This document shows positions 1-50,644 of a stretch of DNA of 50,644 bases, one piece after another; within the stretch, counting starts at the first letter, position 1, and the number at the start of each line of letters is the position of its first letter. Made by a program: the position numbers and the translations under genes. The stretch lies in the NCBI GenBank assembly GCA_034433775.1, contig DAOUAI010000149.1:1-50644 (forward strand), read 5' to 3'. The notes under the pieces are model-generated. The model saw only the letters and a program-made list of their open reading frames with translations. It did no database searches and was not told the DNA's origin. Origin of the DNA: Dehalococcoidia bacterium (lineage in GTDB: Bacteria > Chloroflexota > Dehalococcoidia > GIF9 > UBA5629).

Positions 1-2
1 GA

Positions 3-530
3 TTGTCAATAGATGAGCGGGCACGAATGGGGATCGGTGTCGCTTTACAGAGACCCCCGGTGGTGCGTGGTATAAAGACCAGAGATATGTTAGCTGCGTG
101 TATGGGAGAGCATGCCAGTGAGGAAGCTATTATCAGACTGGCACAAAAGGCTGACCTTATCGAATTTCTGGACAGAGAGGTGAATTACGGTTTTTCGGGC
201 GGCGAGACGAAGCGGTCGGAGCTTCTTCAGCTTCTGGCACAGGACCCTGAGCTGGCATTGCTAGATGAGCCAGAATCCGGCGTTGATTTGGTAAATATAG
301 CGCTTATTGGTGAGCTAGTTAACGAGTTATTGCATAAGGAGCATCCCATTCGTGAGCGAAAGCATTCCGGTCTTGTCATCACACATACCGGTCATATACT
401 GGAGTATGTGCATGCCCGTACTGGGTACGTACTCTTAGACGGGCGTATTGTATGTGAGGGTGACCCGTTAGAGATACTGGAGACGATAAAAAGAAAAGGT
501 TATGAGGAGTGCCGAAAATGCGCCATGTAG
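3..530 (+). CDS. sufC: Fe-S cluster assembly ATPase SufC (5' end outside window)
   Basis: ORF is open to the window edge. ABC signature FSGGETKRSELLQLL, Walker B LALLDEPESGVD and H-loop VITHTG are present. It overlaps the start of a SufB/D-family gene. Confidence 0.9.
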   Translation: MSIDERARMGIGVALQRPPVVRGIKTRDMLAACMGEHASEEAIIRLAQKADLIEFLDREVNYGFSGGETKRSELLQLLAQDPELALLDEPESGVDLVNIALIGELVNELLHKEHPIRERKHSGLVITHTGHILEYVHARTGYVLLDGRIVCEGDPLEILETIKRKGYEECRKCAM

Positions 531-1753
531 GTGAACCTAACCACCTCAAGAAGAAAGCTAGGGCAGCGGCAGCCAAACCGGCAGCTTTTGGTGAAGATGT
601 TGACTTGAGCAAGTACGAAGGGGCTTCGGAGGAATTGCCTTATCAGCAGGAACTATCGTTGTTGCCTGAAAATGTAAAAAAGCAAATGACTCAGGTTGGT
701 GTAGTGTCGGATAGTACTGACCAGCGTGCCGGGACCTTTATCCAGATGGACCACTCGGTGGTGCATAGCGTAGCGAAGCAAGAAGGGGTAGAGGTGATGG
801 GCTTCAGCCAGGCGGTAGAGAAATATGACTGGCTGAAGGAATATTTGTGGAAAGCGGTGGCGGTGGACACAGACAAATACACTGCCCATGTGGAACTTGG
901 TCAGAGCAACGGCTACTTCATTCGAGCGCTGCCCGGGAGCAAGGTGATATACCCGGTCCAGGCTTGCCTCTATATTGCCAAAGCCAGACTGGCACAAAAG
1001 GTGCACAATATCGTCATTGCGGAGGAGGGCTCGGAGTTACATATCATCACCGGCTGTACCAATGCTCCGAGGGGAGAGCCGGGACTGCATATCGGGGTCT
1101 CTGAGTTCTACGTAAAGCGTGGTGCTAAACTCACCTTCACTATGATACACAATTGGACGCCGGAGATAGCTGTCCGTCCCCGTACCGGCATAGTTATAGA
1201 AGAAGATGGGGTATTCTTGAGTAACTATGTTATTTTAAAGCCGGTGCACTCACTGCAAATGTACCCAGTGGCGTGGTGCGCTGGCGAAAACGCCATCGTC
1301 AGGTTCCACAGTATCCTCGTTGCCACCCCCGGCTCTACCATGGACGTTGGTTCCAGAGTGATGCTGGATGCTCCCAATTCAAGAGCAGAGGTGGTCTCGC
1401 GGGCGATAACCACCGGTGGGACGATTATTGCCCGCGGATATATTGAGGGCAACGCCCCTGATGTTAAAGGGCATCTCGAATGTCGGGGGTTGATTCTGGG
1501 CGAGTCGGGCATTATCCACGCAGTGCCGGAGCTTAGGGGCACTGTGCCAGGCGTGGACCTTTCTCACGAGGCGGCGGTGGGTAAGATAGCTGAGGAAGAG
1601 ATAGAGTATTTGATGATCCGCGGTCTGACACGTGATGAAGCAACGGCAGCCATTGTCAGGGGTTTTCTACGTGCAGGCATCGAGGGGCTGCCTGCGGAAC
1701 TTGATGCTGAGATCCAGCGTGCTATCGAGACCAGCGAACAGACGCTTCTTTAG
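518..1753 (+). CDS. sufB: Fe-S cluster assembly scaffold, SufB/SufD family
   Basis: About 410-aa ORF directly after sufC with SufB/D-like C-terminal repeat region (GxxxHIGVSEFYV..., ...EEEIEYLMIRGLTRDEA). GAGGAG lies 8 nt before ATG 518. GTG 509 is an alternative start. Confidence 0.85.
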   Translation: MRHVGEPNHLKKKARAAAAKPAAFGEDVDLSKYEGASEELPYQQELSLLPENVKKQMTQVGVVSDSTDQRAGTFIQMDHSVVHSVAKQEGVEVMGFSQAVEKYDWLKEYLWKAVAVDTDKYTAHVELGQSNGYFIRALPGSKVIYPVQACLYIAKARLAQKVHNIVIAEEGSELHIITGCTNAPRGEPGLHIGVSEFYVKRGAKLTFTMIHNWTPEIAVRPRTGIVIEEDGVFLSNYVILKPVHSLQMYPVAWCAGENAIVRFHSILVATPGSTMDVGSRVMLDAPNSRAEVVSRAITTGGTIIARGYIEGNAPDVKGHLECRGLILGESGIIHAVPELRGTVPGVDLSHEAAVGKIAEEEIEYLMIRGLTRDEATAAIVRGFLRAGIEGLPAELDAEIQRAIETSEQTLL

Positions 1754-1780
1754 GCGAAATTAATTTTAAGGGGGTGGACA

Positions 1781-2461
1781 GTGAATTTAAAGGCATTTTA
1801 CAAGTTAAGCTACGGGCTATACGTCGTAGGCTCCAAAAGGGATAGGAAACTCAACTGTCAGATCGCCAATACTGTTTTCCAGGTGTCTTCGGAGCCGCCC
1901 ACTATTGCCGTAGCCATCAACAAGAAGAACCTGACCCACGAGTTTATCACCAGCAGCAAGGTGTTCACTGTTTCTGTACTGTCGCAGGACACACCGCTGA
2001 GTTTTATCGGGGGCTTTGGCTTCAAATCAGGAAGAGAAGTGGACAAGCTTCAAGGGGTGAATTACAGGTCGGGCGTTACTGGGGCGCCGATAATACTGGA
2101 AAACACTTTGGCTTATCTGGAGGCAAAGGTGATTAACCAGATGGACTGCGGCACCCATACTTTGTTTCTGGGTGAGGTGGTCGAGGCTGATGTGATTAAA
2201 GAGGGCGAACCAATGACCTATGCCTATTATCATCAGGTAAAGCGTGGCAGCACGCCAAAGACCGCCCCCAGCTATGTCGAGGTAAAGGAGGCAGCACCCA
2301 AAATGGCAAAATACAGATGCACAGTTTGTAACTATGTTTATGACCCTGAAGTGGGCGACCCTGATGGCGGGATCAAACCGGGTACACCTTTTGAACAGCT
2401 ACCTGATAGCTGGGTATGTCCGGTCTGCGGAGCAAGCAAAGACCAGTTTGAAAAGATATAG
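1781..2461 (+). CDS. Flavin reductase domain fused to C-terminal rubredoxin (high-molecular-weight rubredoxin type)
   Basis: N-terminal FMN-binding split-barrel flavin-reductase-like sequence. C-terminal rubredoxin with CxxC...CxxC ([12 protein letters not shown]...[13 protein letters not shown]). GTG start with GGGGGTGG SD. Confidence 0.85.
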
Positions 2462-2469
2462 GAGGCAAG

Positions 2470-3687
2470 ATGGCTGAACACTTCGGGACTAACAAACGTG
2501 AGCTATTAAAGGAGTTGCTCAGAAAGTTACACAAAGGCGCTCCGCAGTCGGAGGTGGAAGCGGAATTCCGCAAACTGGCGAAAGGGGTGACGCCGGTGGA
2601 CATAGCCCAGGTAGAGGAAGAGCTTATCAAAGAGGGCATGCCGCGGGAGGAGATACAGAGGTTGTGCGATGTGCATCTGGCAGTGATGAGAGAGTCCCTA
2701 GAGAAGGAAAGGGTAGAGGTTCCCGCTGGACACCCGGTACATATCCTCATGGAGGAGCACCGGCTTCTTCTGGAGTTTGCTGGTAAGTTGAGAGAGGTAA
2801 CTGGCAAGATCAAGGACAGGGGGAGTATAAGCAATACCAGCTCAGAGATGGAACACCTGACACATATTGTCCAGCACCTTAAAGACTCGGAGAGCCATTA
2901 TATCAGGGAGGAGAACGTGCTTTTCCCTTCCCTGGAGAAACATGGCATCACCCAGCCGCCGGCGATAATGTGGATGGAGCACGACAGAATAAGGGGGATA
3001 AAAAAGGAATTGTATCAGGTGGTCGAAGCTGCGCAAAGCGCTGCCTTTTCAGATTTCATCAGCGGGCTCGGCCAGAAGGCGCTGGAACTGGCAGAGATGC
3101 TTTCCAGCCATTTCTTCAAGGAGAACAATATCCTTTTCCCTACAGCTCTTAAGGTGATCACTGAGCTGGAATGGCGTGATATCAGACACCAGTTTGACGA
3201 GCTGGGCTACTGCTGCTTTACCCCCGAGCCGGCCAGGGCTCCGTTTGCTCCAGCCGTAGTTGAGGCGCAGCCAGTCGCGATAGAGGGCGTAGTCTCATTG
3301 GAGACCGGCAGTTTCTCTTTAGAAGAACTGGAGGCGGTGCTCAATACCTTGCCGGTGGATATTACTTTTGTGGACAAAGACGACACTGTTCGCTATTTCA
3401 GTCAGTCCAGGGACAGGATCTTTGCCCGTACCAAAGCGGTCATCGGACGGAAGGTGCAGCAGTGCCATCCGCAGAAGAGCGTCCACGTGGTCAATCAGAT
3501 ACTCGAGGACTTCAGAGCAGGAAAGCGTGACGTAGCTGAGTTCTGGATAGACCTCAAAGGCAGACTAGTCTACATCAGGTATTTTGCGGTGCGCAGTAAA
3601 GCGGGCGAATATCTGGGCTGCCTTGAGGTGACCCAGGATATAACCGATATTAAGAAAATAGAAGGTGAGAAAAGGCTGCTGGACTGA
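2470..3687 (+). CDS. DUF438 / hemerythrin HHE cation-binding / PAS-like domain protein (putative O2/NO/iron sensor)
   Basis: N-terminal DUF438-like helix region. Central hemerythrin-like His/Glu repeats (HPVHILMEEH, WMEHD). C-terminal PAS-like block (DITFVDKDDTVRYFS...CHPQKSVHVV). Confidence 0.75.
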   Translation: MAEHFGTNKRELLKELLRKLHKGAPQSEVEAEFRKLAKGVTPVDIAQVEEELIKEGMPREEIQRLCDVHLAVMRESLEKERVEVPAGHPVHILMEEHRLLLEFAGKLREVTGKIKDRGSISNTSSEMEHLTHIVQHLKDSESHYIREENVLFPSLEKHGITQPPAIMWMEHDRIRGIKKELYQVVEAAQSAAFSDFISGLGQKALELAEMLSSHFFKENNILFPTALKVITELEWRDIRHQFDELGYCCFTPEPARAPFAPAVVEAQPVAIEGVVSLETGSFSLEELEAVLNTLPVDITFVDKDDTVRYFSQSRDRIFARTKAVIGRKVQQCHPQKSVHVVNQILEDFRAGKRDVAEFWIDLKGRLVYIRYFAVRSKAGEYLGCLEVTQDITDIKKIEGEKRLLD

Positions 3688-3726
3688 CACAGTTCCAGTG
3701 CAGGTGGGCCTGAAAGGAGTGGAGAG

Positions 3727-4911
3727 ATGAGACCGAGGGAGATCAGGAGAGGTATCTACTGGGTGGGGGCGGTTGACTGGGACAGGAGATTGTTTGATTC
3801 ACTGATACCATTGCCCGATGGCACCAGCTATAACTCGTATCTAATCCAGGGCAGTGAGAGGACAGCCCTCATAGATGCCGTTGACCCTACCATGGAGCGG
3901 GTGCTTTTGGAGAACCTGAAGGCACTGGGTGTAGAAAGGCTTGATTATGTTATTGCCAACCATGCTGAGCAGGACCATGCCGGTGCTATCCCGGCGGTGC
4001 TGGCAAAATATTCTGAGGCGAAGGTAGTTTGTACCCCGAGATGCAAGGGGATGCTCATCGACCTGCTGATGGTCGGCGAAGACAGGTTCATAACCGTGGA
4101 AGATAAAGAGACCATATCCCTGGGAGGCAGGACACTGGAGTTTATTCATGCCCCATGGGTGCACTGGCCGGAAACGATGCTTACCTATCTAAGTGAGGAG
4201 AAGATTCTGTTCCCCTGCGATTTCTTCGGTTCCCACTTAGCCACCAGCGATTTATACGTCACCGATGAAGGGCAGGTATACGAAGCAGCAAAACGGTACT
4301 ACGCCGAAATCATGATGCCTTTCCGTACCACCATCCAGAAAAACCTGGAAAGAGTGAAGGGATACGACATCGATATCATCGCCCCGAGTCACGGTCCGCT
4401 ATATGATAAGCCGGAATTTATCCTGAAGGCTTATCATGGCTGGGCATTTGATGAGCCGAAAAACATAGTGGTGCTACCCTATGTGTCCATGCACGCCAGC
4501 ACGAAGCGGATGGTGGAGCATTTTGTGGGCGCACTGGTGGAGAGGGGGATAACGGTGAAGCAGTTCGATTTGCCGGTGACCGATATAGGGAAGCTGGCTA
4601 TGGCGCTGGTGGACGCCGCTACTATTGTTATCGGGACACCCACGGTCTTGGGTGGGGCGCATCCTGCAGCAGCTTATGCTGCTTTCCTGGCGAATGCGCT
4701 GCGACCCAACGTGAAATTCGCTTCCATCATAGGTTCCTATGGCTGGGGCGGCAAAACTGTAGATCAACTTACCGGGATGCTGAGCAATGTAAAAGTGGAG
4801 TTACTGCCACCGGTTTTAGTGAAAGGCTACCCTCGGGAAGCAGATTTCAAGGCGCTCGATGACCTTGCTGAGATGGTCAGGCAGAAACACCAGGCTACCG
4901 GTGTGGTGTGA
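3727..4911 (+). CDS. fprA: Flavodiiron protein (FprA / rubredoxin:oxygen or NO oxidoreductase): metallo-beta-lactamase-like plus flavodoxin domains
   Basis: Diiron motif HAEQDHAG, conserved WVHWPE and FSCDFFG-like blocks, and a C-terminal flavodoxin-like domain (VVLPYVSMHASTKRM). Confidence 0.9.
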   Translation: MRPREIRRGIYWVGAVDWDRRLFDSLIPLPDGTSYNSYLIQGSERTALIDAVDPTMERVLLENLKALGVERLDYVIANHAEQDHAGAIPAVLAKYSEAKVVCTPRCKGMLIDLLMVGEDRFITVEDKETISLGGRTLEFIHAPWVHWPETMLTYLSEEKILFPCDFFGSHLATSDLYVTDEGQVYEAAKRYYAEIMMPFRTTIQKNLERVKGYDIDIIAPSHGPLYDKPEFILKAYHGWAFDEPKNIVVLPYVSMHASTKRMVEHFVGALVERGITVKQFDLPVTDIGKLAMALVDAATIVIGTPTVLGGAHPAAAYAAFLANALRPNVKFASIIGSYGWGGKTVDQLTGMLSNVKVELLPPVLVKGYPREADFKALDDLAEMVRQKHQATGVV

Positions 4912-4935
4912 AAAATAAACGAAAAGGAGGTAGAA

Positions 4936-5538
4936 ATGAGTGGTGTACAGGTAGGTAAAGAGGCACCGGACTTTAAAGCACGCGCGTACCACGAGGGTAG
5001 AGCGAAGGATATCAAGCTTTCCGATTACCGCGGCAAATGGGTGATGTTATGCTTCTATCCCGGCGATTTCACTTTCGTTTGACCGACGGAACTGTCGGCA
5101 GTTGCCGCCAGATACGCTGAATTTCAGGAGCTGGGTGTGGAGGTGCTTTCTATCAGCGTGGACAGCATATTTTCCCACAAGATCTGGCAGGAGGAGGAGC
5201 TTTCTAAGATGGTAGAAGGAGGCGTGCCCTTCCCCATGGTGTCCGACCCCGGAGGAAAAATCGGCTCACTTTATGGCGTGTACGATGAGGAAACCGGGGT
5301 GAACGTCAGAGGGCGTTTTCTCATCGACCCTAATGGCATCATTCAGGCTATGGAGGTGCTGACGCCGCCGGTGGGACGCAATGTTGCTGAAACGCTCAGG
5401 CAGATAAAGGCTTACCAGCACCATCAGGCTACCGGTGAAGTCATGCCCTCCGGCTGGCAGCCAGGTAAGCCAACTTTGAAACCGGGCATGAAGCTAGCGG
5501 GCAAGGTGTGGGAGGTGTGGAACCCTAAAATGGAGTAA
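4936..5538 (+). CDS. Peroxiredoxin (AhpC/Prx1 type) with in-frame UGA at the peroxidatic position; predicted selenocysteine peroxiredoxin (200 aa)
   Basis: ATG 4936 follows AAGGAGG. The frame is open to TGA 5080-5082 and continues in the same frame as track ORF 5137..5538. Translation reads ...[24 protein letters not shown]..., so the stop replaces the Cys of the universal FTFVCPTE motif. A hairpin lies directly downstream. Confidence 0.8.
5083..5111 (+). promoter_or_regulatory. Candidate bacterial SECIS element directly 3' of the UGA
   Basis: There are two mutually exclusive hairpins. The first is CCGAC-GGAACU-GUCGG (5083-5098). The second is CUG[U]CGGC-AGUU-GCCG[C]CAG (5092-5111), whose apical loop starts 18 nt after the UGA and contains G/U. 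Confidence 0.45.
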
Positions 5539-5541
5539 TTT

Positions 5542-5841
5542 GTGAGCATGAAGGCGAAACTCTGGGTAGACCAGAAGCCGGTAGAGATGAACCGTTTTGT
5601 GGAAGACCTGCTATGGCGGGTTGTTGTGGCTGCGGTCTCAGCTCTTAAAGGCACAGAAAATATGCGTGAGATAGATATCCGTCTCGAGAAAGAGGAAGTT
5701 ACCGTCGCTGTGAACGGACAGAGTATTCCGCTGAACGCGTTCACCAGCGAGGTCATTGCTAACACTTTACGGGGTCTGGTGTCATCGCTCAAAGGGGTCG
5801 GCGATACCAGTAGAGTAAGCATCAGCGTGGAAATTGGGTAA
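5542..5841 (+). CDS. Hypothetical protein, 99 aa, Cys-free
   Basis: ORF fills the gap between prx (3 nt upstream) and copA (ATG 1 nt after its stop). GTG start. I recognise no motif. Confidence 0.55.
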
Positions 5842-5842
5842 A

Positions 5843-8284
5843 ATGGCGACTAAACGGTCTGTCTTCCGTGTACACGGAATGACCTGTGCCTCTTGTGTTG
5901 CACGGGTGGAAAAGTCCCTATCGGAAGTACCGGGAGTGACGCTGGCTAATGTCAATCTGGCTTCAGAGACGGCTCTCGTCGAGTATAGCGATGGTACCAG
6001 CGTAGCTGAACTGAAACGGGCGGTAGCGGATGCAGGTTACGAGCTGGGAATGGAGGTGGATGTTGAAAGTGGAGGACTTTCTCCTGCGGGCGAGTTACGC
6101 AGATTAAAAATAAAGCTCGCTATAGCGCTTTCCCTTGCAGCCATAGTGATGGCGCTGACCATGGGGTTTGATTTCCCAGGTAAACCGTACTTGCTCTGGG
6201 TACTGGCAACTCCTGTGCAATTCTGGGCGGGGTGGCAGTTCTATCGTGGGGCATGGGGGGCGCTCAAGCACCGAACTGCTGATATGAACATGCTTATAGC
6301 CGTAGGAACATCGGCAGCTTATTTCTACAGCGTGGTGGTGGTTATCGCCCCGCAGGTGTTCGCAGGCACCAGAATGACACCTGAGGTCTATTTTGACACA
6401 TCTTCCACAATAATCGCCCTTGTTCTGCTGGGGCGCTTTCTGGAGTCCAGGGCGAAGGGGCAGACATCTGAGGCGATAAAAAAGCTTATCGGCTTGAGAC
6501 CGGACAAAGCGGTCGTCATTAGAGAGGGGGTGGAACATGAGGTTGCGGTGGAGGATTTGCAGGTTGGAGATATCGTCTTGGTGCGCCCCGGGGAACGGGT
6601 GCCTGTAGATGGCACCGTGGTACAGGGATATTCCACAGTCGATGAGTCCATGATTACCGGTGAAAGTCTACCTGTGGAGAAGAAGGCGGGTGATACGGTT
6701 ATCGGGGGTACGATCAATTTGACCGGTAGCTTTCAATTCGAAGCGACGCGGGTGGGCAAGGACACTATGCTGGCTCGTATTATCAGGATGGTAGAGGAGG
6801 CACAGGGGAGCAAGGCACCGGTGCAACGTCTGGCAGATGTCATTGCCAGCTATTTTGTGCCGGCAGTGGTGGGGGTGGCTATTGTTACATTCATCGTCTG
6901 GTCTTTTCTTGGACCGGAGCCGGCTGTGACGCATGCTTTGCTTAACTTTGTGGCCGTTCTTATCATCGCCTGTCCCTGTGCTCTGGGGCTGGCCACGCCG
7001 ACTGCTATTATCGTCGGTACTGGCAAAGGCGCTGAGAACGGTGTCCTTATCCGTAGCGGTGAAGCACTGGAGATAATGCACAAGGTGGACTGTATGCTGT
7101 TTGATAAGACAGGCACCTTGACGATCGGCAGACCTGTGGTCACAGATATTGTGCCTGTGCCACCGTTTACTGGGGACGAAGTCTTGCGATTGGCAGCTTC
7201 GGCAGAGCGCAACTCGGAGCATCCATTGGCTGAGGCTGTGGTCAAGGCGGCTTCGGCGAAGGGGCTAGCCCTTCTCGAGGTTTCTCATTTCACTGCCATG
7301 CCAGGTCATGGTGTGGAAGCCAGTCTGAACGGCAAGCGACTCCTCGTCGGCAATCTGGCTCTGATGCGTGAACATGGTTTACCGCTGGACAGCGTTGTCA
7401 CAGTGGCTGAGCAATTGTGGGAGCAGGGCAGGACAGTGCTATTTCTAGTCGTGGATGGTAACTTAGCCGGTGTTATAGCACTTGCTGATACTTTGAAGCC
7501 CGAGGCGAAGGAAGTGGTCGGAATGCTCCATGAAATGGGCATCGAGGTGGCGATGCTCACCGGTGATAATGTCCGGGCTGCCGATGCGATAGCTCGCGAG
7601 GCGGGCATTGACCGTGTGCTGGCAGAGGTGCTTCCGGAGAACAAAGCTCTGGAAGTACAAAGGCTGCGTGACGAAGGGAAGGTGGTAGCGATGGTGGGTG
7701 ACGGCATCAACGATGCCCCTGCACTGGCTCAGGCAGATGTTGGCGTTGCTATAGGCACTGGCACCGATATCGCTATGGAGGCGGGTGACATAGTACTCGT
7801 CAGCGGCGACCTGCGTGGCGTTGTCACCGCGGTATCTTTAAGCCGTCGCACCATGCGCACCATAAAACAGAACCTCTTCTGGGCGTTCGCTTATAATACG
7901 GCTCTGATACCGGTGGCGGCTGGGGTGCTGTATCCTGCCTTTCAAGCTCAGGGGGTGCCGATGGCACTCCGCTTTGCTCTGGGGGAGTATGGCTTTTTGA
8001 ATCCGGTACTGGCGGCGGTGGCTATGGCTGCCAGCTCCATTACAGTAGTGCTTAACTCGTTGCGCTTGAAAGGTTTCAAGCCAGCTAGGACTGAAATAGC
8101 TGAGAAAGGAGGTGAACAGATGGCAGTCGATCCGGTGTGCAAGATGGAAGTGAAAGAGAAGGAAGCGGCAGCGACATCTGAATACAAAGGCAAAAAGTAC
8201 TACTTCTGTGCCTTAGCCTGCAAAAAAGCCTTTGACCAGAACCCGGAGAAATATCTTGCCCCAGAAGTACCTAGACGCAGGTGA
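5843..8284 (+). CDS. copA: Copper-translocating P1B-type ATPase with N-terminal HMA domain and C-terminal YHS/TRASH domain
   Basis: [11 protein letters not shown] ([13 protein letters not shown]), DKTGTLT and GDGINDAP are present. The C-terminal tail is VDPVCKMEV...[15 protein letters not shown] 5843 is preferred over TTG 5834. Confidence 0.95.
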
Positions 8285-8301
8285 GGGATATAGGGGTATT
8301 C

Positions 8302-8320
8302 AGATAGCCGTGAGCTATCT
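8302..8320. repeat. Perfect 7-5-7 inverted repeat AGATAGC-cgtga-GCTATCT between copA and the ferritin-like gene
   Basis: Read directly from the sequence. No T-run follows, so it could be an operator or a weak terminator stem. Confidence 0.3.
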
Positions 8321-8353
8321 ACAAAAAGAGATTATTTGCTGGAGGTAGAAAGT

Positions 8354-9193
8354 ATGGACAAAGAAAAGGTCATCGCTTTGCTGAACGAAGACCTTGAGGG
8401 CGAACACGGGGCTATTATTCAGTACCTTATCCATGCCTATGCTATGGGCGAAGGGGAACTTGCCTGCGAGATCGAAGCTATTGCCAGGGAGGAGATGCGT
8501 CATTTCGATTGGCTGGCTGAGGTGATAGTGGAGCTTGGTGGCAAGCCCAGCCTGAAGCGTGGCACGATGCGAATGGGGGGTAAAACGGTGAGTGAGTGGA
8601 TGGAGCAAGACGTACTTTTAGAGAAGGACGCTATTTCCATGTATCAAGAGCATATCAAGGCTATCGATGATCCCAAGATAAAGAGAGTGCTTCAGCGCAT
8701 CCTTTCTGACGAGAAATCCCACCACGACGACTTTCAGCATTTCGTAGAGAAGGCAAGACAGGAAGGGCTCAAGGATATCAGGGGTGAGCGCAAAGACAAG
8801 GTTACCAAGGTGCTGGACTGGGGCATAGAGCATGAGTACACGGTGATACTCCAGTACCTTTTCCATTCATACATGGCTAAGAATAAGGAAATAAAGAAAC
8901 AGATGGAAGACCAGGCGATAAACGAGATGCAACATCTGGGATGGCTAGCTGAGGAACTGGTCGGAGGGGGTGGCAGCCCCAGGATCGAGCACACTGAGGT
9001 GGACCGGTCTACTAAAGAGGCTGAGATGCTCAAAGCTGATATCGAAATTGAGAAAAAGGTGGCAGCCGAATATGACCGAGCGGCCAAGGAGATACCTGAT
9101 GAAAAACTGAAGAAGCTGCTTCTGCGCATCCGGGACCATGAGATTTACCACACCGATATCTTCAGCGACCTTTTGAAGGATGTGGAAAAGTAA
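8354..9193 (+). CDS. Tandem ferritin-like (bacterioferritin/rubrerythrin-type) diiron four-helix-bundle protein
   Basis: Two repeats, each with E...ExxH...E...ExxH. Repeat 1 has EGEHGAIIQYL, EEMRHFDWL, EKDAISMY and DEKSHH. Repeat 2 has EHEYTVILQYL, NEMQHLGWL, IEKKVAAEY and DHEIYH. GGAGGT lies 7 nt before ATG 8354. Confidence 0.75.
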   Translation: MDKEKVIALLNEDLEGEHGAIIQYLIHAYAMGEGELACEIEAIAREEMRHFDWLAEVIVELGGKPSLKRGTMRMGGKTVSEWMEQDVLLEKDAISMYQEHIKAIDDPKIKRVLQRILSDEKSHHDDFQHFVEKARQEGLKDIRGERKDKVTKVLDWGIEHEYTVILQYLFHSYMAKNKEIKKQMEDQAINEMQHLGWLAEELVGGGGSPRIEHTEVDRSTKEAEMLKADIEIEKKVAAEYDRAAKEIPDEKLKKLLLRIRDHEIYHTDIFSDLLKDVEK

Positions 9194-9222
9194 TCATAAG
9201 GCAAGACTGAAAGGAGGTAGAG

Positions 9223-9348
9223 ATGGCAAAAGTTACTGGTGTAGGGCAGGTGTTCAGGTGTAGTATCTGCGGTAATGTGGTCGAGGTTAAAGTGGTGGGT
9301 GGGGGCGAGCTGGTCTGCTGCGGCAAACCGATGGAACTGCAAAAATAA
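9223..9348 (+). CDS. Desulforedoxin (41 aa; too short for the ORF track)
   Basis: Translation is [41 protein letters not shown]. It carries the CxxC...CC Fe(Cys)4 motif and closely resembles D. gigas desulforedoxin and the Dfx N-domain as I recall them. AAGGAGG lies 6 nt upstream. Confidence 0.75.
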
Positions 9349-9364
9349 GTTCGGAGGTGAAGTA

Positions 9365-9943
9365 ATGGCTTATCAGGCTAAAGACTACAGTAAGCTAGTT
9401 GGCATGGAGGGGTTTAGCGAGACATTGCTCAAGAACCATTTCACCCTATATCAGGGGTATGTGACCAGTACCAACAGACTGATGGACAGTCTATCTGCCA
9501 TGCTCAAGGAGGGCAAGCAGGGGACACCAGAGTATGCTGAGCTCAAGCGGCGGTTGGGCTGGGAGTTCAATGGTATGAGGTTGCACGAATATTACTTTGA
9601 AAATCTCGGTGGAAAGGGGTCATTGAACAAATCGAGCAAATTAGCTAGCAAGCTGGCGGAGGGCTTCGGTAGCTATGAGGACTGGGAAAAGGAGTTCAAA
9701 GCGTGTGGGACGATGCGAGGTATCGGCTGGGTCGTCCTTTATCAGGACAACATCACCGGGAAATTGTTCAACCAATGGATAAATGAACACGATGTGGGTC
9801 ATCCTGCTGGTTGTATACCCATACTGGTAATGGATGTTTTTGAGCATGCCTTTATGATTGACTACGGGCTCAAAAGGGCTGACTACATAGAGGCTTTCTT
9901 CCGCAATATCGATTGGGGCACAGTCGAGGGTAGATTAAGGTAG
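9365..9943 (+). CDS. Fe/Mn-family superoxide dismutase
   Basis: SOD blocks LLKNHFTLYQGYV, EFNGMRLHEYYF and DVFEHAFMIDY (Asp/His ligands). ATG 9365 follows GGAGGTG. The 9275 start in the track would overlap the desulforedoxin gene. Confidence 0.85.
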   Translation: MAYQAKDYSKLVGMEGFSETLLKNHFTLYQGYVTSTNRLMDSLSAMLKEGKQGTPEYAELKRRLGWEFNGMRLHEYYFENLGGKGSLNKSSKLASKLAEGFGSYEDWEKEFKACGTMRGIGWVVLYQDNITGKLFNQWINEHDVGHPAGCIPILVMDVFEHAFMIDYGLKRADYIEAFFRNIDWGTVEGRLR

Positions 9944-9958
9944 GTACGGAGTATTAAG

Positions 9959-10309
9959 ATGGGCGAGTTTGTTCGAGTAGGAGTAATTGGCGATTTCGCG
10001 GAAGGTGTGATGAAAGAGGTCAAGGTAAGGGACAAAGAAGTCCTGGTGGTCATGTCTGGGGGCAAATTCTACGCTGCCGCTGCTCGTTGTCCGCATATGG
10101 GTGGCAGGCTGGTACAGGGTAAACTTGAGGGCACGGTGGTCACCTGTCCATTACATGGCTCACAGTTCGACCTTACTGATGGGCATGTGGTCCGCTGGCT
10201 TAAAGGTTCAGGTGCACTTTCCGCAATAGGTAAGGCTATGAAAGGTCCCAAGGGACTGGACGCCTATAATATTAAGGTGGAAGGTGACACAGTCCTCGTA
10301 GAATTGTGA
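9959..10309 (+). CDS. Stand-alone Rieske [2Fe-2S] domain protein
   Basis: CPHMGGRL...CPLHGSQFDL (CxH...CxxH). Confidence 0.85.
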   Translation: MGEFVRVGVIGDFAEGVMKEVKVRDKEVLVVMSGGKFYAAAARCPHMGGRLVQGKLEGTVVTCPLHGSQFDLTDGHVVRWLKGSGALSAIGKAMKGPKGLDAYNIKVEGDTVLVEL

Positions 10310-10385
10310 GGGCGGATTGCTGGCGAAATTATTCAACGCTGCTATAATACAGGCTCTTGGTGGCAAGGTGTGAGGGGGCAAGGGC

Positions 10386-11045
10386 TCAGCCCTCTAGATG
10401 ATAACTGAGGGTGTCCAAGAACCAGCGGTTATCTTTAAGCACTTTGCCTGTCGTAGTAAGCTCGATCTTTTTCTTGAAGATGGGACCGTTGATTACCAGA
10501 GTATGGTATTCGCCGTTCTCACCGCAGAGGTCGATATTTTTACTTTTAAGATAGTCCAGAAAAACTCTAGACACAGGTTGCCCCACCCATTCCGGATCGA
10601 TTATGTCCGCTTGAGCGCTGACCACCACTGCCTCGAAGCCGTTGTCTATAAAAGTGTGGGGCACTTTTTCCGTCGTCCACCCCCACAGTGGTTCCAGAGC
10701 TTTGATACCCAGTTCTCCACAGACCCGCTCCACCCACTGCTTATGTTCCTCGAGGTATATATCGCCGAAGACCATACCTTCTATGCCTTTGGGAATAAGG
10801 CTGCTGACCGCCTGCTTGAATGCCGGCTCGTAGTCATCCCAAGATGTCTCCTGTTGCAGGAGCGGGATACCTAGAGCTTCACTCTGCAACTGGATTAGTC
10901 TGGCCTCGGTGCCATGGAAACTCACCCTTTGGAACTCTCTGGAGATGAAATTTACCAGATGGGAGACATAGTACCCCTGCCGTATAGCCTCAAAACACGC
11001 AAGACAACTATCTTTTCCTCCGCTCCAGGAAACGATATAACTCAT
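10386..11045 (-). CDS. Dph6/MJ0570-related ATP pyrophosphatase (diphthine-ammonia ligase-like N-type ATP-PPase domain)
   Basis: PP-loop SWSGGKDS at the N-terminus and about 220 aa in length. Overall resemblance to the MJ0570 family. Confidence 0.75.
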   Translation of the reverse strand: MSYIVSWSGGKDSCLACFEAIRQGYYVSHLVNFISREFQRVSFHGTEARLIQLQSEALGIPLLQQETSWDDYEPAFKQAVSSLIPKGIEGMVFGDIYLEEHKQWVERVCGELGIKALEPLWGWTTEKVPHTFIDNGFEAVVVSAQADIIDPEWVGQPVSRVFLDYLKSKNIDLCGENGEYHTLVINGPIFKKKIELTTTGKVLKDNRWFLDTLSYHLEG

Positions 11046-11073
11046 GGTCTTTGCAAAATCTGTGTGGCGTTAA

Positions 11074-11103
11074 ATTCTAGCGGTTTGGCAGGAAGCTGTC
11101 CAA
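11074..11103 (-). promoter_or_regulatory. Candidate sigma70-type promoter for the ATP-PPase gene
   Basis: Minus-strand TTGGAC, 18 nt spacer, TAGAAT. It lies about 30 nt upstream of ATG 11045. Confidence 0.3.
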
Positions 11104-11191
11104 CAGGCTGTAGTCTTTACTAGATTAATTGAGCAGTGCAATTTAAAGAGGAATAAAATCCTGCTATCTGGGGGTTGGCCGTCTTTACAAT

Positions 11192-11344
11192 TCAGAGGGC
11201 GCACCAGAGGATATAGATGTTTGCCGCTAAGAGCATGATGCCAATTAGAGCGAAGACGGATACAAGGAAGTAGGGGGTAGCATATACCATAACCGCTCCT
11301 AGCAAAAAGCCAACGAGGAGACCAACTAACCGAGTCCGGGACAT
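11192..11344 (-). CDS. Possible small membrane protein (50 aa, two hydrophobic helices)
   Basis: Translation is MSRTRLVGLLVGFLLGAVMVYATPYFLVSVFALIGIMLLAANIYILWCAL. A GGTGGGG SD-like element precedes the ATG. Otherwise unsupported. Confidence 0.3.
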   Translation of the reverse strand: MSRTRLVGLLVGFLLGAVMVYATPYFLVSVFALIGIMLLAANIYILWCAL

Positions 11345-11512
11345 TGCCCCACCGCTTATATATGTTATATGTGTCCTCTATACTGTACTCGTACGCCTAT
11401 TTATTATCTTATTACTTATACGATTTTTCTGTCAACAGTAGAGGGACAGGCTATGCATGCAAGCCCCGGTTTCTGGTACTATGTTAGTTGATAAACAAAG
11501 AAAGGAGATGCT

Positions 11513-11929
11513 ATGGATTATAGACGTATGACAGCGCCGTGTGGGCTGGACTGCTTTAATTGTTCTGTTTATCTGGCTAAAGACAATGAGCGACTGAGAG
11601 CGGCTGTTGCCCGGAACCTGAATATCCCGGTCGAGCGGGTGGCCTGCAGGGGTTGTCGTGAGGAAAACGGCACAATAGGTTTTCTAGGTATGACGGAGCC
11701 CTGTAATGTGTACAGGTGTATCCAGAAAAAGGGGCTGGATTTCTGCTGTGACTGTCCTGATTTTCCCTGTGGCCATCTGCATCCTTATGCCGATAAGGCG
11801 GCGGAGAGACCTCATAATACAAAGGTTTTCAACCTGTGTCTGATCAAGAAGATGGGGCTGGAGGCATGGGCGGAAACAAAGGCAAAGAGTGTGAGGGATA
11901 CATATTTTAGAGGGCAGCTCAGGCTGTAA
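11513..11929 (+). CDS. Cys-rich DUF3795-family protein
   Basis: CGLDCFNCSVY...CRGCREE...CCDCPDFPC pattern. AAGGAG SD. Confidence 0.65.
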   Translation: MDYRRMTAPCGLDCFNCSVYLAKDNERLRAAVARNLNIPVERVACRGCREENGTIGFLGMTEPCNVYRCIQKKGLDFCCDCPDFPCGHLHPYADKAAERPHNTKVFNLCLIKKMGLEAWAETKAKSVRDTYFRGQLRL

Positions 11930-11951
11930 AAGGAGCCTTACTGGTTAGGAG

Positions 11952-11978
11952 CAGCCTGTAATACGGCAGGTTGATTTT
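11952..11978 (+). terminator. Candidate rho-independent terminator after the DUF3795 gene
   Basis: Stem CAGCCUG / CAGGUUG (7 bp including one G-U), 8-nt loop, followed by AUUUUGG. Confidence 0.35.
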
Positions 11979-11993
11979 GGTCCCAAAAAGCAA

Positions 11994-12067
11994 CGCGCCT
12001 AGAGGGATTCGAACCCACGACCCCCGGTTCCGAAGACCGGTGCTCTTGTCCGCTGAGCTATAGGCGC
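11994..12067 (-). tRNA. tRNA-Arg (anticodon UCG)
   Basis: Cloverleaf read by hand. Acceptor GCGCCUA/UAGGCGC. Anticodon arm CCGGU-CUUCGGA-ACCGG. T-loop UUCGAAU. One U-U mismatch in the T-stem. No encoded CCA. Confidence 0.85.
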
Positions 12068-12110
12068 AAGTTATGTCGGGGAAAGGTTGCCCCAAACATC
12101 TGATATGTGG

Positions 12111-12188
12111 TGGGGTGAGCGGAGGGATTCGAACCCTCGTTCTTCAGGGCCACAACCTGACGCCTTGAACCGCTCGGCTACGCTCACC
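12111..12188 (-). tRNA. tRNA-His (anticodon GUG) with encoded G-1 and CCA
   Basis: Acceptor GUGAGCG/CGCUCAC, with an extra 5' G opposite discriminator C. Anticodon arm UCAGG-UUGUGGC-CCUGA. T-arm GAGGG-UUCGAAU-CCCUC. 3' CCA is encoded. Confidence 0.9.
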
Positions 12189-12205
12189 ACAAGGCTACAA
12201 GCGTT

Positions 12206-12235
12206 ATTATAGCCCAGTGGAAGAGCTATTGACAA
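12206..12235 (-). promoter_or_regulatory. Candidate promoter of the tRNA-His/tRNA-Arg unit
   Basis: Minus-strand TTGTCA, 18 nt spacer, TATAAT. The -10 ends about 17 nt before the tRNA-His 5' end. Confidence 0.4.
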
Positions 12236-12257
12236 AGGTCAAGGCTGGTATTACAAT
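12229..12257 (+). promoter_or_regulatory. Candidate promoter of the APC permease operon
   Basis: TTGACA, 17 nt spacer, TACAAT. Its -35 overlaps the -35 of the divergent tRNA promoter. Confidence 0.4.
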
Positions 12258-12279
12258 TCGCCATCAATAAGAAAATTCT

Positions 12280-13794
12280 GTGGCAGATACCTGGCAACCT
12301 AAGTTAGGTGATAGATTTGTTCGCCGACCGAGGATTACTGCACACCCTCTGAGGCGCGTATTAGGTGTTTCTGGGCTGTTCAGTGCTGGTTATGGCAATG
12401 TGGGTTCTTCTATCTACTATGCCCTGGGACTGGTGGCGCTGGTGGCTGCGGGAGCCACCCCTGTTGTGTTGGGGCTTGCTGGCATACTGTTCATCTTCAC
12501 AGCTTTGAGCTATGCTGAGGGTACAGCCATGTTTCCAGAGGCAGGAGGCTCTGCCAGTTTTGCCCGTCACGGGTTCAATGACCTGATGGGGTTCATCGCT
12601 GGCTGGGCATTGATGTTCAGTTACATCGTTACCATTGCGATATCTGCCTATACTATACCATCTTATCTCGGGCTTTTCTGGGAACCTCTGAAGACATCGC
12701 CTCTGGCACACACCAGCATGTCTATAGCTATTGTGCTGTTGCTGATGGTAGTTAATGTTATTGGTGTCAGAGAGTCTTCTCAGGTTAATGTGGGGCTGGC
12801 TATACTGGATATAGCAACTCAGCTGTTGATCATCGTCCTGGCTCTGACGATACTCTTCCATCCCGGTGTCTTCTGGCAGCGTGTCACTGAGTACTGGCCG
12901 TCGGTTGCCAATCTGGTCTTCGGTATAGCTATCGCAGCCATCGCCTTTACCGGCGTGGAAACGGTGTCGCAGATGGCGGAGGAGACGAGGCGTCCACAGG
13001 TGCGTGCCCCTAGGGCTTATATGTTGATGATCGTGGTGGTCTTGCTTATCTTCAGCGGTATTTCCATATCGGCTTTTTCAGCCATGACACCTGATGATCT
13101 GGCTTCTGAGTGGGCTACCGACCCGGTTGCTGGTATAGCCCATAAGGTCTCCATGGCTATTGTCCCTGACGAGCTGGCAGCAAGGCTTTTCCACGAGCCA
13201 ATACAGCATTATATCGCTGCCTGGTTTCTTGACGTGCTACGGACTGCTCTTCCCGTACTGGTAGCTGTACTGGCAGGCACGATTTTGTTTATAGCCACAA
13301 ATGCTGGGCTGCTGGGAATCTCACGTCTGGCTTTCTCACTGGGCAGGTTTAATCTGGTACCCGGCGTTCTAGGGAAAGTCCATCCCCGTTCCAAGACCCC
13401 TTATGTGGCTATAGTCGTTTTTACCTTGGTGGCTATACTGTTGCAAATACCAGGATTTTTCCGCCCGGATTTGTTTGAGTCTTTAGGCGGTCTTTATGCC
13501 TTTGGCTCCATGCTTTCCTTTGCCTTGGCCCATCTTTCTATTCTGGCGTTACGCTGGAAGATGCCAAAAATGGAGAGACCGTTTAAACTTGGCTGGAATG
13601 TGAAGTTCAAGGGCGCAGAATTTCCAGTGACTGCCATGATTGGTCTTTTGGGTACTGCTGCTATATGGATAGTAGTGGTCATGATGCAGGAATATAGCCG
13701 CTGGGTCGGTTTCGGCTGGATGGCGCTGGGGCTGGGTATTTATTTCTTGTTTCGCCGGTGGAGGCAGTTGCCTTTGGGTGGAGTGGCAAAGTAG
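12280..13794 (+). CDS. APC-superfamily (amino acid/polyamine/organocation) permease
   Basis: 504 aa with about 12 hydrophobic segments. N-terminal GYGNVGSSIYYALG-type motif. GTG start without a clear SD. Confidence 0.85.
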   Translation: MADTWQPKLGDRFVRRPRITAHPLRRVLGVSGLFSAGYGNVGSSIYYALGLVALVAAGATPVVLGLAGILFIFTALSYAEGTAMFPEAGGSASFARHGFNDLMGFIAGWALMFSYIVTIAISAYTIPSYLGLFWEPLKTSPLAHTSMSIAIVLLLMVVNVIGVRESSQVNVGLAILDIATQLLIIVLALTILFHPGVFWQRVTEYWPSVANLVFGIAIAAIAFTGVETVSQMAEETRRPQVRAPRAYMLMIVVVLLIFSGISISAFSAMTPDDLASEWATDPVAGIAHKVSMAIVPDELAARLFHEPIQHYIAAWFLDVLRTALPVLVAVLAGTILFIATNAGLLGISRLAFSLGRFNLVPGVLGKVHPRSKTPYVAIVVFTLVAILLQIPGFFRPDLFESLGGLYAFGSMLSFALAHLSILALRWKMPKMERPFKLGWNVKFKGAEFPVTAMIGLLGTAAIWIVVVMMQEYSRWVGFGWMALGLGIYFLFRRWRQLPLGGVAK

Positions 13795-13824
13795 GGTGAC
13801 TTTCAGGGTGAGATAAGCACATAA

Positions 13825-13853
13825 TTGCACTAGCGGACGGGCGAAACTATACT
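13825..13853 (+). promoter_or_regulatory. Candidate promoter giving an essentially leaderless usp transcript
   Basis: TTGCAC, 17 nt spacer, TATACT. The -10 ends 9 nt before ATG 13863, and no SD lies between them. Confidence 0.35.
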
Positions 13854-13862
13854 ATATTGTAG

Positions 13863-14303
13863 ATGATCAGCAAAAGCATGAAGCTGGAAAGGATGTTGGT
13901 CGCGGTGAACGGTAGAGATGCCGATGTCGAAACGGTAAGGTTAGCCTGTAACCTGGCAAAAAGATCGAAAGCGAAGATATATGTTCTCTATGTCATCGAG
14001 GTCAAGCGCAGCCTGCCACTGGATGCAATGATAGATTCCGAAGTGGAAAAGGCGGAAAAAGCGTTGACGAGAGCTGAGGAGATAGCTGCTGAGCTTGATT
14101 ATGAGGTGGAGACCGATTTGATTCAGGCGCGGGAAGTCGGTCCGGCAATCGTGGGCGAGGCGATGGAAAGAGATGTGGACTTAATCCTTATGGGATTTGC
14201 TTATAAGAAGCGTTTTGGCGTGTTTAATTTGGGCAGAGTTATCCCCTATGTTCTGGAGGAAGCTCCTTGCCGGGTGTTACTATATAGAGAACCTATTTCT
14301 TGA
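13863..14303 (+). CDS. Universal stress protein (UspA family)
   Basis: 146 aa with Usp-like architecture: LVAVNGRD..., ...DLILMG, and a C-terminal VLEEAPCRVLL block. Confidence 0.85.
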   Translation: MISKSMKLERMLVAVNGRDADVETVRLACNLAKRSKAKIYVLYVIEVKRSLPLDAMIDSEVEKAEKALTRAEEIAAELDYEVETDLIQAREVGPAIVGEAMERDVDLILMGFAYKKRFGVFNLGRVIPYVLEEAPCRVLLYREPIS

Positions 14304-14316
14304 GGAAGGCGGTGCT

Positions 14317-14730
14317 ATGAAAGTAATTATAATGGGTTGTGGGAGAGTAGGAGCCCAGCTAGCTAGCTTGCTTGATGCTGAGGGGCATGATGTGACCGTT
14401 CTTGATGTAGATGCTCACAGTTTCAGGCGATTGCCGCCGAGTTTCGGAGGTACGGCCCTTGTAGGCGATGGCACCGACCTCGAGACGCTGGAAAAAGCGG
14501 GCGCTGGGCAAGCTGATGCCTTTGTGGCGGTGACGCAGGGAGATAACCGTAATGTTATGGCGGCTCAAATCGCCAAGCAGATTTTCAACGTACCTAAGGT
14601 TGTTTGTCGGATATACGACCCGCTCCGCAAAGACGTTTATGAGGCGCTGGGTCTGGAGGCGCTTAGCCCCACGGTTATATTTGCACAAATGTTGAAGGAG
14701 AGAGTGCTTTCGTGGGAGAAGGTGAGATGA
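14317..14730 (+). CDS. RCK/TrkA-N (NAD-binding) domain protein, 137 aa
   Basis: MKVIIMGCGRVGAQLA Rossmann GxGxxG motif. ATG 14317 follows GAAGG. The track's 14197 start overlaps usp. Confidence 0.85.
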   Translation: MKVIIMGCGRVGAQLASLLDAEGHDVTVLDVDAHSFRRLPPSFGGTALVGDGTDLETLEKAGAGQADAFVAVTQGDNRNVMAAQIAKQIFNVPKVVCRIYDPLRKDVYEALGLEALSPTVIFAQMLKERVLSWEKVR

Positions 14731-14731
14731 A

Positions 14732-15391
14732 ATGTACATAATAATTATCGGCGGAGGCAGCGTTGGTTACAGTCTGTGTAAAGTCCTGTTGAGAGAAGGG
14801 CACGAGGTTCTGGTGCTGGACAAGGACCCTGCCAAATGTGAGAAATTTGAAGACGAGCTGGGTAGCGTATGTATGCGGGGTGATGGCTGTGAGGTATCTG
14901 TCTTGGCTGAGGCTGGAGCTTCGAGGGCAGATGTCTTTATAGCAGCTACTAATGAGGATGAAGACAACCTGGTGGCATGTCAGGTGGCAAAGCACAAGTT
15001 TGGGGTACCGCGTACTATCGCCCGCGTAAATGACCCCAAACACGAGGAGATCTTTAAGAAACTGGGAATTGATTGTCCGGTGAGTGTGACCAATGTCATT
15101 CTGGAGCATATTGAGGAAAAGCTTCCTACGCATCCGTTAGTCCATCTTTTGAGCATGGGCGAAGAGAAAATGGAGGTGGTTGAGATTAAGGTGCTGGAAG
15201 GATCGAAATCTGTGGGGAAGGCAATCAAGGATCTTGCTTTACCTGCTGACTCTGTCATGGCATTGTTGATAAGAAATGGGCAGAAGCCAACAGTGCCTAC
15301 CGCAAACACTGTGCTTATGGTCAATGACCGGATAATCGCTTTAACGACTACAGATAGTGAAGAAGCTTTGAAAGCAGAGTTGGTCGGGTGA
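14732..15391 (+). CDS. trkA: TrkA/KtrA-type K+ transport regulatory protein (RCK N plus C domains)
   Basis: MYIIIIGGGSVGYSL Rossmann motif plus a C-terminal TrkA-C-like domain (EVVEIKVLEGSKSVGKAIKDL). Confidence 0.85.
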   Translation: MYIIIIGGGSVGYSLCKVLLREGHEVLVLDKDPAKCEKFEDELGSVCMRGDGCEVSVLAEAGASRADVFIAATNEDEDNLVACQVAKHKFGVPRTIARVNDPKHEEIFKKLGIDCPVSVTNVILEHIEEKLPTHPLVHLLSMGEEKMEVVEIKVLEGSKSVGKAIKDLALPADSVMALLIRNGQKPTVPTANTVLMVNDRIIALTTTDSEEALKAELVG

Positions 15392-15414
15392 TGGATGGGT
15401 GTGCAAGGACGAGG

Positions 15415-16230
15415 ATGGTGAAGGTCGCTTTTCAGGGGGAGCGGGGGGCTTTCGGTGAGGACGCTGTCATCAACTTCTTCAAGGAGGCTGAACTTCTGAC
15501 CTGCCGTCACCTTGAGGATGTGTTTGTAGCTGTTTCAAAGGGGAAAGCTGATTTCGGCGTTGTGGCGGTGGAGAACTCGCTAGCTGGCAGTATCAATGAG
15601 ACTTATGACCTGTTGTTGCAGTATCAGGTGAATATCTACGGCGAAGTGAATTTGCGGATAAGCCATTGTTTGATGGCTTTGCCGGGTGAAAAGCTCGAAA
15701 ATATACAGACCGTCTATTCCCATCCCCAGGCTCTAGCACAATGCGAGGAGTTTTTGAAAGGGCTCGGTGCTGAGGTAGTGCCTACCTATAATACGGCGGC
15801 TAGCGCTAAAAGGATAAAGGAGGAGAAGCTCAAAAACTGTGCTGCTATTGCTAGCCGCAGGGCAGCGCAGATTTACGGTCTGGAAATTCTCGCCGAGGGC
15901 ATCGAGACCAGCAAGGATAACTATACTAGGTTCTTCGTAATTTCCCGACTTAAGGCAGCACCGGCAGCTAAGAACAAGACCTCTCTGGTATTCAGCACTG
16001 GAAATGTGCCCGGGGCTTTGTACGCCTGCTTGGGCGTTTTCGCCACCAGGAATATAAACTTGACCAAGCTAGAGTCGAGACCAAGCAAAAAGAAGCCCTG
16101 GGAATACGTATTTTATGTTGACTTTGAAGGGCACGTGGAGGACCCGGTTTGCCGCCAGGCTCTCAAAGAGATGGAACAGAGGACAAATTTTCTAAGGGTG
16201 CTCGGCTCTTATCCCTGCGCTGATGGCTAG
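15415..16230 (+). CDS. pheA: Prephenate dehydratase (PDT plus ACT domains)
   Basis: VKVAFQGERGAFGEDA start block, TRF motif (NYTRFFVI) and ESRP (LTKLESRPSKK). ATG 15415 follows AGGACGAGG. ATG 15391 is an alternative start. Confidence 0.9.
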   Translation: MVKVAFQGERGAFGEDAVINFFKEAELLTCRHLEDVFVAVSKGKADFGVVAVENSLAGSINETYDLLLQYQVNIYGEVNLRISHCLMALPGEKLENIQTVYSHPQALAQCEEFLKGLGAEVVPTYNTAASAKRIKEEKLKNCAAIASRRAAQIYGLEILAEGIETSKDNYTRFFVISRLKAAPAAKNKTSLVFSTGNVPGALYACLGVFATRNINLTKLESRPSKKKPWEYVFYVDFEGHVEDPVCRQALKEMEQRTNFLRVLGSYPCADG

Positions 16231-16266
16231 CTTTTTCTAATAAGCTACAGATACCATCACCTCAGT

Positions 16267-16287
16267 CCTCTCCCGTTTAGGGAGAGG
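16267..16287. terminator. Hairpin between convergent pheA and the HIT gene (candidate bidirectional terminator)
   Basis: CCTCTCCC-gttta-GGGAGAGG. The loop contains the HIT gene's stop codon. Confidence 0.3.
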
Positions 16288-16768
16288 AGGGTTTCAGGTT
16301 TTGCTTCAATTTCTGGTAGGTTGCGGTCAAAGATTCAGGGAGAACTTTTGTGTCTGCGATTATGGGCATGAAGTTGGTGTCGCCCTGCCAGCGGGGGACG
16401 ATGTGAGTATGGATATGGTCGGCTAACCCAGCGCCTGCTGCCTTGCCTAGATTCATTCCGATATTGAAGCCTTCAGGGCTCATCGTCTCCGTCAGGAGCT
16501 TGAGACCCAGTTTGACCATTTCTAGATGTTCTCTGGCTTCAGCATCGCTCAGTAAAGAAGGGTCTCCTACATGGCGGTAGGGGGCGACCATGAGATGCCC
16601 TGTATTGTAGGGGTAGACATTGAGGATTATGAAATTGCTTTCCCCGCGGTAAAGTATCAGGTTTGAGGCATCGTCAGCTTCTTTTGATTTTCGGCAAAGA
16701 AAACAGCCCGATTCTTCTGTGGCTTTATTTATGTATTCCATTCGCCAGGGCGCCCAGATGCGTTCCAT
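16277..16768 (-). CDS. HIT-family nucleotide hydrolase/transferase
   Basis: Histidine triad HIHTHIVPRW. N-terminal CxxC (CFLC). Confidence 0.85.
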   Translation of the reverse strand: MERIWAPWRMEYINKATEESGCFLCRKSKEADDASNLILYRGESNFIILNVYPYNTGHLMVAPYRHVGDPSLLSDAEAREHLEMVKLGLKLLTETMSPEGFNIGMNLGKAAGAGLADHIHTHIVPRWQGDTNFMPIIADTKVLPESLTATYQKLKQNLKPSSP

Positions 16769-16841
16769 TTATCGCAATATTAACCTAAAGTCAGGCCCAT
16801 TTGCAATAGCAGTGGTCTTTATATCGCACGGGTAAGAGCTA

Positions 16842-16870
16842 TTGACTTTAACGACTAACATTGTTATCTT
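16842..16870 (+). promoter_or_regulatory. Candidate promoter, near-leaderless, for the HExxH protein gene
   Basis: TTGACT, 17 nt spacer, TATCTT. The -10 ends 11 nt before ATG 16882. Confidence 0.3.
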
Positions 16871-16881
16871 TGTAGCTAGGT

Positions 16882-17733
16882 ATGGCAGATGTGCAGCTAA
16901 ATGTCGTCACCAGCGGCAGTGTCACCTGGGTCACCAAACGGGAGATAGAGAATACTTTCCGCGACTGTTACCGTCGGTTTAAGACAAGGCTTCCTTATCG
17001 GGTTGATGTGCATATTGTGGATACTGAAGCCAATGTACAGGCGATCCTGAAAGAAGAAAAACTAAGGATGGGAATAACCACTGCTGGAGACGAGGAGTAC
17101 ATTTGCTATCACGATGCCTGGCGAGGCTATCCGCGGATAATTTGCTGCTTGGAAAGACTAGCGGGCTTGAGCAAGCTGGCGAGGCTGGGAGCTATGCGGC
17201 ACGAGGCAGCACATAGTGCCTTGCATGGCTCGATTGAATATTATATTTTTAAGATCCCCGAGGAGTGCCGTCATATAGCTGCAGTGAAAGGTCTTGATGC
17301 CTCTGTGCTCGACCAGGTGTTGTATTTTTTGTCTGTGGCGGTTAAGGACTTTGAAGCAACTAGATTCCTGGTGCAGCGTAACTTCATTGAGTGTCAATTT
17401 GCCTTTGCGCTGGAATGGATACGCACTTCGGAGGAAGATAAGGCTGTCTGGAAGCTGGCTCAAGCAAACAGGCGAGGCAAGTTCGTCTATCTGGTGGCTT
17501 TACTTAAACCGATACTTTTTGCGCACCCGCTCTTGGCATTGCCTAGGTCGAAAAAAGTCCCTCTGGAACAGCAGGTGCTCCTGGCAAGGAGAGTTGAGGA
17601 GTTGCTGGAACATCTGGGCACTGCCGAGCAGAACAGGTTTCTTCAGGTGGCCAATCTGATGGTGGAGGAGTTGACTGGAGATACGCACAAAAATGTTGAT
17701 GTGGCGCTGCAGCAGGCTATGAATCTTGCCTGA
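16882..17733 (+). CDS. Hypothetical protein with HExxH motif (283 aa)
   Basis: Long ORF with coding-like composition. Contains MRHEAAHSALHG. I cannot assign a family. Confidence 0.6.
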   Translation: MADVQLNVVTSGSVTWVTKREIENTFRDCYRRFKTRLPYRVDVHIVDTEANVQAILKEEKLRMGITTAGDEEYICYHDAWRGYPRIICCLERLAGLSKLARLGAMRHEAAHSALHGSIEYYIFKIPEECRHIAAVKGLDASVLDQVLYFLSVAVKDFEATRFLVQRNFIECQFAFALEWIRTSEEDKAVWKLAQANRRGKFVYLVALLKPILFAHPLLALPRSKKVPLEQQVLLARRVEELLEHLGTAEQNRFLQVANLMVEELTGDTHKNVDVALQQAMNLA

Positions 17734-17805
17734 CATCTTCCTTTTTCTGCAATAAGACCTCTGCGTGACTGTTTTTTCTGACCCGGGACTTGCTGGTCTA
17801 CTGAA

Positions 17806-18855
17806 ATGATAGAGATAGATGGTTCAGTGAAATCTGGCAGCGGCACTTTGCTGCGCTATGCAGTGAGCCTGGCCACCCTACTTGGCGAGGAACTCCATAT
17901 GTGGAACATCAGGGCTGCCAGAGAGAAGCCCGGTCTGCGCCATCAGCACCGCCAAGCTATGTTGGCTTGTTGTGAGTTCTCTCAGGGCTATGTTGAAGGT
18001 GCCACCCTGGGTTCGACGGAGGTATGGTATAAACCTGGGAAGAGGGTGGAGGGAGGTGATTATCGCTGGGACATAGGCACTGGCGGCTCCACTACTATGT
18101 TAGCCATGACCTTGTTGCCAGTGGCATGTTTTGCCACCAGTCCATCGACCTTTACCATATCTGGAGGGCTGTTCCAGGACTTCGCACCATCAGCTTATCA
18201 TATGAAGCACGTCCTTTTTGCTTTCTTGAGCGAAATGGGCATACATGCTGGGCTGGAAATCAAACGTCCTGGCTATGCTGAGCAGGGTGGCGGCATGATC
18301 GATGTGAGTGTGAGCCCGGTAGATGGTGCAATCAAAGCGGTCAAGACTGATAAACGCACAGCGATTTCAAATATTCGCGGTGTGGCTATATGCTCTCACC
18401 TAAGTGCCTCCAGGGTCAGCGAGCGGATGGCGCGGGAATGTGAGCGTTTGCTAAAGGGAGGTGGCTACAGCGCTAAAATTGAAGTGGTCTACGATGATAC
18501 TGCTGCCCATCCCGGTGCTGCTCTGGCTATTTGGGTAGAAGGCGCTGGTTGCCATCTCGGTTCGGATATGGCGGGCAAGAAAGGTAGACGTGCCGAAAAC
18601 ATAGGAAGGCAGGTAGCTAGCAACTTGATCGAGGACATTAATTCTGGGGCTACAGTTGATAGGTTTTTAGGCGACCAGGTGGTGCTTTACGCTGCCCTAG
18701 CAGAAGGGGTCACTGAGTATCTGATACCACACATGACCGACCATATCGAGGCCAACCTGTGGTTGGTAGAGCAGGTGCTGGGTAAATTTGGTGCCCGGAC
18801 GGAAGTGACGGGTAATCGGGTGAGAATAAAGGGCATAGGCTATTTAAAGAGGTAA
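17806..18855 (+). CDS. rtcA: RNA 3'-terminal phosphate cyclase
   Basis: MIEIDGSxxSGSGTLLRYAVSLA...NIRAAREKPGLRHQH N-terminus and C-terminal DQVVLYAAL...MTDHIEANLWLVEQ, typical of RtcA. Confidence 0.9.
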   Translation: MIEIDGSVKSGSGTLLRYAVSLATLLGEELHMWNIRAAREKPGLRHQHRQAMLACCEFSQGYVEGATLGSTEVWYKPGKRVEGGDYRWDIGTGGSTTMLAMTLLPVACFATSPSTFTISGGLFQDFAPSAYHMKHVLFAFLSEMGIHAGLEIKRPGYAEQGGGMIDVSVSPVDGAIKAVKTDKRTAISNIRGVAICSHLSASRVSERMARECERLLKGGGYSAKIEVVYDDTAAHPGAALAIWVEGAGCHLGSDMAGKKGRRAENIGRQVASNLIEDINSGATVDRFLGDQVVLYAALAEGVTEYLIPHMTDHIEANLWLVEQVLGKFGARTEVTGNRVRIKGIGYLKR

Positions 18856-18857
18856 AC

Positions 18858-19409
18858 TCAGCCCGGCAGTCTTTGCTTTAGCCCTTTTAATGTCTCCGTG
18901 AAAGGCTGTGCCACCATCTCCAGCTTCTTCTGCCATTCATCTCTGGCTTGAGGATTTATCCGGCTGACTGCTGAGCCAGAGATTCTCATCTGGTGCAATA
19001 TCTCTCGCCCGGCCTTTTCTATATCCTCTTTTTGTCTGGCTTCTGCTACTTGATATTCTTGTAGCAACTCTTTTATCCTGTTTAAGGTCTCTGCCACAGC
19101 ATTATCCTGGTTTAGGGTAAGTATCCCCCGTATCGCGTGTTCGGTGTTGGCGCTGAAGCGTATGTCGATTGTATCTACAAACTGGCGTAAAAGGAATCTG
19201 GTTATCAGTTCCTTTTCCTGACCATCGTACTTTGCCAGTTCAGATGTTAGTAGCCTGGCATCGGGGTGAGCAAGGTACTTATCAGCCAGCGCCTTAGCTA
19301 TTTGAAGGCACTCCTTTTCCCTTTGTTTTCCTCTTTCTTCGGCTGACAGGTCGCCCAGTTTCTTGGCTTTTTCCTGGGCGATCTCCCAGGCGCTCTTAAG
19401 CTCTCCCAT
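18858..19409 (-). CDS. Hypothetical all-helical protein (183 aa)
   Basis: ORF with a GAAGG SD 8 nt before ATG 19409. Charged, helix-rich composition. No motif recognised. Confidence 0.55.
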   Translation of the reverse strand: MGELKSAWEIAQEKAKKLGDLSAEERGKQREKECLQIAKALADKYLAHPDARLLTSELAKYDGQEKELITRFLLRQFVDTIDIRFSANTEHAIRGILTLNQDNAVAETLNRIKELLQEYQVAEARQKEDIEKAGREILHQMRISGSAVSRINPQARDEWQKKLEMVAQPFTETLKGLKQRLPG

Positions 19410-19504
19410 TTTCAAACCTTCTCTTTAGGGTAAGTGCTGTGCAGGTTTGGCTCTTGGTATTTTGTCGCTTGTCCGGTTTCCTAAGGTGGCTACCAGGCCG
19501 GTAT

Positions 19505-19534
19505 TTGGTTTTCACCAGCATTTTACCTTATAAT
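19505..19534 (+). promoter_or_regulatory. Candidate promoter upstream of the MBL hydrolase gene
   Basis: TTGGTT, 18 nt spacer, TATAAT. Confidence 0.3.
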
Positions 19535-19555
19535 TGAGCTGTAATCAAAAAGCCT

Positions 19556-20296
19556 ATGGTCTACAGGACATCCGAATACTACAGGATGCTGCGGCTTGCG
19601 GACAATTTTTACTGTTATGTCTGGCAGGGCAGGGGTAACAATTGTAACACCTGTCTTTTTGCCAATGTGCTCCGGGGAGAGCGCCCTCATGTACTTATCG
19701 ACCCCGGGCATATAAGCAACGAATTTGGAGAGACCTGCTTTGAGCACCTGGTAAAAACCGTGGAAAAGAGCGGTTTCAGAGTTAGCGATATAGGGTTGAT
19801 AATAAACACTCATAGCCACCCTGACCACTGTCAAGCAAACGAACTGGTGGTGGAGAAGAGTGGTGCTTGGGTGACCTTGTCTGAGGAGGAGGACGAATTT
19901 CGCAATACTCTGGGACAGAAGATGTACTCCATGTTCGGAATGAGGCCACCACAGTTCACCCCACTTTTCTATCTAAGGGAAGGGACGCTGAGCTTGGGCA
20001 CGCAGAACAAAGTAGAATTACAGGTATTGCATACCCCCGGACATTCTCCGGGTTCGGTCTGTCTTTACTGGGCAGAGGAGAAAATATTGATAACCGGAGA
20101 CGTGGTCTTTTATGGAAGTATCGGCAGAACAGATTTTCCCAGCGGTAGTCTCTCTCTGTTGAAGAAGAGCATAGAAAAGCTGTCGCAGTTAGATGTGGAA
20201 GTTCTGGTAGCGGGGCACAGCACTGAATACGGCGCTGTGGTCCGTGGTAAAGCTAACGTCGAGCGTAATTTCCAGGCAGTGAAGTTGTTCTTGTAA
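19556..20296 (+). CDS. Metallo-beta-lactamase-fold hydrolase (glyoxalase II-like)
   Basis: HSHPDHCQAN (HxHxDH), HTPGHSPG and GDVVFYGSIGRTDF are present. The start is uncertain: 19556 or ATG 19586. Confidence 0.85.
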   Translation: MVYRTSEYYRMLRLADNFYCYVWQGRGNNCNTCLFANVLRGERPHVLIDPGHISNEFGETCFEHLVKTVEKSGFRVSDIGLIINTHSHPDHCQANELVVEKSGAWVTLSEEEDEFRNTLGQKMYSMFGMRPPQFTPLFYLREGTLSLGTQNKVELQVLHTPGHSPGSVCLYWAEEKILITGDVVFYGSIGRTDFPSGSLSLLKKSIEKLSQLDVEVLVAGHSTEYGAVVRGKANVERNFQAVKLFL

Positions 20297-20320
20297 CAAT
20301 AGCGAGGCGTGGTCAACTTC

Positions 20321-20995
20321 ATGGAGATTGATGAGAAGATTCAAAATGCCATAGAGCGCACAGAGGTGCTCAGGGCACCGGCACAGCGCCTGGCTACTTT
20401 CGGCAGCACCAACATATACTATTATCTGGTGACCGAGCTTACCGAGTGGGTGAATGTTGTCAGGGAAGGGAGGGTTATCGCTGCCAGACCCAAAATCGTC
20501 ACACCTACTTACTTGATCAACCTCGAGGGCTTCGGTAGTGGTGCGAGAAGGTTTATAGAGATGATGGCAGAGAAACATCCTTACGAGCCGGGGATTTTCT
20601 ATAGTTACAGAAATGAACCCAAAGAGATGAACATACTCTCGGAACCTGTAGCGGCGATAGTGGACAAAATAAACTCCAGGATAGATAGCCAGCATGACCC
20701 TCTGGCTGCCATCATAAAAGGTGTTGAGGAAATGTGGGATGTTTCATTGCTGAAGTTCACCTATGAACTGACCCAGAGTTCTGTATACACAAATGTAGTC
20801 GAGTTTGAGCGTAGAGGGCTTCTTAATATCGACGCGACTGGTATACCCGGAGATGCCAGAAACTATATCGAAGAATTGTTTGCCAGGGCTGAGCGTGACC
20901 CTTCGTGGGCTTCGGAGCTTGCTACGGAACTCAGACGCTGGGGCTTGTTCTACGAGTACCAGGACCGCTTTTTCCGCCTCTTCCGCAGAGGGTAG
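20321..20995 (+). CDS. Hypothetical protein (about 224 aa)
   Basis: Long ORF 12-24 nt after the MBL gene. ATG 20321, with GTG 20309 as an alternative. No recognisable motif. Confidence 0.6.
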   Translation: MEIDEKIQNAIERTEVLRAPAQRLATFGSTNIYYYLVTELTEWVNVVREGRVIAARPKIVTPTYLINLEGFGSGARRFIEMMAEKHPYEPGIFYSYRNEPKEMNILSEPVAAIVDKINSRIDSQHDPLAAIIKGVEEMWDVSLLKFTYELTQSSVYTNVVEFERRGLLNIDATGIPGDARNYIEELFARAERDPSWASELATELRRWGLFYEYQDRFFRLFRRG

Positions 20996-21106
20996 GCGGC
21001 AGGAGAGCGCTGTCTTTCCAAAGTCTGCCTGGAAATAAGTAGTACACGCAATCTTTATGGTGCGTTCTATGTAGCACCCTATTTTAGCCTGCCATGTGCG
21101 AAGGTC

Positions 21107-21135
21107 TTGACAAACTATACATAAAGAGAGATAAT
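21107..21135 (+). promoter_or_regulatory. Candidate promoter of the c-di-GMP sensor gene
   Basis: TTGACA, 17 nt spacer, GATAAT. An AGGAG SD lies 11 nt before ATG 21168. Confidence 0.45.
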
Positions 21136-21167
21136 GTTCGCCGAATTTCCCTTAGGAGTTTTGAGCC

Positions 21168-24155
21168 ATGAATACAGGAGCTTTAATCTCGCTGGTGACA
21201 GCGGTGGCTTTTATTCCTCTGGGTGTTACCCTTTTCCTCAATCGTCCGTGGCAGAGACAGCATAAGCTTTTTGCCTTGTGTTTACTGGCAACTTTGCTAT
21301 GGGGGCTTGCCGATTTTACGTCCCGGGGCGATTTCTTCACACAGAACAGGCTTTTGGTGCTCGAGTTAAGTATCTGTTTGTTTCTCTGGGCGGCAGTGCA
21401 GATCCACTATTTTCTAGCCTCATTCTACGAGACGAAGGGTTTTCGTTTCCCATTTGCTTATATTGCGATGGCTGGACTGATGGCGGTGACGCTGGCTGGT
21501 TATGTAGTGAGCGATTTGCAAGTTGATAATGGTCTTCTGGTACCTGTGTATGGTAAAGGAATTTTTATTTTGCCGGTTGCGCTGGTGGTCTTGTTTGGCA
21601 GGGACTTTTACCTCCTGTGGCAGCATGTGAGAGGTCTGGTTGACCCGATAACGCGCAATCAAGTCCTCTATTTGCTATTTGGGATTGTATTGATGGCGCT
21701 CTTCACCCTCATAAACGCCTTTAGCGATTTTGGTAAGCGTTATCCTGTGGCTTATGTTGGGGCACTACTAACTGCTGCCACCTTGATCTATCCTGTGCTG
21801 CGGCGTCAGTTGCTGGACATGCAAATTGTCCTCCGCCGTACACTTGCTTGGGTATGTTTGCTGATTAGCAGTGTGGGTCTGTATGTTGTGCTTGGTATCG
21901 GGGTCTACAGGCTTGTCGATAGACCTGTGGACTGGCTTGTTTTGACTGTCTCAGCCATTTTAGCTATCGGGGTTGCCGGCATTGCTTATGTGTTGCGAGA
22001 TTTTATTTTCACCGGTACGGAACAATTATTCAATAAGAAGATACACAGCCACCGTCAGAGACTGCTGAGGTTTATCAGGTGGGAACTTCCTCATGCTTTG
22101 AGCCTGAAGGACTTAGGCGAGAAACTACTACCGCTGGTTGTGGGGAGTTTTGGTTGTAAGTCAGCGTCGTTACTATTGCCTGACCCTCGGGAAGGCGATT
22201 TTGTGTCCGGGTTTACCGAACCTGCGGACATACCTCCGGTCAGCCTGGGAAAGTATAATCCGATTGTGAGGTGGTTGAAGCGCGAGAGCAGGTATCTACT
22301 GCGTGACGAGATAGAGGCTGCCCCCGAGCTTGTGCATCTGGATACCGAGGTGAAATCTCAGCTTAAATCTCTCGATTTCGAACTGCTCTTTCCTTTATTG
22401 AATGATAGCAATCTGATCGCTATCCTGGCACTGGATAAGAAGAGGTCTGGAAAGTACACAGTTGAAGACATTGCTTTACTGGAATCAATCACCAAGCAAC
22501 TGGCAGCCAACATAGAAAAGGAATATTTCCACGAGCAACTTAAGAGGCGGGAGCAGGAGCTATCAGTAATAAATGAACTGGTCAGGGTGATAGCTTCCAG
22601 TCTGAACATACAGGAAGTGTACAACACCTTTGTGGTTGAGTTGAAGAAAGTTATTGAGGTGGACTGGGCAGCCATTGCGCTGGTTGAGGGAGATGGCCTC
22701 ATTCTTGAAGGCATATTTGCAACGGGGGTGAATTCGCCCTGGCAGCAGGGAGAGAAGATACCGTTAAAGGGCACAGGGACTGAGTGGGCTTTGGAGCACA
22801 GAAAAGCCCTCTATGAGCCTGATTTGTCCAGCAGCAGGAAATTCTGGACTGGTGAGAAGCATCTTCAGCAGGGGATCAAGTCTATAGTCTACTTGCCTCT
22901 AATTGCTAAAGGTGAGCCTATCGGTGGTCTGATAATTGCCAGTCGGAACCCTTATGCTTACACGTCGGAGCAGTTGCTATTGCTGGAGCATCTGGCTGCT
23001 CAGGTAGCTGTGCCGGTGGAGAACAGCCGCCTCTATGCCAGAGCGGAACAAAGGGCTCGGGTGGATGAAGTTACCGGTCTATTTAACCGACGACATTTTG
23101 ATGAGCGTTTGAGACATGAGATAGACTCGTGCAATCGATACGGTGGCACGTTTTCCTTAATCCTGCTTGATCTCGATCTATTCAAGGCTTACAACGATAA
23201 CCATGGTCATGCGGCCGGCGATAAGCTGCTGGGAGAAGTCGGGAAGATCGTTCAGAAGTCGGTGAGAAGTGCTGATCTGGCGTTTCGCTACGAGGGTGAT
23301 GAATTTGCTGTGTTGCTGCCTCAAACAGATTCCGGGGCAGCTTTTGTAGTTGCCGAGCGAATTCGTGGACGAGTTGCCCAGGAAATGAACAAAGCGGAAC
23401 TCAGGATAACAGCCAGTCTTGGTCTGGCTACCTGGCCTAATGACGGAGTATTGTTCGATGAGTTGCTTAATGCTGCTGACAAAGCCCTTTATTATGCGAA
23501 GAAAACCGGTGGCAATCGGACTTGCATTGTGTCGAAAATTTTAAGCACCACTATAGAGACCACATCCGGGACAGCTTCAGATAAAGAAGCTCTAAATGTC
23601 ATTTATGCTTTGGCAGCTACAATCGAAGCCAGGGACCGGTATACCTACGGGCATTCGCGAAAAGTGAGTAGCTATGCTGTGGCTTTAGCTGAAAAGATGA
23701 ATCTGCCGCCGGATAAAGTGGCTGTAATTAGCACAGCCGCTCTACTTCATGATATTGGCAAGATAGGGATTCCGGATGAGGTATTGAATAGACCTGGTGC
23801 CCTTGATGCGCAGGCGTGGGAGATGGTCCGGGCTCATCCCAAGCTCTCGACCACTATTGTAAGTCATGTGTTGAATCTGGTCGCTTGTGTTCCAGCGATC
23901 CTTCATCATCACGAGCGCTGGGATGGGACGGGTTATCCGTCAGGCTTGAAAGGTGAAAACATCCCTGTTGAAGCTCGCATACTGGCTGTAGCTGATGCCT
24001 TTGATGCTATGACCTCTTCGCGTCCCTACCGCGGTGCATTATCTTATCAAGAGGCAATAGCAGAGATGAAACGGTGTGCCGGGAGCCAGTTCGACCCGCA
24101 ACTTGTAGAAGTTTTCCTACCTGTTGCTCTTTCCGCTTTTACTGAAGGTCTGTAA
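21168..24155 (+). CDS. Membrane sensor protein: multi-TM N-domain, two GAF domains, GGDEF-like domain (EGDEF) and HD-GYP phosphodiesterase domain
   Basis: About 8 hydrophobic helices in residues 1-290. Two GAF-like regions. RSADLAFRYEGDEF at 23265-23306. HD-GYP motifs are present: GHSRKV, LLHDIGKIGIP, HHHERWDGTGYPSGL and DAFDAMTSSRPYR. Confidence 0.9.
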   Translation: MNTGALISLVTAVAFIPLGVTLFLNRPWQRQHKLFALCLLATLLWGLADFTSRGDFFTQNRLLVLELSICLFLWAAVQIHYFLASFYETKGFRFPFAYIAMAGLMAVTLAGYVVSDLQVDNGLLVPVYGKGIFILPVALVVLFGRDFYLLWQHVRGLVDPITRNQVLYLLFGIVLMALFTLINAFSDFGKRYPVAYVGALLTAATLIYPVLRRQLLDMQIVLRRTLAWVCLLISSVGLYVVLGIGVYRLVDRPVDWLVLTVSAILAIGVAGIAYVLRDFIFTGTEQLFNKKIHSHRQRLLRFIRWELPHALSLKDLGEKLLPLVVGSFGCKSASLLLPDPREGDFVSGFTEPADIPPVSLGKYNPIVRWLKRESRYLLRDEIEAAPELVHLDTEVKSQLKSLDFELLFPLLNDSNLIAILALDKKRSGKYTVEDIALLESITKQLAANIEKEYFHEQLKRREQELSVINELVRVIASSLNIQEVYNTFVVELKKVIEVDWAAIALVEGDGLILEGIFATGVNSPWQQGEKIPLKGTGTEWALEHRKALYEPDLSSSRKFWTGEKHLQQGIKSIVYLPLIAKGEPIGGLIIASRNPYAYTSEQLLLLEHLAAQVAVPVENSRLYARAEQRARVDEVTGLFNRRHFDERLRHEIDSCNRYGGTFSLILLDLDLFKAYNDNHGHAAGDKLLGEVGKIVQKSVRSADLAFRYEGDEFAVLLPQTDSGAAFVVAERIRGRVAQEMNKAELRITASLGLATWPNDGVLFDELLNAADKALYYAKKTGGNRTCIVSKILSTTIETTSGTASDKEALNVIYALAATIEARDRYTYGHSRKVSSYAVALAEKMNLPPDKVAVISTAALLHDIGKIGIPDEVLNRPGALDAQAWEMVRAHPKLSTTIVSHVLNLVACVPAILHHHERWDGTGYPSGLKGENIPVEARILAVADAFDAMTSSRPYRGALSYQEAIAEMKRCAGSQFDPQLVEVFLPVALSAFTEGL

Positions 24156-24190
24156 ATGCGGAGGCGCCCTCTGATAGGCTGAAACGGGGA

Positions 24191-24838
24191 CTATTTTTTG
24201 ACCACTGCACAGATATTTCGGGAAAAGAAATTTACCCGGAAACGGTAAGACCTCTCTGGAAACAGACTGACGCTTTCAAAGCCAGCTTGTTTAAGCAGTT
24301 TGCCGAATTCTTGATAAGAGAAAAGATAATAATACCTGTAAATACTTTTTCCTTTCTTTCTCCAGGGCAGATGGACCTCTTTACCTTTGAGCCAGAACCC
24401 GGGCTGCCATCGGTTCCACACTGTAATAAAAGCCTCCCCACCGGGCTTGAGGACTCGCCTAAGTTCCAGCAGTGCCTGACACCTCTCCTTTTCCCCTTTG
24501 ATATGGTGGTAGACTGCTATGGCAATCGCCCAGTCAAAGGAGTTGTTCTTATAAGGAAGGGTGGTGGCATCAGCTAAGAGTAGGTTGACCTGAAAATTGA
24601 ATTTCGCTGCATATCTTTTTGCCAGGCTTATCATTTGAGTAGAAAAGTCGACCCCCCAGAGTTCGAAGCCGTCTTTGAAGGGCAGGAAGTCGGGACCATG
24701 GGCGCAACCTACGTTGAGCAATTTCCCGCCTCCCCATCTCCGGGATAATTCTTTCAGTTCTCCACTAAACCGTGACCAGTGGCGGACCCGGTACCAGCTT
24801 TCAGCTATTTCATCGAAAACGGTTGCGTTTGTTGCCAT
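24191..24838 (-). CDS. Class I SAM-dependent methyltransferase, Trm9/ALKBH8-MTase-like
   Basis: SAM motif I LLNVGCAHG. Blocks LLLADATTLPYKNNSFDWAIAIAVYHHI, VLKPGGEAFITVWN, EVHLPW and YRYYYLFSYQEF parallel yeast Trm9 as I recall it (LLVADGLNLPHKNETFDFAISIAVVHHW, QGGQALIYCWA, DVFVPW, YRYYHLYREGEL). Confidence 0.7.
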   Translation of the reverse strand: MATNATVFDEIAESWYRVRHWSRFSGELKELSRRWGGGKLLNVGCAHGPDFLPFKDGFELWGVDFSTQMISLAKRYAAKFNFQVNLLLADATTLPYKNNSFDWAIAIAVYHHIKGEKERCQALLELRRVLKPGGEAFITVWNRWQPGFWLKGKEVHLPWRKKGKSIYRYYYLFSYQEFGKLLKQAGFESVSLFPERSYRFRVNFFSRNICAVVKK

Positions 24839-24876
24839 GGCGCTAATTTGATAAACTTCTTTAAGGAAATCACACT

Positions 24877-26316
24877 ATGAGGAAAATTTCAAGGACTATA
24901 TCTGGAGTAACCCCGGTAGCCGTTATGGCTAAGCCATCCGGCTGCCCCGGTAGATGTGTCTACTGCCCTGATTTCCCTGATATCCCGAAAAGCTATACGC
25001 CGGAATCACCAGCGGTGCTGAGAGCCAAAGCTTGTGATTACGACCCCAAGAAGCAGGTTGAGTTCAGGCTTAAGACGCTTTCTGCCATGGGGCATCCCGC
25101 AGACAAGGTAGAGCTTATAATAATGGGCGGTACCTTTCTAGCCTGTCCTGAGGACTACCAGTACCAGTTTGTAAAAGACTGCTACGATGCGCTTAACGGC
25201 TATGAGTCGCCAAATTTGGAAGCTGCTAAGAAAATTAACGAAAACGCCAGGCATCGGTGTGTTGGGCTGTGTATAGAGACCAGGCCAGACCGCTGTAGCG
25301 CAGAGGATATAGGACGGATGCTGGAGTTCGGCACCACCAGGGTGGAGCTGGGAGTCCAGACGCTGGACGATGAGATATATCGTTTGGTGAAGCGAGGACA
25401 TAGTGTAGCTGATGTGATTGAAGCGACTCGCCTTCTGAAGGACTGTGGTCTCAAGGTCTATTATCATTGGATGCCAGGTCTTCCCGGTTCGACTTCTGAG
25501 CATGACCTGGAACTGACAAACAGATTGTTCGATGACGTCAGCTTTAAGCCCGATGGGCTGAAGCTTTATCCTACTTTGGTGATAGCTGGTACAGAGCTGG
25601 AAAAATGGTACCGGAGCGGTTGTTATCGCCCTTACAGCATGGACGAGCTAGTGGGGTTGATGATAGGTATTAAGACACAGATCCCGGACTATGTCCGGGT
25701 TGCACGGGTGATGCGTGATATCCCCGATAGGTACATTGTTGCCGGCTGTAAAGATTTGGCGCTGCGGGGTTCCCTTAAGAAGAGGATGGCAGAGATAGGG
25801 GTAAATTGCCGCTGTGTCCGCTGTCGTGAATACGGACATCGGGCAAGGGATGGCTGGAAAATAGGCGACCCCGAATTGAAAAGGCTGGATTACGTGGCAT
25901 CAGACGGGCGTGAAGTATTTCTCTCTTTTGAAGATGGCGAGGGGACGTTGTTTGCTCTATTACGAATGAGATTCAGTGATTCCGTGATAGGCGCTGGTGA
26001 TGCTGCTATAATTCGGGAACTGCATGTTTTTGGGGCTGAGGTCCCGCTGGGAGAGCGAAGGGACATGGCTGTCCAGCATAGGGGGCTGGGAAAGCAATTA
26101 CTTCGTGAGGCTGAGGACATTGCCCGACGGGAATTCGGAGCTTCTAGAATGGCAATCATAAGCGGGGTTGGCGCCAGGGAGTACTTTCGTTCTGAATCTG
26201 GTTATGAACTTGATGGCGCCTATATGGTGAAAGACCTAGGTCTACCGTCTGTGGAACACGAGAAAGTCCGGCAGGACACCAATTTTGTAGTCAAAATAAC
26301 AAGCCCCCTTTCCTGA
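24877..26316 (+). CDS. elp3: Elp3-family tRNA U34 carboxymethyl-modification enzyme (radical SAM plus GNAT domains)
   Basis: Radical SAM cluster motif CPGRCVYCP. Elp3 core blocks VELIIMGGTF, TRVELGVQTLDDEIY and YHWMPGLPGS. C-terminal GNAT acetyl-CoA motif QHRGLGKQLL. Confidence 0.9.
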   Translation: MRKISRTISGVTPVAVMAKPSGCPGRCVYCPDFPDIPKSYTPESPAVLRAKACDYDPKKQVEFRLKTLSAMGHPADKVELIIMGGTFLACPEDYQYQFVKDCYDALNGYESPNLEAAKKINENARHRCVGLCIETRPDRCSAEDIGRMLEFGTTRVELGVQTLDDEIYRLVKRGHSVADVIEATRLLKDCGLKVYYHWMPGLPGSTSEHDLELTNRLFDDVSFKPDGLKLYPTLVIAGTELEKWYRSGCYRPYSMDELVGLMIGIKTQIPDYVRVARVMRDIPDRYIVAGCKDLALRGSLKKRMAEIGVNCRCVRCREYGHRARDGWKIGDPELKRLDYVASDGREVFLSFEDGEGTLFALLRMRFSDSVIGAGDAAIIRELHVFGAEVPLGERRDMAVQHRGLGKQLLREAEDIARREFGASRMAIISGVGAREYFRSESGYELDGAYMVKDLGLPSVEHEKVRQDTNFVVKITSPLS

Positions 26317-26318
26317 GC

Positions 26319-27293
26319 CTATTTCCTATGCAGGTGACAGGCGACCCAATGCCCTGGTGATATCTCTACCAGTTCTGGTTCTTCCTGCGAACAAAGTGGC
26401 ATGGTGCGATGGCATCTGGGGTGGAAGTGACAGCCTGAAGGTGGGTTGAGTGGTGAGGGCACATCACCTAGCAGGACAATTCTTTTTCCAGTTTTTCTCC
26501 TCAAACTAGGCACAGCGGAGATGAGTGCCTCTGTATAGGGGTGCAGAGGACTGTTAAACAGTTCTTTCTTCTCCGCCAGCTCTACGATTTTCCCTAAATA
26601 CATGACCGCTATCCGGTGCGCGACATATTTAATCACGGAGAGGTCGTGAGCAATGAGCAAGTAGGCTAGCCCCAGTTCTCCTTGAAGGTCCAGCATCAGG
26701 TTCAATATCTGGGCTTGAATAGAGACATCAAGGGCACTTACCGGCTCATCGGCGATGATCAGCTTGGGATTCAAGGCTAGAGCGCGGGCGATGCCGACGC
26801 GCTGTTTCTGTCCGCCGCTTAGTTCATGCGGGTACAGACTCGCCTGATTTGGTTCCAGCCCTACCTGTTTTAGTAACTTAGCTACGGTCTCGTCTCTTGA
26901 CCTCTCATCCCCAATATTGTGGATAGCTAGAGGTTCGCATATGGACTCACCGACGGTCATCCTCGGGTCGAGAGAAGCTTCAGGGTCCTGGAAGACTATT
27001 TGCATCTCCTTTCTTAATTCTCTGAGGGCACTTTTGTCCAGTCCGGTGATATCAGTACCTTCATAGATGATCCTGCCAGCAGTTGGCTCTTCTAACCTGA
27101 GGATGGTCTTGCCCAGGGTGGACTTGCCACAGCCAGACTCACCGACCAGCCCCAAGCTCTCGCCTTCATTGAGGTCGAAGGTCACGCCATCGACGGCTTT
27201 TATGTCACCTATGTGGTGAGAGAGTATGCCAGCAGTGAGCGGATAGTATTTTTTTAAATTTCTTACTTCCAGAAGTCTTCTCTGTTCAGACAT
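26319..27293 (-). CDS. Oligopeptide/dipeptide ABC transporter ATP-binding protein (OppF/DppF type)
   Basis: Walker [18 protein letters not shown], Walker B LIIADEP, and a C-terminal oligopeptide-type extension with Cys motif. Confidence 0.9.
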
Positions 27294-28269
27294 ACAGGTG
27301 GCACCTGACCTTGTGTTCTTTCGAAAGTGAGATTAGGGGTGGCTCTTGCTCGCTGCAGACCCTCATTGCCCTGGGGCACCTGGGATGGAAGGTGCAGCCA
27401 GATGGCAATCTCGAAGGGTCAGGAGTCATCCCCGGGATTGAACTCAGTCTATCAACGTCTTTTGAAATATCGGGCAGGCACTCCAGTAGTCCAGCAGTGT
27501 AAGGATGTTTCGGGGTACTGGTTATTTCCGAGACCGGTGCTGTTTCTACATCTTTGCCACCGTACATAACTACAGCCCTATCCCCTATTTCGGCTACCAC
27601 ACTGAAGTCGTGGGTTATAAAAATGATGGACATCTGCCTTATTCTTTTCAACTCACGGAAGATATCCAGCACTTGAGCTTTGATGGTAACGTCCACTGCG
27701 GTGGTAGGCTCATCGGCGATGAGTATTTTAGGGTCACAGCACAGGCTCATAGTTACTAGCACCCTCTGTTTCATGCCTCCAGATAGCTGATGAGGATAGT
27801 AGGCTAGGACCTCTTCTGCTGATGGTATGCCCATCTGGTGGAGTAGATTTATCGCCTTTTGTCGCGCCTCGCTATTGTTTAATGAGAGGTGGAGCTTCAT
27901 TTGCTCTATTATCTGGTCGCCTATGGTCAGTACAGGGTTGAGAGCCGACTGGGCTTCCTGGAGAACAATAGCGATCTCTTTACCTCTGATCTGTCTCAGT
28001 TGCTGTTGTGAGCATGCGGTCAGGTCGGTAGCGTTGTAGCGCACTTGTCCGCCTACTATTCTGGACGGTGGGCTGTCAAGCAGTCTGAGAATAGAGAGTG
28101 CGGTGACTGTTTTGCCGCATCCTGATTCTCCGACAAGGCAGAGGCATTCGCCTTTTCGTAATTCGAAGCTCACACCATCCACTGCTTTCACCACACCGCG
28201 GCGGGTGAAGAAATACGTTTTTAAATCACTCACACTGAGGATGATGTTATTCATATTTTCGGACTGCAT
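27286..28269 (-). CDS. Oligopeptide/dipeptide ABC transporter ATP-binding protein (OppD/DppD type)
   Basis: GESGCGKT, LSGGMKQR and ILIADEPTTAVD. Overlaps the next gene by 8 nt. Confidence 0.9.
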   Translation of the reverse strand: MQSENMNNIILSVSDLKTYFFTRRGVVKAVDGVSFELRKGECLCLVGESGCGKTVTALSILRLLDSPPSRIVGGQVRYNATDLTACSQQQLRQIRGKEIAIVLQEAQSALNPVLTIGDQIIEQMKLHLSLNNSEARQKAINLLHQMGIPSAEEVLAYYPHQLSGGMKQRVLVTMSLCCDPKILIADEPTTAVDVTIKAQVLDIFRELKRIRQMSIIFITHDFSVVAEIGDRAVVMYGGKDVETAPVSEITSTPKHPYTAGLLECLPDISKDVDRLSSIPGMTPDPSRLPSGCTFHPRCPRAMRVCSEQEPPLISLSKEHKVRCHLYV

Positions 28270-28285
28270 ATCTGCCTGTTATCCC

Positions 28286-29248
28286 TTAAATATTACTCTT
28301 CGGATCAAAAGCGTCCCTCAGCCCGTCACCGAGAAAGTTGAAAGCCAGGACGGTCAAGAGGAGCATAATCCCCGGTTCCACTGCCACCCACCAGGCGGTA
28401 TCTAGGCTGTGCTGTCCTTCTTCAAGGATTATTCCCCAGCTTGGTATTGTGGGGTCACCAAGCCCGATAAAGCTAAGGGCGGCTTCAGCCAGTATTACAC
28501 CGGGAATTGACAGTGTGGCAATGACGATGATAAGGCTAATGACATTTGGGATGAGGTGGCGGAAGACAACCCTGCCATCGCTGGCGCCCAGGGCTTTGGC
28601 TGCCACCACGAATTCCCGCGTCCTCAAGGATAGTGATTCGCTCCTTACCATGCGGGCAGTGCCTGTCCAGCCGGTAAGCCCTATCGCCATGACGATAAAG
28701 GCGAGGCTGGGTCCGAAGATGAAGACTATGAGCACGAGCAGGAGGAAGAAGGGGAAGGTCATCATCACATCGGTAAACCTCATCAGAGCATTGTCCACCC
28801 AGCCGCCCAGGTAAGCCGACATAACGCCGATGATGGTGCCGATGATTATAGCTATGCCAGTCGCCAACAGCCCTACTTGAAGAGACACTCTTGCCCCGGA
28901 CACTATCATTGCCAACATGTCCCGTCCTTTTCTATCGGTGCCGAGCGGGTGTTTCCATGTGCCTGCGACTTTGGTGATGATGAACTCGTCACTCTCTATT
29001 TTGTAGACAGACTGCGTTGTATTGAAGCCGATAGGCGGCAGGTTCTTTGCTTCAAAATCTACCTCCGTGGGGTCAGGTGCGAAAAAAGGTCCGAAGATGG
29101 CAACGAGGGCAAGGAAAATTATGAAGGCAAGACCGAAGACAGCCAGTCGGTTGCGGGTCATTCTACGCCAGTAATAGCTAATTAGCCGCAGGCTACTGCC
29201 CGAAGGGAGCACTGTGCTGTTGCCTGCCATTTTAGCTCTGTTACTCAT
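28286..29248 (-). CDS. Peptide ABC transporter permease (OppC/DppC type)
   Basis: BPD-transporter permease with an EAA-like loop (AAKALGASDGRVVFRHLIPN). ATG 29248 with a GAGGA SD is preferred over TTG 29266. Confidence 0.9.
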   Translation of the reverse strand: MSNRAKMAGNSTVLPSGSSLRLISYYWRRMTRNRLAVFGLAFIIFLALVAIFGPFFAPDPTEVDFEAKNLPPIGFNTTQSVYKIESDEFIITKVAGTWKHPLGTDRKGRDMLAMIVSGARVSLQVGLLATGIAIIIGTIIGVMSAYLGGWVDNALMRFTDVMMTFPFFLLLVLIVFIFGPSLAFIVMAIGLTGWTGTARMVRSESLSLRTREFVVAAKALGASDGRVVFRHLIPNVISLIIVIATLSIPGVILAEAALSFIGLGDPTIPSWGIILEEGQHSLDTAWWVAVEPGIMLLLTVLAFNFLGDGLRDAFDPKSNI

Positions 29249-30218
29249 ACCTGATCCTCGGGTCAAGGTAGGTGTAAGTTATATCTGTAAGCAGGTTGAC
29301 CAGTAATACCACCAGAGTGCCGATGAGGGTCACGGCAACCACTACCGGGTAATCATTGGCAAAGATGGCATTGAAAGAGACCTGCCCCAGACCGGGGATG
29401 CCAAAGACGATTTCCGTGAGGTAAGCGCCTCCGAAGACTATACTACCCAGGTCGAACATTATTATCGTTATCAGCGGTAATAGGGCATTTCGGAAAACGT
29501 GTTTCCCGATGACTAGCCGCTCCGGTAACCCTTTAGCCCTTGCTGTAATGACGAACGGTTTTCGTAAGTTGTCCAGCATGGCTGACCTGGTATACCTGAC
29601 ATAGGCGGCGAGCATTCCGGTGCCCAGGGTAATCACCGGCAGTACCAGCGCTTTAAGGTTGGCGATGGAGAACAGAGGTAATGTGGTGTCATAATATGTC
29701 TTAAATAGCCCCAGTTTCACCGAGAAGACGAGGATAAGCATGACCCCTAGCCAGAAGTTGGGTATAGATATGCCGATGAAGGAGAGAAAGGTGAAGGCGT
29801 AATCGGTCTTGGTGTATTGTCTTACCGCGGAATAGATGCCGATAAGGATGCCCAGCAAGGCAGCGAAAATGCTGCTTAAGAGTATTAACTGAAAGGAGTA
29901 CACCCAGTGGTGCTTGATCAGTTCCATCACCGGCATCGAGGTGCTGAATGACCAACCCCAGTTGCCACGCAATAGATTGAGCATATACTCCCCGTATTGC
30001 TGGAGCAATGGCTTGTCCAGCCCATACCTGGCTTCGATGGCGGCTATTACCTGAGAGGGGTCCTGCCCTCTGGCAGCCAGGTTGGCAAGGTATTTATCAG
30101 CAGGGGAGCTGGGTCCCACTCTGACAAGGATGAAGGTGACGGTAAGTATGCCCCAGGCAATGAGGACGGAGTAGAAGAGCCTTTTGATGATATAGTCGCG
30201 GAGCCAGCTCTTTCTCAT
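29241..30218 (-). CDS. Peptide ABC transporter permease (OppB/DppB type)
   Basis: N-terminal YIIKRLFYSVLIAWGILTVTF and TARAKGLPERLVIGKHVFRNALLP, typical of OppB/DppB. Confidence 0.9.
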   Translation of the reverse strand: MRKSWLRDYIIKRLFYSVLIAWGILTVTFILVRVGPSSPADKYLANLAARGQDPSQVIAAIEARYGLDKPLLQQYGEYMLNLLRGNWGWSFSTSMPVMELIKHHWVYSFQLILLSSIFAALLGILIGIYSAVRQYTKTDYAFTFLSFIGISIPNFWLGVMLILVFSVKLGLFKTYYDTTLPLFSIANLKALVLPVITLGTGMLAAYVRYTRSAMLDNLRKPFVITARAKGLPERLVIGKHVFRNALLPLITIIMFDLGSIVFGGAYLTEIVFGIPGLGQVSFNAIFANDYPVVVAVTLIGTLVVLLVNLLTDITYTYLDPRIRYE

Positions 30219-30279
30219 AGTCGGCGGTTACCCGGCAGACCGGGCTGGATTTCCTTGCCAGCCTGTACAGGCATGGTTA

Positions 30280-32040
30280 TTATTCAAAGTACCAGAGATA
30301 GTAGTTATAGTACATATTGATCCCTGGCTCGATGCCCATCACATTTTTCTGGAAGCCGCGGTTAGCCCTGTGGAAGGTGAGGAAGTTGACCGGTTGCTCT
30401 TCGGAGAGTAAACGAGAGAGTTCAGCATAAATTTTTTGCCTTACTTCCTTGTCCAGCGCTTCCTTTGATTTAGCTCTGGCAAAAAGCCCATCGACTTCGG
30501 GGTTGGAATAGCCCATAAAGTTGAGCCCTCCGTGTGAGGCGAAGAAAACGTGGCTCCCTGAAGGCGCCAGCGGGTCGGTGCCAAATCCCATGAGGATGAG
30601 GTCCCATTCCTCCTGGCTCACTGCTTCGGGACCGTTGTTGTAAGCCGGCTCCTGTTTTGAGCCTGGTACGGCGTTCATAACATACCCTCTTAGCAGTGTG
30701 GGCCAGGGGACCAGTTTGATTGTTGTCTCAATGCCGAGGTCGAGGAGTTCTTTTCGAACGAAGAAAGCCATATCCTCCGCAGGCTTACTGCCAACATTTA
30801 CCACCAGGGTAAGTTGCAGCAGTTTACCATCCCTGTCGGTGACCTTTATGGTGCCGTCAGCCTGTTTTACGCCGTAGCCCAGTTGATATAAGATCTCGGC
30901 GGCTTTTTGTTTATCATAAAGTGCGTCCACCCCGTACTTTACAATACCTTCCTCTGTGTACCAGGGGGATACTTTGGGGATGAAACTAAAAGCAGGTTCA
31001 GCGAAGCCAAGCAGGATGTTCTGGGTGACCGCCTGCTTGCTTATTGCCATAGAGAGGGCTTGCCTCACCTCTTTGTGCCTTAGTCCTTCCCAGCCATTAG
31101 CCCTCTGGTTGTAGGCAAGTATAGTGTAGCCTGAGGTGGGCACAGTGTAGACCTTAATTTTAGGGTTGCTCTTAAATTTCGCCACCTGTTCCGGTTCGAT
31201 ACCGGTAGCGGTTATATCGCCAGCTTCTAAAGCTGCCTGCCTGGTGGCTGAGGTGCCGAAGAGCTTTATTACATACTGCTTGAAGTAAGGGGCGCCAACG
31301 TCTTTGCCCAGATAGTAGTCGGGGTTGCGTTCCACCACGAATCTATCGTTGCGGTTCCATTCCTTGAAGCGGTAGGGACCGAGGTTGCCAGTGTAGGTCA
31401 GGTTATTGAACTCGGGAGCGCGCATAAAGGCTTCGGCATCGCCTTCGTATTTCTGGGCTATGTATTTAGGGTATGGGGTAAGGTCATATAGTGTATAAAC
31501 GAACTCGGCATCAACGGTCTGTCGGGTGATAGTAAACGTGGTCTCATTGACCACCTCGGGTTTAACGAACACTCTTTCGCCGTTTACTTCTTCCTGCCAG
31601 TCGCTTTTATAAGGGTAGTTCAACCAGTCGGAGAACATAAGGTTCTTGAGGGTATAGACGTAGTCTTCTGCAGTGACCGGGGAGCCATCGCTCCATCTTA
31701 AGTCGTCTCTAATAGTCACGGTGAATACCAGACCATCGGGTGATACCTCGATGTCTTTAGCCAGGCAGCGGAGCTGGATGTTGAACTCGTTATCATAGGT
31801 TGCCAGTGAGTCCAGAGTGTGTCCTACATAGCTGAACGATGTGGCATCGGCAGCCAGGATCCAGTTGAGCGTCTCAGCATCACCCCCTGACTCCCCTTCT
31901 ATGAAAATGCCTTTGACCTGAATTTCACCTGGCTCTTTTATCCCGCCTTTTGCGGGAGCCAGGGCGAAATAAATGCCAGCTGCTACCAGACATATGGCTC
32001 CGATTGCAGCACAGGCTATAATGACTGCTCTTTTGTTCAT
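30280..32040 (-). CDS. Peptide ABC transporter substrate-binding protein (family 5), membrane-anchored
   Basis: 586 aa with an N-terminal signal-anchor helix. Family-5 SBP-like sequence. First gene of the permease/ATPase operon. Confidence 0.85.
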   Translation of the reverse strand: MNKRAVIIACAAIGAICLVAAGIYFALAPAKGGIKEPGEIQVKGIFIEGESGGDAETLNWILAADATSFSYVGHTLDSLATYDNEFNIQLRCLAKDIEVSPDGLVFTVTIRDDLRWSDGSPVTAEDYVYTLKNLMFSDWLNYPYKSDWQEEVNGERVFVKPEVVNETTFTITRQTVDAEFVYTLYDLTPYPKYIAQKYEGDAEAFMRAPEFNNLTYTGNLGPYRFKEWNRNDRFVVERNPDYYLGKDVGAPYFKQYVIKLFGTSATRQAALEAGDITATGIEPEQVAKFKSNPKIKVYTVPTSGYTILAYNQRANGWEGLRHKEVRQALSMAISKQAVTQNILLGFAEPAFSFIPKVSPWYTEEGIVKYGVDALYDKQKAAEILYQLGYGVKQADGTIKVTDRDGKLLQLTLVVNVGSKPAEDMAFFVRKELLDLGIETTIKLVPWPTLLRGYVMNAVPGSKQEPAYNNGPEAVSQEEWDLILMGFGTDPLAPSGSHVFFASHGGLNFMGYSNPEVDGLFARAKSKEALDKEVRQKIYAELSRLLSEEQPVNFLTFHRANRGFQKNVMGIEPGINMYYNYYLWYFE

Positions 32041-32159
32041 TTAACCAGCCTCCTTCTCGGCGGTTGCTTATCCCTTCTTTGTTTCGCCTGCTGTTTTACC
32101 GATTTACCTGATTTGAAGCGGTTTAAATTGAGAAATCCTTTGTTGGACATGAGTATATC

Positions 32160-33329
32160 TTACAGAAAACTGGTCTTCAATCTCCGGATAACCTCTTCCA
32201 CATCTTCTCCCGATCTCTTGATACGCTTTAAAGCTTCATCAACCCTGCGATATTTTTCCTTATCATGCAGGTCGCTCAAAGTCTCATAGAGTCCGGCTCT
32301 GCGCCCCAGCTTGAAATTGAGTCTCTCTTCCTCTGGCAGAGAAAAATACCTGTTTATCGTGGCAAGACAAGAAGCTTTTGCTTCAGGGAATTTACCTTCA
32401 AGTTCAGGCAATAAGTTGAGGACATGGTCACTCTTGAGTTCACTGGTGACCTCAAGCCCGGCGATAAAGTTGCCAATTTCTTCTACTATCTCGTCCTCTG
32501 TTTGGACTTCAAAGTCGCCGGACTCCAGTTTTTGTCCCAAGGGGGTATCCGGGTGTACATGGAGGGTGCGCAGTCTGATATGGTCAGGATTGATTGCGTT
32601 AAGCACTCTTGCGGTTTCAGTGGCATGTTCAGCAGACATCTTTCTACCCCCCAAGCCCGGCATCACATATTCGCATAGTGAAATGCCTGCCTCTTTGACC
32701 TTTCTGCCGCCGATGATGTGTTCCTCTGCAGTCACTCCTTTGTCCATGTAGTTGAGCACGGCATTCGAGCCGCTTTCCAGCCCGATATGCAGCCGGGAAA
32801 GCCCCGCCTCTTTTAGTTCTTTAAGTTCCCCGAGCGACTTCTTGGCTGCGGTCTTGGAGCGAGCATAAGATGTTATTCTGGACAGGTCAGGGAAAGCCTG
32901 TTTCAGGGCTGAGACCACTTTTACTAAATCAGGAGTCCTCATTATCAGGCTGTTAGCGTCCTGTAAGAAGGCTGTTTCACCCCCACCCCAGAGCCAGAGG
33001 GCAACATTGCGCACACTCACATTTTGGTAATTGTGGTAGATAATAGCGGCTGTTTCTCTTACCCGTCCACCATTACCTGACCTCCAGGCCAGCTCTTTTA
33101 TCCCCTCAGCGATGGCTTTGGCGGTCTCGATGTCCTTGATTACATCTTCTGCAGTGCGCAGTTCAAACCTTTGTCCTTTATAGACCGGGCAGAACTGACA
33201 TCGGTTCCAGGGGCAGTTCCTGGTCGCCCGGATAAGCAACGAGAAAGCCTCGCTGGGGGGTCTTATCGGACCTGTCTCAAACCAGAGGTCCAGCTTATGT
33301 GTATTGATATGATAGTCCAGGCGCATCAT
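32160..33329 (-). CDS. Radical SAM domain protein with CX4CX2C cluster motif
   Basis: RNCPWNRCQFCPVY was read directly from the DNA. TIM-barrel-like core (SRLHIGLESGS). Function unknown. Confidence 0.75.
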   Translation of the reverse strand: MMRLDYHINTHKLDLWFETGPIRPPSEAFSLLIRATRNCPWNRCQFCPVYKGQRFELRTAEDVIKDIETAKAIAEGIKELAWRSGNGGRVRETAAIIYHNYQNVSVRNVALWLWGGGETAFLQDANSLIMRTPDLVKVVSALKQAFPDLSRITSYARSKTAAKKSLGELKELKEAGLSRLHIGLESGSNAVLNYMDKGVTAEEHIIGGRKVKEAGISLCEYVMPGLGGRKMSAEHATETARVLNAINPDHIRLRTLHVHPDTPLGQKLESGDFEVQTEDEIVEEIGNFIAGLEVTSELKSDHVLNLLPELEGKFPEAKASCLATINRYFSLPEEERLNFKLGRRAGLYETLSDLHDKEKYRRVDEALKRIKRSGEDVEEVIRRLKTSFL

Positions 33330-33384
33330 TTAATTTTAAACTTTAGCCATCCAAATTTCCAATCATGGACTTGGCGGTAGAGAA

Positions 33385-34041
33385 ATGGTAACATTTTTAA
33401 ACGGAATGGGCAGGCTCGACGGAATTCGAATAGTGTCCTTCGATGTTGAAGGGACCCTGGTGACGCCTGATTTCAGCTATTCAGTGTGGTATGAGGCTAT
33501 ACCCCGGAAATATGCCGAGAAGAATGGTATAGACTTTGAGACCGCCAGAAGAATCATAGAAGAAGAGTATGCGAAGATAGGTGACCAGCGGCTGGAGTGG
33601 TACGACGTGCGTTACTGGTTCCGTAAGTTTGGTCTTGGCTCCGCCGAGCCAGTACTGGAGAGTTATCGTAACCGCGTCGCTTATTACCATGAGGTCAAAG
33701 ACGTGCTGAGCGAATTGAGCGGGCGGTACACGTTGATTGTAGCTTCGGGCTCAATGCGTGAGTTCCTGTGTCATCTTCTCCACGATGTCGAACCTTATTT
33801 CAGCAGGGTCTTCTCCTCGCTTTCTGATTATCAGCAGCTGAAGACGCCTGAGTTCTACTGGCAAATATGTCAGGTGATGGGAGTGCGTCCTGAAGAGATG
33901 GTCCATGTGGGTGATAACCGGGACTTTGATTTTGTTGCCCCGCAGAAGATAGGGGTGCGTGCGTTCCACCTTGACAGGAAGGGGGAGCATGGTGATGCCC
34001 TGACCAGCTTGATGGAATTGAAGACCAAGCTAGTGTGTTAG
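33385..34041 (+). CDS. HAD-superfamily hydrolase
   Basis: Motif I FDVEGTL. Motif IV-like VGDNRDFD. Confidence 0.8.
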   Translation: MVTFLNGMGRLDGIRIVSFDVEGTLVTPDFSYSVWYEAIPRKYAEKNGIDFETARRIIEEEYAKIGDQRLEWYDVRYWFRKFGLGSAEPVLESYRNRVAYYHEVKDVLSELSGRYTLIVASGSMREFLCHLLHDVEPYFSRVFSSLSDYQQLKTPEFYWQICQVMGVRPEEMVHVGDNRDFDFVAPQKIGVRAFHLDRKGEHGDALTSLMELKTKLVC

Positions 34042-34092
34042 CCCGCTTAATAGTTATGTGACGGGCTAAATAAAAGGCAAAGGAGGCTCGGC

Positions 34093-34653
34093 ATGAATGA
34101 GATGCTCAGAGTGATTATGGGCAGGAGGAGTGTGAGGAGGTACCAGGAAAAGCAGATTACCGACAGTGAGATACAGGCGATTATGGAAGCTGCCATTCAT
34201 GCGCCCAGCGCGATGAATGCGCAGCGGTGGTACTTTGCAGTGGTGCAGAATAGAGGTCTACTGGACAAGATGGTGGACATTATCAAAGAGAATGTTATGA
34301 ATTCCGGACCCGAAATGATGAAGCAAAGGGTCAGCGACCCTCAATACCACACCTTCTACCATGCACCCACGGTGGTCATGGTATTTGCTGATGAGAAACA
34401 CAGGTTTGGTCATGTTGATTGTGGACTGGCTATGGAGAATATCGCTCTGGCAGCAGAATCACTGGGCATTGGCTCATGCGTGATGGCTTCTCCAGGGCTT
34501 CTGTTTACTTCGGAGAAGGGGAATGCGATAAAGAAAGAGCTGGGTGTGCCAGAGGGCTACAACTTTGTTTGTGCTGTCTCGCTGGGGTACATTGAAGGCG
34601 GGAAGCCAGATGTGCCGCCGAAGAACAGGGATGTAGTAAAGTACATCAAATAA
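34093..34653 (+). CDS. Nitroreductase-family FMN oxidoreductase
   Basis: RRSVRRYQEKQI N-terminal signature. About 186 aa. Confidence 0.85.
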   Translation: MNEMLRVIMGRRSVRRYQEKQITDSEIQAIMEAAIHAPSAMNAQRWYFAVVQNRGLLDKMVDIIKENVMNSGPEMMKQRVSDPQYHTFYHAPTVVMVFADEKHRFGHVDCGLAMENIALAAESLGIGSCVMASPGLLFTSEKGNAIKKELGVPEGYNFVCAVSLGYIEGGKPDVPPKNRDVVKYIK

Positions 34654-34664
34654 GGGAGCGAGTC

Positions 34665-35600
34665 TTACAGTAGTTCCACGATGACTTTCGGAAGCAATCT
34701 CTCCACATCCTGGCGGCGACAGAGTTCAGTGCCCGGGGTTAACGTAGCTGCGGTACCGGCAGCGGCTGCCCAGCGGCAGGCTTCTTCAAGGCTATAACCT
34801 TGACTTAGTTTAAGGACCAGCCCAGCAACAGCCGAATCTCCAGCGCCTACGGTGCTGCGTGTCCGTACACGCGGTGGGACTACTTTTATTACCTTCTCTT
34901 TTGTAGCCACTATCATGCCATTCTTCCCGCGGGAAATGGCTACGATTTGTATATCGTCCCTGACCAATGTCTCAGCTGCTTTTATCACGGAGGCTTCATC
35001 TTTTAGTTCTGTGCCCAGCAATTCCTCGGTCTCGTGCACGTTCGGCTTAATGATGTGCGGTTTTGCTTTAATTCCTTCTTTAAGCCATTGCCTGTCGGAA
35101 TCGAGGACTGTCTTAATACCGTAGTTTTTCGCTCCGAGTATCAGTCGCCGATATATGTCATCGGGTATTCCAGGTGGAACGCTCCCGGCAAAAACTAAGA
35201 AGTCAGGGGGGGTTCTCATGCTTCTTAGTTTGTCGACCAGTTCAGCCAGCTCCTGTCTTGAGATGCGGGGGCCGGGTGCATCGATTCTGGTCTGGCGGTT
35301 GGTCTTTAGATTGGTGATTATAAAGTTGCTCCTTATTTCACCGCTGGTGGGAATGAAATCAAACGGCACCCCTTGTTTTCTGAGTAGTCTTTTGAGTGTT
35401 TCGCCGGCGGCGCCACCGATGAAACTGTAGGCTATGGTCTCGCCACCGAGCTCGTGGACGACACGTGACACATTGATGCCTTTACCGCCGGGGTCTTCGC
35501 GGAGGCTGGTCCAGCGGTTGGCTTCATCGATGACCAGGTCTGCAACAGTGACTGTCCTGTCCAGGCTGGGGTTTAGAGTTACTGTGGCGATCATATTCAC
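34665..35600 (-). CDS. PfkB-family sugar-phosphate kinase (1-phosphofructokinase / tagatose-6-P kinase / PfkB type)
   Basis: TLNPSLDRT N-terminus, GGKGINVS and the C-terminal GAGDSAVAG motif. Confidence 0.85.
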   Translation of the reverse strand: MNMIATVTLNPSLDRTVTVADLVIDEANRWTSLREDPGGKGINVSRVVHELGGETIAYSFIGGAAGETLKRLLRKQGVPFDFIPTSGEIRSNFIITNLKTNRQTRIDAPGPRISRQELAELVDKLRSMRTPPDFLVFAGSVPPGIPDDIYRRLILGAKNYGIKTVLDSDRQWLKEGIKAKPHIIKPNVHETEELLGTELKDEASVIKAAETLVRDDIQIVAISRGKNGMIVATKEKVIKVVPPRVRTRSTVGAGDSAVAGLVLKLSQGYSLEEACRWAAAAGTAATLTPGTELCRRQDVERLLPKVIVELL

Positions 35601-37039
35601 TTCACCTTTTCTATTTTCAGTAAGTTGGTACTACCGGGGATGCCAATAGGCACGCCGCCGGTGATGACTACCAGGTCTCCTCTTTTGGCTATGCCGACCC
35701 TTTTAGCGAGTCTTGCCCCACGGGCGAAAAGCACCGTTATACGTGAAGGCTCGGGGATTTGAAAGGCGCGCACTCCCCAGGACAGAGAGAGTTGTCTCTG
35801 GGTGCTGCGGTTCGGCGTTATAGCGAGGATCGGTGCCTGGGGACGATATTTGGAGACGCGTCTGGCGGTGCTTCCTGAGGAGGTAAAAGCGACTATAGCG
35901 GCGGTGCCAAGCTGATGAGCAGAATGGCAGGCTGCATAACTGATGGCGTCGTCAGTTTGTGGTTGCACATTTTTGCCTTTGTTAAGCAGCATTTCTTCGT
36001 AGGGAAGGGCAGCTTCAGCTTCAAGGGCAATTTGTGCCATCATGGTTACGGACTCGACTGGATAGTCCCCTATAGCGGTCTCCTCGGAAAGCATGATGGC
36101 GTCAGCACCGTCGAAAATAGCGTTGGCAACATCGGTGACCTCCGCTCTGGTAGGTCGTGGGGCTTTGACCATCGATTCCAGCATCTGGGTGGCGACGATA
36201 ACCGGCTTACCGAGGCGGTTACACTTGTTAATAATTTCTTTCTGGACAATGGGTACCTTTGGCAGAGGTATCTCAATGCCCAAGTCGCCTCGGGCGACCA
36301 TAACGCCATCAGCCGCCTCAAGTATTTCGTCTAGATTGTTGAGGGCTTCTTTTCGCTCTATCTTGGCGATAACCGCAGGTACATTTTTGCCTTTGCGCAG
36401 AAAGTCCTTCACCTTCTTAACGTCGGCAGCCGATCTAATGAAAGACAGCGCCACGAAGTCTACGTCGTGTTCCAGCCCGAAAACCAGATGCCCCCAATCT
36501 TCTTCAGTGACCGATGGCGAGTCCCAGCTCACATCTGGTACATTTACCCCCTTCTCTTCTCCAAGCACGCCCCCTGTGACTACACGGCACTTAACATCTG
36601 TGGCGTTGGTACCGATAACCTTTAATTCGATGACGCCATCGTCGAGGTAGATTGTGTCTCCAGGTTTCACCTTCTTAGGCAATTCTGGAAGTTCTACCGA
36701 GACCATTTGTTCGTTGCCCAACAATTGCTTTGTGGTCAGAGTAAATTCTGTGTCTTCCTTTAGTTCAACGATGCCGTTCTTAAGTTTACCGGTGCGGTTT
36801 TTTGGCCCGGGCAGGTCCTGCATGATGGCAAGCGGGAATCCAATCTGCCTGGCTACCCTGCGCAGCGTTTTTATACGAGCGGCATGCTCTTTATGGGTGC
36901 CGTGGGAAAAATTGAGCCTGGCTACGTCCATACCGGCAGCAAGCATTCTTGAGATGGTCTCAGCGGAGCTACTGCTGGGACCTATGGTGCAGACGATTTT
37001 GGTCCTGCGATAGGGGTGTGGTGGGGTATAAACAGGCAT
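35597..37039 (-). CDS. pyk: Pyruvate kinase
   Basis: RRTKIVCTIGP, ARLNFSHG, MVARGDLGIEIP and ATQMLESM. Overlaps the pfkB start by 4 nt. Confidence 0.95.
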   Translation of the reverse strand: MPVYTPPHPYRRTKIVCTIGPSSSSAETISRMLAAGMDVARLNFSHGTHKEHAARIKTLRRVARQIGFPLAIMQDLPGPKNRTGKLKNGIVELKEDTEFTLTTKQLLGNEQMVSVELPELPKKVKPGDTIYLDDGVIELKVIGTNATDVKCRVVTGGVLGEEKGVNVPDVSWDSPSVTEEDWGHLVFGLEHDVDFVALSFIRSAADVKKVKDFLRKGKNVPAVIAKIERKEALNNLDEILEAADGVMVARGDLGIEIPLPKVPIVQKEIINKCNRLGKPVIVATQMLESMVKAPRPTRAEVTDVANAIFDGADAIMLSEETAIGDYPVESVTMMAQIALEAEAALPYEEMLLNKGKNVQPQTDDAISYAACHSAHQLGTAAIVAFTSSGSTARRVSKYRPQAPILAITPNRSTQRQLSLSWGVRAFQIPEPSRITVLFARGARLAKRVGIAKRGDLVVITGGVPIGIPGSTNLLKIEKVK

Positions 37040-37043
37040 ATTT

Positions 37044-38039
37044 TCAGTACTCCCGGTACCAGTCCTCGGGCACGGTGGTAAGGTTGTCCTCTCTGATGTT
37101 TAGCTTGCGGTACCACGGTGTCCCGTATTTGCTGGCTATCTCTGCCAGCTCTTTTAGCCGGTCGACCACAGTTGTGGAGAGAAATTTGACCCGCGTTTTT
37201 CTATCTTCAAACTTCACGACCTCCTGCCAGATGGCGCGACCGCCAAGAAAGCCGGAGGCGCCGGCACGGCAGGCGAGTTCGACCTCTTTGCGAAAAGCTG
37301 GATAGTCTATGCCAGCGCTGAGCATGACCCAGGGCACTTGTGCTGCTTCATCGAGCTGGTGGCACAGTCCAAGTAGCCTGCTCTCATCCGTCTCGTAATC
37401 GAAATCAGCCGGAAATTCCACTTTGAGTACATTTATGGGCAGTTCTGTTAGCTGGCGCACAGTATCGATGACCAGAGACGGTCGCTTGGCGGCAAACTGC
37501 GCTGACCTGGGGTCCTCGTCCTTCAAGGCGTATGTCTTCGGTTCAACGAGAAACGGTATGTCATATTTGAGGCATTCCTTAGCCAGTCTTTTGATGGTGG
37601 ACCGTTGTTTTGCAGCAGCTTTGGAGAGGTCGGGGCGGTAGTAGACGAGGATTTTCACCGCGGATGCGCCCATGCGTTTGATCTTTTCTACGCTCCAGCC
37701 ATCGAGCAGCCTGGTTATTCGACCGTCGGGGGTGTTTTCGTAGTCGGTAGCCTCGATACTGACGAGTAAGCCGGTATCCCGGGGAAGCACCCCACTGGTA
37801 ATGCACTGCGGAGCGCCGTAGACGGGGTCCAGAAGCACCGCACTGGCGTGAGGTGCTAGGGCAGCGCACAGGTCAAGTTTATATTCTACCATCTCCCGGT
37901 AATCAGGCTGTTTGCCCTGCCCCTTTTCAATCATAGTCTTCAGTGAACTGCGGTGGTCCATAGCGCACATGGTGAATATGCCATCTCGGGTGGAGACCTG
38001 CTGTAACCCCCTTATCTTGCCCACGCTTAGTGCCTGCAT
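37044..38039 (-). CDS. Class I aldolase of the tagatose-1,6-bisphosphate aldolase (LacD) family
   Basis: LacD-like blocks (GIFTMCAMDHRSSL, AVLLDPVYG, LKVEFP). ATG 38039 follows AGGAGG. The track's 38192 extension lacks support. Confidence 0.8.
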   Translation of the reverse strand: MQALSVGKIRGLQQVSTRDGIFTMCAMDHRSSLKTMIEKGQGKQPDYREMVEYKLDLCAALAPHASAVLLDPVYGAPQCITSGVLPRDTGLLVSIEATDYENTPDGRITRLLDGWSVEKIKRMGASAVKILVYYRPDLSKAAAKQRSTIKRLAKECLKYDIPFLVEPKTYALKDEDPRSAQFAAKRPSLVIDTVRQLTELPINVLKVEFPADFDYETDESRLLGLCHQLDEAAQVPWVMLSAGIDYPAFRKEVELACRAGASGFLGGRAIWQEVVKFEDRKTRVKFLSTTVVDRLKELAEIASKYGTPWYRKLNIREDNLTTVPEDWYREY

Positions 38040-38286
38040 TGGTATCCTCCTGATTTTATGGTTAGAATATAACTTTTTGCTGTTCATATAGCAAGTGTGG
38101 CATTGCAAATTGCTTTTTTGTGTTAATAAAAGACTGTTCTGGAGGTATTGTAAAAAGGCGAAGTGCTCACTATTGAGGCGTATTATGACCAAGTGTTATA
38201 CTGGAGTCCACCCATGAGTTTGAGGCAGGCAGCGCCGGGGCGGGTTAGTGCGGCTGTGCTGATCAAGGATAATAGAAGGAGCAGCT

Positions 38287-39564
38287 ATGACGAAGGGTTT
38301 TACCATTCCAGTTGATAGACTAGCACAGATGTCTCAAAGGGAGCGGCAACGGTATCTTGATAAGAGGCTGCGAGAGGTAGTTATTCACGCTTATGAGAAA
38401 GCGCCGTCGATACGCGAAAGGTTGGAGAAGGCGGGCATTGACCCATACAAGGTGAAGGGCATAAGCGACCTGGAGTCTTTGCCTGTGCTGCGGAAGGACG
38501 AACTTATAGACCTGTACAAGAGCCGTCCACCTCTTGGCGGGCTGGTGGCAGTACCTTTAACCGGGCTAGAACGGGTGTATGTATCTCCGGGACCGATATA
38601 CGACCCCCACCACAAGAGCGAGGCTTTCTGGCAGAGGCACAAGCACTTGGTCGAATCTGTGGGTTTTGGTAAAGGTGACGTGGTTATCAACGCGTGGTCT
38701 TATCATCTGGTGCCTGCGGGGTTGATGGTTGATGAGGCTTTAAGGCGAGCCGGTGCCACTGTGATACCTATGGGAGTGGGGAATACCGAACTCCATGTCG
38801 AGGTGATGCATCAGCTTCGGGTGACCGGCTTTTTCGGCAGCACCGGCTTTTTCATAAACATCATCAACAAGGCTGAAGAGATGGGCTATGATGTGGTGAA
38901 AGACTTTAACCTGAGGCTGGCCTGCATCGGTGGTGAGATGGGGGGCGGACCGATAAGGAAGCTGGTAGAGGAAAAGTACGGCATCACAACCCGCGATGTG
39001 TACGGCACAGCCGATGTGGGGCTGTTTGCTTATGAGTGCAGTGGCAAGGAGGGGATGCATATTGCGGAGGGGGTTATTGTGGAAATAGTGAGCCCGGAGA
39101 CAGGGCGTCCTGTGCCTCCGGGCGAGGTCGGCGAGGTGGTGGTCACCCCCATTGATGAGACCTACCCGCTGATACGGTTTGGCACCGGCGACCTCGCAGC
39201 CCTGATAGAAGAACCCTGCCCTTGCGGCAGGACTTCATTGAGGATAACGCGCATTCTTGGCAGGATTGGGGATGCGGTGAGGGTACGAGGAATGTTCGTT
39301 CATCCACGGCAACTTGAGGCGGCGATGGTACGGTTTGGTCAGGTAGCTAAATATCAGGCGGTGGTTACCAGGTCCGGTCACCGGGATGAACTGGCACTGA
39401 AAGTGGAACTCAAAGAGGAAGCGATTGACCGGGAAAGGATGGCCCAGGAGATAAATGATGCGGTGAGCAGTGCAATAAGGGTAAAGGTCGACCGCATTGA
39501 GTTTGTGGGCAAGGGGGCTATACCGGAAGGACACAAACTTATAGTGGACGAGCGTGTCTATTGA
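38287..39564 (+). CDS. Phenylacetate-CoA ligase (PaaK) / coenzyme F390 synthetase-family adenylating enzyme
   Basis: PaaK-like N-terminus (ERLEKAGIDP...I.SLEDL..LPVLRKDEL), GGEMGG and YGTADVG motifs, and a C-terminal GK...D tail. Confidence 0.8.
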   Translation: MTKGFTIPVDRLAQMSQRERQRYLDKRLREVVIHAYEKAPSIRERLEKAGIDPYKVKGISDLESLPVLRKDELIDLYKSRPPLGGLVAVPLTGLERVYVSPGPIYDPHHKSEAFWQRHKHLVESVGFGKGDVVINAWSYHLVPAGLMVDEALRRAGATVIPMGVGNTELHVEVMHQLRVTGFFGSTGFFINIINKAEEMGYDVVKDFNLRLACIGGEMGGGPIRKLVEEKYGITTRDVYGTADVGLFAYECSGKEGMHIAEGVIVEIVSPETGRPVPPGEVGEVVVTPIDETYPLIRFGTGDLAALIEEPCPCGRTSLRITRILGRIGDAVRVRGMFVHPRQLEAAMVRFGQVAKYQAVVTRSGHRDELALKVELKEEAIDRERMAQEINDAVSSAIRVKVDRIEFVGKGAIPEGHKLIVDERVY

Positions 39565-39632
39565 CCTACAGTGTTTTCGTCTTTGTGTGATAAAATAGGG
39601 CGATAGATTTAAGGCTTTACGACGGTAATGTC

Positions 39633-40592
39633 ATGACCACGTCTAAAGTTAGCGTCGAACACGAACTCAAAGTAAGTTCAGTCAGCTATGGCAAACTGAA
39701 TTGGATCTACATTGAGAGACCGACTGAGAGAGAGGTCGACTACTTGCGACAGAACTTCAACTTTCACCATTTAAACCTCGATGACGTACTCAGTCGGGTG
39801 CAGCGTCCCAAGATCGATGAATATGGTGACCACCTGTTCATAGTATTGCATTTTCCGGTATTCGATAAGCGTAACCGTGTGACCACCCCGAGCGAAGTAG
39901 ATATTTTCATCGGCGAAAATTATGTGGTCACGGTGCATAAACAGGGTGACTTGAAGCCGTTAGCCAAGTTTTTCGAGGAGTGCCGACTTGATGAGTCAAT
40001 CTGCAGTACATACCTGTGCCGTAGCTCCGGGTTCTTGTTATATCATATACTGGACAATCTGGTGAATTACTGTTTTCCCATCCTGCGCAAAGTGACCGAT
40101 AATATTGAGAAGGCGGAGAGTTTTGTTTTTGCCCGTCCTGTGCCGGAGACGGTGAATGAGATTTCGCTCATCAGGCGTGACCTCATTTCCTTTCGTCGTG
40201 TGGTCCATCCGCAGATAGCCGTTGTCGAAGCGCTGGAGAACGAAGAGTACCCGTTCCTTAAAGAAGACCAGGACATCTATTTTGGTGACATCGCTGACCA
40301 CATCCGTAAGATCTGGGACGGTCTGGAGGATGCTAAAGAGGTGGCTGATGGGTTGATGGACACTGCCAACTGGTTGACCTCTCACCGGCTACAGGAGACC
40401 ATACGGGTGCTGACCATAGTGATGGCACTGCTTACTCCACCGATGTTGATTGCGAGTATCTATGGGATGAATGTGGTCCTGCCCGGTGGCATAGAAAAAG
40501 GAGACCTTACCTCTTTTGTTCTGCTAATTGCAGTGATGTTCATCTCGGCGATGGGGATACTGTGGTTCTTACACCGCAGGCGCTGGCTCTGA
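39633..40592 (+). CDS. corA: CorA-family Mg2+/Co2+ transporter
   Basis: YGMN motif (SIYGMNVV) before the last TM helix. 319 aa. Confidence 0.9.
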   Translation: MTTSKVSVEHELKVSSVSYGKLNWIYIERPTEREVDYLRQNFNFHHLNLDDVLSRVQRPKIDEYGDHLFIVLHFPVFDKRNRVTTPSEVDIFIGENYVVTVHKQGDLKPLAKFFEECRLDESICSTYLCRSSGFLLYHILDNLVNYCFPILRKVTDNIEKAESFVFARPVPETVNEISLIRRDLISFRRVVHPQIAVVEALENEEYPFLKEDQDIYFGDIADHIRKIWDGLEDAKEVADGLMDTANWLTSHRLQETIRVLTIVMALLTPPMLIASIYGMNVVLPGGIEKGDLTSFVLLIAVMFISAMGILWFLHRRRWL

Positions 40593-40622
40593 GGTTTTAA
40601 GAATGCGGTCAAAGGCTCTAGG

Positions 40623-41291
40623 ATGACGGTCTCATACAGGTTTGTAACGGTAGCCGCCCTTTTTGTCACCTGCCTGATAACAGCCAACATTATCATCGTA
40701 AAGCAGATAAGCATCGCTGGTATAGTGCTGCCGGCGGCGATAATTATTTTCCCGCTTAGCTATATCATCGGGGACGTGCTTACCGAGGTCTATGGTTACC
40801 AGCAGGCGCGCCGTGTCATCTGGCTTGGCTTTTTGTGCAATGTGGTAACTGTAATCGCTATCTGGATAGCTAAGATATTGCCGCCAGCCCCTGTCTTTGA
40901 GGCGCAGCAAGACTACGAGCGTATCTTAGGCAGTACACCGCGTTTTCTACTGGCATCTTTTCTGGCTTACCTCGCAGGTGAGTTTACCAATTCGGTGGTC
41001 TTGTCCAAGATGAAAATCTGGACGCGTGGACGGTGGCTATGGACAAGGACCATCGGCTCCACTCTTGTAGGACAGGGCGTGGATACAGTGGTGGTGCTCG
41101 CTATCGCTTTTGCTGGGGTGTTACCTATCGGGGTTTTGGGTATCATGATGCTCAGCCACTGGCTGACGAAAGTAGTCTACGAAATAATCGCCACACCGTT
41201 TACCTACCTTGCCGTAGGGTATTTAAAGCGGAAAGAGGGCGTGGATGTATATGATTACCAGGTTGATTTTAATCCGCTGAAAATCGGTTAG
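40623..41291 (+). CDS. yhhQ: Queuosine-precursor transporter (YhhQ/VUT, DUF165)
   Basis: IIFPLSYIIGDVLTEVYGYQQARRVIW signature and about 6 TM helices. Confidence 0.8.
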   Translation: MTVSYRFVTVAALFVTCLITANIIIVKQISIAGIVLPAAIIIFPLSYIIGDVLTEVYGYQQARRVIWLGFLCNVVTVIAIWIAKILPPAPVFEAQQDYERILGSTPRFLLASFLAYLAGEFTNSVVLSKMKIWTRGRWLWTRTIGSTLVGQGVDTVVVLAIAFAGVLPIGVLGIMMLSHWLTKVVYEIIATPFTYLAVGYLKRKEGVDVYDYQVDFNPLKIG

Positions 41292-41293
41292 CT

Positions 41294-41821
41294 ATGTCCA
41301 GCGTTGTACGGGCTAAGGAGATAAAATTTATTGTTGACCACAATGTGGGCAAGCTGGCTAAATGGCTGCGCATGATGGGGTACGATGCTTTGCTGTTTAA
41401 AGAGGAAGACGATGGCAGCTTGGTGAGGCTTGCTCTGGCTGAAGACAGGGTGGTCTTGACCAAAGACAGTCAGATTATGAAACGGCGAGTGGTCACCAGC
41501 GGGAAACTGAAGGCTGTTTTTCTAAACGACGATGACCCGAAGGTACAGCTAAGAAAAGTCATCGAGACGCTATGTCTGGACTGTCAGCACAGACCCTTCT
41601 CTATATGTCTGGAATGTAACTATCCTTTAGCGGAGGTAGCCAAGGAGGAAGTGCGTGGTCGGGTCCCGCCTTATGTCTTCAAGACACAGGAGCAGTTTAT
41701 GGAATGTCCTTCATGTCATCGTATCTACTGGCGGGGGACGCATTGGATGGCTATGAACCGTGTTTTGCAGCGGCTTGTCACAGAAGGGGACAGGTGTGCA
41801 GGTGGTCAGGGAAATAGCTAG
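41294..41821 (+). CDS. Mut7-C (DUF82) PIN-like RNase domain protein with Zn ribbon
   Basis: FIVDHNVGKLAKWLRMMGYD N-terminus. CxxC...CxxC (CLECN...CPSCHRIYWRGTHW). Confidence 0.75.
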   Translation: MSSVVRAKEIKFIVDHNVGKLAKWLRMMGYDALLFKEEDDGSLVRLALAEDRVVLTKDSQIMKRRVVTSGKLKAVFLNDDDPKVQLRKVIETLCLDCQHRPFSICLECNYPLAEVAKEEVRGRVPPYVFKTQEQFMECPSCHRIYWRGTHWMAMNRVLQRLVTEGDRCAGGQGNS

Positions 41822-41836
41822 GAGGTCTGTCTGGTT

Positions 41837-43408
41837 ATGAAATTGGTCACTGCGGAGGAGATGCGGGAGATAGACCGTAATTGTGCCAGCATTGGTCTGG
41901 CCACCGAGATATTGATGGAGAACGCCGGGCGGGCGGTGGCTGAAGAGACGCGAAAGCTGATGGATGGTGTGGTGGGCAAGAGGGTACTCATACTGGTGGG
42001 ACCGGGGAATAATGGTGGCGACGGACTGGTAGCAGGGCGGTATCTCGGCGACTGGGGGGCGGAGGTGGTCTTTTATCTTTGTACTGAGCGTCCTGCTGCG
42101 GATAGGAACCTAGCACTTGCCGTGGAGCGGGGACTGGCGCTGGTTAGGGCCCGTGAAGACGACGGTCTGGCTAAACTTGATGACCTTCTGGGTTCCTCTG
42201 AGGTGGTGATGGATGCGGTGCTGGGGACGGGCAGGAGCCGGGCTCTGGAGGGGCTGCTGAAAGAAGTGTTGAGCAGGGTGTTACAATTTAAGGCAAAGAA
42301 GCCCGAAGTCCCTATTGTGGCTGTGGATGTGCCCTCAGGACTTGATGCCGATACCGGTGCTGTAGACCCCAACTGCATTTATGCAGACTTTACGGTGACG
42401 CTGGGTTATCCCAAAGTCGGGCTGTACAGTTTTCCCGGTGCTGAGAGGGCGGGGAAGATTATTGCAGTCGACATCGGGATTCCCCCTGAGCTGGCTGAGG
42501 GCATAAGCACGGAGTTGATAACCGAGCAGTGGGTGCAGTCGGTGTTGCCGCGGCGCCCTCGCGATGCCAATAAAGGTACATTTGGCAAGGTGCTGGTGGT
42601 CGCGGGGTCGATCAATTATATAGGTGCTGCCTATCTCGCCTGTATGGGGGCAGCCAGAGTAGGGGCAGGGCTCGTGACCCTGTCGACACCTAAGAGCTTA
42701 CAGCCCATCCTGGCAGCGAAGCTAGCCGAGACAACTTATTTACCACTCCCTGAAGCGGAGACCGGTATTATCGGCGAGAAAGCGGTTTCGGTGGTGGCTG
42801 AACATTTGCAGGACTACAGCGTTCTGCTTATTGGTTGTGGGCTGGGGCAGAAGCCGCCGGTGGTCAAGTTTGTGCAGTCGCTCCTGCTGGATGCAGAGGG
42901 CAGGCATCTACCAGCTCTGGTCATCGATGCTGACGGTCTGAATATCCTATCGCAGGTATCAGGATTGTGGCAGAAGCTGGGTCGGGGTGCTATACTAACT
43001 CCACACCCTGGAGAGATGGCACGTTTGAGCGTAACTACGGTTGCTGATGTGCAACAGCGGCGTCTGGAGGTGGCGAAGCAAAAAGCTATGGAGTGGCAAC
43101 AGGTGGTGGTGCTCAAAGGGGCTTATACTGTAGTGGCAGCTTCTGACGGCAGGGCGAAGGTCAGCCAGATAGCCAATCCAGGGCTTGCCTCCGCTGGCAC
43201 CGGCGACGTGCTCAGCGGGATAATAGCCGGGCTCCTTGCTCAAGGACTGTCGCCTTTCGATGCTGCTGCCTGCGGTGTTTATCTCCACGGTGAAGCTGGA
43301 GAGATGGTGAGGCAGGAGCTAGGCGATGCCGGCATGCTGGCTAGTGACCTTCTGTCTGCCTTGCCCAGGGTAATAAAACGACTGAAAGTGTCCAGACTCG
43401 GAGGTTAG
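41837..43408 (+). CDS. nnr: Bifunctional NAD(P)H-hydrate repair enzyme (epimerase / ADP-dependent dehydratase)
   Basis: YjeF-N domain (GPGNNGGDG) plus a carbohydrate-kinase-like C-domain (KGTFGKVLVVAGS, GTGDVLSG). Confidence 0.9.
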   Translation: MKLVTAEEMREIDRNCASIGLATEILMENAGRAVAEETRKLMDGVVGKRVLILVGPGNNGGDGLVAGRYLGDWGAEVVFYLCTERPAADRNLALAVERGLALVRAREDDGLAKLDDLLGSSEVVMDAVLGTGRSRALEGLLKEVLSRVLQFKAKKPEVPIVAVDVPSGLDADTGAVDPNCIYADFTVTLGYPKVGLYSFPGAERAGKIIAVDIGIPPELAEGISTELITEQWVQSVLPRRPRDANKGTFGKVLVVAGSINYIGAAYLACMGAARVGAGLVTLSTPKSLQPILAAKLAETTYLPLPEAETGIIGEKAVSVVAEHLQDYSVLLIGCGLGQKPPVVKFVQSLLLDAEGRHLPALVIDADGLNILSQVSGLWQKLGRGAILTPHPGEMARLSVTTVADVQQRRLEVAKQKAMEWQQVVVLKGAYTVVAASDGRAKVSQIANPGLASAGTGDVLSGIIAGLLAQGLSPFDAAACGVYLHGEAGEMVRQELGDAGMLASDLLSALPRVIKRLKVSRLGG

Positions 43409-43413
43409 CTATC

Positions 43414-44187
43414 GTGCTGCTAGCGCTTGATGTGGGTAATACCAATATTACCGTGGGGGTCTTCGATGGCAACAAATTGAAGGCGACCTGGCGGATTGGC
43501 ACTGATGTCCATCAGACATCTGATGAATACGGCAGTTTGCTCGTTCACCTGATTGAGCGTCAGGGGTTGAAAGTGAACAGCATCAATGAGGCTGTGTTTT
43601 GCAGTGTGGTGCCGCCCCTGGTGGGGGTCTTTGAACAGATGTGCCGGCGCTATTTCAGTACGAAGGCGCTGGTTGTAGAAGCCGGGGTAAAGACCGGGGT
43701 GAAGATCTGTCTTGATAACCCCAGGGAGGTGGGTGCTGACCGGGTGGTGAATGCGGTGGCGGCGCACAAACTCTATGGTGGACCGGTGATTGTTATCGAC
43801 CTGGGCACCGCCATCACCTTTGATGCTGTTTCCGAAGAAGGTGACTATCTTGGCGGCGCCATTGCTCCGGGGATTGCTATAGCTACTGAGGCGCTGTTTA
43901 CAAGGACGGCTGCCTTGCCCAGACTGGAACTGGACGTTCCCAGGAAGGCTATCGGCAGGAATACGGTGGCTGCGATGCTATCGGGTATCGTGTTTGGTTA
44001 CTCGGGTCTGATTGAGAAAGTAGTATCGCGTATTCAGGAGGAACTCGGTGGCAGGGCAAAGGTGGTGGCTACCGGGGGGTATGCTGAGCTTCTGGCAAGA
44101 ATGACGCCGATAATTGAGGAAGTGAACCCTGACCTCACATTGATAGGTCTGCGTTTAATTTACGAAATGAATAGAGAAAGGGAATGA
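43414..44187 (+). CDS. coaX: Type III pantothenate kinase
   Basis: LALDVGNTNITVGVF and IVIDLGTAITFD motifs. GTG start. Confidence 0.9.
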   Translation: MLLALDVGNTNITVGVFDGNKLKATWRIGTDVHQTSDEYGSLLVHLIERQGLKVNSINEAVFCSVVPPLVGVFEQMCRRYFSTKALVVEAGVKTGVKICLDNPREVGADRVVNAVAAHKLYGGPVIVIDLGTAITFDAVSEEGDYLGGAIAPGIAIATEALFTRTAALPRLELDVPRKAIGRNTVAAMLSGIVFGYSGLIEKVVSRIQEELGGRAKVVATGGYAELLARMTPIIEEVNPDLTLIGLRLIYEMNRERE

Positions 44188-44191
44188 GGAG

Positions 44192-45367
44192 ATGGTCAAG
44201 GACAAGGTTGTGGTACTCGGGGTGACAGGCAGCATAGCGGCTTATAAAGCGGTGGAACTGGCGAGCCAGCTAACACAAGCAGGGGCCAGGGTGGATGTCA
44301 TTATGACCGAGGCAGCTACCCAGTTTGTCACACCGCTCACCTTCCGTAGCGTAACGGGTCGACCTGTGGTCACAAAGATGTTTGAGCTATCCTCTGAGTA
44401 CAGTATAGAGCATGTATCACTGGCTGAGGCGGCTGATGTGGTGGTCATAGCGCCGGCAACAGCAAACACGATCGCTAAAATAGCTGCCGGCATGGCGGAT
44501 GATATGCTCTCTTGCACCGTTCTGGCAACAAAAGCACCCGTGGTCGTCGCGCCAGCTATGGATGTCAATATGTACGAAAATCAGGTGACGCGGGAGAACC
44601 TGGCTAAGCTTAGGGCACGCGGTTTTACCATTGTGGGACCGGGTTATGGAAGACTGGCTTCGGGCAAGATGGGGCTGGGACGGCTGGTGGATGTTAATGA
44701 GATTATGGGGACTATTTCTCAGGTGCTGGGCAGGAGCGGCGATTTGTCCGGTAAATGCATTGTGGTCACTGCCGGAGGTACACAGGAGCCGCTTGACCCG
44801 GTGCGCTGTCTGACTAACCGTTCTTCAGGCAAGATGGGCTATGCCCTTGCTGAGGCTGCCAGAGACCGTGGTGCGCAGGTGGTACTGGTGACTGCCCCCA
44901 CAGCGCTGGTCAAGCCATTTGGTGTGGAAGTGGTGGAAGTAATTACAGCCCAGGAGATGTATGAGGCGGTGAAGATGGCTGTGGAGAGGGCTGATGTGCT
45001 GATAATGGCAGCGGCAGTAGCCGATTATCGTCCCAAGAAAGTTGCTGAAAGCAAGATAAAGCGCGAGAAAGCGGACAGCCTGACTCTGGAGCTGGAGAGG
45101 ACGCCTGATATCCTCGGTAGCGTAAAGGGGGACTTCCTCAGAGTTGGTTTTGCTGCCGAGAGTGAAGACCTGGTAGCTAATGCCAGAGAGAAGCTAAGGA
45201 AGAAGCAGCTCGATTTGATTGTTGCCAATGATGTCTCAGCCGTAGGCGCTGAGACCAACAGGGTGGTGATAATCGATAAATCGGGCGACATCGACAAGTT
45301 ACCCACACTACCCAAGCGAGAGGCAGCGGACAAAATCCTGGACAAGGTGGTAAGACTGTTAGGCTGA
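44192..45367 (+). CDS. coaBC: Bifunctional phosphopantothenoylcysteine decarboxylase / synthetase
   Basis: Flavoprotein N-domain (VLGVTGSIAAYK, PATANTIAK) and a CoaB C-domain (NRSSGKMG, AAAVADYRP). Confidence 0.9.
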   Translation: MVKDKVVVLGVTGSIAAYKAVELASQLTQAGARVDVIMTEAATQFVTPLTFRSVTGRPVVTKMFELSSEYSIEHVSLAEAADVVVIAPATANTIAKIAAGMADDMLSCTVLATKAPVVVAPAMDVNMYENQVTRENLAKLRARGFTIVGPGYGRLASGKMGLGRLVDVNEIMGTISQVLGRSGDLSGKCIVVTAGGTQEPLDPVRCLTNRSSGKMGYALAEAARDRGAQVVLVTAPTALVKPFGVEVVEVITAQEMYEAVKMAVERADVLIMAAAVADYRPKKVAESKIKREKADSLTLELERTPDILGSVKGDFLRVGFAAESEDLVANAREKLRKKQLDLIVANDVSAVGAETNRVVIIDKSGDIDKLPTLPKREAADKILDKVVRLLG

Positions 45368-45410
45368 TGCGCTTCCTTCCATCCAATAAACCTTCTCTTG
45401 GAGTTGGCGT

Positions 45411-48125
45411 ATGAGCGAAATACCGAAGGCTTATGAACCGGCACAGGTAGAACAGCGGTGGTACCGCTTCTGGCTGGAGCAGGGCTATTTCACACCGAAG
45501 ATAGACCGCAGGCGTAGACCATTCGTCATCATCATGCCACCGCCCAATGTCACCGGTGAACTTCATCTGGGGCATGCTCTGACAGCGACCCTGGAAGATA
45601 TCATGGTCAGGTGGCACCGCATGAGGGGCGAACCAACGCTGTGGTTGCCTGGCGTTGACCATGCCGGCATCGCCACTCAGGTGGTGGTAGAGCAGAAGCT
45701 TGCCCAGGAGGGACTCGAGCGCCATAAACTGGGAAGGGAAAAGTTTCTAGAGTATGTCTGGGAGTGGGTGAAGAAGTCGCGCAGTGCCATTACTTACCAG
45801 CACCAGCGTTTAGGGGCGTCCTGTGACTGGACGCGTGAGCGCTTTACACTCGATGAAGGACCAAGCCGGGCGGTGCGCACTGCCTTCGTTCGCCTTTACA
45901 ATAAAGGTCTGGTCTACCGCGGTGAAAGGCTGATAAACTGGTGCCCCCGGTGTCTTACCGCACTTTCTGACCTCGAGGTGCAGCATAAAGATATTACTGG
46001 CAACCTCTATTACATGCGCTACCCGTTTGCAGACGGTGGCGGTTTTATCACTGTGGCAACTACTCGCCCCGAGACATACCTCGGCGACACTGCGGTAGCG
46101 GTGAACCCAGATGACGAGCGTTTCAGAGCGGTGGTCGGGAAGAAGGTGGTATTACCGGTCATCAACAGAGCGATTCCGATAATTACCGATGCGGCTGTTG
46201 ACCCGTCTTTTGGCACCGGTGCGGTGAAGATAACGCCAGCCCATGACCCTGTGGACTTTGAGATATCGGAGAGACAAGGGCTACCGCTGGTGAATGTGAT
46301 GAACCCTGATGCCACCATGAATGAGGGGGCTGGACCCTATGCTGGACTCGACCGTTTCGCGTGCCGGAAGAGGGTGGTGGCAGATTTCGAGAAAGCCGGG
46401 CTGCTGGAGAAAATAGAGCCATACTCGCATTCTGTGGGGCATTGCGACCGTTGCCAGACAATGGTCGAGCCACTGGTCAGCAAACAATGGTTTGTCCGCG
46501 TGGCGCCGCTGGCTGAACCAGCGATAAAAGCAGTTACCGAAGGGCAGATAGTAATTATCCCTGAGCGTTTCACCAGAGTCTACCTTAACTGGATGGAGAA
46601 TATCCGTGACTGGTGTATCAGCAGGCAACTATGGTGGGGACATCGTATCCCGGTGTGGTACTGCCATAAATGTGACAGCTTGACCGTCTGTGTTGACGAG
46701 CCTACAAATTGCCAGCACTGTGGCTCGGCGGAAATCTTTCAAGACCCGGATGTACTTGATACATGGTTCAGTTCTGCCCTCTGGACGCATTCCACGCTGG
46801 GCTGGCCGGATAATACCGAAGACTTTCGTTATTTCTATCCCACCACGGTTATGGAGACGGGGTATGACATCCTGTTTTTCTGGGTAGCGCGGATGATCAT
46901 GATGGGGCTGGAGGACACTGGCAAGGTGCCCTTCAGGGTCGTCTTTCTCCATGGGCTCATCCGTGATGAGAAGGGCGAGAAGATGAGCAAGATGCGTGGC
47001 AATGTGCTCAACCCTACCGAACTCATTGACCGGTATGGTACCGATGCCCTGCGCTTTGCTGTTACAGTGGGCACGGCACCGGGCAATGATGTGAACCTGG
47101 GCAGGGACCGGCTTGAAGCCGGACGCAATTTCGCTAATAAGCTGTGGAATGCGGCGCGTTTTGTCTTCAGCAGTCTTGATGCGGAGCCAGCGAAGGCTAA
47201 TGGAGTCTTGTCTGACTTGGCGTTGCTGGCACGGGTGCAGGGTGTCGACATATGGCGGGCTCTGGTCAAGGCGTCTGCTAGCCATGTGGAGGACTGCTGG
47301 ATTGTAAGTCGGCTCCATCGCCTCATTCTTAAAGTGGACGAACTTCTCTCCGACTACCAGTTCGGTGAGGCGGAGCGCCACATTCACGATTTCTTCTGGG
47401 GCGAGTTTTGTGACTGGTACATCGAGATAGCTAAGATACGCCTGTCCCATCCCAACTCCTCGCCATTACCATTCCTGGCTCTGGTGCTGGAGACAGTCTT
47501 GCGTCTTTTGCACCCATTTATGCCTTTCGTAACTGAAGAGCTATGGCAGGGCTTGAAGGAGCGGTTGCCCAAAGGGATACTGACTGCTCCTTCGATAATG
47601 GTGGCTGATTACCCCACAGCTTACAGGAAGGCTATTGCCCCCGAGGCTGAGCGGGTGATGGAGGCAGTTATAGAGATAGTCCGCGCGATACGCAATGCGC
47701 GGGCTGAGCATAAAGTGCCAGCAGGTAAGTGGATAGGGGCACGTGTCTATGCCGATGAACTCAAGTCAGCCATTTCCTCTCAGTCTAAAGCTATAGAGAC
47801 GCTGGCTAGAGCGAAGCCCTTGGCGGTCCTGGACCGACAGGAGAGGCGGAAAGGAAAAGAGAAAGGGCTGGTGATGGTGCTTAAGGAAGTGGAGGTTGTC
47901 CTGCCCTGGGAGGGCATGGTAGACGTGGTGGCTGAACGGCAGCGTCTGGAAAAAGAAATCAGCACAGTGCGCTCAGAAATTGCCCGCCTCGAGGGGCGGT
48001 TGAAAGACGAGGCGTTTATCTCCAGAGCGCCGGCTGTGGTGGTGGACAAAGAGAAACAGAAGTTACAGGTTTATCAGGACAAGCTGGGAAGGTTAGAGCA
48101 GGAGCTGGAACAGCTCAGACCTTAA
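45411..48125 (+). CDS. valS: Valine-tRNA ligase
   Basis: HLGH (PPNVTGELHLGHAL), the KMSKM loop, an editing domain and a C-terminal coiled coil. Confidence 0.95.
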   Translation: MSEIPKAYEPAQVEQRWYRFWLEQGYFTPKIDRRRRPFVIIMPPPNVTGELHLGHALTATLEDIMVRWHRMRGEPTLWLPGVDHAGIATQVVVEQKLAQEGLERHKLGREKFLEYVWEWVKKSRSAITYQHQRLGASCDWTRERFTLDEGPSRAVRTAFVRLYNKGLVYRGERLINWCPRCLTALSDLEVQHKDITGNLYYMRYPFADGGGFITVATTRPETYLGDTAVAVNPDDERFRAVVGKKVVLPVINRAIPIITDAAVDPSFGTGAVKITPAHDPVDFEISERQGLPLVNVMNPDATMNEGAGPYAGLDRFACRKRVVADFEKAGLLEKIEPYSHSVGHCDRCQTMVEPLVSKQWFVRVAPLAEPAIKAVTEGQIVIIPERFTRVYLNWMENIRDWCISRQLWWGHRIPVWYCHKCDSLTVCVDEPTNCQHCGSAEIFQDPDVLDTWFSSALWTHSTLGWPDNTEDFRYFYPTTVMETGYDILFFWVARMIMMGLEDTGKVPFRVVFLHGLIRDEKGEKMSKMRGNVLNPTELIDRYGTDALRFAVTVGTAPGNDVNLGRDRLEAGRNFANKLWNAARFVFSSLDAEPAKANGVLSDLALLARVQGVDIWRALVKASASHVEDCWIVSRLHRLILKVDELLSDYQFGEAERHIHDFFWGEFCDWYIEIAKIRLSHPNSSPLPFLALVLETVLRLLHPFMPFVTEELWQGLKERLPKGILTAPSIMVADYPTAYRKAIAPEAERVMEAVIEIVRAIRNARAEHKVPAGKWIGARVYADELKSAISSQSKAIETLARAKPLAVLDRQERRKGKEKGLVMVLKEVEVVLPWEGMVDVVAERQRLEKEISTVRSEIARLEGRLKDEAFISRAPAVVVDKEKQKLQVYQDKLGRLEQELEQLRP

Positions 48126-48807
48126 ATGGCTTGAGTCCTTTGGCTTTCATATCCCGCTGTATCTTCAGCAGCGCCTTTTTGGTATCGCTGGCGACCCGTG
48201 ACTTATCAGTCCTGCTGACACGGTATTTGAACAGCCAGTAGGTAAATTCCCTGAATTCGGCGAGGGTAAGGGACTTGCGTTTTCGGATATGCTTTTCTCT
48301 CCTGAAATTGCTGAACAAGGCTTCACGGCTGGCACCATAAGTCCTGCGGAAAGCTTTGTCCAGCACCTCGTTCTCGTTGGTGAAGCCCAGTGCTGACTGC
48401 TCCTTGCGGACTTCTTCCACTGCTGCTCTCAGCAGTGCCTCCTCAACGAGGACGCCGTAAAGGTAGTTTAGATAGGCACGGTATTTGGCTGGTCCGATAA
48501 GCCCCTTAAATTCCTCATGTTTGAGTTCAAGTGGCGGCTGGTCAAAGAAGAGGAGGTTGATTTTTTCCTGCTCAGGGACGTGGTCAGCGATTTCTTCAAG
48601 GAGACGCTCTGCCAGCAACAGCCAGTCAAAAGCTTCACCGGCGATAAGATAGCGGTAATGACGCCCCTTGTGCTCCTCTTCGGAACTTTTCCACAGCTTT
48701 ATAGCTTCAAGGAGGGCGATATACCAGTGTTTGCCCTCTGCCACCGAGCGCTTTAGGTGTTCGATGGCTTTGACATCAGCCTCGTTCTTCGGGGTCCCCT
48801 GTGTCAT
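48115..48807 (-). CDS. Hypothetical protein (230 aa), downstream of and co-oriented with polX
   Basis: ORF starts 9 nt after the polX stop. Its 3' end overlaps the convergent valS by 11 nt. No motif recognised. Confidence 0.6.
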   Translation of the reverse strand: MTQGTPKNEADVKAIEHLKRSVAEGKHWYIALLEAIKLWKSSEEEHKGRHYRYLIAGEAFDWLLLAERLLEEIADHVPEQEKINLLFFDQPPLELKHEEFKGLIGPAKYRAYLNYLYGVLVEEALLRAAVEEVRKEQSALGFTNENEVLDKAFRRTYGASREALFSNFRREKHIRKRKSLTLAEFREFTYWLFKYRVSRTDKSRVASDTKKALLKIQRDMKAKGLKPFKV

Positions 48808-48816
48808 CTCAATTTA

Positions 48817-50535
48817 TCAATGGCGCAGGAAAGCCAGGACTTCTTCGAGAGGTCTGGTGTTGAGCACGTCTTCCGCCTGGCACCAGCCACGGCGGGCGAT
48901 GCCGATGCCGAAGCGCATGAAGCCAAGCTGTGCAGTGCTGTGGGCATCGGTGCCAATGGCTAACTTAATGCCCAGCTCCCGAGCCCGGTATATGTGGGTA
49001 TCTTTTAAGTCAAGTCGGTCGGGCATGGCGTTTATCTCCAGAGCCTTGTTGTTTCTGGCGGCGGCTTTGAACACCGCTTCAATATCCACAGCCGACGGTT
49101 CTCGCTCGCCGATGAGACGACAGGTGGGGTGGGCGATTATATCCACGTGGGGGTTTTCGATGGCATTGAGCAAGCGCCTGGTTATCTGTTCCTCGCTTTG
49201 GGTCATTGCGGAATGAATGGCAGCGATTACCACATCCAGCTCGGCTAGCAGTCCATCTGGCAGGTCGATGGTGCCATCTGCGCGTATATCCACCTCTATG
49301 CCAGTGAGGATGTGGAAGTCTCCTAGCTTCTGGTTCAGTTGCTTTATCTCTTCTATCTGCTGCCTCAGGCGCTCCTCGTTAAGTCCTTTGGCTATACCGC
49401 GTCCTGCTGAATGGTCAGTGATGGCTATGTACTTATAGCCGAGCGCTTTAGCCGCCCTAGCCATAGCTTCTATAGTGTCATGTCCATCGCTCCATTTGGT
49501 ATGCACGTGAAAATCGCCTTTAATATCTGAAATTTCGATGAGGCGGGGTAGGGCGCCCTTTTCGGCAAGTTCGATTTCTCCCTGGTCCTCCCTTATCTCA
49601 GGTGGAATATACTGCAAGCCAAGGCGGTGGTAGAAGTCCTCCTCGGTGGCAAATTTCTCCAGCTTGTTAGTGGAGAGGTCGGTTATCCCGTATTCGCTGA
49701 GTTTCAGCCCCTTTTTCTGTTCTTTGGTACGCAGGGCGATGTTATGTTGCTTGCTGCCGGTGAAGTACTGGAGGAGGGAGCCGAAGGAATCGTGTTCCAC
49801 CATTCTCAAGTCAGCTTGAAGTCCGCCGGGGAGGATAACGCTGGCTTTGGTAGGACCCTGTGCCAGCACCTGTCGGACCTGGGGCAAGGATACGAAAGCT
49901 TTGATAACCTCTTCGGGGTTATCGGCAGTGCCCATGAGGTCGATATCGCCCACCGTTTCTCTGAAGCGGCGCAGACTGCCGGCTGCGGTAAGGTTTTTCA
50001 CGCCGGGGATGGTGCGTAAAGCGTTTAGCACCTCATCCACCACGGGCAGAGCCTCACCGATGGGGATCCGCTGGTCTTTGCGGCGCAGTGCCTGTATTTG
50101 CTGCAGGATGTTCTCGGCGGTCTTCTCGCCGAGACGGAAGAGTTTAGCCACCTTGCCTTCCTTGATGGCTTGCTCCGGTTCATCCACAGTTTTAATGCCC
50201 AGCTCGGTGGACAACTTCTTTGCCGTTTTGGGACCGATGCCTGGGATTTCCAGCAGAGCGGTTATACCTTCAGGGAACTCCGCCTTCAGTTCTTCATAGA
50301 CTCGAAGCTTGCCTGTGGTGACCAGCTCGGTGATCTTCTTAGCTATGGCTTCGCCGACGCCGGGTATATTCTGGAGGTCTTCGCCCTCCTCGACCATTAT
50401 TTCCAGCTCTTTAGGCAAATGCTCGATAGCTCTGGCTGCGCGCTGGTAAGCCCGTATCTTAAAGGGGTTTTCCCCTTTAAGTTCCAGGAGGTCAGCCATA
50501 TCCTGGAAGACCTTAGCGATCTCGGTGTTTTTCAT
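48817..50535 (-). CDS. polX: Family X DNA polymerase with C-terminal PHP phosphoesterase domain
   Basis: HhH motifs (IPGVGEAIAKK, IPGIGPKTAKK), palm GSLRRFRETVGDIDL and PHP motif DFHVHTKWSDG...ITDHS. Confidence 0.9.
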   Translation of the reverse strand: MKNTEIAKVFQDMADLLELKGENPFKIRAYQRAARAIEHLPKELEIMVEEGEDLQNIPGVGEAIAKKITELVTTGKLRVYEELKAEFPEGITALLEIPGIGPKTAKKLSTELGIKTVDEPEQAIKEGKVAKLFRLGEKTAENILQQIQALRRKDQRIPIGEALPVVDEVLNALRTIPGVKNLTAAGSLRRFRETVGDIDLMGTADNPEEVIKAFVSLPQVRQVLAQGPTKASVILPGGLQADLRMVEHDSFGSLLQYFTGSKQHNIALRTKEQKKGLKLSEYGITDLSTNKLEKFATEEDFYHRLGLQYIPPEIREDQGEIELAEKGALPRLIEISDIKGDFHVHTKWSDGHDTIEAMARAAKALGYKYIAITDHSAGRGIAKGLNEERLRQQIEEIKQLNQKLGDFHILTGIEVDIRADGTIDLPDGLLAELDVVIAAIHSAMTQSEEQITRRLLNAIENPHVDIIAHPTCRLIGEREPSAVDIEAVFKAAARNNKALEINAMPDRLDLKDTHIYRARELGIKLAIGTDAHSTAQLGFMRFGIGIARRGWCQAEDVLNTRPLEEVLAFLRH

Positions 50536-50644
50536 CCCATGTCCCCGAGTCCAAGTTTTCTAGCTTGTTCGCTCGTCCAGTCCCACTCAGGGTTTTCGCG
50601 CTCAAAGAATGGCTCAAAGTACTCCTTAAGCCATTCGTAGTATT
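50532..50644 (-). CDS. 3' end of an unidentified gene (C-terminus ...YYEWLKEYFEPFFERENPEWDWTSEQARKLGLGDMG); stop overlaps the polX ATG (ATGA)
   Basis: Open frame runs to the window edge and is translationally coupled to polX. Confidence 0.5.
   Translation of the reverse strand, partial: YYEWLKEYFEPFFERENPEWDWTSEQARKLGLGDMG

Follow-up and report, generated by a model that had tools for sequence, protein, structure and literature searches.

A split reading frame in a Dehalococcoidia-like anaerobe very probably encodes a selenocysteine peroxiredoxin of the PrxU family

Introduction

Between positions 4936 and 5538 on the forward strand of a 50,644-nt contig from a Dehalococcoidia bacterium (the whole of which we call the window), an open-reading-frame listing cuts what looks like a single peroxiredoxin (Prx) into two pieces, 4936..5082 (48 residues) and 5137..5538 (133 residues), the first of which is closed by a TGA at 5080-5082. 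The locus thus raises the question of whether this TGA is a stop, an error, or a codon for selenocysteine (Sec). An earlier note, made from the letters of the sequence, favored a Sec-for-Cys peroxiredoxin of the PrxU kind, and family score, conservation of the TGA, selection on the frame, a downstream hairpin, the genetic code of the window, and a second assembly all agree with that reading. We put the probability at about 93% that a single gene, prxU, occupies 4936-5538 and specifies a Prx1/AhpC-fold peroxiredoxin with Sec as its peroxidatic residue, the UGA being decoded by way of a hairpin at 5092-5111.

Results and discussion

One interrupted frame and its product

Reading the sequence upstream of the gene reveals a Shine-Dalgarno motif, AAGGAGG, at 4924-4930 on the forward strand, 5 nt ahead of the ATG at 4936-4938, and equivalent AGGAGG boxes precede the start in all three of the closest relatives. 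From this ATG the frame runs from MSGVQ to FTFV, meets the TGA at 5080-5082, continues in frame into the second open reading frame (5137..5538), and ends at a TAA at 5536-5538, just as the earlier note had traced it. Translation of the coding sequence (4936-5538, forward strand) gives 200 sense codons with Sec as residue 49 (U49), and the TGA is the sole interruption.

When Cys stands in for the TGA, the 200-residue protein matches the Pfam family AhpC-TSA (3.4e-41) as well as 1-cysPrx_C, and solved Prx1, Prx2, and AhpC structures in the PDB match it over nearly its full length at 1e-41 to 1e-53, with the Prx1 and Prx2 entries at 1e-50 to 1e-53. Alignment to these structures places the UGA (5080-5082) in the column of the peroxidatic Cys, bearing out the suggestion that the stop sits where Prx1-type enzymes carry FTFVCPTE: the motif here reads PGDFTFV-U-PTE (P42-G-D-F-T46-F-V-U49, or P42-x3-T46-x2-U49), and its counterpart in human PRDX2 and others is FTFVCPTE. 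The active-site residues Pro42, Thr46, and Arg125 are all in place in the same alignment. Arg125 (5308-5310), the conserved active-site Arg of the Prx fold (RGxFxID), aligns with the Arg of RGLFIID in PRDX2 and AcePrx-1.

Membership in the PrxU family

With Cys substituted for the UGA, the product scores 366.4 bits against the NCBIfam equivalog model NF040737 (peroxi_PrxU; cut-off 270), and the next family, AhpC TIGR03137, reaches 193 bits against its own cut-off of 272. Because the first score lies above its cut-off and the second below, prxU is more than a peroxiredoxin of general type that happens to contain a stop; it belongs to the curated PrxU family. The only difference from the family model is at the N-terminus, where the product lacks an extension of about 34 residues (the match begins at model position 35); such an extension is present in 24 of 79 orthologues. 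NCBIfam names the NF040737 family thioredoxin-dependent.

The characterized namesake is PrxU of Eubacterium (Peptoclostridium) acidaminophilum, and the likeness consists of membership in the same equivalog family, measured by model score rather than by pairwise alignment. The two share Sec in place of the peroxidatic Cys in a PxxxTxxU motif, the lack of a C-terminal resolving Cys, and a setting of oxidative stress in a strict anaerobe, but the host here is Dehalococcoidia-like (Chloroflexota) whereas there it is a clostridial Firmicute. Typical 2-Cys peroxiredoxins such as human PRDX1/2 and Salmonella AhpC have the same fold, active-site residues, and peroxidatic position, and differ from prxU in having Cys rather than Sec as the peroxidatic residue (Cp), Cys rather than Met at the resolving column, and Phe rather than Cys ten residues ahead of the peroxidatic site. 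The EVCP motif that carries the resolving Cys (Cr) of 2-Cys Prx1/AhpC enzymes is replaced by EVMPSGW, so the fold is the same while the mechanistic class is not.

Passages in two later papers (PMC13188914, PMC9312934) count Sec-Prx (TxxU) among the experimentally verified prokaryotic selenoproteins, after Sohling et al. 2001, and 12 Sec-Prx proteins from Deltaproteobacteria, Clostridia, and Actinobacteria had been catalogued by 2006 (PMC1794560). Our gene is therefore an instance of a selenoprotein family known since 2001, for which the family itself, the position of Sec, and the recoding mechanism are established. The earlier note held that standard annotation misses such enzymes; this is true of gene callers, which split the gene or read Trp at the UGA, but not of NCBI's family models, which include an equivalog for it.

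Conservation of the TGA and selection on the frame

Among GTDB representatives, taken as one genome per species, we compared the 79 closest orthologous loci, the nearest of which are 95, 93, and 93% identical and belong to Dehalococcoidia/Chloroflexota metagenome-assembled genomes (MAGs). The codon in the U49 column is TGA in 78 of the 79 and TGC in the remaining one, across loci from Chloroflexota, Desulfobacterota/Syntrophia, Actinomycetota, Firmicutes, and Sumerlaeota. Among the 120 best homologues in protein databases the same column holds "W" in about 80 and Cys in about 40, so the column identity proposed from the sequence is upheld both by the recoded loci and by Cys-containing relatives. 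The "W" in these records comes from gene callers that translate TGA as Trp on short contigs, as verified at the DNA level for the one such homologue examined (L001), which has TGA.

The same three nearest relatives reveal how the frame is evolving, as about a third to almost half of their codons differ from those of the window. Upstream of the TGA we counted 15-16 synonymous against 6-9 non-synonymous codon changes, and downstream 40-60 synonymous against 3-8 non-synonymous. This pattern points to purifying selection on both sides of the TGA, and such an excess of synonymous change is the mark neither of a pseudogene nor of two unrelated open reading frames. The codon comparison turned up no frameshifts or extra stops in prxU of the three closest relatives, where scattered lesions of this kind would have spoken for decay of the gene.

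A conserved, covarying hairpin behind the UGA

Two alternative hairpins, at 5083-5098 and 5092-5111, had been drawn in the earlier note as possible SECIS elements, and comparison across an alignment of 77 Sec-form sequences retains the second and discards the first. The retained hairpin (5092-5111, forward strand) is identified by conservation, covariation, and an RNAalifold consensus. It has a lower stem (5092-5094/5109-5111), then an internal U/C mismatch (5095/5108), and an apical stem CGGC/GCCG (5096-5099/5104-5107) that is closed by the tetraloop AGUU (5100-5103). The conserved G-U of the loop lies 18-19 nt 3' of the UGA, with the G at 18 nt, matching the SECIS-compatible spacing that had been claimed for it. 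Of the 77 Sec-form sequences, 75 keep the apical stem whole, versus 2 of 6 Cys-form controls, a small set made up of the six homologues fetched. The tetraloop fits RGUY in 76 of 77 (AGUU in 66, GGUC in 9, GGUU in 1), and its sequence drifts in the same Cys-form controls (n = 6). Hairpin 5083-5098 displays no covariation, and each of four among its six pairs is disrupted in 16-37 of 76 sequences.

Within 5092-5111, double changes occur in five of eight pairs; none of 500 shuffles equaled the observed covariation value, and slid controls scored lower. The pair that tells most is 5097/5106, which is G-C in 70 sequences, A-U in 2, U-A in 2, and G-U in 2. Since 5097 and 5106 are both third positions of codons where the change is synonymous (NNG for Ser/Thr/Ala, GCC for Ala) and yet change jointly, the constraint on them acts on the RNA rather than on the protein. 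The loop G and U also open a conserved Val codon as its positions 1 and 2, and their invariance is owed in part to constraint on the protein. RNAalifold recovered the 4-bp apical stem with its tetraloop as the only consensus structure. Folding of 5075-5140 allows both hairpins, with a single-sequence energy of z = +0.21 relative to shuffled sequence (z = -1.03 for 5080-5118); energies no better than those of shuffled sequence mean that thermodynamics alone is not evidence for either hairpin. Rfam returned no SECIS-type match for the whole window at the gathering threshold or for 5040-5160 at an E-value threshold. Taken together, these comparisons make 5092-5111 a conserved, covarying hairpin at SECIS distance and a candidate SelB-binding element.

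The SECIS of Escherichia coli fdhF is a SelB-binding hairpin with an apical GGUC loop and a single bulged U, and its geometry was reportedly described by Liu et al. in 1998 and by Huttenhofer et al. On that geometry, the prxU hairpin is similar in lying inside the reading frame shortly 3' of the UGA, in its RGUY loop with the G-U about 18-20 nt past the UGA, and in a short, G+C-rich apical stem that is interrupted below; the fdhF loop GGUC itself is present in 9 of the 77 prxU orthologues. It differs in that the apical stem has only 4 bp, the loop is AGUU in most members, and the place of the single bulged U is taken in the window by a U/C mismatch that is paired in some orthologues.

Other explanations for the in-frame TGA

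The alternative that fares best, though we consider it very improbable, accepts that the UGA is recoded but has Cys inserted by a Cys-charged tRNA-Sec-like molecule, or Trp or Cys inserted by low-level near-cognate read-through, so that no selenoprotein is made. Natural recoding of Sec codons is said to have been discussed by Mukai et al., whose work PMC5424206 cites. Sequence by itself does not reveal which residue, Sec or another, a recoded UGA receives, and the Sec machinery was not found within the 50-kb window: ARAGORN and Rfam detected only tRNA-Arg and tRNA-His there and no tRNA-Sec, none of the 47 open reading frames of the window came out as SelA, SelB, or SelD in NCBIfam scans, and ARAGORN found no tRNA-Sec in 791 kb of orthologous flanks. 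Against insertion of Cys, the Cys forms of the PrxU family plainly use TGC or TGT, and against read-through as Trp, a catalytic Trp would be inactive and would not be retained in 78 of 79 species. Furthermore, Sec incorporation in the PrxU family has been shown biochemically, according to a passage in PMC13188914 that cites Sohling 2001. The lineage likewise speaks for Sec: Dehalococcoidia are documented as heavy Sec users, with MAGs holding 46 and 49 selenoproteins in BSepDB that place them among the richest bacteria (PMC13326102), and Chloroflexi were recorded as Sec users already in 2006 (PMC1794560).

A Sec peroxiredoxin is also to be preferred to a pseudogene or to a sequencing or assembly error in a TGC or TGT codon. 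Such an error would take a single base, and the gene is indeed split by ORF calling, but 78 of 79 orthologues from various phyla share this TGA, the large excess of synonymous over non-synonymous change holds on either side of it with no frameshift or additional stop, a conserved and covarying hairpin lies downstream, and an independent assembly is identical. The last is a Logan contig from run SRR11582153, which we reached by exact-sequence look-up of the flavodiiron protein encoded next to prxU and which is 100% identical over 3,888 bp (window 1727-5614), TGA included; the gene caller applied to it likewise cut prxU into 48 and 133 residues. The same kind of look-up with the window's CopA returned no record, for which the choice of start codon is probably responsible. 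Decay or error is thereby effectively refuted.

Nor is UGA a sense codon for Trp or Gly (codes 4/25) in the source organism. The appearance of W at the U49 column in about 80 of the 120 best database homologues would fit such a code, but it is an artefact produced when genes are called on short contigs, and the stop codons of the window refute the idea: TGA is the commonest stop, used by 19 of 47 genes, and among 15,904 codons it turns up in frame a single time, at 5080-5082 in prxU, versus 214 TGG codons. A codon used in this manner is not generally a sense codon in the source organism, and a scan of the 50-kb window for other genes interrupted by TGA produced no credible case.

Finally, the idea of two separate products, one a peptide of 48 residues that stops at the UGA and the other a protein of 133 residues initiated at a GTG at 5137, can be dismissed even though both frames are present and appear as separate gene calls on the Logan contig. 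Neither fragment makes up the full Prx fold, and the main part of the enzyme would be left without Pro42, Thr46, and the catalytic residue. On reading the sequence we noted no ribosome-binding site ahead of 5137, and all orthologues conserve, in frame, the stretch of 18 codons (5083-5136) that separates the TGA from 5137.

Catalysis and recycling

By the standard bacterial mechanism, summarized in PMC9312934, the mRNA hairpin at 5092-5111 would act as the SECIS: SelB carrying Sec-tRNA(Sec) would bind it and deliver Sec when the UGA occupies the ribosomal A site. In the finished enzyme, the arrangement of Pro42, Thr46, U49, and Arg125 suggests that the U49 selenolate would attack H2O2 or an organic hydroperoxide and be oxidized to a selenenic acid.

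How that selenenic acid would be reduced is constrained by the residue in the resolving column, Met170 (5443-5445), which alignment to PRDX2 and AcePrx-1 places where ordinary enzymes have Cys (EVMPSGW versus EVCPAGW, that is, EVCP to EVMP). The replacement of the EVCPxxW motif had been spotted from the sequence, and the alignments extend it to the family as a whole: across the 79 Sec-form orthologues the column is M in 47, T in 19, L in 3, C in 3, I in 2, and A in 1, with 4 unscored, so that 72 of 79 have M, T, L, I, or A and no Cys. Absence of the C-terminal resolving Cys excludes the intersubunit Cp-Cr disulfide cycle of Prx1/AhpC enzymes and leaves recycling either directly by an external thiol protein, which by the family name would be thioredoxin, or through a selenenylsulfide with Cys39. 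The earlier note proposed that a one-Sec enzyme would require a different reductant; the family name points to thioredoxin instead, and Cys39 is a possible partner that the note does not mention.

Cys39 (5050-5052, in LCFYP) is the sole Cys of the protein, ten residues ahead of Sec, and a candidate selenenylsulfide partner. A Cys at this -10 position is found in all 79 Sec-form orthologues and in 75 of 83 scorable homologues from databases, counting the Sec and the Cys form alike, whereas typical Prx1/AhpC enzymes have Phe there in alignments to solved structures. This invariance, set against Phe in ordinary Prx1/AhpC enzymes, makes a U49-Cys39 selenenylsulfide a reasonable alternative to direct reduction. 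That Cys39 is the resolving residue of the PrxU family, by way of an intramolecular selenenylsulfide with U49, is nevertheless a tentative proposal drawn from residue conservation, and we hold it to be rather unlikely; we know of no characterized Prx subfamily whose resolving residue lies ten residues ahead of the peroxidatic site. If it were true, PrxU would have to be regarded as a "2-Cys-like" Sec/Cys peroxiredoxin of an atypical kind and not as a 1-Cys type, and the role of Cys39 would account for the family-wide loss of the C-terminal Cys.

Annotation and selenocysteine use

For annotation, prxU should be entered as one 200-residue selenoprotein, with a transl_except for Sec at 5080-5082, and not as fragments of 48 and 133 residues, nor with an active-site Trp as in many metagenome gene calls. 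The value of the finding lies in this annotation, and it raises no new question on selenoproteins or peroxiredoxins. As a selenoprotein gene, prxU would mark the Dehalococcoidia-like anaerobe from which it comes as a Sec user, and the orthologous loci show that the PrxU clade, in anaerobes of several phyla, is dominated by the Sec rather than the Cys form.

Genomic neighborhood

Directly upstream of prxU, across a 24-nt gap, lies a flavodiiron protein gene (3727-4911, forward strand) with flavorubredoxin-type NCBIfam matches and with Pfam Lactamase_B/ODP matches on the identical Logan contig, and the two genes are probably co-transcribed. Flavodiiron homologues occur within 4.5 kb of prxU and on the same strand at 14-15 other loci. 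Downstream, copA (5834-8284, forward strand) encodes a copper-exporting P-type ATPase with matches to NCBIfam TIGR01525/TIGR01511 above cut-off. The earlier note had placed prxU between these two genes, which is correct for the flavodiiron gene, but a 99-codon frame (ORF99, 5542-5841, forward strand) separates prxU from copA, beginning 3 nt after the one and overlapping the other by 8 nt. The product of ORF99 contains no Cys and matches no Pfam family, and homologues of it adjoin prxU in only 2 other loci; on these three grounds we rejected it as a redox partner of the peroxiredoxin.

The window cluster, all on the forward strand, comprises SufC/SufB-like genes, a flavin reductase-rubredoxin fusion, a DUF438-hemerythrin-PAS protein, the flavodiiron protein, prxU, ORF99, and copA, with ferritin-like, superoxide-dismutase-like, and Rieske ferredoxin genes as further members. 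Thus, prxU belongs to a tight, same-strand oxygen- and metal-stress cluster of a Dehalococcoidia-like (Chloroflexota) anaerobe. The oxygen-defence setting that had been suggested for the gene fits both this cluster and the neighbors of prxU elsewhere, which together resemble the oxygen and peroxide defence set of an anaerobe.

Neighbors were also clustered across loci with a dedicated reductase in mind. At other loci, the commonest neighbors are flavodiiron, ferritin-like, pyridine-nucleotide-disulfide oxidoreductase, and flavin reductase-rubredoxin genes, along with those for Fur/PerR-like regulators, desulfoferrodoxin-like proteins, and rubrerythrin; these names were judged from cluster sequences, except for those that match family-scanned genes of the window. 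The pyridine-nucleotide-disulfide oxidoreductase-like frame, itself judged from sequence and absent from the window, lies upstream of prxU in 11 loci.

Cysteines and N-terminal extensions in PrxU

The selenocysteine (Sec) peroxiredoxin PrxU (window 4936–5538, + strand) contains a single cysteine, Cys39, which lies ten residues before Sec within the motif LCFYP (5050–5052, + strand). A cysteine at this position is kept in all 79 Sec-form prxU genes (the orthologues in loci L003–L081), whereas ordinary Prx1/AhpC enzymes carry Phe there. Cys39 may be the resolving residue. Besides this cysteine, 17 of the 79 orthologues have a second one two residues before Sec, giving a CxU arrangement (FTCV-U; L006, L007, L009–L011, L014, L017, L019, L020, L025, L031, L033, L035, L043, L048, L061, and L064), where the PrxU of the window has Phe.

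Many PrxU homologues are longer at the N terminus by about 35 in-frame residues, among them those at 24 of the 79 orthologous loci and database entries such as P0005–P0007. This extension includes the conserved motif C-x-x-P-A-K-G-P and is covered by the NCBIfam model for PrxU (NF040737). The window prxU and its three closest relatives are without the extension and start directly behind the ribosome-binding site.

Unusual prxU loci and homologues

In a Candidatus Sumerlaeota MAG (L078:6130–6180), prxU keeps its TGA but not the usual SECIS-candidate hairpin (CGGC-RGUY-GCCG); in its place a 7-bp stem, CCCACGG...CCGUGGG, begins 3 nt past the UGA and may represent a different SECIS solution within this gene family. 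The deltaproteobacterial MAG contig L030 holds two Sec-form copies roughly 5 kb apart (L030:791 and L030:6133), both with TGA and hairpin. Two close database homologues, P0032 and P0043, have Arg (FTFVRPTE) or Ser (FTFVSATE) in the catalytic column. Possible explanations are that the copies are inactive, that the sequences contain errors, or that a TGA codon was mutated or misread.

Gene neighborhood

A long cluster of oxygen, metal, and iron-stress genes, all on the + strand, occupies window positions 1–10309: SufC, a SufB/D-like gene, a flavin reductase-rubredoxin fusion, a DUF438-hemerythrin-PAS protein, a flavodiiron protein, PrxU, a 99-codon ORF (ORF99), CopA, a ferritin-like protein of 285 aa in which two ferritin-like stretches were matched, a SOD-like protein, and a Rieske ferredoxin. 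prxU (ATG at 4936) lies in the reading frame of the flavodiiron gene, and a TGA stop (4909–4911) and eight codons separate the two; this is probably a coincidence because a Shine-Dalgarno box and the ATG intervene. ORF99 (5542–5841, + strand) follows prxU after a 3-nt gap, overlaps copA by 8 nt, and encodes no cysteine. No Pfam family was found for it, NCBIfam gave only a weak match, to the C-terminal region of MobB/FeS-domain proteins, and it is conserved beside prxU in only two other loci.

Elsewhere, this bacterial window holds three genes of kinds usually tied to archaea or eukaryotes: a diphthine-ammonia-ligase-like ATP pyrophosphatase, matched below the cut-off (10386–11045, − strand), an RNA 3'-phosphate cyclase (17806–18855, + strand), and the radical-SAM/GNAT tRNA-modification enzyme Elp3 (24877–26316, + strand; 569 bits).
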